Virus record (IMG/VR): IMGVR_UViG_2711768053_000004
Location: 1 to 11,868 of that record
Source of the DNA: a virus
Taxonomy: Duplodnaviria > Heunggongvirae > Uroviricota > Caudoviricetes
Reading direction: 5' to 3' (one strand)
Length of the DNA: 11,868 nt
The position numbers were made by a program, and so were the translations under genes. The notes beneath the pieces were generated by a model, which did no database searches, had not been told where the DNA came from, and was given only the letters and a program-made list of their open reading frames with translations. Positions 1 to 11,868 of this stretch are shown here, one piece after another (position 1 is the first letter of the stretch; the number at the start of each line of letters is the position of its first letter).

Positions 1-5
1 CAGCT

Positions 6-380
6 TCATTTTTTGACCTGCCCGTCATGCATTATTTCGTAAATTTTCACGCCCAACCGCCCACCGGGAACGACCTGACCGCGCACAATATTGATTTCAT
101 CAAACTGCTCGTCATCGATAAGCAGTCCCGCATGCGTCAGCGCATCCAGGGGTGCTTTCAGAATATTGTCCAGGTCACGACGGCGCTTATCCGGTGGCTC
201 TGCAATAATCTTTATCGCCAGCCTTCCGGACAGATTTAATTTCAGTTGCTGCTGGCGAACAATTAGCGCCACATCACGGCGATAACGCTCACCGGATTTT
301 GATACAAAATATGTGCTGCCACGGCGTCGCCAGTAGGTGTTCACCGTCGGCGGGTAAGGCAAAACAAACTCTATACGCAT
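6..380 (-). CDS. rusA: Holliday junction resolvase RusA (crossover junction endodeoxyribonuclease)
   Basis: 124-aa ORF with ATG start (cat at 378-380). Conserved RusA-like core (PPDKRRRDLDN...DALTHAGLLIDD...GGRLGVKIYEI) recognised from memory of E. coli RusA. Sits at the end of a nin-type block, where lambdoid phages carry rusA just before Q. Confidence 0.88.
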   Translation of the reverse strand: MRIEFVLPYPPTVNTYWRRRGSTYFVSKSGERYRRDVALIVRQQQLKLNLSGRLAIKIIAEPPDKRRRDLDNILKAPLDALTHAGLLIDDEQFDEINIVRGQVVPGGRLGVKIYEIMHDGQVKK

Positions 381-392
381 CAGTAACCTCTT

Positions 393-1442
393 TTACCCGA
401 GCACGCCGGTTGCAAAGGCGTGATCAAGAAAACGAAAAATTAAATCAATCTGAGAACCATATTTTTCTTCAAACGCCAGCGGATCCGCATGAAGCTCGTT
501 GTGATGCTCCCGACACAGCGGTAGCGTGAAAATATCGTGGGATTTTGTTCCTATCCCTCCCTGACCGTGACCAATCAGGTGATGGGGATCGTCGGCTGGC
601 TGACCACAACACGCACACGGCTGTGTCTTTACCCAGCGTGTGTATTTCTCATTTATCCAACGGCGACGTTTAGGTCGCTTCATGAAAGATTCCGGAGACT
701 CCGGATCTACGGCAATGCTGACCACCGTCTTTTCCTGTGGTGCGTTCTGTTGCTGGTGGACGTGAGGCAACGGCGCAAGATTTTTTGTGCGCTGCTTCAG
801 TATGCTGGTGGCGGTCTGCTCTCCCGGTATGATGTCGCTTTCGCGGTACACCGAGCGGATTTTTTCCGCACGTAACCCCAGAGAACGACGCAATACTGTC
901 TCAGGTAATGCGTCCGCCACCTGATTGCAGACCGCCCACCAGGATAATTCAGCCAGCGATAATTCCCGCTCCTGTGTGCCATTCATTGCATGGCGTATGA
1001 CGTCAATCATCCATGCAGACAGGTTTTGGTGAGCAAGTTGCCCGAGTGATTCGGAGGTCTGGTCGCGCAGCTGGTTATCGCAGTGCCAGCACAACACCAT
1101 CGCGCCAGCACCGTAACGATGTATGACGGTTTCGCTGTGATGGTAGTCACCATGAGGCCACTGGCAGGATTTAACATGACGCAGGAGCCAGTCAGACAGT
1201 GCACCAGCGCCGCCGGCAGCACGAATCACCCGCTCATCGCTGAAAAATGGCAGCAGAGATTTATCTTCCGCCAGCGGCTGGCGAGCGGCAGGAACGACCC
1301 CGGACGGCAGCCCGCGCATGCTTTTCGGTTCAGGCTCCACCAGCACACGCCCCTGCATAAACAAAGGCATCGCATCAGGACCGGGCCTGAAAAGTACAAT
1401 CCCCAGACGGTGAGCAATTTCAGGAGTCACTAATACCCGCAC
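393..1442 (-). CDS. DUF968-family phage protein (YdfU-like) with C-terminal Cys/His HNH-like cluster
   Basis: 349-aa ORF. Start codon is GTG (cac at 1440-1442), preceded by GGAGG at 4-5 nt spacing, 1 nt after the stop of the upstream ORF. C-terminus CACCGQPADDPHHLIGHGQGG...CREHHNELH fits DUF968. Same length as Qin YdfU (from memory). Confidence 0.75.
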   Translation of the reverse strand: MRVLVTPEIAHRLGIVLFRPGPDAMPLFMQGRVLVEPEPKSMRGLPSGVVPAARQPLAEDKSLLPFFSDERVIRAAGGAGALSDWLLRHVKSCQWPHGDYHHSETVIHRYGAGAMVLCWHCDNQLRDQTSESLGQLAHQNLSAWMIDVIRHAMNGTQERELSLAELSWWAVCNQVADALPETVLRRSLGLRAEKIRSVYRESDIIPGEQTATSILKQRTKNLAPLPHVHQQQNAPQEKTVVSIAVDPESPESFMKRPKRRRWINEKYTRWVKTQPCACCGQPADDPHHLIGHGQGGIGTKSHDIFTLPLCREHHNELHADPLAFEEKYGSQIDLIFRFLDHAFATGVLG

Positions 1443-1443
1443 G

Positions 1444-1728
1444 TTACCTCCAGATGCGTTGCTGGAATGTGCGGGACGGACGCGGTGGGCGTTCGGAATA
1501 AGGGAGTCTGACGTAGATTATCCAGTGACGATAATCGAGGCTGAGGGCTTTCCTAAACTCATACCCACGTCTGCGGTAGTTATGGATCAGCCATTCGGCC
1601 TGTTCTTCAGTGCAGGGATCGTGCTGATACCAGTCATATTTGAATGCGTGAGAACGCCGCCCGTGCCAGCTGGCAAAGACGGCTGAATTATCAGAATTGT
1701 TAATTTTTTTGTAATGCACCACTACCAT
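1444..1728 (-). CDS. hypothetical phage protein (94 aa, basic, Trp/Tyr/Arg-rich)
   Basis: ORF tightly packed against the downstream DUF968 gene. The ATG at 1728 abuts GAGG with no spacer, so the true start may be the GTG at codon 3 or 4. No family recognised. Confidence 0.45.
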   Translation of the reverse strand: MVVVHYKKINNSDNSAVFASWHGRRSHAFKYDWYQHDPCTEEQAEWLIHNYRRRGYEFRKALSLDYRHWIIYVRLPYSERPPRPSRTFQQRIWR

Positions 1729-1788
1729 CCTCGTAATGGTGCGACAGACGCCAGTTGTTCAGGCTGGCTTTAACTATAGCATTATAAT

Positions 1789-1983
1789 CTAGTCTTTCTT
1801 AATGCTGAAGTGACTGACCGAATCCGCATGCGATTCTTTGGTGATCAGAATAACATCGGGTGGCAATGGCATTACGATAAATTCACCATTCTCAAGAACT
1901 ATTACTTCATAATTACCAGGTACAGAAAGCGCAGCAATTAATTCCTTATCGTTCATAACCAAAATCCCGTGAACTTTAAACAC
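1789..1983 (-). CDS. hypothetical small protein (64 aa; possibly 55 aa from internal ATG at 1956)
   Basis: Short AT-rich ORF with GTG start at 1983 (SD directly adjacent, poor spacing). Could be a spurious frame. Confidence 0.3.
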   Translation of the reverse strand: MFKVHGILVMNDKELIAALSVPGNYEVIVLENGEFIVMPLPPDVILITKESHADSVSHFSIKKD

Positions 1984-2145
1984 CTCCCCTTAAGGGGGCC
2001 ATCCCTCTTCTCCCTGCGCGCTACTTAAGAGCCTCGATTCTAGCCGTGAAGACATACCAATCAACAGCAATAAGCCACCTGAATAACAGAATCAGCCAGC
2101 CACATCAGTACAACTAGATGCATCATGCTCACTGAAAATAAACAA

Positions 2146-2198
2146 CAAAAAACCCGCCGAAGCGCTGAGGGGTCCCCATAAATCAGCGCTAAAGCGGG
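2146..2198 (-). terminator. Rho-independent terminator at the 3' end of the hok transcript
   Basis: On the minus-strand RNA: CCCGC-uuu-AGCGCUGA-[14-nt loop]-UCAGCGCU-ucg-GCGGG followed by UUUUUU. Plus-strand arms at 2153-2157/2194-2198 and 2161-2168/2183-2190, A-run at 2147-2152. Lies about 70 nt downstream of the hok stop. Confidence 0.55.
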
Positions 2199-2267
2199 TT
2201 AAGTGCGGGTGCATTGAGGATACCTGACAACTTAAAGAGTGGCGGGAATTGCTCCCCGCCGTAGCTC

Positions 2268-2420
2268 TTAACGTTTTTCAACTTCGTAGGCTAAATACGC
2301 TGAAAGCTCTGTGTTTCCCTGCCTGATGTGCAGCTCGCATAGCGAACCGCGAACCATCCAGACAAATATCAGAATGGTGATGCAAACCACCACCAGACAA
2401 AACACATAGCTCCTTCGCAT
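2268..2420 (-). CDS. hok: Hok/Gef-family type I toxin (50 aa, single transmembrane helix)
   Basis: Hand translation of the minus strand: MRRSYVFCLVVVCITILIFVWMVRGSLCELHIRQGNTELSAYLAYEVEKR. Carries the Hok signature (hydrophobic N-terminal helix, R-x-SLCE-x-R, AYE near the C-terminus). SD GGGGG lies 5 nt before the ATG. Below the 60-aa cutoff of the supplied ORF track. Confidence 0.8.
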   Translation of the reverse strand: MRRSYVFCLVVVCITILIFVWMVRGSLCELHIRQGNTELSAYLAYEVEKR

Positions 2421-2478
2421 TACAGCCCCCTGTTAGTTGATTTCTTACTGTTAAGAGGCTAATCTTTATGTGTCGCAT
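2278..2478 (-). CDS. mok: Mok-like overlapping reading frame (translational coupler for hok)
   Basis: 66-aa ORF in a different frame that starts 58 nt upstream of hok (ATG at 2476-2478, GAGG about 9 nt upstream) and overlaps nearly all of hok. This is the hok/mok arrangement known from plasmid R1 and chromosomal hok loci. Confidence 0.5.
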   Translation of the reverse strand: MRHIKISLLTVRNQLTGGCNAKELCVLSGGGLHHHSDICLDGSRFAMRAAHQAGKHRAFSVFSLRS

Positions 2479-2540
2479 ACAGAATGCCTCAGATTAATGT
2501 TAAGCGTCTTGCCGGACGCGTAATGTTAACTGGGGCTTTT
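2472..2540 (+). ncRNA. sok: Putative Sok-like antisense RNA (approximate bounds)
   Basis: Inferred from hok/mok architecture. A plus-strand promoter candidate, TTGATT (2437-2442) - 17 bp - TAATCT (2460-2465), would start an antisense transcript across the mok initiation region. A short hairpin GCGTC-ttgccg-GACGC sits at about 2503-2519. The -10 is weak and the 3' end is undefined. Confidence 0.3.
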
Positions 2541-2711
2541 CTCTATCTGCCGTTGGTGTTCATGCCCGAGGCAGATAGCCTCAAGCACCCGCAGCAATTC
2601 TACTTAACTCTCCTTTTCCCGCAAACCGTTTTTATCCCCAGCGGCAAATCGAATACACCACCAGCGCCACCGCCATCGCAATTCCTACCGTTGTGAATGC
2701 TTCAGGCCAGG

Positions 2712-3056
2712 TCATCGTAAAATATCCTCCGCGCTTATCAGTCCGTTCCGCTCCAGATAACTCATCGCCTTATCCGGTAATTTGCAGTCTGGCTTCGCTT
2801 TCCTCAGTTGCCAGGTTAACTGCTTTACCAGCATGGTTAACTCATCGACCAGACGCTGATATCCCACTGGTTTGTATTCATGCAATTTACCGGCTGGCTC
2901 TGCTGCCAGCGATACCAGTGCGATTTCCAGAACAGCAATATCCATCTTATATGTGCGGATGATGTCATGGTCGATTGTGCCCGGTATGCACAGTCTCTGT
3001 GCTTCAATAGTCTCCTCTGCGTGAGCTATTAACTGCTCTCTGGTAAAAGTCGTCAT
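2712..3056 (-). CDS. hypothetical phage protein (114 aa)
   Basis: ATG at 3054-3056 overlaps the TGA of the upstream HNH gene (ATGA overlap), indicating translational coupling. No family recognised. Confidence 0.6.
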
Positions 3057-3418
3057 GCCGTAGCCCCTTCTTGATATTTTTCAAACCAGAACACAACCGG
3101 ATCAGATTTCATTTCAACCAATCCCATACGAACCAGCGCTTTGCCTTTTCCGGACGCAAGGAATTCACGACGACCATCACTGATAATTCGCCGATAATCT
3201 TCCAGGCTACTGCAATGCTTGTGCAGGTTGCATGGGTGGCATGCCGGAACCATGTTGGATATATCGTCACGCTCCTGGTGAAGCATATTTCCAGCAAAAC
3301 GAATGACCGGTTTTACATGGTCTGCATGCCACTTTTCGCCAAGTTCGCAGCCGCAATAAGCACAGCGACCGCCGAACTTCATGCGCAGCTCTGCACGTTG
3401 TTTTTTCGTCAGTGCCAT
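3053..3418 (-). CDS. HNH endonuclease (121 aa)
   Basis: Motifs CAYCGC...WHADHVKP...N...CHPCNLHKH (CxxC / HxDH / N / H / CxxC). The ORF track starts at 3508, but the internal ATG at 3416-3418 has a good SD (AAGGAAA) and sits 2 nt after the stop of the upstream small ORF, so it is the preferred start. Confidence 0.75.
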
Positions 3419-3419
3419 A

Positions 3420-3638
3420 TCAGCTTTCCTTATACGGATTAATTTTATTGTGCAGTGTGTTGAACGACGCCCACACCACGTCGTTATACAATTCAATAAC
3501 TGGCTCAATTATTTTCCCGATTGTCCAGACAAAAATTAGCGGGGATGTCGGTATCATCAACACGATAAACAGAATGAGAAACAGAAATTCTGTTGTTCTA
3601 CTCTTTCGCGGATATTTTTTTCTAAATAATGTGACCAT
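3420..3638 (-). CDS. small predicted membrane protein (72 aa, one hydrophobic helix)
   Basis: ATG start at 3636-3638. Hydrophobic segment FLFLILFIVLMIPTSPLIFVWTIG. Ends 2 nt before the HNH start. Preceded by the GC hairpin at 3644-3659. Confidence 0.45.
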   Translation of the reverse strand: MVTLFRKKYPRKSRTTEFLFLILFIVLMIPTSPLIFVWTIGKIIEPVIELYNDVVWASFNTLHNKINPYKES

Positions 3639-3732
3639 TCATTACCGCCCTTTCGGGCGGCCTCCTGATGATTTGAGGGTGAAGGAATCCCTCCGGTTAA
3701 GGATTAAATTTTATTTACAACACTAAATTTAA

Positions 3733-4257
3733 TTATTCAGGCGCGCGAATCTGTTCCGCACAATGCAATAATGCTTCTGTCACTTCCTTAAGCGTTACGG
3801 TATCGGCATCATCCAGTCCTGCAACTTTTGCGTGCCTGACAAACGCCGCGCGAAGCTCGTTAAACGCCACCGCCCGTACATCAGCCAGGAAAGCATCTGT
3901 AGCCTGGGTTTGCGGCATACCTCCGTCTGTTGCGCAGATATACGCATCAGATATTTCATCCTGCTCGCCATTAAACACATAGCAACTCTGTACGATAAAT
4001 TTATTCAGCCGCGCATTCTCCGCCGCCAGCGTCATGCGTTCTTTCTCAAGTCGGAAAATTTCTGTCACGTATTTGGCGTTTTCACCCCCCTTGATTAACT
4101 CGTTAATTCGTTTGCTTTTAATTTCCAGTTCATCCAGCAGTTCCAGCACAACCTGAGGTGTGGCTTTCATACGAAATGCCAGCAATTTTTGTGGTGTGGC
4201 TGCTATTTTTATTGCTTCTGCCGCCCCACGCAGTGCCTGATAGTCAATCTTGCTCAC
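3733..4257 (-). CDS. hypothetical phage protein (174 aa), possibly Ead/Ea22-like
   Basis: GTG start at 4257 with strong SD (AAGGAG, 7-nt spacing). Central coiled-coil-like region. The family name is a weak guess from the N-terminal motif MSKIDYQALRGAAEA. Confidence 0.6.
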   Translation of the reverse strand: MSKIDYQALRGAAEAIKIAATPQKLLAFRMKATPQVVLELLDELEIKSKRINELIKGGENAKYVTEIFRLEKERMTLAAENARLNKFIVQSCYVFNGEQDEISDAYICATDGGMPQTQATDAFLADVRAVAFNELRAAFVRHAKVAGLDDADTVTLKEVTEALLHCAEQIRAPE

Positions 4258-4510
4258 TGGTTGTCTCCTTTTTCCATGTTTTCAGACTTTCACCACAGAA
4301 CGGGCAAAATGAGACTCGAATAGGTGATTTAGAAAATTCACCGGAACGCAACATCACCAAATCAGGGGCGCGAGTTAAATTCTCATTCCAGATTTTGTAT
4401 ATCAGCAGACCTTTTCGCATCGTGTATTCAGCATCATGCTCAAGGGACTTTGCCAGTGCTGCACATGGTTCTATCTTGTTGCCCTTAACCTGGCATTTTG
4501 ATTCACTCAC
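4244..4510 (-). CDS. small Cys-rich (putative zinc-ribbon) protein, 88 aa
   Basis: GTG start at 4508-4510 overlaps the TGA of the upstream gene (GTGA), with AGGAGG 7 nt upstream. Cys pairs C-x9-C near the N-terminus and CPFC near the C-terminus. Confidence 0.5.
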   Translation of the reverse strand: MSESKCQVKGNKIEPCAALAKSLEHDAEYTMRKGLLIYKIWNENLTRAPDLVMLRSGEFSKSPIRVSFCPFCGESLKTWKKETTSEQD

Positions 4511-4902
4511 CGCACCACCTCCTGAAAATTACCCTGATAAAACGCCAGTACGCGCTGCATAGCTTCGCTCTTCCGGCACTCGCTACAGATTATGTTCTGA
4601 CGCCTGTCGTAGCGGCGTATTTCTCCGTCTGGTAACTTTCGAATCAGTGTCAGGTCGGTTCTTTTCTCCGGTGTCTTACGCCATACGCGATACGCCTGCT
4701 CTGATGCAAAAACACCGTATTTACCGGACATGTATAAATCGCCACAAGCCAGCACATCCACAAGGCAGCGTCGAACCGAATGCCAGCCTGCTCCCGTCGC
4801 TCTCTCCAGCTGTGACATCGTCATGCGTCCATTTTTGCGTACCAATCCGATAATTCGTGCCTTCAGCTCTTCCCGCTGTTCGAGAGAAAAAGGTTTCGCC
4901 AT
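4507..4902 (-). CDS. hypothetical phage protein (131 aa)
   Basis: The ORF track starts at GTG 4929, but the in-frame codons AGGAGG-attt-ATG place a canonical SD before the ATG at 4900-4902 (MAKPFSLEQREEL...), which is the preferred start. No family recognised. Confidence 0.6.
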   Translation of the reverse strand: MAKPFSLEQREELKARIIGLVRKNGRMTMSQLERATGAGWHSVRRCLVDVLACGDLYMSGKYGVFASEQAYRVWRKTPEKRTDLTLIRKLPDGEIRRYDRRQNIICSECRKSEAMQRVLAFYQGNFQEVVR

Positions 4903-4932
4903 AAATCCTCCTGAAAAAATCACCTTCACAAT

Positions 4933-5598
4933 TCATACAAAACCAGCCGCTTTCCGGCGTTCATACTCCTGTTTCAGCAACTCAATTGGTGTTGGCCCCG
5001 ACGGGCGTTTTGGTGCTGCCAGTTGCCGCCGTACGGCCGGAACGCTGAAGCCGTCACCAACATGCTTTGCCCATTTCGCCAGTTGCCGTTCTGCAAGTCG
5101 TTTTAACTCACCTTCGGTCATCTGGCGCTCAATCCCCTTTGAACGCATCTCGAGGCAAATGTGATACAGCACAGGCTGAGACCACGGGTATTTATCGCTT
5201 CCGTCGTATCGCCAGGACTCGTTGCGCCAGCGGCGGTACTCCTCCATCACAGCATCCACCGTCAGACCGAATGGATTGGCCCCGCTTTCCGAAATCAGCG
5301 CCACAAACTCAGCCAGGTCCGGAGGCCATGTTTCACCTGCCCTGCAACGGTCCATGCACTGGCGGCAGACCTGCCGGATTTGCTGCTCAGTCATCGCGCC
5401 AATCTGTGCAATCCAGAGCTTCGAAGGTGCGGCCCCGTTCTTCTGGGTCCAGCGGTTCGAATAAACCTCCCCCATGAGTTCCCACAGCTTCCAGGCAGTT
5501 TCCGTCGTTGATAAATCCGTTTTCACGTTCCCACCGCTCACGTGCTGCCCGAATTTCCTGAACTGCCCGTGATGCGGTGCCACCTGGTGCTGCTGCAT
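4933..5598 (-). CDS. Replication protein P-like (lambda P family helicase loader)
   Basis: 221 aa. ATG at 5596-5598 with SD GGGGG at 6-nt spacing. The pattern ...[10 protein letters not shown]...YPW...[14 protein letters not shown]... parallels lambda P (...PGQFVAW...YPW...LTDAELRRKAADEL...), recalled from memory. Its first 212 nt overlap the 3' end of the O-like ORF. Confidence 0.7.
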
Positions 5599-6427
5599 GG
5601 TTTACCCCCTTGCTGACTGGTTTAGCCTGCGCCCTGACGTGATTTACGTGACGGGCGAATTTCTGCTCCCACTGAACCTGCGTGAAAACTTTACCCTCCG
5701 CTGCCCAGTAGTCCCGGAAGGCGGCAAGTTCAGCTGGTGTAAATTCCGGCTCCGGCAGAGCCACTCCCCACAGAGCCGCCCGTCGTCGAAAATCCGGCGA
5801 CGGATGCCAGCCATCGGTCATCGGAAATTTCCCGATGGGTTCGCTCAGGCCTTCCAGGTAATCAGGTTCCGCTGTTTGCAACGGCACGCCATTTGCCTCA
5901 CTGGTCGGAGCACTCTCGCGCACGCGCGCGTTATGTGTGGGGTTTAATTCTTTATCTGTATCTTTATCTGTCGTGACTCGTCGTGACATGTCGTGACATA
6001 TGCGTGACTCGTCGCGCCCCCCCTCATTCTGTTTTCGTAATTTTTCCCTCTCGCGCTGCGCTCTCTTGCGCTCTGCCGGGGATTTCGCGGTTTGTGAAAC
6101 GTTGCCATTGTCCTCTTTCAGTACCTGGCGTTTTTCCCATCCACTGATCAAATCTCCATCAAGTACCCGCCCCTGCATTGCCTGTAAAATTGAATCAATT
6201 ACTTCTTCCGTCACATCAAGCGCACTTGCTAAATCTTCCGCCGTGACATCAATGTGACCACGTAGTGACACGCCGTGACATGTCGTGACATTTCGTGACG
6301 CACTCACCAGAAGGTGGATATACACAGCCATCACTGTTGCGATTGGCTGTCCTGACACCCTGGAAATTGTTCGCCACTTAGGATCGTTTGGCATGTCATG
6401 CCATAATCTGAGCCAGGCGTTAGCCAT
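5387..6427 (-). CDS. Replication initiator, O-like (YdaU-like), containing the ori iterons
   Basis: Long ORF directly upstream of the P-like gene with two iteron arrays inside the coding sequence. The ORF track start (6433) is GTG; the ATG at 6425-6427 has a better SD. The 3' boundary is uncertain because of the long overlap with the P-like gene. Confidence 0.65.
5972..6008. repeat. Iteron array 1: 4 x CGTGAC at about 10-bp periodicity
   Basis: CGTGAC at 5972, 5982, 5992 and 6003, flanked at 5950-5970 by an AT-rich direct repeat (TTTATCTGT x2). Confidence 0.6.
6243..6299. repeat. Iteron array 2: 6 x GTGAC at 10-11-bp periodicity
   Basis: GTGAC at 6243, 6254, 6265, 6275, 6285 and 6295, all in the same orientation, inside the N-terminal coding part of the O-like gene. 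Confidence 0.6.
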
Positions 6428-6498
6428 ACTCACCTCTTCTGATACCGAATCTTTTTACTCACGAATTGCCGGAAGCGATCCGGTATGAATATTGTCAG

Positions 6499-6924
6499 TC
6501 AATGCACAACCACAATATTTCCCGCCGGGCCACCACGATTCATCTGGTTGAAACCAGCGATCGCCACTGCGACAAAATCATCAGCGTCTCTCACCAGTCG
6601 TTCCCGCGTCTCCACCAGTTCCCGAAAATAGGCTGAACTGTGGCTGCGCATTCGGGCCACCAGCAGAGGTGGCATTGCTTTTTCGATCGCTGGTAACAAC
6701 GCCTGAATTTTTTTAACCGCATCAGGGGTGTCTTTATCCAGCCAACGGAAAATTTTCTGGGTATTACGAGCCAGCGCTTCCGGATGCCTGTCGTCATATA
6801 GCTCCGGGAACGTCATACCCAGCTCAAAATAAGCCCGGGTTATTTCAGCTGCCGGAACTTTTTCACCGTCCGGATGCGCCCAGGCATTCATCGCCATACG
6901 GATGTGTTCATGCTTGATTTTCAT
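6499..6924 (-). CDS. YdaT-like protein (cII-position gene of Rac-type immunity regions)
   Basis: 141 aa, ATG start. Begins MKIKHEHI and ends VVH, as I recall for Rac YdaT (140 aa). Its start overlaps the end of the Cro-like gene by 17 nt. Confidence 0.7.
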   Translation of the reverse strand: MKIKHEHIRMAMNAWAHPDGEKVPAAEITRAYFELGMTFPELYDDRHPEALARNTQKIFRWLDKDTPDAVKKIQALLPAIEKAMPPLLVARMRSHSSAYFRELVETRERLVRDADDFVAVAIAGFNQMNRGGPAGNIVVVH

Positions 6925-7192
6925 GAATCAACCCTATTTTTTTGGATCTGATAACTTCTTCTGGAATCCCACTAACTGGAGTAGGGTGCAAATCAGGCCG
7001 GAGATCATGCGGAGTAACAATCCATTCCCCAAGCTCACAAAGCCTAATAACCCTCTCACTAGGAACCCTGTTCCTGATAATCCAATTAAAAATGGATTGA
7101 GGCGATTTGAAACCAAACATGCGACTTACAGCAGAGGGAGAACCAATAGCCATAACTGCCTTTTCTGTAATGTTTTTGTATGTAGTGCTCAT
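6908..7192 (-). CDS. Cro-like HTH regulator (YdaS family)
   Basis: Resembles the YdaS/Cro HTH region (..SIFNWIIRNRVPSERVIRLCELGEWIVTPHDLRPDL..). Divergent from the repressor gene. Preferred start is the ATG at 7190-7192 (GGAG, 6-nt spacing); the ORF-track ATG at 7204 has no SD. Confidence 0.75.
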   Translation of the reverse strand: MSTTYKNITEKAVMAIGSPSAVSRMFGFKSPQSIFNWIIRNRVPSERVIRLCELGEWIVTPHDLRPDLHPTPVSGIPEEVIRSKKIGLIHENQA

Positions 7193-7219
7193 CGTTAGCT
7201 CCATTTCAAGAACGAGAGA

Positions 7220-7307
7220 ATAATACTACATAAAGTAGAATTTGCAACTACACAAAATAGAAATGACGAATCAAGGCAACTGCTTTAATCTTCTACATAT
7301 GGTAGAA
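7220..7307. promoter_or_regulatory. Immunity-region divergent promoter/operator segment
   Basis: Minus-strand PR-like promoter: -35 TTGCAA (7242-7247), 16-bp spacer, -10 TATTAT (revcomp of 7220-7225). Operator-like palindromes CTAC-N5-GTAG at 7226-7238 (inside that spacer) and TTCTAC-atatg-GTAGAA at 7291-7307 (centred on the repressor ATG candidate at 7299). Confidence 0.5.
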
Positions 7308-7751
7308 AACGTACATAAACATCACGCATTCGCAACAAGACTTAAGTCAGAAATGGATAGAAAAAACAAATCCATCAAAGACTTAAGCTTATCTACGGGC
7401 GTCACATACGAAATGGCGCGACGCTACACCCTAGGTACAGCTAAACCCCGCGACGAAAAACTCGAACGAATAGCAGAATTTCTGGGAGTTGAACCTGCAT
7501 GGCTGGAATACGGTCAGCCAACAGAGAAAGGAATTGAACCAGCAGAAGATTCATTTGTAACACAAAGATCTGGTGCCAATAGCAATGGCGAATTTACTGA
7601 GTTAAGTGAAGATGAAAAGCGGCTGATACGAACGTTTCGGGAGTTTCCGCCAGTTGAAGCCAGGAATATGCTTCTGGCTTTTGAGATGAGACTCAAGAAA
7701 CTTTACGATTTCTACGAGAAATACGCCAGCACCCCACCACCTTCTGAGTGA
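7299..7751 (+). CDS. Prophage repressor, DicA/RacR-like (XRE-family HTH)
   Basis: N-terminal HTH (ATRLKSEMDRKNKSIKDLSLSTGVTYEMARRYTLGTAKPRDEKLERIAEFLGVEPAWLEYG) plus a C-terminal helical domain. Divergent from the Cro-like gene and followed by a strong terminator. Start is ambiguous: TTG 7242 (ORF track), ATG 7263 or ATG 7299. None has an SD, so the mRNA may be leaderless. Confidence 0.75.
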   Translation: MVENVHKHHAFATRLKSEMDRKNKSIKDLSLSTGVTYEMARRYTLGTAKPRDEKLERIAEFLGVEPAWLEYGQPTEKGIEPAEDSFVTQRSGANSNGEFTELSEDEKRLIRTFREFPPVEARNMLLAFEMRLKKLYDFYEKYASTPPPSE

Positions 7752-7767
7752 CTTTATCTGTTAACAC

Positions 7768-7792
7768 CCCCCGGCATTGCCGGGTTTTTTTT
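7768..7792 (+). terminator. Rho-independent terminator after the repressor gene
   Basis: CCCGGC-att-GCCGGG (7770-7784) followed by eight T (7785-7792), 18 nt after the repressor stop. Confidence 0.8.
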
Positions 7793-7846
7793 GCCTTAAA
7801 AAACAACTTTATGTAGACAAAAACACAACAAACTCTACTTTTAGTG

Positions 7847-7874
7847 TTGACACATCTACTTCAAGTAGTATCAT
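7847..7874 (+). promoter_or_regulatory. pL-like early promoter with embedded operator
   Basis: -35 TTGACA (7847-7852), 16-bp spacer, -10 TATCAT (7869-7874). The spacer contains the perfect palindrome CTACTT-c-AAGTAG (7856-7868), which matches the CTAC-N5-GTAG sites in the cro/repressor intergenic region. Confidence 0.55.
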
Positions 7875-7947
7875 TAAGTCATCAAAGCACAACGGTGCGA
7901 CAGGTCTTAGTTCCGCTACCCCGGCGTTAAGGGGAAATGAGGTCAAC

Positions 7948-8103
7948 ATGGATACTATCGATCTTGGCAACAACGAATCTCTGGTATACGGCGTGTTCCC
8001 AAACCAGGACGGTACGTTCACCGCGATGACGTATACCAAAAGCAAAACGTTTAAAACCGAATCTGGCGCGCGTCGCTGGCTGGAAAGAAATTCAGGTGAG
8101 TGA
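7948..8103 (+). CDS. small early protein, 51 aa (YdfA-like by size and position)
   Basis: The ORF track gives 7777..8103, but that N-terminal extension crosses the terminator and promoter. The internal ATG at 7948 has GAGG at 5-nt spacing. The 51-aa size and first position in the operon match Qin ydfA (from memory). Confidence 0.6.
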   Translation: MDTIDLGNNESLVYGVFPNQDGTFTAMTYTKSKTFKTESGARRWLERNSGE

Positions 8104-8104
8104 T

Positions 8105-8233
8105 ATGGATTTCGACGCAATCATGGAAAAGGCTTACGAAGAATACTTCGAAGGCCTTGCCGAAGGCGAAGAAGCTCTCAGCTTCAGTGAGTTTAAACAG
8201 GCGCTTTCCAGCTCGGCAAAATCTAACGGCTGA
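8105..8233 (+). CDS. small acidic protein, 42 aa (YdfB-like by size and position)
   Basis: Hand-translated: MDFDAIMEKAYEEYFEGLAEGEEALSFSEFKQALSSSAKSNG. ATG at 8105, 1 nt after the previous stop, with SD AGGTGAG. Below the ORF-track cutoff. Confidence 0.5.
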   Translation: MDFDAIMEKAYEEYFEGLAEGEEALSFSEFKQALSSSAKSNG

Positions 8234-8263
8234 TAAGCGAAGCGGCACCGCGAGGAATTCAGT

Positions 8264-8674
8264 ATGCAGAAACGAGAACCCGTCATCATCGCGCCAGACT
8301 ATACCGATGATGAAATTTACGAATGGATGTGCGGGAAGATACGCGCCATTAATGACATGAAGCAGGCTGCTGACTACAAAGAGCGCCTCTCTAAAGAACT
8401 GGCATCAGCGGAGCAAGATATTACCACTCTGGCAAAAAGAGCGGCATTAAACGTTTCGCGAGTGATTGCAAACTACCGACCGATGAGGTTGACGATGAAT
8501 GAAACAGAACTTAAACACGTTATTGCCTTGCTTCTGGAAGATGCAAAACGCTTACATGAACTGGAACCCAATGCAGGCACAGAGGCCCGCATTTGGTTAG
8601 CAAAAAAATGCCTGGATAGTAAAAGTTTTCAGAAAGAAATAACAATCAGTTTTGAGAATTCGCCTCATCTATGA
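8264..8674 (+). CDS. hypothetical early protein (136 aa)
   Basis: ATG at 8264 with GAGGA at about 9-nt spacing. No family recognised. Confidence 0.6.
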   Translation: MQKREPVIIAPDYTDDEIYEWMCGKIRAINDMKQAADYKERLSKELASAEQDITTLAKRAALNVSRVIANYRPMRLTMNETELKHVIALLLEDAKRLHELEPNAGTEARIWLAKKCLDSKSFQKEITISFENSPHL

Positions 8675-8876
8675 ATTGTTGAATCAGGTTTGCTAATTCA
8701 GTGGCATGTTTATCACCTGTGCTTTTTAAAGCATCTGTTACACAATCTGAGCGAAGTTCTGGCGGAAGTCTTGTTGCCATCAAAGCTATCGCGAGCTTAA
8801 TGGCTCTTAATTCGGCATTTATTCCATCATGGGATAAATCATTATTAATAGTGGTTTTTATTGTGTTCAAAATCAC
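8646..8876 (-). CDS. hypothetical small protein (74-76 aa), convergent to the plus-strand operon
   Basis: AT-rich ORF. On the minus strand AGGAGG is followed by GTG with no spacer and by TTG at 6-nt spacing, so a TTG start at 8868-8870 is plausible. Its 3' end overlaps the 136-aa gene by 29 nt. Could be spurious. Confidence 0.3.
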   Translation of the reverse strand: MILNTIKTTINNDLSHDGINAELRAIKLAIALMATRLPPELRSDCVTDALKSTGDKHATELANLIQQFIDEANSQN

Positions 8877-9189
8877 CCTCCTGAGGGTTGTTAATTAAGG
8901 AGTTCTCCACGGGTGAGGCGGAGTGCGTGCGCCGGACACGGGTGAGCATCCGGCACTGGCAGTTTACTGAAAGGATATATCCCTGAAAAGTCAGGGCATA
9001 ACACGGAAGCGCACAGCGAAGTCATTCCTCCCTTTGTTGTGTACCACTGACATCTTCGTCTGTGCGCTTCCGGTTGTGGCACTCCGCGAAATGGCGCGGC
9101 GGTAAGTATGGCGGGGTTATCCTTACCCCATTAGTGGCACCGGGTTGTCAGGTTGACCATACGCCTGAGTGACAACCCCGCTACAACAA

Positions 9190-9256
9190 CCCATGGTGGT
9201 TACCTTTTGGCGGGTATCCGTTTTTTTTGTTTTCCCTTGTGATACCCGCCCTTTTT
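9190..9256 (+). ncRNA. dicF: DicF-like small RNA (approximate 5' end) with intrinsic terminator
   Basis: Sequence UGGUGGUUACCUUUUGGCGGGUAUC...GAUACCCGCCCUUUUU resembles E. coli DicF (UGGUGACGUUUGGCGGUAUC...CCGCCC, from memory). Terminator stem GGCGGGTATC (9209-9218) / GATACCCGCC (9241-9250) followed by a T-run (9252-9256). Lies immediately upstream of dicB, as in the Qin dicB operon. Confidence 0.55.
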
Positions 9257-9439
9257 AAAGTGAATTTTGTGATGCGGTGAATGCGGCTCAGCGCACGCGG
9301 AACAGTTAAAAAGGCCAGTTGACTTCCGTATTGGTTCTTATGGGTGGGTTCTCTGTATCCGGCGTTAATTGTTAACTGGTTAACGTCACCTGGAGGCACC
9401 AGGCACCGTATCACAAAATTCATTGTTGAGGACGCGATA

Positions 9440-9628
9440 ATGGAAACGTTATTACCAAACGTTAATACGTCTGAAGGTTGTTTTGAAATTGGTGTCAAAA
9501 TCAGTAACCCTGCATTTACTGAAGATGCCATTAATAAGAGAAAACACGAACGGGAGTTATTAAATAAAATATGCATTGTTTCAATGCTGGCCCGTTTACG
9601 TCTGATGCAAAAAGGATACTGGCAATGA
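9440..9628 (+). CDS. dicB: Cell division inhibitor DicB (62 aa)
   Basis: Translation METLLPNVNTSEGCFEIGVKISNPAFTEDAINKRKHERELLNKICIVSMLARLRLMQKGYWQ is near-identical to my recollection of E. coli K-12 DicB. ATG at 9440 with GAGGA about 8 nt upstream. The 5' extension in the ORF track (9344) is not supported. Confidence 0.8.
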   Translation: METLLPNVNTSEGCFEIGVKISNPAFTEDAINKRKHERELLNKICIVSMLARLRLMQKGYWQ

Positions 9629-9828
9629 ATACTGCTATTGCCCTCACTCTGACTGTTTTTCTTAATACTGGCGAGCCTGTTGACATGGTTATTGACATTT
9701 ACGGTTCAATGAAAGAATGCATGGCTGCCGCAGCAGAACAAAAAATTCCCGGTAACTGCTATCCGGTCGATAAAGTTATTCACATGGACAATAACGAAAT
9801 CCCGGCAGGACTTAAAACAGCACCGTAA
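9625..9828 (+). CDS. YdfD-like small protein (67 aa, hydrophobic N-terminus; putative lysis/toxic protein)
   Basis: ATG at 9625-9627 overlaps the dicB TGA (ATGA), with AAGGA at 7-nt spacing. Sequence begins MNTAIALTLTVFLNTGEPVD. Position after dicB matches Qin ydfD. Confidence 0.6.
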   Translation: MNTAIALTLTVFLNTGEPVDMVIDIYGSMKECMAAAAEQKIPGNCYPVDKVIHMDNNEIPAGLKTAP

Positions 9829-9908
9829 TTAATATCCGGTTTCATTTTTATATGCCAGCAATGGCAGGGATTTGTTCACCCTTAAATCTGTAATGAGGTT
9901 AAAACAAA

Positions 9909-11868
9909 ATGAGTAAAGTCTTTATTTGCGCCGCCATTCCGGACGAACAGGCAATAAAGGAAGAAGGTGCAGTCGCTGTAGCCACTGCCATTGAAGCCGG
10001 CGACGAACGCCGCGCCCGTGCCAAATTTACCTGGCAATTCCTGGAGCAATATCCGGCTGCTCAGGACTGCGCTTATAAATTTCTTGTCTGCGAGGATAAA
10101 CCCGGCATGCCCCGCCCTGCCATCGACTCCTGGGATACCGAATATATGCTGGAAAACCGCTGGGATGAGGAAGGCGCTTCCTTTGTTCCGGTCGAACCAG
10201 AATCCGATCCGATGAACGTCAATTTTGACAAGCTGTCCCTTGAAGTACAGAACGCGGTCCTGGTTAAGTTCGGTACATGTGAAAACATCACCGTTGATAT
10301 GGTGATTAGTGCACAGGAATTGTTGCAGGAGGACATGGCAACATTCGACGGGCATATCGTTGAGGCATTGATGAAAATGCCTGAAGTTAACGTCATGTAT
10401 TCAGAACTAAAGCTGCTCGCCATCGGGTGGGTTAAACATAAATGTAAGCCGGGTGCAAAATGGCCTGAGATCCAGACAGAATTACGCACCTGGAAAAAAC
10501 GTCGCGAAGCCGAACGCAAAGAAACCGGGAAATACACGTCTGTTGTTGATCTTGCCCGCGCCAGAGTCAACCGGCAGCACACTGAAAACTCAACAGGAAA
10601 AATCCCCCCTGTCACTGCCGCCATTCGTCGCGAATACAAGCAGACATGGAAAACACTGGATGAAGAACTGGCCTACGCTTTCTGGCCTGGTGATATTGAT
10701 GCCGGAAACATTGACGGCAGCATCCATCGCTGGGCAAAAAATGAAGTTATCGACAAAGATCGCGAAGACTGGAAGCGTATTTCCGCATCAATGCGCAAAC
10801 AACCTGATGCCGTTCGCTACGACCGTCAGACTATTTTTGGCCTTGTCCGTGAGCGTCCGATCGACATTCACAAAGATCCCGTGGCGCTGAACAAATACAT
10901 CACTGAATACCTGGCGACAAAGGGCGTGTTTGAGGATGAAGAAACAGACCAGAACACTGCTGATATTCTCCAGCCGTCAGCAGCACAAACTGATGCAGTG
11001 GAAACTGAAGTATCTGATACCAAAAAAAATGAAAGCGCGCTGGAAACTGAACCATCTGTAGAGCGTGAGGGGCCGTTCTACTTCCTCTTCACCGATAAGG
11101 ATGGCGAAAAATATGGTCGTGCAAACAAACTTTCTGGTCTGAATAAGGCGCTGGCTGCAGGGGCTACTGAAATCACGAAAGAAGAATATTTTGCCCGTAA
11201 AAACGGCACGTACTCAGGTTCACAACAAAATACTGGTGCCTCTGACACGACCGCACAACCAGAGCCGGTAAAAGTTACCGCTGACGAAGTAAACAAAATT
11301 ATGCAGGCAGCCAATATCAGCCAGCCTGACGCCGATAAGTTGCTTGCTGCCTCTCGCGGAGAATTTGTTGCAGGGATTAGCGACCCGAATGATCCGAAAT
11401 GGGTGAAGGGGATTGAAACCCGCGATTCTGTGTACCAGAACCAGCAAGAAACGGAACAGAACGACCAGAAAGCGGAACAAAACAGCCAAAATGCGTTACA
11501 AAACGAGCCAGAAACGAAACAACCTGAGCCAGTAGCGCAACAGGAACCGGAAAAAGTCTGCACCGCCTGCGGTCAGAGCGGTGGCGGCAACTGCCCTGAT
11601 TGTGGCGCGGTGATGGGCGACGCAACATACCAGGAAACATTCGATGAAGAGAATCAGGTTGAAGTTCAGGAAAATGATCCGAAGGAAATGGAAGGCGCTG
11701 AACATCCACACAAGGAGAATGCTGGCAGCGCTCAGGACCACGCCAGCGATAATGAAACTGGCGAGACGGCAGATCCCTTAATTGCGGTGAACGGTCATCA
11801 CGTTATCACATCCACCAGCAGAGTGTGGTACCACCTGATGATCGACATTGAAACAATGGGAACCAACA
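9909..11868 (+). CDS. recE: Exodeoxyribonuclease VIII, RecE-like (N-terminal ~653 codons; ORF continues past window end)
   Basis: Hand translation shows no stop from ATG 9909 to the window end. Residues DKLLAASRGEFVAGISDPNDPKWVKGIETRD...CTACGQSGGGNCPDCGAVMGDATYQETFDEE...EGAEHPHKENAGS closely match the linker/zinc-ribbon segment of E. coli RecE as I recall it. The C-terminal nuclease domain would lie beyond the window. Confidence 0.85.
   Translation, partial: MSKVFICAAIPDEQAIKEEGAVAVATAIEAGDERRARAKFTWQFLEQYPAAQDCAYKFLVCEDKPGMPRPAIDSWDTEYMLENRWDEEGASFVPVEPESDPMNVNFDKLSLEVQNAVLVKFGTCENITVDMVISAQELLQEDMATFDGHIVEALMKMPEVNVMYSELKLLAIGWVKHKCKPGAKWPEIQTELRTWKKRREAERKETGKYTSVVDLARARVNRQHTENSTGKIPPVTAAIRREYKQTWKTLDEELAYAFWPGDIDAGNIDGSIHRWAKNEVIDKDREDWKRISASMRKQPDAVRYDRQTIFGLVRERPIDIHKDPVALNKYITEYLATKGVFEDEETDQNTADILQPSAAQTDAVETEVSDTKKNESALETEPSVEREGPFYFLFTDKDGEKYGRANKLSGLNKALAAGATEITKEEYFARKNGTYSGSQQNTGASDTTAQPEPVKVTADEVNKIMQAANISQPDADKLLAASRGEFVAGISDPNDPKWVKGIETRDSVYQNQQETEQNDQKAEQNSQNALQNEPETKQPEPVAQQEPEKVCTACGQSGGGNCPDCGAVMGDATYQETFDEENQVEVQENDPKEMEGAEHPHKENAGSAQDHASDNETGETADPLIAVNGHHVITSTSRVWYHLMIDIETMGTN

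What the first reader, a model, noticed from the sequence alone, without database searches (positions are those of the whole stretch)
2146..2640. hok/mok/sok-like type I toxin-antitoxin locus inside the prophage nin region
A 50-aa Hok-family toxin is fully overlapped by a 66-aa Mok-like frame. A structured terminator lies about 70 nt downstream, and a candidate antisense promoter faces the mok start from the other strand. A candidate hok promoter on the minus strand has its -10 TAGAAT at 2597-2602. The toxin gene falls below the ORF-track cutoff and is easy to miss. Whether the locus is active or decayed is not visible from sequence alone.
Basis: partly seen in the sequence, partly recalled or inferred. 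Interest (0 to 1): 0.5.

Follow-up and report, generated by a model that had tools for sequence, protein, structure and literature searches.

The report
Prophage hok/mok/sok toxin-antitoxin locus

Summary
The observation and the interpretation both hold. On the minus strand there is a 50-aa Hok toxin (2420->2268; Pfam HOK_GEF 70 bits, E 1e-19). It is overlapped by a 66-aa mok frame (2478->2278). The leader matches the Rfam hok/sok model at 93.7 bits against a cut-off of 59. The predicted 445-nt hok mRNA (2590->2146) folds far better than shuffles (z -9.4). Its 5' end GGGUGCUUGAGG pairs with CCUCAA(U)GCACCC about 48 nt past the hok stop, which is the family's tac/fbi lock. This pairing covaries across 13 distinct loci from Escherichia, Citrobacter, Enterobacter, Erwinia and Serratia. 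The antisense Sok gene (about 2470-2540, + strand) has its 3' 55 nt identical to the annotated sokW of phage 933W. [quoted passage not shown] The only mildly new points are these. The locus is a mosaic: a hokW/hokD-type leader and 3' end flank a hokA/pndA-like toxin cassette. This toxin allele is rare, in 11 of 5,426 complete E. coli genomes. It has an AGGGGG hok ribosome-binding site and a 31-nt palindrome in the terminator loop. Activity cannot be settled from sequence. Low interest.

The parts
2597..2624 (-). Predicted hok promoter: -35 TTGCGG (2624->2619), 16-nt spacer, -10 TAGAAT (2602->2597). Predicted transcription start at G2590.
   Evidence: Sequence read. The -10 sits 7 nt upstream of Rfam model position 1 and aligns with TAGAAT of IncI1 pnd, TATAAT of hokC and TAGGAT of hokB. 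It falls below the generic scan threshold.
2146..2590 (-). Predicted full-length hok mRNA, about 445 nt.
   Evidence: MFE -190.9 kcal/mol, z -9.35. The 5' and 3' ends pair in both the MFE and the centroid structure.
2579..2590 (-). tac element, GGGUGCUUGAGG, at the 5' end of the hok mRNA. It has three alternative partners: fbi, ucb, and the metastable partner at 2572->2562.
2532..2540 (-). ucb / mok anti-SD box, AAAAGCCCC. It is the partner of tac in the processed mRNA.
   Evidence: Rfam consensus structure alignment. The conformer with tac/ucb forced lies only 2.7 kcal/mol above the MFE of the truncated mRNA, similar to R1, pnd and hokD-like relatives.
2487..2490 (-). mok Shine-Dalgarno sequence GAGG, 8 nt upstream of the mok ATG.
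   Evidence: Sequence. Same arrangement as R1.
2278..2478 (-). mok reading frame, 66 codons. It overlaps hok codons 1-47.
   Evidence: Its length and sequence are not conserved among relatives, as expected for a frame that serves only translational coupling.
2455..2460 (-). dcb box AGCCUC. It pairs with the mok SD in the processed mRNA and overlaps the Sok -10 on the other strand.
   Evidence: Rfam structure. Element definitions taken from PMC9841398.
2426..2430 (-). Putative hok ribosome-binding site GGGGG (AGGGGG), 5 nt upstream of the hok ATG. Salmonella, Citrobacter and other relatives have AGGAGG here.
2268..2420 (-). hok toxin gene, 50 aa: MRRSYVFCLVVVCITILIFVWMVRGSLCELHIRQGNTELSAYLAYEVEKR.
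   Evidence: Pfam HOK_GEF at 70.4 bits and PHROG 251. The DNA is 100% identical to the CDS annotated WP_001585819.1 'Hok/Gef family protein'.
2241..2260 (-). GC-rich hairpin GGCGGGGAGCAAUUCCCGCC just after the hok stop. It is the predicted 3'-terminal protective stem-loop of the processed mRNA.
   Evidence: It is conserved in all relatives. Its role is taken from R1 mutagenesis in PMC9841398.
2207..2219 (-). fbi element CCUCAA(U)GCACCC, complementary to tac.
   Evidence: Duplex of -21.5 kcal/mol at stop+48, matched or beaten by 1 of 200 shuffles. Covariation counted.
2147..2200 (-). Intrinsic terminator of the hok mRNA. Outer stem AACCCGC/GCGGGUU, inner stem AGCGCUGA/UCAGCGCU (a 31-nt palindromic insertion at about 2161-2191), then U6.
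2437..2465 (+). Predicted Sok promoter: -35 TTGATT (2437-2442), 17-nt spacer, -10 TAATCT (2460-2465).
   Evidence: Same positions as the R1 promoter (TTGCGC / TATCCT) and the sokW promoter (TAACCT). The sokW promoter was verified by mutation in PMC8621323.
2470..2540 (+). Predicted Sok antisense RNA, about 71 nt. It has a 16-nt single-stranded 5' tail covering the mok start, then a long hairpin (2486-2536) and a U-tract.
   Evidence: Aligns end to end with the annotated 71-nt sokW of 933W, with the 3' 55 nt identical. Fold -31.1 kcal/mol, z -4.45.

Best explanation
This is a structurally complete hok/mok/sok type I toxin-antitoxin module carried by a Rac/Qin-like lambdoid prophage. The mechanism below is inferred from the plasmid R1 paradigm. 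Each RNA element has been located here by homology and folding. None of the steps has been observed for this locus.

1. A weak constitutive promoter (-10 TAGAAT) starts a roughly 445-nt hok mRNA at G2590.
2. While the transcript is nascent, the 5' tac element folds onto the sequence just downstream (a metastable hairpin).
3. In the finished transcript, tac pairs with fbi (2219->2207). The mok ribosome-binding site is sequestered, so the mRNA is stable, untranslatable and blind to Sok.
4. Slow 3' exonucleolytic trimming removes the terminator and fbi, stopping at the GC-rich hairpin 2260->2241.
5. tac then pairs with ucb, which exposes the mok SD and start.
6. From here there are two outcomes. 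Either the abundant but unstable Sok RNA (+ strand, about 2470-2540) binds the mok start region and the duplex is cut by RNase III. Or, if Sok has decayed, ribosomes translate mok and, by coupling, hok.
7. The 50-aa Hok peptide inserts into the inner membrane and kills or lyses the cell.

The likely biological role is one of two. It may be addiction to the prophage. Alternatively, as shown for the related hokW-sokW of Sp5, it may help lysis and phage release after induction. hok is co-oriented with the early-right operon (O, P, nin, RusA).
For: **Toxin**
- Pfam HOK_GEF at 70.4 bits against a cut-off of 22.
- The family-invariant residues C13, T15, L27, E29 and E38 are all present.
- 58% identical to the IncI1 PndA-like toxin and 61% (over 36 aa) to HokA.

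**Leader**
- Rfam RF01794 at 93.7 bits against a gathering score of 59, full model 1-157, ending exactly on the hok ATG.

**tac/fbi pairing**
- It forms in the MFE and the centroid of the 445-nt RNA, z -9.35.
- The same pairing is found 42-50 nt past the hok stop in 17 of the 20 loci examined. The exceptions are IS186-disrupted hokC, R1, whose best duplex starts at stop+24 in a different register, and a frameshifted Erwinia copy.
- On 13 distinct rows, 99.2% of cells pair, against 39-59% when the 3' partner is slid by 1-3 columns. Four of 10 pairs show changes on both sides, for example UA->CG in pnd and GAGG/CCUC -> UGGA/UCCA in Erwinia and Serratia.

**Other conformers**
- The metastable 5' hairpin and the tac/ucb conformer are both available.

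**Sok**
- The 3' 55 nt are identical to annotated sokW, and the promoter hexamers sit at homologous positions.
- sokW RNA was probed by northern blotting, and mutations in its -10 promoter element released HokW toxicity, in PMC8621323.

**No sign of decay**
- There is no IS insertion, frameshift or stop.
- The same toxin is found in at least three annotated E. coli chromosomes and six IMG/VR viral contigs.

**Context**
-.
Against: - No expression or toxicity data exist for this allele.
- Both promoters fall below the generic sigma-70 scan threshold, which found 0 sites.
- The hok ribosome-binding site is AGGGGG where Salmonella, Citrobacter and other relatives have AGGAGG. This might weaken translation.
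- The MFE of the modelled truncated mRNA shows the metastable hairpin rather than the tac/ucb stem. The tac/ucb form is 2.7 kcal/mol less stable.
- The terminator carries a 31-nt insertion of unknown effect on 3' processing.
- The introduction of the 2026 preprint cites earlier work in which chromosomal hokA, hokB and hokC loci did not mediate post-segregational killing.
- The 3' segments used for the covariation count were chosen as best duplex partners, which biases the count towards pairing.
Confidence: 0.9

Rival explanations
1. The locus is structurally intact but physiologically silent or strongly attenuated: a domesticated or 'idling' hok copy. Hok is rarely or never made because of the AGGGGG ribosome-binding site, weak promoters, or a terminator insertion that slows 3' processing.
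For: The AGGAGG->AGGGGG change is present in all copies that encode the window's exact toxin, and one 96%-identical viral copy has a longer G-run. The 31-nt palindrome lengthens the 3' tail past fbi to about 60 nt; in R1 about 40 nt follow fbi, read from the sequence. The generic scan found no promoters. Earlier work cited found that chromosomal hokA, hokB and hokC did not mediate post-segregational killing.
Against: All RNA switch elements retain complementarity, including a matched 1-nt insertion in a second long-range helix: CUCUUAAC/GUUAAGAG here against CUCUUAC/GUAAGAG in hokD-like loci. The ORF is identical across independent genomes. GGGGG can still pair with the anti-SD through one G-U pair. 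In the preprint, 42 of 45 tested Hok homologues were toxic regardless of location.
Confidence: 0.25
2. Role-level rival. The module does not mainly serve prophage addiction. Instead it acts as an auxiliary lysis factor on induction (as hokW-sokW does in Sp5) or as an abortive-infection defence against other phages (as reported for R1 hok/sok against T4).
For: In Sp5, hokW-sokW assists MMC-induced lysis and roughly doubles phage release, with sokW RNA falling in a RecA-dependent way (PMC8621323). The window's leader and Sok body are 93% identical to hokW. hok is co-oriented with the early-right operon, so read-through after induction could collide with Sok transcription (inference).
Against: The toxin cassette here is different: the CDS is 59% identical to hokW at the DNA level. 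In 933W the locus lies in a different part of the phage genome. The preprint found no enrichment of hok near defence systems (section list).
Confidence: 0.4
3. The ORFs and hairpins are chance features of a non-coding spacer, and there is no toxin-antitoxin system.
For: None beyond the small size of the ORFs and the generic scans finding nothing specific.
Against: Pfam E 1e-19, Rfam E 1.6e-20, fold z -9.35, covariation of tac/fbi, and conservation in several genera.
Confidence: 0.01

Closest known systems
hokW/mokW/sokW of Stx phage 933W / Sakai prophage Sp5 (GenBank AF125520 annotation; Takada et al. 2021, PMC8621323)
   Same: It is also carried by a lambdoid prophage. The promoter, tac, Sok body and mok SD region (window 2715->2479) are 91-93% identical. 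The 3' 55 nt of Sok are identical, and both share the 16-nt hairpin insertion. The fbi differs by one unpaired base. The same 27-aa micro-ORF lies upstream.
   Different: The toxin cassette (Sok -35, hok SD, hok CDS, 3' hairpin; 2450->2221) is unrelated at the allele level: 36-61% DNA identity and 35% protein identity in the alignment. About 8 of the 16 nt of the Sok 5' recognition tail differ. The window's locus lies in the nin region (pR operon) rather than next to the YgiW-like gene of 933W.
hokD (relF) type loci of Qin-like prophages, in intact form as in E. coli PSS-15
   Same: Same position between small nin-type ORFs and DUF968/RusA. The leader is 92-96% identical and the fbi-to-terminator 5' arm is 100% identical.
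   Different: The HokD toxin is 40% identical. Its hok SD is AAGGAGAAG and its terminator is simple. K-12 hokD itself lacks the leader altogether, because relBE lies directly upstream.
parB (hok/sok) of plasmid R1
   Same: All elements are present in the same order: promoter, tac, ucb, Sok-complementary hairpin, mok SD, dcb with the Sok -10, hok SD, hok, protective hairpin, fbi, terminator.
   Different: The toxin is 47% identical. DNA identity is 16-71% across the segments compared. tac/fbi is GGCGCUU/GAAGCGCC in R1. The window's mRNA is about 445 nt, whereas the R1 full-length mRNA is 398 nt (from my own knowledge of the R1 literature).
hokA (E. coli chromosome) and pndA (IncI1/IncB plasmids)
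   Same: These are the closest named toxins. The HokA NCBIfam model is the best hit at 70 bits. The window's toxin is 61% identical to HokA over 36 aa and 58% to the IncI1 PndA-like toxin. Both share the FxWM(V/I)R(D/G)SLC core, and the region upstream of the hok start (GAAATCAAC..ACAGGAGGCUG) resembles hokA.
   Different: It scores below the HokA equivalog cut-off (70 against 89) and below the Hok-subfamily cut-off (62.4 against 73). The leader is not pnd-like, at 16% identity in segment B.

Membership tests
hok/mok/sok type I toxin-antitoxin family (Pfam PF01848; Rfam RF01794) | Hok/Gef-family membrane toxin ORF of about 50 aa | tested here: met
   PF01848 at 70.4 bits against a cut-off of 22, E 9.6e-20, profile 3-42 of 42. 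Invariant C, T, L, E and E residues present.
hok/mok/sok type I toxin-antitoxin family (Pfam PF01848; Rfam RF01794) | mok reading frame that starts upstream with its own SD and overlaps most of hok in another frame | tested here: met
   66-codon ORF 2478->2278 with GAGG 8 nt upstream. It overlaps 143 of the 153 nt of hok.
hok/mok/sok type I toxin-antitoxin family (Pfam PF01848; Rfam RF01794) | Conserved leader RNA structure: tac stem, Sok-complementary hairpin, mok SD/dcb hairpin | tested here: met
   RF01794 at 93.7 bits against a gathering score of 59, model positions 1-157 of 157.
hok/mok/sok type I toxin-antitoxin family (Pfam PF01848; Rfam RF01794) | Long-range 5'-3' pairing (tac/fbi) that locks the full-length mRNA | tested here: met
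   12 bp with one bulge, -21.5 kcal/mol, matched by 1 of 200 shuffles. It forms in the MFE. 99.2% of cells are paired and 4 of 10 pairs are compensatory across 13 distinct loci.
hok/mok/sok type I toxin-antitoxin family (Pfam PF01848; Rfam RF01794) | Alternative tac partners: a metastable 5' hairpin, and tac/ucb in the processed mRNA | tested here: inconclusive
   Both pairings are possible. The MFE of the truncated RNA shows the metastable form, and the tac/ucb form is 2.7 kcal/mol higher. The figures are 0 for pnd, 1.2 for R1 (whose MFE already shows a tac/ucb-type stem), 1.4 for the Salmonella copy and 1.9 for the hokD-like locus. Thermodynamic prediction alone cannot settle this.
hok/mok/sok type I toxin-antitoxin family (Pfam PF01848; Rfam RF01794) | cis-antisense Sok gene with its own promoter and terminator, overlapping the mok start | tested here: met
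   This holds at sequence level only. The -35, -10 and 71-nt RNA are collinear with annotated sokW, with the 3' 55 nt identical. Hairpin plus U-tract, z -4.45. Transcription is not testable here.
hok/mok/sok type I toxin-antitoxin family (Pfam PF01848; Rfam RF01794) | Toxicity of Hok, neutralisation by Sok, and killing after transcription stops | not testable with these tools
   This needs wet-lab assays. In the preprint, 42 of 45 Hok homologues tested were toxic.
HokA equivalog (NCBIfam NF007290) | Score at or above the curated equivalog cut-off | tested here: not met
   70 bits against a cut-off of 89. The Hok subfamily model NF007279 gives 62.4 against 73. The toxin is therefore a Hok/Gef family member but not HokA proper.
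hokW-sokW (Sp5/933W) orthologue | The same toxin and the same antitoxin recognition region | tested here: not met
   The leader is 93% identical, but the hok CDS is only 59% identical and the Sok 5' tail differs at about 8 of 16 positions.

The most novel reading that the evidence does not exclude
The locus is a product of cassette exchange inside the hok family. A hokA/pndA-type toxin cassette (window 2450->2221, 96% identical to a Salmonella copy that has a different leader) has been placed inside a hokW/hokD-type leader and 3' end. The breakpoints fall at the conserved RNA boxes: the dcb/Sok -10 box, and just 5' of fbi.

Because co-resident prophage hok loci would then share an identical Sok hairpin but differ in the 16-nt recognition tail and in the toxin, this shuffling could be a way for competing prophages to escape, or to exploit, each other's antitoxins. 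The conserved, unannotated 27-aa membrane micro-ORF immediately upstream might be a further functional partner.
Probability: 0.12. Interest if true: 0.4.

Novelty: already known. Interest (0 to 1): 0.12.

Why it matters
It matters little beyond correct annotation. RefSeq annotates only the toxin ORF of this allele and leaves out mok and Sok, so the regulatory RNA genes go unrecorded. The locus marks a further prophage-borne hok variant that could affect prophage stability, lysis on induction, or cross-talk with other hok loci in the same cell. The mosaic structure is a small, clean example of modular recombination at conserved RNA elements. It could help anyone studying Sok specificity.

Tried and rejected
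- **Generic promoter and terminator scan:** it found no promoter and only one terminator-like site, inside the hok CDS (2394->2373), against a chance expectation of 0.8. I rejected it as uninformative, because the family's experimentally known promoters have equally poor hexamers and the real terminator has a compound stem-loop.
- **The search for related loci with an 8-sequence Hok alignment:** it failed because no stretch was conserved enough. I repeated it with the single protein.
- **Mislabelled helix:** I first labelled the helix AGCCUCUUAAC/GUUAAGAGCU as ucb/dcb. After reading PMC9841398 I corrected this. ucb is the AAAAGCCCC anti-SD box and dcb is AGCCUC. The helix across the hok stop is simply a second long-range helix predicted in the full-length fold.
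- **Search for the exact peptide in the supplements of the 2026 Hok preprint:** no occurrence in the text held, so I cannot say which of its clusters this allele belongs to.
- **Is the 31-nt terminator insertion a mobile repeat?:** there is only one similar hairpin per genome, at the 3' end of a MurR/RpiR gene. It is not a dispersed element, and its origin is unresolved.
- **Is the 27-aa upstream ORF part of the hok module?:** it also occurs without hok downstream, so I rejected it as a hok component.
- **The + strand ORF 2484..2696 (70 aa), antisense to the leader:** it lies antisense to the leader/Sok region, so I treated it as an artefact and ran no family search on it.
Full report
**1. The observation**

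- The ORF list gives a 50-aa ORF at 2268..2420 and a 66-aa ORF at 2278..2478 in another frame.
- The 50-aa product matches Pfam HOK_GEF at 70.4 bits (cut-off 22, E 9.6e-20) over almost the whole profile. It also matches PHROG 251, 'MokW-like host killing'.
- The 66-aa frame has no family, as expected for mok.
- The only Rfam gathering-level hit in the window is RF01794 ('sok'). It covers 2590->2418 on the minus strand, scores 93.7 bits against 59, and spans model positions 1-157. The hit ends exactly on the hok ATG.

- mok stops 10 nt before the hok stop, so the overlap is 143 of 153 nt and not complete.
- The generic promoter and terminator scan finds none of the proposed sites.
- The -10 TAGAAT (2602->2597) is nevertheless present, 7 nt upstream of model position 1.
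- The terminator is a compound hairpin 2200->2153 plus U6. It begins 68 nt after the hok stop.

**2. Anatomy of the RNA switch**

The predicted full-length mRNA (2590->2146, 445 nt) folds at -190.9 kcal/mol. Shuffles give -134.3 +/- 6.1, so z is -9.35.

In both the MFE and the centroid, the first 12 nt (GGGUGCUUGAGG, tac) pair with CCUCAA(U)GCACCC at 2219->2207 (fbi).

I then looked for the same pairing in 20 hok loci. These came from K-12 (hokB, hokC), an R1-type IncFII plasmid, an IncI1 pnd locus, 933W hokW, a hokD-like prophage locus, nine genome contigs and several IMG/VR contigs.

- The best partner of the 5' end lies 42-50 nt past the hok stop in 17 of the 20 loci.
- The exceptions are IS186-disrupted hokC, R1 (best duplex from stop+24, in a different register) and a frameshifted Erwinia copy.
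- The pairing covaries: GGGCGC/GCGCCC in pnd, GCCUGAGA/UCUCAUGGC in hokB, and GGGUGCUCUGGAUC/GAUCCAnnAGCACCC in Erwinia and Serratia.
- A formal count on 13 distinct rows gives 99.2% paired cells, against 39-59% when the partner is slid by 1-3 columns. Four of 10 pairs change on both sides, and 0 of 500 shuffles reach the observed covariation score.
- One caveat: the 3' segments were picked as best duplex partners, which favours pairing. Their constant position argues that they are the true fbi.

The other elements of the R1 model, as defined in PMC9841398, are also present:

- a metastable 5' hairpin, with tac pairing to 2572->2562, which is the MFE of the truncated RNA;
- the ucb/anti-SD box AAAAGCCCC at 2540->2532;
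- the mok SD GAGG at 2490->2487;
- dcb AGCCUC at 2460->2455;
- a GC-rich hairpin at 2260->2241 after the hok stop. In R1 this protects the processed mRNA.

With tac/ucb forced, the processed RNA is 2.7 kcal/mol above its MFE. The corresponding figures for relatives are 0 for pnd, 1.2 for R1 (whose MFE already shows a tac/ucb-type stem), 1.4 for the Salmonella copy and 1.9 for the hokD-like locus.

**3. The antitoxin**

On the + strand, -35 TTGATT (2437-2442), a 17-nt spacer and -10 TAATCT (2460-2465) occupy the same positions as the R1 hexamers (TTGCGC/TATCCT) and the sokW -10 (TAACCT).

The 71-nt sokW annotated in 933W aligns end to end with window 2470-2540. The 3' 55 nt (hairpin and U-tract) are identical. 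The 16-nt 5' tail, which covers the mok start, differs at about half its positions. The RNA folds as a single-stranded tail plus one long hairpin, at -31.1 kcal/mol and z -4.45.

The hairpin carries a 16-nt insertion (2505-2520) relative to the Rfam consensus. All prophage-type leaders share this insertion.

In Sp5, sokW RNA was probed by northern blotting after mitomycin C treatment. Mutations in the sokW -10 promoter element released HokW toxicity (PMC8621323).

**4. Context**

The minus strand carries, in order:

- YdaS (cro-like) and YdaT;
- a DnaT-domain replication protein and a lambda-P-like protein;
- DUF977, Ead/Ea22, DUF4014 and an HNH protein;
- a 114-aa ORF and a 27-aa micro-ORF;
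- hok/sok;
- two small PHROG families of unknown function;
- DUF968 and RusA.

A cI-like HTH repressor lies on the + strand.

**5. How common it is, and what is particular about it**

- Pieces of the 2100-2700 region match in 4,266 of 5,426 complete E. coli genomes. Only 6 genomes cover at least 80% of it, at up to 98.8% identity.
- The central cassette (2262-2480) is at least 95% identical in only 11 genomes. The next best hits are IncI1 pnd loci at 74.8%.
- The toxin is exactly RefSeq WP_001585819.1, 'Hok/Gef family protein'. It is also encoded identically in six IMG/VR contigs.
- Close relatives (80-96% identical toxin) occur in Salmonella, Citrobacter braakii and Enterobacter.

Segment-wise identities show a mosaic:

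| Window segment | hokD-like prophage locus | 933W hokW | Salmonella copy |
|---|---|---|---|
| 2715->2451 | 92-96% | 85-93% | 45-75% |
| 2450->2221 | 23-68% | - | 93-96% |
| fbi to terminator 5' arm | 100% | - | - |

Three further peculiarities:

- All copies that encode the identical toxin have AGGGGG where Salmonella, Citrobacter and other relatives have the hok SD AGGAGG.
- About half of the copies, including the window, carry a 31-nt palindrome inside the terminator loop.
- NCBIfam places the toxin nearest HokA, but below the equivalog cut-off: 70 against 89.

**6. Mechanism and role**

The best-supported explanation is the R1 mechanism transposed to these coordinates.

1. The full-length mRNA is inert because tac/fbi locks it.
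2. Slow 3' trimming removes fbi.
3. The mRNA refolds to the tac/ucb form, exposing the mok start.
4. Either Sok binds and RNase III cleaves the duplex or, when the short-lived Sok is gone, mok and hok are translated in a coupled way and the cell suffers membrane damage.

What is shown here: every sequence element exists and retains complementarity, and the key helix covaries across the family. What is inferred: transcription, processing, Sok instability and toxicity.

The biological role is open. The candidates are:

- prophage addiction;
- a lysis-assisting role on induction, as shown for hokW-sokW (deleting it halved phage release; PMC8621323);
- abortive infection.

I put about 0.9 on 'this is a hok/mok/sok module that works this way if expressed'. 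I put roughly 0.7 on it being functionally active rather than attenuated.

**7. Novelty**

hok/sok in a lambdoid phage has been annotated since the 933W genome record (AF125520). hokW-sokW has been characterised experimentally (PMC8621323). A 2026 preprint catalogues 44,248 Hok homologues, including 3,852 prophages and 2,501 phages that carry them. It reports enrichment in prophages and toxicity for 42 of 45 tested representatives (10.1101/2025.08.07.668861).

The exact toxin is already annotated in RefSeq. The finding is therefore a correct identification of something already known. The mosaic architecture and the allele-specific SD and terminator variants are minor additions.

Noticed in passing
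window 2632-2715 (minus strand): There is a 27-aa hydrophobic micro-[30 protein letters not shown]. Its ATG overlaps the stop of the upstream 114-aa ORF (ATGA). It has no Pfam, NCBIfam or PHROG family. tblastn finds it in 90 phage records. In the seven copies read closely it is always 27 codons, always ATGA-coupled to the upstream gene (of Ea22, EaA or DUF551-neighbourhood type), with a conserved WP(E/D)A...CRWG motif and many synonymous changes. It occurs both with and without hok downstream. It was not annotated in the records inspected. It is probably a real small membrane-protein gene.
   Followed up: partly
window about 2161-2191 (minus strand), inside the hok terminator loop: A 31-nt palindromic insertion (UAGCGCUGAUUUAUGGGGACCCCUCAGCGCU) turns the simple AACCCGC-UUCG-GCGGGUU terminator of relatives into a two-tier hairpin. 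It is present in the window and six other loci (L001, L008, L023-L026) and absent from L012, L022 and L035, which carry the same toxin. A hairpin plus T-run that is about 87% similar lies at a single chromosomal site, 3' of a MurR/RpiR gene, in about 480 E. coli genomes. Its origin and its effect on 3' processing are unknown.
   Followed up: partly
window 2426-2431 (minus strand): The hok ribosome-binding site reads AGGGGG in the window and in the nine other loci examined that encode the identical toxin. Salmonella, Citrobacter and other relatives have AGGAGG, and one viral contig has a run of eight G. This could be an attenuating change or a slippage-prone G-run.
   Followed up: partly
window 2285-2288 (minus strand; Tyr45-Glu46 of Hok): A UACG motif (TAC GAA) sits at the conserved Tyr-Glu near the C-terminus. 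The 2026 Hok preprint points out that this context permits TadA A-to-I editing, which would recode Tyr to Cys, as is known for hokB.
   Followed up: no
window 2221-2451 compared with 2451-2715 and 2192-2220: The hok locus has a mosaic structure. The toxin cassette is 93-96% identical to a Salmonella copy, while the leader and the fbi end are 92-100% identical to hokD-like prophage loci. The breakpoints lie at the dcb/Sok -10 box and just 5' of fbi.
   Followed up: yes
window 2450-2460 with 2263-2272 (minus strand): The full-length fold predicts a second long-range helix, AGCCUCUUAAC with GUUAAGAGCU, across the hok stop codon. Relative to hokD-like loci (CUCUUAC/GUAAGAG) both arms carry a matching 1-nt insertion.
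   Followed up: partly
L016 (524-673 and 1105-1251), L017 (524-673 and 1109-1257), L019 (522-676 and 1000-1154): The Erwinia and Serratia contigs carry two hok leaders in tandem, about 480-585 nt apart. These look like tandemly duplicated hok/sok loci.
   Followed up: no
window 3053-3508 (minus strand): An HNH endonuclease-domain ORF (151 aa) sits among the nin-region small genes, next to DUF4014 and an Ead/Ea22-like gene.
   Followed up: no
L003 4993-5081 (phage 933W, minus strand): There is a gathering-level Rfam hit to sRNA-Xcc1 (RF02221, 69.1 bits) about 2.4 kb from hokW in 933W. There is no equivalent hit in the window.
   Followed up: no

Follow-up and report, generated by a model that had tools for sequence, protein, structure and literature searches.

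Three exact copies of the palindrome CTAC-N5-GTAG in the immunity region of this prophage are, on the evidence of the sequence and its relatives, almost certainly binding sites of the lysogeny repressor within a lambda-style six-site switch, and it is very probable that they are the strongest three of the six operators of a lambdoid immunity switch. The window (the whole stretch of DNA that was analysed, 11,868 nt) is an E. coli Qin/Rac-like lambdoid prophage that also encodes dicB, ydfD and a ydfA-like (DUF1391) gene. Exact CTAC-N5-GTAG occurs three times in these 11.9 kb, against 0.08 occurrences expected (200 dinucleotide-preserving shuffles, none of which contained three). The coordinates given in the first-pass annotation were reproduced (7226-7238 for its site A, 7293-7305 for site B, which has a 17-bp form at 7291-7307, and 7856-7868 for site C), but its count was right only for the sites that it named and not for the full set, which is six sites arranged as two triplets. 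Allowing one mismatch adds 7248-7260 (CTACacaaaATAG) and 7804-7816 (CAACtttatGTAG), and comparison with relatives adds 7835-7847 (CTACttttaGTGT). The six predicted operators and the three promoters with which they are interleaved are as follows.

7220..7247, minus strand: PR-like promoter (cro/ydaS); -35 TTGCAA (7247-7242), 16-bp spacer, -10 TATTAT (7225-7220)
7224..7240, unstranded: predicted OR1 (site A), TACTACataaaGTAGAA; core 7226-7238, CTACATAAAGTAG; exact match, filling the PR spacer
7246..7262, unstranded: predicted OR2, AACTACacaaaATAGAA; core 7248-7260; one-mismatch match
7263..7291, plus strand: PRM-like promoter (repressor); -35 ATGACG (7263-7268), 17-bp spacer, -10 TAATCT (7286-7291)
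7291..7307, unstranded: predicted OR3 (site B), TTCTACatatgGTAGAA; core 7293-7305, CTACATATGGTAG; exact match
7802..7818, unstranded: predicted OL3, AACAACtttatGTAGAC; core 7804-7816; one-mismatch match
7833..7849, unstranded: predicted OL2, CTCTACttttaGTGTTG; core 7835-7847; right half overlapping the PL -35 box
7847..7874, plus strand: PL-like promoter; TTGACA-16-TATCAT; 11/12 consensus matches (consensus scan)
7854..7870, unstranded: predicted OL1 (site C), ATCTACttcaaGTAGTA; core 7856-7868, CTACTTCAAGTAG; exact match, filling the PL spacer

These six are the window's six top matches to a weight matrix built from other loci only. It should be noted that OR2, OL2 and OL3 have scores of 4.7-9.9, below the 95% shuffle maximum (12.3), and are not significant one by one, so that their support comes from conserved position and not from the individual matrix score; because the matrix contains invariant core columns, the scan is too strict for degenerate sites. 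The operator consensus is about 17 bp, t-CTAC-TTnAA-GTAG-a.

The sites are placed in a regular way relative to the promoters. In a consensus scan the PR-like promoter had nine of 12 consensus matches with a predicted start near 7213, and the predicted start of PL lies near 7881. Sites A and C had been assigned to the spacers of the minus-strand PR-like promoter and of the plus-strand TTGACA-16-TATCAT promoter, respectively, and each does lie wholly inside a spacer of 16 bp. Read on its own strand PR has the same layout as PL (O2, -35 box, 3 nt, O1, -10 box), and the two are joined by a 30-nt inverted repeat (I1), while OL2 and OL1 together form a direct-repeat family (D11). Spacings in the window are 22 bp for OR1-OR2, 45 bp for OR2-OR3, 21 bp for OL2-OL1 and 31 bp for OL3-OL2, with OR2 directly flanked by the -35 boxes of PR and PRM. 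PRM was below detection in the consensus scan of the window, being too weak, and was recognized from a phylogenetic footprint of 36 distinct OR regions ((A/T)TG(A/G)(C/T)n, a variable 17-nt spacer and TAAnCT abutting O3). Its -10 box ends 7-8 nt upstream of a start that would fall at 7298/7299, that is, at the repressor ATG or one base before it. OR3 overlies this predicted start, and the proposal that site B is centred on a candidate start codon agrees with the position of the ATG (7299-7301) in the OR3 spacer, in frame with the HTH_3 ORF.

From this arrangement we infer repressor binding, its cooperativity, the order of site filling, PRM activation and a leaderless start. Dimers of the 150-aa repressor on OR1 and OL1 would fill the 16-bp PR and PL spacers and exclude RNA polymerase. 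Binding would probably extend cooperatively to OR2 and OL2, weaker sites that adjoin the -35 boxes at a distance of two helical turns (21-22 bp). Repressor at OR2, just upstream of the weak PRM -35 box, could activate its own gene. OR3 covers about -8 to +9 of PRM, and excess repressor or the YdaS-type Cro bound there would turn the repressor gene off. A PRM transcript that starts at the ATG or one base before it would be leaderless. The lambda-like model originally put forward, in which a single repressor controls its own promoter as well as the two early ones, is consistent with the conserved geometry, and a predicted YdaT (CII-like) operator at the cro/ydaT junction would complete the circuit. 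The genes and borders of the region are listed below.

6499..6924, minus strand: YdaT family protein, CII analogue; Pfam YdaT_toxin PF06254, 42.2 bits (cut-off 21)
6908..7192, minus strand: Cro analogue (YdaS family), 94 aa; GGAG 6 nt upstream of the ATG at 7192
6914..6931, unstranded: predicted YdaT operator, TTGATTttcatgAATCAA; exact TTGATT-N6-AATCAA at the cro/ydaT junction
6933..7879, unstranded: exchangeable immunity cassette (cro, OR, repressor, terminator, OL/PL)
7299..7751, plus strand: immunity repressor, HTH_3 ORF, 150 aa (162 aa if ATG 7263 is used)
7770..7792, plus strand: intrinsic terminator downstream of the repressor gene; stem of six G-C pairs, then a run of eight T

The gene layout is that of a lambdoid immunity region, with an HTH_3 repressor on the plus strand and a YdaS-type Cro and a YdaT/CII-like gene on the minus strand. 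Repressor (7299) and cro (7192) are divergent, with 106 bp between their start codons. The Cro analogue is a borderline match to Pfam YdaS_toxin PF15943 (30.8 bits, cut-off 30) and belongs to phrog_35; the YdaT-family protein belongs to phrog_163, a CII-like activator (E = 3.9e-46). The site at 6914-6931 is the window's sole zero-mismatch match to TTGATT-N6-AATCAA, a sequence that YdaT of CP-933P protects in footprints at the corresponding position (PMC9986795), and likely marks a PRE-like region. The terminator after the repressor is conserved in relatives of 82% identity. Folding of the PL leader (7881-7945), in which a nut-like structure was sought, was no better than that of shuffles (z = 0.51). 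Phage and E. coli BLAST matches break near the cassette borders (6932/7880), and a heteroimmune E. coli prophage has the same sequence as the window as far as 6932 and from 7880 onwards, with unrelated sequence in between.

The repressor consists of an N-terminal 434-type helix-turn-helix (HTH), a disordered linker and, in an AlphaFold model compared by Foldseek, what appears to be a C-terminal DicA-type helical hairpin. Residues 15-69 match Pfam HTH_3, and the modelled N-terminal domain superposes on 434 Cro, SinR and C.AhdI with 1.1-1.9 A over about 62 residues (Foldseek, PDB). Against the PDB, Foldseek gave only this generic 434/SinR/C-protein fold and no match for the C-terminal hairpin, and a sequence search with the repressor returned marginal HTH matches only (434 Cro, E = 0.44). 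An S24 peptidase domain was not found; Pfam gives HTH_3 and HTH_26 only, and the C-terminal 47 residues model as the helical hairpin. PF00717 is present in relatives that have the same HTH and the same operators. As the window repressor has no S24 domain, derepression cannot run by RecA-stimulated self-cleavage as it does in lambda. The start codon bears on the leaderless reading, as an in-frame ATG at 7263 is a possible alternative to 7299. In each of 17 loci of this type the 12 codons between the two are open, and the longer protein is the one annotated by PGAP, so that the leaderless reading is not secure. Frames 1 and 2 were rejected as controls for the open upstream frame; fixed promoter elements place stops there.

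The first-pass annotation had staked its reading on the sites being conserved beside this type of repressor in related prophages, and such conservation was clearly found. Related loci were retrieved by the recognition-helix peptide patterns TYEMARRY and GTAKPR, for which reason the invariance of the helix among them is partly by construction. In genome loci with the same HTH (41 loci, 235 kb) there are 86 exact sites where about three are expected, and in viral contigs with the same HTH (80 contigs, 420 kb in total, with 55 distinct OR sequences) there are 206 where 6.4 are expected. All 206 of the viral sites lie at -74..-72, -6 or +506..+799 from the repressor start, corresponding to O1, O3 and OL. 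A fixed spacing (O1-O2 21-24 bp, O2-O3 44-45 bp) is shared by Enterobacteriaceae, Pasteurellaceae, Acinetobacter and betaproteobacteria. These numbers leave a negligible chance that the matches are fortuitous or a by-product of AT-rich promoter sequence. The region is AT-rich, and promoter hexamers do abut half-sites (for example GTAG followed directly by TAT), but the 292 exact sites in the 121 related loci compare with about ten expected and are all at homologous positions, and in heteroimmune prophages promoters of equal quality go with other palindromes. Together with the counts in the window, this effectively refutes a chance origin.

Conservation of the individual sites follows the same pattern. 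Of the 42 OR regions that were scored, a set that includes the window and close relatives, 39 have an exact or one-mismatch site at the OR1 position, and OR1 is exact in 79 of the 80 viral contigs. O2 lies 21-24 bp from O1 across relatives and its right half is always ATAG. For OR3 the distance to O2 is 44-45 bp in 40 of 42 loci, and 68 of the 80 contigs have an exact copy. On the left side, the arrangement TTGAC-n4-CTACTTnnnGTAG-TATnnT at OL1 recurs in 73 distinct PL regions; in 62 of these OL2 lies 21 bp upstream of OL1, with the form CTACTTTTnGTG followed directly by TTGAC conserved, and in 37 OL3 lies 31 bp upstream of OL2. In many relatives OL3 is the exact site of its triplet. Half-sites are constant across relatives while spacers and flanks change, and in the 82%-identical relatives the OR1 half-sites are invariant and the spacer varies. 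The two closest divergent relatives (82% identity) have OR3 and OL1 with one or two mismatches, from which it follows that some sites drift.

It might be argued that site B is conserved because it encodes the N-terminal Met-Val-Glu of the repressor and that the true operators are A and C only, since in enterobacterial and betaproteobacterial loci the right half GTAGAA supplies codons 2-3 and the spacer contains the ATG. This we regard as very unlikely. The left half TTCTAC, upstream of the ATG, is equally conserved, and in Haemophilus, Aggregatibacter and Acinetobacter, where the whole of O3 precedes the repressor coding sequence, it is still TTCTAC-N5-GTAGAA and keeps its distance of 44-45 bp to O2; in Haemophilus it precedes a GGAG-type ribosome-binding site and then the ATG. 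In Pantoea-type loci the O3 change is symmetric (CCAC...GTGG, in both halves), the pattern that recognition by a dimer would produce.

Sites and layout also vary together with the DNA-binding domain. Among 43 genome loci whose helix is similar, three contain no exact site and do not show the layout: one is a double-HTH protein, one a truncated remnant and one a divergent S24 protein; one further locus (L036) has an exact O1 only. In a control E. coli prophage that has identical flanks and the same C-terminal domain with another HTH, CTAC-N5-GTAG is absent and TGTTCAC...GAACA palindromes occupy the same places, while a control phage with an S24-type repressor has ATCTAA...TTAGAT palindromes. 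In 39 of 45 sequences (the window and 44 loci) the first gene on the minus strand encodes a homologous Cro, and the other six lack a Cro ORF or lack the sites. Since Cro accompanies the sites in this way, the comparison cannot separate Cro from repressor, and the palindromes might be read mainly or only by the YdaS-type Cro, with the repressor recognizing other sequence of the region such as direct repeats or flanks. In CP-933P, where inverted and pseudo-symmetric repeats are found, the exact PaaR2 and YdaS sequences could not be assigned by the authors (PMC8630535). We consider this unlikely nevertheless, as two Cro subtypes with different putative recognition helices (FGFKSxQSVxNW and FNLTPWAVSKW) are found with the same operator core, and the recognition-helix stretch of the repressor, VTYEMARRYT(L/M)GTAKPR, is invariant in 24 relatives of 48-97% identity that came from a whole-protein search. 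Promoter hexamers apart, OR shows no further conserved block that is repeated, and in lambda, Rac and CP-933P the palindromes are bound by the repressor.

The design of the switch is already known from other E. coli prophages (Rac and CP-933P), and only the DNA sequence recognized appears to be undescribed. Searches with the motif written as CTAC-N5-GTAG or CTACN5GTAG, and with six representative 13-mers (two expected variants and four that occur in the window or relatives), found no relevant searchable paper. Only nine deposited phage genomes have this HTH, with no classical model phage among them, although the HTH family is widespread (366 viral contigs, many genera). The general picture of lambdoid switches is unchanged. 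What is added is a precise operator map for this immunity type (six sites, three promoters and the cassette borders), which permits homoimmune prophages to be predicted, and a natural comparison in which one DNA-binding module is joined to cleavable or non-cleavable C-terminal domains. A more speculative proposal, for which we see some chance but not a large one, is that the HTH, its Cro partner and six CTAC-N5-GTAG operators constitute an old portable immunity cassette of gamma- and betaproteobacterial temperate phages that is combined with either an SOS-cleavable S24 or a non-cleavable DicA-like domain, that non-cleavable copies in cryptic prophages like the present one would give SOS-proof immunity, and that the upstream extension would yield a second repressor isoform from PRE-type read-through transcripts only. 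If so, non-cleavable copies would exclude, or hold uninducible, incoming and co-resident phages in which the cleavable version is combined with these operators.

Among known repressors, DicA of the Qin prophage has the same map position as the window repressor, and the DicA model (NCBIfam NF007257) matches weakly over residues 8-135, which span the HTH and the C-terminal region; orthology is ruled out by the score (29.1 bits, family cut-off 101). Phage 434 operators are ACAA-N6-TTGT, and like those of the window they have 4-bp outer half-sites and a spacer of 5-6 bp that tolerates variation; half-site, spacer length and C-terminal domain differ, and sequence similarity is marginal. Lambda shares with the window the gene order, two operator triplets with the strongest sites overlapping PR and PL, a middle site by the PRM -35 box and a third site that controls PRM in lambda and would do so in the window. 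The window differs in its OR2-OR3 spacing of 45 bp, in an OR3 that lies over the start point and not inside the promoter, in the mere 630 bp between OR and OL, in the lack of an S24 autocleavage domain, in Cro and CII proteins of the YdaS and YdaT families that are unrelated to those of lambda and, as had been remarked of its half-site, in the operator sequence. The cI mRNA of lambda is leaderless (as summarised in PMC8630535). CP-933P of E. coli O157:H7 is like the window in having a peptidase-less repressor in the cI position and a YdaT operator at the ydaS/ydaT junction; leaderless paaR2, PRM, PR and PL, and OR1-3 and OL1-3 have been shown experimentally, and with YdaS it forms a bistable switch (PMC8630535). 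Unlike CP-933P, the window has no toxin-antitoxin genes after the repressor but just a terminator, and the motif GTTTAGTAA on which the CP-933P operator consensus is built is absent from its OR and OL. In Rac (E. coli K-12, RacR/YdaS/YdaT) the repressor is likewise divergent from ydaS-ydaT with three imperfect inverted-repeat operators between them, and the window in turn has counterparts of Cro and CII that belong to the YdaS and YdaT families. Experiments on Rac have shown three RacR operators, an O3 whose spacer contains the ATG, and a leaderless transcript, which is made from the strongest repressor promoter (PMC9638921). RacR has two HTH domains according to the alignment figure of that paper, compared with one HTH and a DicA-like helical hairpin in the window repressor. 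The RacR consensus, (T/A)TAGGC-n3-GCCTA(T/A) (PMC9638921), is absent from the OR and OL of the window, which has two two-mismatch matches to it elsewhere. Judged by its operator sequences, then, the window has a specificity that differs from those of RacR and PaaR2, that is, a different immunity specificity within the same design.

The palindrome CTAC-N5-GTAG occurs three times in the 11,868 bases searched, against 0.08 expected (none of 200 dinucleotide-preserving shuffles reached three), and the three matches are exactly sites A, B and C of the first-pass annotation, whose positions were confirmed by reading 6900–8300 as well as by the pattern search. All stand as operator-like sites, but their number should be extended to six operators, together with three promoters: PR (the minus-strand cro promoter), PL (plus strand) and PRM (the repressor's own promoter). 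In a scan of the window with a weight matrix built from other loci only, the six sites are exactly the best six matches; OR2, OL2 and OL3 were not individually significant in it. The features are as follows.

6924–6499, minus strand: YdaT/CII-like gene
7192–6908, minus strand: YdaS-family Cro analogue, GGAG six bases 5′ of its ATG
7226–7238: OR1 (site A), CTACATAAAGTAG, exact CTAC-N5-GTAG
7247–7220, minus strand: PR-like promoter TTGCAA-16-TATTAT, 9/12 consensus matches
7248–7260: OR2, CTACacaaaATAG, from a one-mismatch search
7263–7268, plus strand: PRM-like −35, ATGACG
7286–7291, plus strand: PRM-like −10, TAATCT
7291–7307: OR3 (site B), TTCTACatatgGTAGAA, exact CTAC-N5-GTAG core
7299–7751, plus strand: repressor, HTH_3 domain at residues 15–69
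7770–7784, plus strand: strong terminator followed by a T run, 3′ of the repressor gene (consensus scan)
7804–7816: OL3, CAACtttatGTAG, from a one-mismatch search
7835–7847: OL2, CTACttttaGTGT, added from the comparison with relatives
7847–7874, plus strand: PL-like promoter TTGACA-16-TATCAT, 11/12 consensus matches
7856–7868: OL1 (site C), CTACTTcAAGTAG, exact CTAC-N5-GTAG

Centre-to-centre distances are 22 bp (OR1–OR2), 45 bp (OR2–OR3), 31 bp (OL3–OL2) and 21 bp (OL2–OL1). The consensus scan found both early promoters where they had been proposed, with sites A and C each lying entirely inside the 16-bp spacer and adjoining the −10 box. On its own strand PR reads CTATTTTGTGTAG-TTGCAA-att-CTACTTTATGTAG-TATTAT and PL reads CTACTTTTAGTG-TTGACA-cat-CTACTTCAAGTAG-TATCAT, a common design (O1–O3 being the same positions in any locus) that has O1 occupying the spacer and O2 next to, or overlapping, the −35 box; this likeness is the 30-nt inverted repeat detected between the promoters by the repeat finder. 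The PL leader (7880–7938) is the same in heteroimmune prophages (same kind, other repressor specificity) up to the DUF1391 start and carries CCCCGGCGTTAAGGGG immediately 5′ of the ribosome-binding site; there was no evidence in it of a nut-like structure, folding being no better than that of shuffled sequence (z = 0.51).

The expected conservation of the motif alongside this repressor type was borne out by a clear excess of exact sites at fixed positions. In 41 loci (235 kb; 40 from a one-genome-per-species scan plus that of phage Aaphi23) 86 exact sites were counted where about 3 would be expected, and in 80 scored contigs (420 kb, 55 distinct OR sequences) of the 366 viral contigs encoding a relative there are 206 against 6.4, every one at −74 to −72, −6 or +506 to +799 relative to the repressor start. 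The three OR positions recur with O1–O2 of 21–24 bp and O2–O3 of 44–45 bp in Citrobacter, Buttiauxella, Pantoea, Serratia, Haemophilus, Aggregatibacter, Acinetobacter and several betaproteobacteria, whether the C-terminal half of the repressor is DicA-like or an S24 (LexA-like autocleavage) peptidase, and the OL triplet was seen again in 73 distinct PL regions. In a pair of E. coli relatives at 82% identity the OR1 and OR2 half-sites are unchanged and their spacers altered, and OR3 and OL1 show one or two mismatches. Full-length homologues (48–97% identity) share an invariant VTYEMARRYT(L/M)GTAKPR; the loci of both sets were retrieved with recognition-helix peptide patterns, which in part builds the invariance of the helix into those loci. 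What can soundly be said is that CTAC-N5-GTAG operators are shared by loci with this recognition helix and are missing where the helix is a different one. Among genome loci whose helix is similar, three lack both an exact site and the layout: one codes for a double-HTH protein, one is a truncated remnant and one has a divergent S24 protein. A fourth exception, L036, has an exact O1 only.

A natural control is the E. coli prophage PapRG-04-4 (locus L045), which is identical to the window through 6932 and from 7880 on and unrelated between. Its repressor has only the C-terminal domain in common (57% identity) and a different HTH, its Cro is 36% identical, and CTAC-N5-GTAG is absent from the prophage; TGTTCAC...GAACA palindromes occupy the corresponding promoter positions. 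In a phage whose repressor at this place is of the S24 type, the palindromes are ATCTAA...TTAGAT. The palindromes thus co-vary with the DNA-binding proteins, and 6933–7879 is the exchangeable immunity cassette. Its borders against PapRG-04-4 are sharp, the right one (7880) lying approximately at the PL start.

An O3-anchored alignment of 36 distinct OR regions shows a conserved (A/T)TG(A/G)(C/T)n hexamer two bases past O2, followed by a freely varying 17-nt spacer and a conserved TAAnCT whose final T is the first base of TTCTAC. These place the predicted PRM start at 7298 or at 7299, where the ATG begins; relative to it, O3 spans about −8 to +9 and O2 is centred near −45, adjoining the −35 box, where bound repressor could assist polymerase as in lambda. 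No Shine-Dalgarno sequence was seen 5′ of the ATG at 7299. The leaderless repressor transcript suggested earlier would fit the predicted start, although a longer in-frame start is possible: an ATG at 7263, inside the proposed −35 box, is in frame, and the NCBI pipeline (PGAP) annotates a longer, 162-aa repressor. The 12 codons from 7263 to 7299 are stop-free in 17/17 loci of this type (the chance of meeting no stop is estimated at about 0.02–0.03) and their peptide is very variable, but because only about six of them are free of fixed promoter sequence the open frame is weak evidence for a longer or second isoform. Coding constraint is not the reason for O3 conservation, since O3 keeps the form TTCTAC-N5-GTAGAA in Haemophilus and Acinetobacter, where it precedes the repressor coding region (in Haemophilus it is followed by a GGAG-type ribosome-binding site and ATG).

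Variants were also noted in related loci. In L014, L018 and L019 both O3 half-sites are changed symmetrically (CCAC...GTGG), as expected of a dimer-read site tuned to lower affinity, and in L010 (Mixta) only the right half is (CTAC...GTGG); these four loci are from Pantoea, Mixta and an uncultured-bacterium MAG. In Haemophilus, Aggregatibacter, Acinetobacter and phage Aaphi23 (L011–L012, L016, L020–L025, L028–L030, L032–L035, L037–L038, L040–L041, L044) operator spacing is kept and the cro start codon is only about 13–17 bp from O1, so near that PR seems shifted, its spacer filled by O2 rather than O1 and the transcript start under O1. Repressors there are of the S24-cleavable type, the Haemophilus gene having an ordinary ribosome-binding site.

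The window repressor has no S24 domain in a domain search and matches the DicA model weakly (29 bits, cut-off 101), over both protein halves. Its AlphaFold model comprises a five-helix HTH (3–69), a disordered linker (72–94) and a helical hairpin (104–143), and Foldseek aligned the N-terminal domain with 434 Cro, SinR and C.AhdI at 1.1–1.9 Å. An 18-nt inverted repeat (7341–7358/7370–7387, 78% complementary, 11 nt apart) and a perfect 10-nt direct repeat, AAGACTTAAG (7337 and 7378), within its coding region may be chance. The immunity region is present in 9/5,426 complete E. coli genomes, and among deposited phages this HTH was found in no more than nine (Aaphi23, Providencia, Moraxella and Acinetobacter phages and E. 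coli Phi06_2987). The lambda-like model, one repressor controlling both early promoters, has strong comparative evidence and needs correcting on induction, because this repressor lacks an autocleavage domain. Repressor binding and its cooperativity, activation of PRM, a leaderless start and the order in which the sites fill are predictions of the model.

As a whole, the window is a Qin/Rac-type lambdoid prophage of E. coli. Beyond the YdaT/CII-like gene the minus strand continues with a DnaT-domain replication gene, a lambda-P-like gene, DUF977, Ead/Ea22, HNH, DUF968 and RusA. Past PL, the plus strand carries DUF1391 (ydfA-like), then dicB (Pfam DicB, 129 bits) and ydfD (DUF1482) at 9344–9828 in the PL operon; an Rfam scan of the window gave no DicF RNA at the gathering score. 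A sok antisense RNA match (2418–2590, minus strand; 93.7 bits, gathering score 59) indicates a putative hok/sok-type toxin–antitoxin locus among the early-right genes.

In Rac, three footprinted RacR inverted-repeat operators, (T/A)TAGGC-n3-GCCTA(T/A), are known, the racR ATG lies in the O3 spacer and the transcript from the strongest promoter is leaderless (PMC9638921). The bistable switch of CP-933P is built from PaaR2 (without peptidase motif), YdaS and YdaT, with leaderless paaR2, promoters PRM, PR and PL, and OR1–3 and OL1–3 (PMC8630535); where ydaS meets ydaT, its YdaT binds TTGATT-N6-AATCAA (PMC9986795). Compared with CP-933P, the window has an exact copy of that YdaT operator (6914–6931) at its cro/ydaT junction, covering the ydaT start codon and ending one base short of the left cassette border; this copy probably marks a PRE-like promoter directed toward the repressor. 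Neither the RacR nor the PaaR2 operator motif occurs in the window OR or OL, and the operator 13-mers had no relevant match in the searchable literature. Judged by sequence, the six operators with their PR/PL/PRM layout are a new immunity specificity inside a well-described design; this would be no surprise to a specialist, and the operator map is useful for homoimmunity prediction and as a clean experimental system.

Follow-up and report, generated by a model that had tools for sequence, protein, structure and literature searches.

Structured RNAs of phage early operons and the spacer upstream of dicF

DicF was among the first bacterial regulatory RNAs to be found. Temperate phages also yield processed, leader-derived RNAs such as P4 CI RNA and the c4 RNA of P1/P7, and the T4 tRNA cluster has stable 'species 1/2' RNAs; all are small structured RNAs cut from early or tRNA-cluster transcripts, the T4 ones among tRNA genes. 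The functional 53-nt DicF of K-12 is made by termination at the dicF terminator (PMC5069750, PMC9438474), and its 5' end is reported to depend on RNase E (PMC5069750, PMC9438474, both citing Faubladier 1990). The ~340 nt before K-12 dicF have been described only as a 'long untranslated region' or 'ydfC 3' UTR' (PMC5069750, PMC9438474), DicF itself being treated as a 'ydfC 3' UTR' sRNA (PMC9438474). A precedent exists in MicL, an sRNA for which stem-loops guide RNase E to a precise cut (cited in PMC9438474). A different kind of element, HK022 put, comprises ~70 nt in two stem-loops, stem I with a triplex and stem II, that meet at a bifurcation (PMC9378689). Like Bacillus EAR it is a factor-independent processive antiterminator RNA, and it suppresses termination in cis by way of the zinc-binding domain of the RNA polymerase beta' subunit. 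STnc100 (RF02076), a prophage early-leader RNA of no assigned function, is related to PasD (bioRxiv 10.64898/2026.05.13.724894).

We analysed 8877-9190 of a viral DNA stretch of 11,868 nucleotides, hereafter the window (IMG/VR record IMGVR_UViG_2711768053_000004), in which an interval rich in hairpins precedes a terminator at the position of DicF. This interval is a structured untranslated spacer of a dicB-type early-left operon, built of independent RNA modules.

The interval is real, non-coding and modular

The inverted repeats named in the original prediction were all present where it had placed them, as judged from the sequence and a repeat finder: CCCTGA/TCAGGG (8981-8996), CCGCG/CGCGG (9084-9099), GGGGT/ACCCC (9113-9129), GGGTTGTCA/TGACAACCC (9142-9178) and a 13-nt repeat, CGGAAGCGCACAG (9004-9016) and CTGTGCGCTTCCG (9060-9072), whose arms are 100% complementary around a 43-nt spacer. 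We calculate that chance alone would produce ~5e-4 perfect 13-mer repeats with arms no more than 120 nt apart in ~300 nt; taken singly, the 5-6 bp stems of the interval are at chance level. Folding bore out the predicted density of structure, with -159.3 kcal/mol for the + strand of 8877-9260 versus -129.0 +/- 5.5 for dinucleotide shuffles (z = -5.5) and z = -6.3 for the minus strand. The claim that no credible ORF covers the interval also held, because its three mechanical ORFs are interrupted by stops or non-triplet indels in most homologues: 8888-8986 (+) is intact in 3/49 homologue copies, 8891-9082 (-) in 8/55 and 9062-9172 (+) in 29/87. As these ORFs are not conserved among homologues, we rejected protein coding by the interval. 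The hairpin-rich interval is real and non-coding.

Its location was likewise as predicted, in the repressor-controlled early-left (dicB-type) operon, here with a promoter at 7847-7874, and directly 5' of the DicF-position terminator. Conservation extends well outside this strain: about four fifths of complete E. coli genomes (4301/5426) carry a homologue of the interval, which is found in K-12 in the Qin ydfC-dicF spacer.

Rather than the single element originally described, the interval comprises three separately mobile modules, A to C, and the ribosome-binding site of an antisense ORF. The translation start region of this ORF (8646-8876, from the ORF list), at 8868-8888 on the minus strand, has a Shine-Dalgarno sequence, AGGAGG (8882-8877), a GTG (8876-8874) or TTG (8870-8868) start, and a small hairpin, ACCCTC/GAGGGT (8875-8888). 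This region reaches into the interval at its left end and lies outside the conserved RNA modules, so that 8877-8888, which holds the Shine-Dalgarno sequence and the small hairpin, drops out of the proposed RNA element. The ORF has a homologue annotated as hypothetical protein WP_000202162.1 in RM8082, and its product matched no Pfam family. Separately, an Arg-rich 20-codon ORF (METNTLPRVVVRRTRIRIRH) occurs in one prophage group and has no counterpart in the window's group.

Module A (~8893-8996, +), delimited by alignment with relatives, is a series of conserved small hairpins that shares ~90% identity with K-12 Qin between unalignable flanks. Hairpin A1 (8905-8910/8918-8923) reads CUCCAC/GCGGAG in the window, with an A.C at 8909-8919, and has GUGGAG in relatives; a second prophage group has unrelated sequence in its place that likewise forms a hairpin. 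A2 (GCCGGA/UCCGGC, 8931-8936/8949-8954) and A3 (8956-8973) were recovered by RNAalifold, yet are almost invariant, and A4 (CCCUGA/UCAGGG, 8981-8996) shows one compensatory change, to CUCUGA/UCAGAG. Overall, module A displays little covariation.

Module B (9004-9072, +), defined with the repeat finder and homologue comparison, is a long hairpin formed by the 13-bp perfect repeat. Its stem of ~18 bp joins 13 bp (9004-9016/9060-9072) to 5 bp (9017-9021/9054-9058) across a 1-nt bulge, U9059, and closes a 32-nt loop (9022-9053). The stem forms in 36 distinct homologues, with a loop that is hypervariable in sequence and length (66-76 nt for stem and loop together). The prominent repeat is thus present as predicted but carries little covariation, its few compensatory changes being G-C in 54 and A-U in 3 sequences at 9015-9061, and G.U in 9 at 9016-9060; most relatives have an A.C mismatch at 9006-9070.

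Module C is a conserved RNA domain on the plus strand

The right-hand third of the interval, module C (9073-9187, +), emerged from a covariance model and covariation as a stem-closed, four-helix RNA domain of ~115 nt with a probable pseudoknot. The hairpins listed for this part in the original prediction do exist, but as arms of one multi-helix fold. An 8-bp closing stem, P1 (9073-9080/9180-9187), encloses hairpin P2 (9084-9088/9095-9099, loop AAAUGG), helix P3a (9100-9103/9139-9142), the variable hairpin P3 (9113-9117/9125-9129) and the long hairpin P4 (9143-9153 with 9163-9165 and 9170-9177). GUAUGG (9106-9111) can pair with CCAUAC (9157-9162) in the P4 loop, and the resulting 6-bp pseudoknot is probable from the pair states of 146 distinct sequences, in which U-A occurs 128 times, C-G 10 times, U.G 5 times and C.A never. 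The homology boundaries of the domain are sharp in many phages, at 9073-9191 or 9084-9180, and our covariance model, R1, scored 143.9 bits at 9067-9194, with a single copy per locus.

Compensatory changes establish that a second structured RNA, as anticipated, is present here. Across 97 distinct sequences of module C, pairing holds in 97.3% of pair cells and both partners vary at 19 pairs; none of 500 shuffles matched this pairing and covariation, slid controls were 32-54% paired, and an independent MAFFT alignment gave the same covariation result. Both sides have changed in 7/8 pairs of closing stem P1, which, judged by these alignments, is under selection. Around 50 unpaired or tertiary nucleotides are nearly invariant, partly an ascertainment effect because homologues were gathered with exact patterns from those loops; each loop was still invariant when anchored on the other loop alone. 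The P3 loop stays CU-rich and anti-Shine-Dalgarno-like (UCCUU, CUCC) despite its freely varying stem. G.U pairs are frequent on the + strand, one P4 pair being U.G in 94/97 sequences and three other pairs G.U or U.G in 42-49 of 97. The fold of module C is real and belongs to the + strand.

These pairs bear on whether the structures might instead belong to the minus strand, serving ORF 8646-8876 as its promoter or 5' UTR, or might work in the DNA itself, as a site for protein binding or single-strand initiation. The ribosome-binding site of the antisense ORF abuts the interval, the minus strand folds well too, and the module B A.C mismatch of most relatives becomes G.U there. However, many + strand G.U pairs, including the one found in almost every sequence, would be A.C opposite, and modules A and B count 21 G.U versus 6 A.C on the + strand. 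The modules are also kept in K-12, cdtI and phage P1, where the antisense ORF is absent, and 8877-9190 contains no promoter-like site on either strand. We consider such a function most improbable and rejected it on the G.U pattern and the absent promoter-like sites.

Module C is distinct from known RNA families

No Rfam 15 family reached its gathering score within 8877-9190, in line with the original statement that the element resembles no known RNA family. At gathering thresholds the sole match in the whole window was sok (2418-2590); a scan of 8600-9500 at E <= 10 gave no match inside 8877-9190, and the K-12 ydfC-dicF spacer at E <= 1 returned DicF and STnc100 only. Modules A-C and C' stayed unmatched in scans, at gathering and at permissive thresholds, that took in the window, the K-12 spacer, a locus with the alternative core C' (below) and a P1-like plasmid. 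ARAGORN found 0 tRNA genes in the window and the Rfam tRNA clan had no match in 8600-9500 at E <= 10; a stem-closed multi-helix junction is the only likeness, with no cloverleaf recognised by tRNA models. Module C has no sequence or model match to the P4 CI, c4 and T4 'species 1/2' RNAs (Rfam C4 was not hit), and complementary immunity-type target sites were not identified for it. It also differs from STnc100, whose model did not match it at E <= 10 and whose core is unrelated in sequence. The literature searched did not describe a structured element upstream of dicF, and module C is apparently an undescribed RNA. The K-12 spacer upstream of dicF thus contains an RNA domain that covariation supports, that probably forms a pseudoknot and that belongs to no Rfam family.

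Homology to put was suggested by an initial lead, CGGGUU..CAGG(A/U)UGA, and rejected. R1, run with filters off, had no match at E <= 10 at HK022 putL (minus strand, ~745-815 of our record L005) or putR (L005 1960-2025), and blastn-short found only the 9-mer GCGCGGCGG in common; moreover, covariation pairs GUCA with a distal UGAC rather than in a put-like apical hairpin.

Module C lies before terminators in early operons

Module C also occurs in phage P1 and in prophages of Citrobacter, Trabulsiella, Erwinia and Izhakiella, and it is a separately mobile RNA domain. In phage P1 it begins ~25 nt past the -10 element of Pban, which is annotated as a promoter under C1 control for the ban gene 2.6 kb downstream, and continues into a terminator, the whole unit spanning ~180 nt. 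In phage cdtI a near-consensus PL-like promoter, TTGACA-16-CATAAT (3184-3211 of record L134), follows cI, and module C lies ~290 nt beyond this promoter. In all four annotated contexts it is on the sense strand of a repressor-controlled early operon, a canonical intrinsic terminator follows immediately, and the genes past that terminator are co-oriented. Statistics of gene orientation based on mechanical ORFs were uninformative.

This arrangement recalls HK022 put and Bacillus EAR, which are likewise cis-encoded structured RNAs on the sense strand of phage early operons (PMC9378689), near the promoter (as module C is in phage P1) and before intrinsic terminators that have to be read through. 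The put configuration, sense strand, after an early promoter and before terminators, is seen at Pban of P1, in cdtI and in the window. Module C might accordingly be a cis-acting processive antiterminator that, while nascent, binds the elongating RNA polymerase and allows partial read-through of the DicF-type terminator; transcription would then reach dicB, the recombination genes, xis and int, and in phage P1 the tRNAs, tci and ban. The shared contexts and the promoter spacings in P1 and cdtI favour this, as does a Pfam search that found no N-like protein between promoter and module in the window, and the constancy of the unpaired nucleotides would befit an RNA that recognises a conserved host machine. 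If module C governs read-through, it would explain how an early operon without N passes a strong terminator. Against it, module C has no detectable homology to put, its P1, P2, P3a/P3 and P4 helices, closed by a stem, and probable pseudoknot contrast with the two stem-loops of put (PMC9378689), and there is one copy per phage, R1 finding no second copy in the window's rightward operon. An efficient antiterminator directly before an sRNA made by termination at that site also seems counter-productive (PMC5069750, PMC9438474), and cassettes among tRNA genes without terminators (below) do not fit. We judge antitermination unlikely, along with the downstream read-through that it would entail.

Cassettes with a common closing stem are exchangeable

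An alternative core, C', can occupy the same closing stem as module C and was found in 845 genomes. Cassettes with the common stem but different cores substitute for each other at one site. In a P1-like plasmid, C'-type cassettes lie between tRNA-Asn/Thr and tRNA-Ser, and up to three are arranged in tandem among tRNA genes without terminators after them. Exchangeable cassettes, some of them among phage tRNA genes, point to a wider uncatalogued phage RNA family.

Such exchange would suit a stable non-coding RNA or decoy acting in trans, in which the freed cassette binds a host or phage factor or a purine-rich RNA sequence, and the co-transcription of DicF is incidental. On that account C, C' and other exchangeable cores would represent alternative specificities. 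We consider such trans action unlikely. The fold is compact and closed with near-invariant loops, the anti-Shine-Dalgarno-like character of the P3 loop persists, and the interchange at one site, the tandem arrays among tRNA genes and the abundance of C' all agree with trans action. Any Shine-Dalgarno sequence matches so CU-rich a loop, however, so that complementarity cannot discriminate. Trans action is compatible with excision of the cassette and not exclusive of it.

Module C is coupled to a DicF-position terminator

Downstream of closing stem P1, comparison with K-12 identified a single-stranded linker, AACCCAUGGUGGUUACCUUUU (9188-9208, +), that is the positional equivalent of the region holding the K-12 DicF 5' end and leads to the DicF-position sRNA or intrinsic terminator (9209-9256, +; repeat finder and independent folding). 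The terminator has arms GGCGGGUAUC (9209-9218) and GAUACCCGCC (9241-9250) and a T run at 9252-9256. The hairpin that the original prediction called DicF-like does sit at the DicF position (9209-9250), but the Rfam DicF model (RF00039), for which we required at least 48 bits, had no match to it in 8600-9500 or 9170-9275 even at E <= 10, whereas the K-12 dicF control scored 76.7 bits. It is a DicF-position variant, not a scored DicF.

Coupling of the two elements is tight, module C standing directly ahead of the DicF-type terminator in the majority of E. coli prophages and in phage P1. A hairpin with a T run lies within 140 nt of module C, mostly at 30-60 nt, in 67/71 distinct downstream contexts, with stems of -13 to -22 kcal/mol and 5-7 U. 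Conversely, module C lies within 260 nt upstream of 161/178 DicF-pattern sites, and the C-less upstream sequences, from 31 pattern-only loci, each held C' in the same closing stem or were unrelated chance matches. At two loci, L053 and L074, a DicF-type hairpin is missing although module C is present.

A covarying, multi-helix, pseudoknotted domain 14-25 nt before an intrinsic terminator in most contexts is what a ligand-sensing riboswitch with the DicF terminator as expression platform would present. The mutually exclusive terminator and anti-terminator pairings of a riboswitch were not seen, by thermodynamic folding only: the terminator hairpin folds alike whether or not upstream sequence is included (window, K-12, cdtI and phage P1), and in each of these four context types it remains the minimum-free-energy structure when the 3' part of the domain is added or left out. 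As the terminator fold is independent of upstream sequence, nothing suggests a switch. One candidate for switching, the likeness of the P3 5' strand GGCGGGGUUAUC to terminator arm GGCGGGUAUC, was rejected because it is not conserved in K-12, cdtI or P1. Terminators also differ in sequence between P1 and lambdoid phages with no matching change in the domain, C'-type cassettes exist without terminators, and no Rfam riboswitch matched. A riboswitch is accordingly very unlikely.

A proposed role for module C as an excised cassette

In K-12, closing stem P1 ends at 4366 of our record L002 and annotated dicF starts at 4383, placing the DicF 5' end 16 nt past the stem. This geometry fits an RNase III / RNase E processing platform, and we tentatively favour the reading in which module C is an excised, stem-closed RNA cassette with DicF as its 3' trailer. 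Module C would fold co-transcriptionally, its 8-bp closing stem joining the 5' and 3' ends, and would act as a tRNA body does within a polycistronic precursor, exposing only a short A/U-rich linker 3' of it. RNase E would cleave this linker to create the 5' end of a DicF-type sRNA that ends at the intrinsic terminator 20-60 nt beyond. The module B hairpin would be the likely 5' boundary or entry point, possibly as an RNase III-type stem. Processing would yield two RNAs, a defined DicF-type sRNA and a stable cassette of ~115 nt. We infer that the cleavages occur and that the excised RNA is stable, and likewise any role besides maturation. If module C directs DicF maturation, it would explain how the sRNA is precisely excised from a polycistronic transcript.

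Biogenesis of tRNA-linked or 3'-UTR-derived sRNAs (3'ETS-leuZ, MicL and DicF) offers a close parallel, as a stably folded RNA body is there followed by a short A/U-rich single-stranded stretch cut by RNase E (PMC9438474), and an intrinsic terminator marks the 3' end of the Hfq-type sRNA so released. The body here differs in not being a tRNA, in being larger, with a probable pseudoknot, and in having loops more conserved than a guide needs. Excision is supported by the covariation, the selected closing stem, the terminator coupling, the K-12 geometry, the cassettes in tRNA arrays and the lack of switching. In phage P1, module C with its terminator forms a self-contained unit, and the cassettes behave like RNA genes.

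Other observations weigh against the cassette as a mere guide. Simple stem-loops suffice for MicL, so the ~50 near-invariant nucleotides and the pseudoknot would be superfluous; loops this invariant, together with the pseudoknot, imply that there is also a specific partner for the cassette. Because L053 and L074 lack a DicF-type hairpin and C' in tRNA arrays lacks an sRNA, DicF maturation cannot be its whole function. As an RNase III entry site module B is marginal: the double-stranded RNA of such hairpins runs largely unbroken for about two turns (~20 bp), whereas the 13 + 5 bp of module B are separated by a 1-nt bulge and most relatives have the A.C mismatch as well.

Separation of the upstream mRNA from the DicF unit could in principle fall to a new self-cleaving ribozyme, given a junction and pseudoknot with invariant unpaired nucleotides. 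Small ribozymes are known beside phage tRNA genes, which lends this idea some support. No known ribozyme family matched in Rfam, a cleavage-site signature cannot be named, and the DicF 5' end is reported to depend on RNase E (PMC5069750), all of which make a ribozyme highly improbable.

A broader proposal is that module C, C' and the other same-stem cassettes form a new class of phage early-transcript RNA whose target is a conserved host machine. They might, for instance, be factor-independent antiterminators with no relation to put, or might serve as decoys or ligand sensors, and their cores would be swapped between lambdoid and P1-like phages as alternative specificities. We regard this as possible but on balance rather unlikely; were it true, K-12 would have carried an unrecognised functional RNA beside dicF for decades.

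A leader RNA follows the terminator

Beyond the DicF-position hairpin, and as context outside the interval, an STnc100-like dicB leader (9249-9472, +) matched RF02076 with 34.1 bits, under its gathering score of 47 bits. A long stem of 11 bp (9269-9279/9404-9414) closes this STnc100-like RNA, and dicB (Pfam DicB) lies at 9441-9628. The 5' end of this leader, GGUGAAUGCGG, resembles that of C'.

A conserved dicF-proximal interval composed of three mobile modules

A Qin-like lambdoid prophage makes up the window; the near-identical relative from strain RM8082 is integrated beside ompW. On the + strand, an HTH repressor gene (Pfam HTH_3, ending at 7751) is followed by a terminator (7770–7784), a near-consensus promoter (TTGACA-16-TATCAT, 7847–7874), a DUF1391 (ydfA-like) gene with two small ORFs reaching 8674 (ORF list; Pfam for DUF1391), the hairpin-dense interval studied here (8877–9190), a terminator hairpin at the DicF position (9209–9250, T run 9252–9256), an STnc100-like leader of dicB (9249–9472; at 34.1 bits it falls short of the gathering score, 47), dicB (9441–9628, Pfam DicB) and a DUF1482 gene (9571–9828, Pfam DUF1482), after which the RM8082 relative carries an exonuclease gene, xis and int. 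ARAGORN found no tRNA or tmRNA in the window. Elsewhere in the prophage, a hok/sok-type module is signalled by a full-length sok antitoxin RNA (2418–2590, minus strand; 93.7 bits, Rfam RF01794); RM8082 has hokD annotated at the equivalent position.

Sequence inspection and a repeat finder recovered every inverted repeat of the original prediction at its coordinates, including the 13-bp perfect repeat (9004–9016/9060–9072). The predicted stable folding also held: on the + strand, 8877–9260 folds at −159.3 kcal/mol versus −129.0 ± 5.5 for dinucleotide-preserving shuffles (z = −5.5), and its minus strand gives z = −6.3 in the same test. The interval had been described as lacking any credible ORF, and its three mechanical ORFs are broken in most homologues, indicating that it is non-coding, except that its leftmost dozen bases serve a minus-strand ORF (8646–8876) as its Shine–Dalgarno sequence and a small hairpin. 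This ORF of 73–76 codons, with a strong AGGAGG Shine–Dalgarno sequence, runs antisense within the dicB-type operon, overlapping a + strand ORF (8264–8674) at the latter's end. Its RM8082 counterpart is annotated as a hypothetical protein, K-12 Qin has none, and searches for a Pfam family and an upstream promoter-like site found neither.

The 314-nt interval was matched in 4,301 of 5,426 complete E. coli genomes, mostly at 80–90% identity and at up to eight places per genome, with no annotated feature beneath the match in the best 20 of the matching records. Its conservation extends to K-12, where the ydfC–dicF spacer is ~90% identical from ~8890 to ~9190 and the flanks beyond are unalignable. 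Phage records span differing parts of the query (1–91, 9–202, 197–312 and 208–304 of 314 nt), and in most pattern-fetched loci homology stops sharply at 9073–9191 or 9084–9180. What had been read as one ~300-nt element is thus conserved and structured but composed of three separately mobile modules: A (~8893–8996), B (9004–9072) and C (9073–9187, + strand). Covariance-model scans of modules A–C gave no match in Rfam 15, in line with the view that this is no known RNA family.

Module A is conserved chiefly at the sequence level; another prophage group has one hairpin swapped for unrelated, likewise hairpin-forming sequence, and a different hairpin shows one compensatory change. A second prophage group (L014, L030, L037 and relatives) carries, at the equivalent of ~8895–8960, a 20-codon ATG ORF for an Arg-rich peptide (METNTLPRVVVRRTRIRIRH), overlapping two hairpins; a matching start codon is lacking in the window's group. 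Module B comprises the 13-bp repeat plus five further pairs past a one-base bulge, a stem kept in 36 distinct homologues around a hypervariable loop, with few compensatory changes and an A.C mismatch in most relatives. Across modules A and B, the balance of pair states (G.U 21 versus A.C 6) weakly favours the + strand.

Module C is a structured RNA

Module C is a genuine structured RNA of the + strand. Homologues were drawn from four sources (an exact P4-loop pattern in viral and genome collections, a P2/J-region pattern, a gapped pattern in metagenomes and a DicF pattern), with hosts named in the genome records including Escherichia, Citrobacter, Trabulsiella, Erwinia tracheiphila and Izhakiella. 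In a plain MAFFT alignment of 43 sequences with hand-read helices, 94.8% of cells were paired and 14 pairs were altered on both sides, a covariation equalled in 0 of 500 shuffles; RNAalifold supplied one more helix, the fourth (CGGU/ACCG), in which pairs have switched from U-A to C-G. R1, a covariance model built for the module, matched the window at 9067–9194 (143.9 bits) and gave one copy per locus. On the R1 alignment (100 matches, 97 distinct), 97.3% of 3,684 cells were paired, versus 32–54% when partners were slid by 1–3 columns. Compensatory changes, suggested as a check on the original prediction, affected both sides of 19 of 38 pairs, which 0 of 500 shuffles equalled, although shuffle controls overstate independence because many of the sequences are closely related. 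Since the plain MAFFT alignment gives the same signal, the covariation is not a product of fitting the R1 alignment to its own model.

The fold consists of a closing stem, P1 (9073–9080/9180–9187), P2 (9084–9088/9095–9099, loop AAAUGG), P3a (9100–9103/9139–9142), P3 (9113–9117/9125–9129), whose stem varies freely in sequence and length around a loop that is CU-rich throughout, and P4 (9143–9153 with 9163–9165 and 9170–9177). Using exact conserved-loop patterns as bait inflates loop invariance, but each conserved loop remained invariant with the other as sole anchor. The P3 apical loop (9118–9124) and the module B loop (9022–9053) are pyrimidine-rich and anti-Shine–Dalgarno-like (UCCUU, CCUCC), a feature kept in nearly all variants (alignments A2 and A3) despite varying stems and loop remainder.

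In the R1 alignment, 94 of 97 sequences have U.G at one P4 pair, and three further pairs are G.U or U.G in 42–49 of 97; read on the opposite strand or as DNA, such pairs would become A.C mismatches, which assigns the module to the + strand, and we give almost no credence to a minus-strand or DNA-level role for the interval. GUAUGG (9106–9111) and CCAUAC (9157–9162, in the P4 loop) probably form a pseudoknot, judging from six-base complementarity between two near-invariant segments and one position that covaries, in two or three independent events. In 146 distinct sequences this variable pair was U-A (128), C-G (10) or U.G (5) and never C.A, and the C-G state occurs in P1-type, divergent P1-like and Qin-type backgrounds.

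The put RNA of phage HK022, our first lead, was rejected: R1 matched neither putL nor putR, and the sequence shared with module C is a single 9-mer. HK022 put is a two-stem structure (PMC9378689), from which the architecture of module C differs; these failed membership tests are still compatible with a put-like function.

Module C precedes DicF-type terminators

A hairpin with a T run lies ≤140 nt downstream of module C in 67 of 71 distinct sequences, mostly 30–60 nt away, with terminator stems of about −13 to −22 kcal/mol, and module C lies ≤260 nt upstream in 161 of 178 sites fitting the DicF core pattern. Among 31 loci found solely via that pattern, each distinct upstream sequence without C is either another core enclosed by the same closing stem or an unrelated chance match. 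In K-12, the closing stem ends at 4366 and annotated dicF starts at 4383 of the fetched locus (L002), leaving a 16-nt linker; RNase E is reported to generate the DicF 5′ end, and termination or RNase III to set the 3′ end (PMC5069750, PMC9438474, citing Faubladier 1990). The searched literature treats the spacer upstream of dicF as a long untranslated region or ydfC 3′ UTR and nothing further; 'dicF-like' homology in P1 had been noticed in older papers outside this set. A structured element there is absent from the searched literature, including a 2026 prophage-sRNA survey that treats STnc100.

Of the 'DicF-like' RNA predicted downstream, the hairpin and terminator at the DicF position stand, but the Rfam DicF model, which matches K-12 dicF, does not match 9209–9256 even at E ≤ 10. 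Its flanks share homology with the sequence around K-12 dicF; because loop and seed differ, we regard the hairpin as a probable allelic sRNA with a different set of targets. At this position in the RM8082 prophage, RefSeq has no ncRNA annotation.

We favour, tentatively, the reading that module C is an excised cassette. It would fold as a closed domain, acting like a tRNA body within a polycistronic precursor, and leave a short A/U-rich linker as the sole accessible sequence on its 3′ side. RNase E would cut this linker to create the 5′ end of the DicF-type sRNA, and module B would mark the 5′ side. Once freed, the ~115-nt cassette would probably persist as a stable RNA, and its invariant loops point to a probable partner. 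Module C as a trans-acting RNA or decoy, unlikely in its own right, is compatible with excision. A riboswitch is highly improbable, with no switch apparent because the terminator hairpin is predicted to form whatever the upstream sequence in four context types; we consider a ribozyme just as improbable.

In phage P1, module C (L003 ~2990–3100) begins ~25 nt past the −10 element of the Pban promoters, which C1 controls; downstream lie a strong terminator in the annotated 'dicF-like region' and then tRNA genes, tciABC and ban. In phage cdtI, it lies ~290 nt past a promoter (TTGACA-16-CATAAT), itself after cI and the cI terminator, with co-oriented early genes to xis beyond the DicF-type terminator. 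In the window, a Pfam search of the stretch from promoter to interval turned up no N-like antiterminator. The promoter-proximal position in phage P1 and the strong terminator that must be read through would suit factor-independent antitermination by module C, which we nevertheless find doubtful, as cassettes exist among tRNA genes and DicF depends on the very terminator to be passed. Phages of the cdtI type have another conserved element beyond the DicF terminator (phage cdtI, L134 ~3676–3775), a long inverted repeat (ACAAAACAGAGAAGA.../...TCTTCTCTGTTTTGT) around ~55 nt; at L053 and L074, related sequence directly follows module C, with no DicF hairpin between them.

Exchangeable cassettes share the closing stem

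Several cdtI-type leaders keep the same flanks and closing stem (GUUGUGGU...ACCACAAC) around a different 119-nt interior, C′ (L224 5075–5205; also L226, L245 and L246). The predicted fold of C′ is a four-way junction in which the loops of the first and last hairpins complement each other (GCUGAUC/GAUCAGC). C′ has no match in Rfam. It is present in 845 of 5,426 E. coli genomes and maps to plasmids at 237 places; among the matches listed, the plasmids are P1-like and ~85–100 kb.

The P1-like plasmid NZ_CP028585.2 (L255) carries three C′-type cassettes between tRNA-Asn/Thr and tRNA-Ser (1193–1327, 1389–1443 and 1622–1721), with compensatory differences in their hairpins. They are separated by unannotated tRNA-like hairpins (GGTAAGGG...CCCTTACC), one with a T-loop-like motif (GGTTCGAATCC), and a fourth cassette with the same closing-stem type (149–261) lies upstream of a DicF-like terminator. 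R1 gave only weak matches to the C′-type cassettes, attributable to the closing stem and first hairpin that they share with module C.

The STnc100-like element of the window has an 11-bp closing stem (9269–9279/9404–9414) and, like C′, starts with GGUGAAUGCGG. STnc100 may share one architectural superfamily with these other phage leader RNAs closed by stems. The whole leader can thus be read as a succession of stem-closed units, namely B, C, the hairpin at the DicF position and the element resembling STnc100.

Follow-up and report, generated by a model that had tools for sequence, protein, structure and literature searches.

A DicF-like small RNA allele with replaced pairing segments at the dicF slot of a lambdoid prophage

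Introduction

The DNA stretch analyzed in this study (the window; 11,868 nt, positions 1 to 11,868 of the IMG/VR record IMGVR_UViG_2711768053_000004) corresponds to the early region of an E. coli-type lambdoid prophage, and at around 9193–9256 it carries what is, by position and residual sequence, a divergent allele and true homologue of dicF. All four segments with which K-12 DicF pairs with its validated targets (ftsZ, xylR, pykA, and manX) were replaced in this allele. From the comparisons below, we consider it moderately probable that the window RNA is a functional, processed, terminator-ended sRNA with a changed target set.

Among prophage sRNAs, DicF is a textbook case, with the targets ftsZ, xylR, pykA, and manX, as well as pchA in EHEC. 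To our knowledge, DicF biology rests on a single sequence.

Organization of the operon

The locus was arranged as a dicBF-type operon, with ydfA (DUF1391), the sRNA slot, dicB (PF05358), and ydfD (DUF1482) in this order, and with a repressor gene and a promoter-like site upstream (Table 1). The repressor was only 18% identical to DicA, and the promoter region (within 7752–7960) was unlike that of K-12; since both differ, the operon body is, by this comparison, joined to a different immunity region. The final ~45 nt before the start codon of the ydfA-like gene were conserved. The promoter-like site at 7847–7874 is likely the equivalent of dicBp, and the scan found no further promoter-like site between it and the small RNA.

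The first-pass annotation had placed a DicF-like sRNA directly upstream of dicB at 9190–9628, a range comprising the predicted RNA, the spacer with the dicB leader, and dicB itself. The RNA does lie upstream of dicB, but the two are separated by the 183-nt spacer. The annotation had also described the RNA, dicB, and the YdfD-like gene as a three-part cassette under repressor control; the order of the three parts held, while the control by a repressor is a reading of the architecture, with a repressor as distant from DicA as stated above.

Table 1. Features of the dicBF-type operon and of other loci in the window
Feature	Position	Strand	Basis and remarks
Hok-like hydrophobic 50-aa ORF	2268–2420	−	Just downstream of the sok match
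sok match of a hok/sok-type toxin–antitoxin locus	2418–2590	−	Rfam sok 93.7 bits (gathering score 59)
HTH_3 repressor-like gene, DicA position	7242–7751	+	Pfam HTH_3 34.2 bits; different immunity type
Terminator-like hairpin	7770–7784	+	Sequence scan
Strong promoter-like site, TTGACA / 16-nt spacer / TATCAT	7847–7874	+	11/12 matches; upstream of the ydfA-like gene
ydfA-like gene, DUF1391	7951–8103	+	Pfam 99.5 bits
ydfB-like ORF, then 136-aa ORF	Between ydfA-like gene and 8880	+	
76-aa ORF	8646–8876	−	Overlaps the end of the 136-aa + strand ORF; no Pfam match
Untranslated leader, upstream ORFs to small RNA, ~310 nt	8880–9192	+	Processing scaffold
Long hairpin, homologous to the K-12 RNase III-site hairpin	8997–9078	+	Alignment, consensus fold
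Predicted mature small RNA, class B allele of the dicF slot	~9193–9256	+	16-nt 5′ tail AUGGUGGUUACCUUUU, hairpin, CUUUUU tail
Terminator-type hairpin, perfect 10-bp stem GGCGGGUAUC / GAUACCCGCC, 22-nt U/C-rich loop	9209–9250	+	5′ arm GGCGGGTATC, 9209–9218; loop CGTTTTTTTTGTTTTCCCTTGT (CGUUUUUUUUGUUUUCCCUUGU), 9219–9240; 3′ arm GATACCCGCC, 9241–9250
T5 tract, would form the 3′ U tail	9252–9256	+	Same as K-12
Spacer and dicB leader, 183 nt	9257–9439	+	K-12-like except for an inserted patch at ~9299–9340
dicB, cell-division inhibitor, 62 aa	9440–9628	+	Pfam DicB 130.7 bits; 89% identity to K-12 DicB
YdfD-like gene (DUF1482), 67 aa	9625–9828	+	71.8 bits; 70% identity to K-12 YdfD; overlaps the dicB stop codon

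Leader and predicted processing

K-12 DicF is cut from the operon transcript, with RNase III producing the 5′ end of a ~190-nt species and RNase E the 53-nt form, while its 3′ end is the terminator (bioRxiv 10.1101/2023.04.14.536235; PMC9438474). The K-12 RNase III cut aligned to ~9067 of the window, within the homologous long hairpin, and the corresponding precursor would span ~9067 to 9251–9256. Compared with K-12, this hairpin contained two compensatory pairs (G-C to A-U and C-G to U-A). Across the leader, 3 of the 90 predicted pairs showed double changes, a count from a region that is too conserved to be informative on covariation. The leader was very highly conserved across loci, except for two swapped patches at hairpin tips. 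Since there was no promoter-like site beside the RNA and the RNase III hairpin was conserved, the comparison was counted in favor of processing from the operon transcript.

At the spacer and dicB leader, the Rfam family STnc100 (RF02076) matched 9249–9472 over the full model length with 34.1 bits, which is below its gathering score of 47. The same place in K-12 Qin (2433–2642 of locus L001) scored 34.4 bits, also below the gathering score. These matches suggest that the dicB leader may be distantly homologous to this Salmonella prophage sRNA family, which a 2026 preprint links to PasD (bioRxiv 10.64898/2026.05.13.724894).

The predicted small RNA and its relation to K-12 DicF

A DicF-like hairpin with a long U-rich loop, as noticed in the first-pass annotation, was recovered in the form of a GC-rich 10-bp stem whose 3′ arm is followed by C and TTTTT (9251–9256), a predicted Rho-independent terminator of the DicF type. 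The 5′ end was placed at 9193 after the example of K-12 DicF, whose 5′ end is made by RNase E. The resulting 64-nt stretch (9193–9256) folded at −19.7 kcal/mol, compared with −10.6 ± 2.5 kcal/mol for dinucleotide shuffles (n = 200), none of which folded as well (z = −3.7). By sequence, a U-rich stretch ahead of the hairpin and the U tail together form an intact, putative Hfq-type module. A T8 run lies in the loop at 9221–9228, close after GGCGGGUAUCCG, and a simple scan calls a small terminator-like hairpin there (9209–9222); the longest T-run might cause some early termination inside the RNA.

The flanks of the slot were ~95% identical to K-12 Qin, and the dicF segment between them was largely different. 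The near-identity broke off ~30 nt before the hairpin and returned with the final bases of the 3′ arm, in agreement with the earlier remark that the sequence differs from K-12 DicF. Within a dicB operon, the stretch thus has the conserved ydfC-dicF leader on one side and the dicF-dicB spacer on the other, and its similarity to DicF was still detectable, since the body matched K-12 DicF at 41 of 64 positions (z = 4.8), a value equalled by 1 of 1000 shuffles. On these two grounds, the description of the RNA as DicF-like was sustained.

The likeness to K-12 Qin DicF (RF00039) extends over the slot, the operon, the near-identical flanks, and the upstream RNase III hairpin. The two RNAs also share the GGCGG/CCGCC hairpin base, the last five stem pairs, the U5 tail, a similar 5′ arm GGCGG(G)UAUC (GGCGGUAUCAG in K-12 and GGCGGGUAUCCG in the window), and a loop that starts with GUUUU and ends with GUGA. 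The loop core GUUUUCCCUUGUGA is the counterpart of the K-12 loop GUUUUACUCCGUGA, and 10 of the 14 bases match; all four differences fall in ACUCC, the anti-Shine–Dalgarno of K-12 DicF, which reads CCCUU in the window. The window loop is longer than the K-12 loop through its U-run. In place of the K-12 3′ arm CUGCUCUGCCGCC, the part that binds ftsZ, pykA, and manX, the window RNA has GAUACCCGCC, which is perfectly complementary to the RNA's own 5′ arm, and where K-12 has the xylR-pairing 5′ seed GGUGACGUUU, the window RNA has GGUGGUUACCUUUU.

The Rfam DicF model (RF00039) gave no match at its gathering score (48 bits) in the window, and none at E ≤ 10 either, whether in 851 nt or in the 75 nt around the hairpin, where Rfam returned chance matches only, whereas a comparable search with K-12 dicF, the positive control, reached 76.7 bits. 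The window RNA is therefore outside the DicF family as Rfam defines it. The first-pass annotation had named two findings that would together speak against it, the lack of a significant hit to the DicF covariance model and the lack of complementarity to the ftsZ leader, and the former is what was obtained.

The stretch was also considered as a small protein gene, because a 21-codon ORF (MVVTFWRVSVFFVFPCDTRPF) runs across the hairpin from an ATG at 9193 to a TAA at 9256–9258, and because this ATG was conserved in all non-canonical alleles. Such a reading is highly improbable. The start codon lies just 16 nt before a stable hairpin and has no Shine–Dalgarno sequence ahead of it (CAACAACCCATG), and the frame after the T-run was not kept, with runs of T4 to T8 leading to products of 14, 20, 15, 28, and 21 aa with different C-termini. 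The small-ORF reading was rejected since its reading frame was not conserved among the alleles.

Pairing with known DicF targets

In K-12, the 3′ region of DicF acts on ftsZ, pykA, and manX, and the 5′ end acts on xylR (PMC5069750; PMC5861419). The variant DicF23, which carries one point mutation in the 3′ region, is impaired in the regulation of both ftsZ and pykA (PMC5069750).

Duplexes were predicted for K-12 DicF and for the window allele, both against the K-12 target sequences, and were ~40–70% weaker for the window allele across the four targets. At ftsZ −31..−1, K-12 DicF formed 21 bp with −27.9 kcal/mol, compared with 15 bp and −17.1 kcal/mol for the window allele. The respective energies were −15.9 (with the perfect 10-mer GGUGACGUUU) and −8.4 kcal/mol at xylR, −22.5 and −7.3 kcal/mol at pykA, and −32.7 and −13.5 kcal/mol at the manX coding-region site. 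While the K-12 control found the published sites, the pairing of a 5′ seed with xylR and of the 3′ region with pykA and manX that characterizes DicF was not recovered for the window allele. A home-made accessibility-corrected score, the sum of hybridization and opening energies, was −14.5 at xylR, −11.9 at pykA, and −8.5 at ftsZ for K-12 DicF at the published sites, and −5.7, −5.7, and −4.0, respectively, for the window allele. The suggestion in the first-pass annotation that changes in the pairing region could alter the target range thus gained support, and since every K-12 pairing segment was replaced, the target set is expected to differ.

The pairing with ftsZ deserves closer attention, because the window RNA could be a functionally equivalent DicF that still represses ftsZ translation through the residual complementarity of its loop, with UUUUCC pairing with the GGAGAG Shine–Dalgarno region, UUGUG with CACAA, and CGCC with GGCG. 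The best duplex lies in the canonical ftsZ register (−29..−5; the 15 bp given above), the loop core alone forms 11 bp with −9.8 kcal/mol, and the linkage to dicB, another division inhibitor, is kept. However, the duplex is 39% weaker in energy than the canonical one, contains more G-U pairs, and has larger internal loops, the accessibility-corrected score at the ftsZ Shine–Dalgarno site is only ~−4 kcal/mol, and 87–89% of the shuffles of the window RNA paired with ftsZ at least as well as the real sequence, in a test of low power in which the shuffles of K-12 DicF also did so in 17–20% of cases (p ~.17–.20). In K-12, moreover, small changes in this part of the RNA, as in DicF9 and DicF23, are sufficient to abolish or reduce ftsZ repression (PMC5069750). 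We therefore regard an equivalent function as improbable. Repression of ftsZ by the window allele would at best be much weaker, and the ftsZ repression that the first-pass annotation had carried over from DicF should not be assumed, with the segment for ftsZ −29..−7 replaced and ACUCC changed to CCCUU.

Whole-sRNA duplexes with the ftsZ leader did not set even the validated K-12 pairing apart from shuffles, and their energies are uninformative since long G+C-rich duplexes form by chance. At ftsZ, the accessibility-corrected score likewise failed to distinguish K-12 DicF from its shuffles. In a scan of the dcw cluster (19.5 kb), even K-12 DicF placed the ftsZ initiation region no higher than 167–250 among 2432 windows. 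The best site for the loop of the window RNA fell within ftsA, 362 nt ahead of the start of ftsZ, with a score equal to the chance-best of 2432 windows. The residual complementarity to the ftsZ Shine–Dalgarno region is weaker, rich in G-U pairs, and indistinguishable from chance. Within the window itself, no cis targets of the loop and tail were found beyond chance.

One pairing of the tail was stronger than that of K-12 DicF at the same site. The segment 9199–9208 (GUUACCUUUU) formed 10 bp, three of them G-U, with K-12 manX −13..−2 in the Shine–Dalgarno region (−11.8 kcal/mol; −7.5 with accessibility). Since the tail resembles a generic anti-Shine–Dalgarno sequence, this pairing may be non-specific.

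Allele classes at the dicF slot

A scan of viral contigs with the two flanks only found 120 loci, comprising 107 with a canonical-type hairpin, six of class C, four of class B, two of class D, and one with a short hairpin. In this flank-only, unbiased sample, 13 of the 120 dicB-operon copies (~one in nine) carried a non-canonical RNA. A second scan aimed at non-canonical alleles yielded 79 loci with many more combinations of tail and hairpin. The window carries an allele of class B, one of no fewer than four classes with a common scaffold and terminator base but a different loop and 5′ tail. None of the class B, C, and D loci gave an Rfam DicF match at the gathering score.

Class C (GGCGGCAUCAG...CUGAUGUCCGCC) has the flanks, terminator base, and U tail in common with class B, and in subclass C1 the 5′ tail AUGUUGAUUACCUUUU is also that of class B, while class D, found for example in E. 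albertii, has a C-like hairpin behind a canonical tail. Every class had the GGCGG/CCGCC base and the U tail; the inner stems differed while their complementarity stayed. The non-canonical tails have CCAUGU ... (A)CCUUU in common, with a variable insert between. Relative to class B, the inner stem and loop of classes C and D are different, as are most of the 5′ tails, so that the classes would present different putative seeds. Tail types and hairpin types reassorted, as in loci with a class B tail and a class C hairpin, and on this sequence evidence tail and hairpin behave as separately exchangeable modules.

Individual loci showed further arrangements. A canonical DicF 5′ tail was joined to a class C-like hairpin in L009, L104, and L198 (E. 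albertii), and to a very short hairpin in L122, and ~110 nt of the upstream leader were absent from L193 and L201.

Among 5426 complete E. coli genomes, the canonical slot was found at 7595 places in 4079 genomes, and the window-type (class B) slot at 261 places in 205 genomes (~4%). No exact copy of the window allele was present among these 261 places; the nearest allele, from E. coli RM8082 (NZ_CP043825.1), has T7 in the loop in place of the T8 of the window. When one genome per species was scanned, the slot occurred in E. coli, Shigella flexneri, and Escherichia albertii only, the other hits being chance matches in unrelated genomes.

A full-text literature search returned no description of non-canonical dicF alleles, although a 1994 survey by Faubladier and Bouche, reportedly of dicF-hybridising sequences, might show such variants. 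A further comparison is with PasA/PasC and PasD/STnc100, which are likewise prophage-borne, terminator-ended sRNA families with variant seeds, and of which Escherichia and Shigella carry several copies that vary in sequence, mostly outside a conserved fold (bioRxiv 10.64898/2026.05.13.724894). Unlike the dicF slot, which is in the early dicB operon, the Pas genes are located in late regions near Q, RusA, and holin/lysozyme genes, and DicF and dicB are not mentioned in the Pas paper (bioRxiv 10.64898/2026.05.13.724894).

Constraint within class B

The diversity of class B was analyzed in 29 distinct flank haplotypes from 33 loci. None of the ten columns of the 5′ stem arm was variable, and the 3′ arm and U tail together had one variable column. 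The mean minor-allele frequency was 0.022 in the 5′ tail, which contains the class B segment UUACCUUUU, and 0.055 in the loop, compared with 0.21 in the upstream leader, 0.062 in the spacer, and 0.16 in dicB. Variation in the loop consisted mainly of the T-run length (T4 to T8) and of CCCUUGU versus CCCCGU, whereas UUUCCC was present in nearly all sequences. Judging by the variable T-run, part of the loop may be only weakly constrained. Selection on the RNA as a whole would account for how little the class B body varies, as would a single module that spread recently through recombination, without purifying selection.

The pattern within the hairpin bears on a simpler explanation, according to which the stretch is what remains of a degenerated dicF and works solely as a terminator, ending the upstream transcript and limiting read-through into the toxic dicB, with a loop and tail that have no role in trans. 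The invariant stem and U tail, with the variation located in the loop and tail, agree with this explanation, as does the T-run of T4 to T8. The perfect complementarity of the 3′ arm to the 5′ arm would be expected once the arm was freed from ftsZ pairing, and no target emerged from the dcw scan, the cis scan of the window, or the duplexes with known targets. Nevertheless, the tail and the loop core UUUUCCC were kept in 29 haplotypes despite far more variable flanks, the tail and hairpin types reassort as discrete conserved modules without decay, and the cassette was tandemly duplicated in one phage. The 22-nt loop is, in addition, unusually long for a pure terminator hairpin. On balance, a terminator without any further role appears unlikely, albeit with an appreciable chance of being correct.

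The tandem duplication of the class B cassette, which lies upstream of kil in one deposited phage genome, was counted in favor of the reading that we prefer, a functional sRNA with a changed target set. The duplicated copies are near-identical and occupy 2900–3090 of PP818812.1 (L208), directly after a DicA-like repressor gene, without ydfABC, and with kil in place of dicB. The sequence is deposited as ‘Actinobacillus phage vB_Apl-pPE4’, and the stated host is odd given its closeness to E. coli prophage DNA.

Proposed mechanism and implications

For a functional sRNA at this slot, the following course can be proposed by analogy with K-12. A long operon transcript starting from the promoter-like site at 7847–7874 would yield the RNA, and would end at the GGCGGGUAUC/GAUACCCGCC hairpin and its U tail. 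RNase III would cut in the conserved hairpin at 8997–9078, and trimming by RNase E would leave an RNA of ~55–65 nt, while read-through of the weak T5 terminator would allow expression of dicB and the ydfD-like gene. The RNA would presumably act in trans through Hfq-type base pairing, with the accessible CU-rich loop GUUUUCCCUUGUGA, the U-rich 5′ tail GGUUACCUUUU, or both as candidate pairing surfaces.

A broader proposal, which we put forward tentatively and which may well prove wrong, is that the dicF slot is a seed-swapping cassette of Escherichia/Shigella lambdoid prophages, in which a fixed scaffold and terminator base would be combined with at least four loop/tail modules (canonical, B, C, D, and hybrids), each having its own targets in the host or in rival phages. 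If this were true, class B would be an undescribed regulator with its own targets in ~4% of E. coli genomes that is missed by current annotation.

Since about one in nine slots is non-canonical and Rfam recognizes none of these, genome surveys that score dicF as present or absent mislabel such loci. They also overlook a series of natural alleles that exchange their pairing surfaces on an unchanged processing scaffold. This series would suit the study of target change in horizontally acquired sRNAs, and would equally suit the question of whether prophages tune division inhibition differently.

Additional features of the window

Two further loci were observed on the opposite strand (Table 1). 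Transcription of the 76-aa ORF would run counter to the sRNA operon, and a hypothetical protein is annotated on the same strand at the matching position in RM8082. The sok match and the Hok-like ORF next to it form a hok/sok-type locus, and RM8082 has hokD annotated at the corresponding place.
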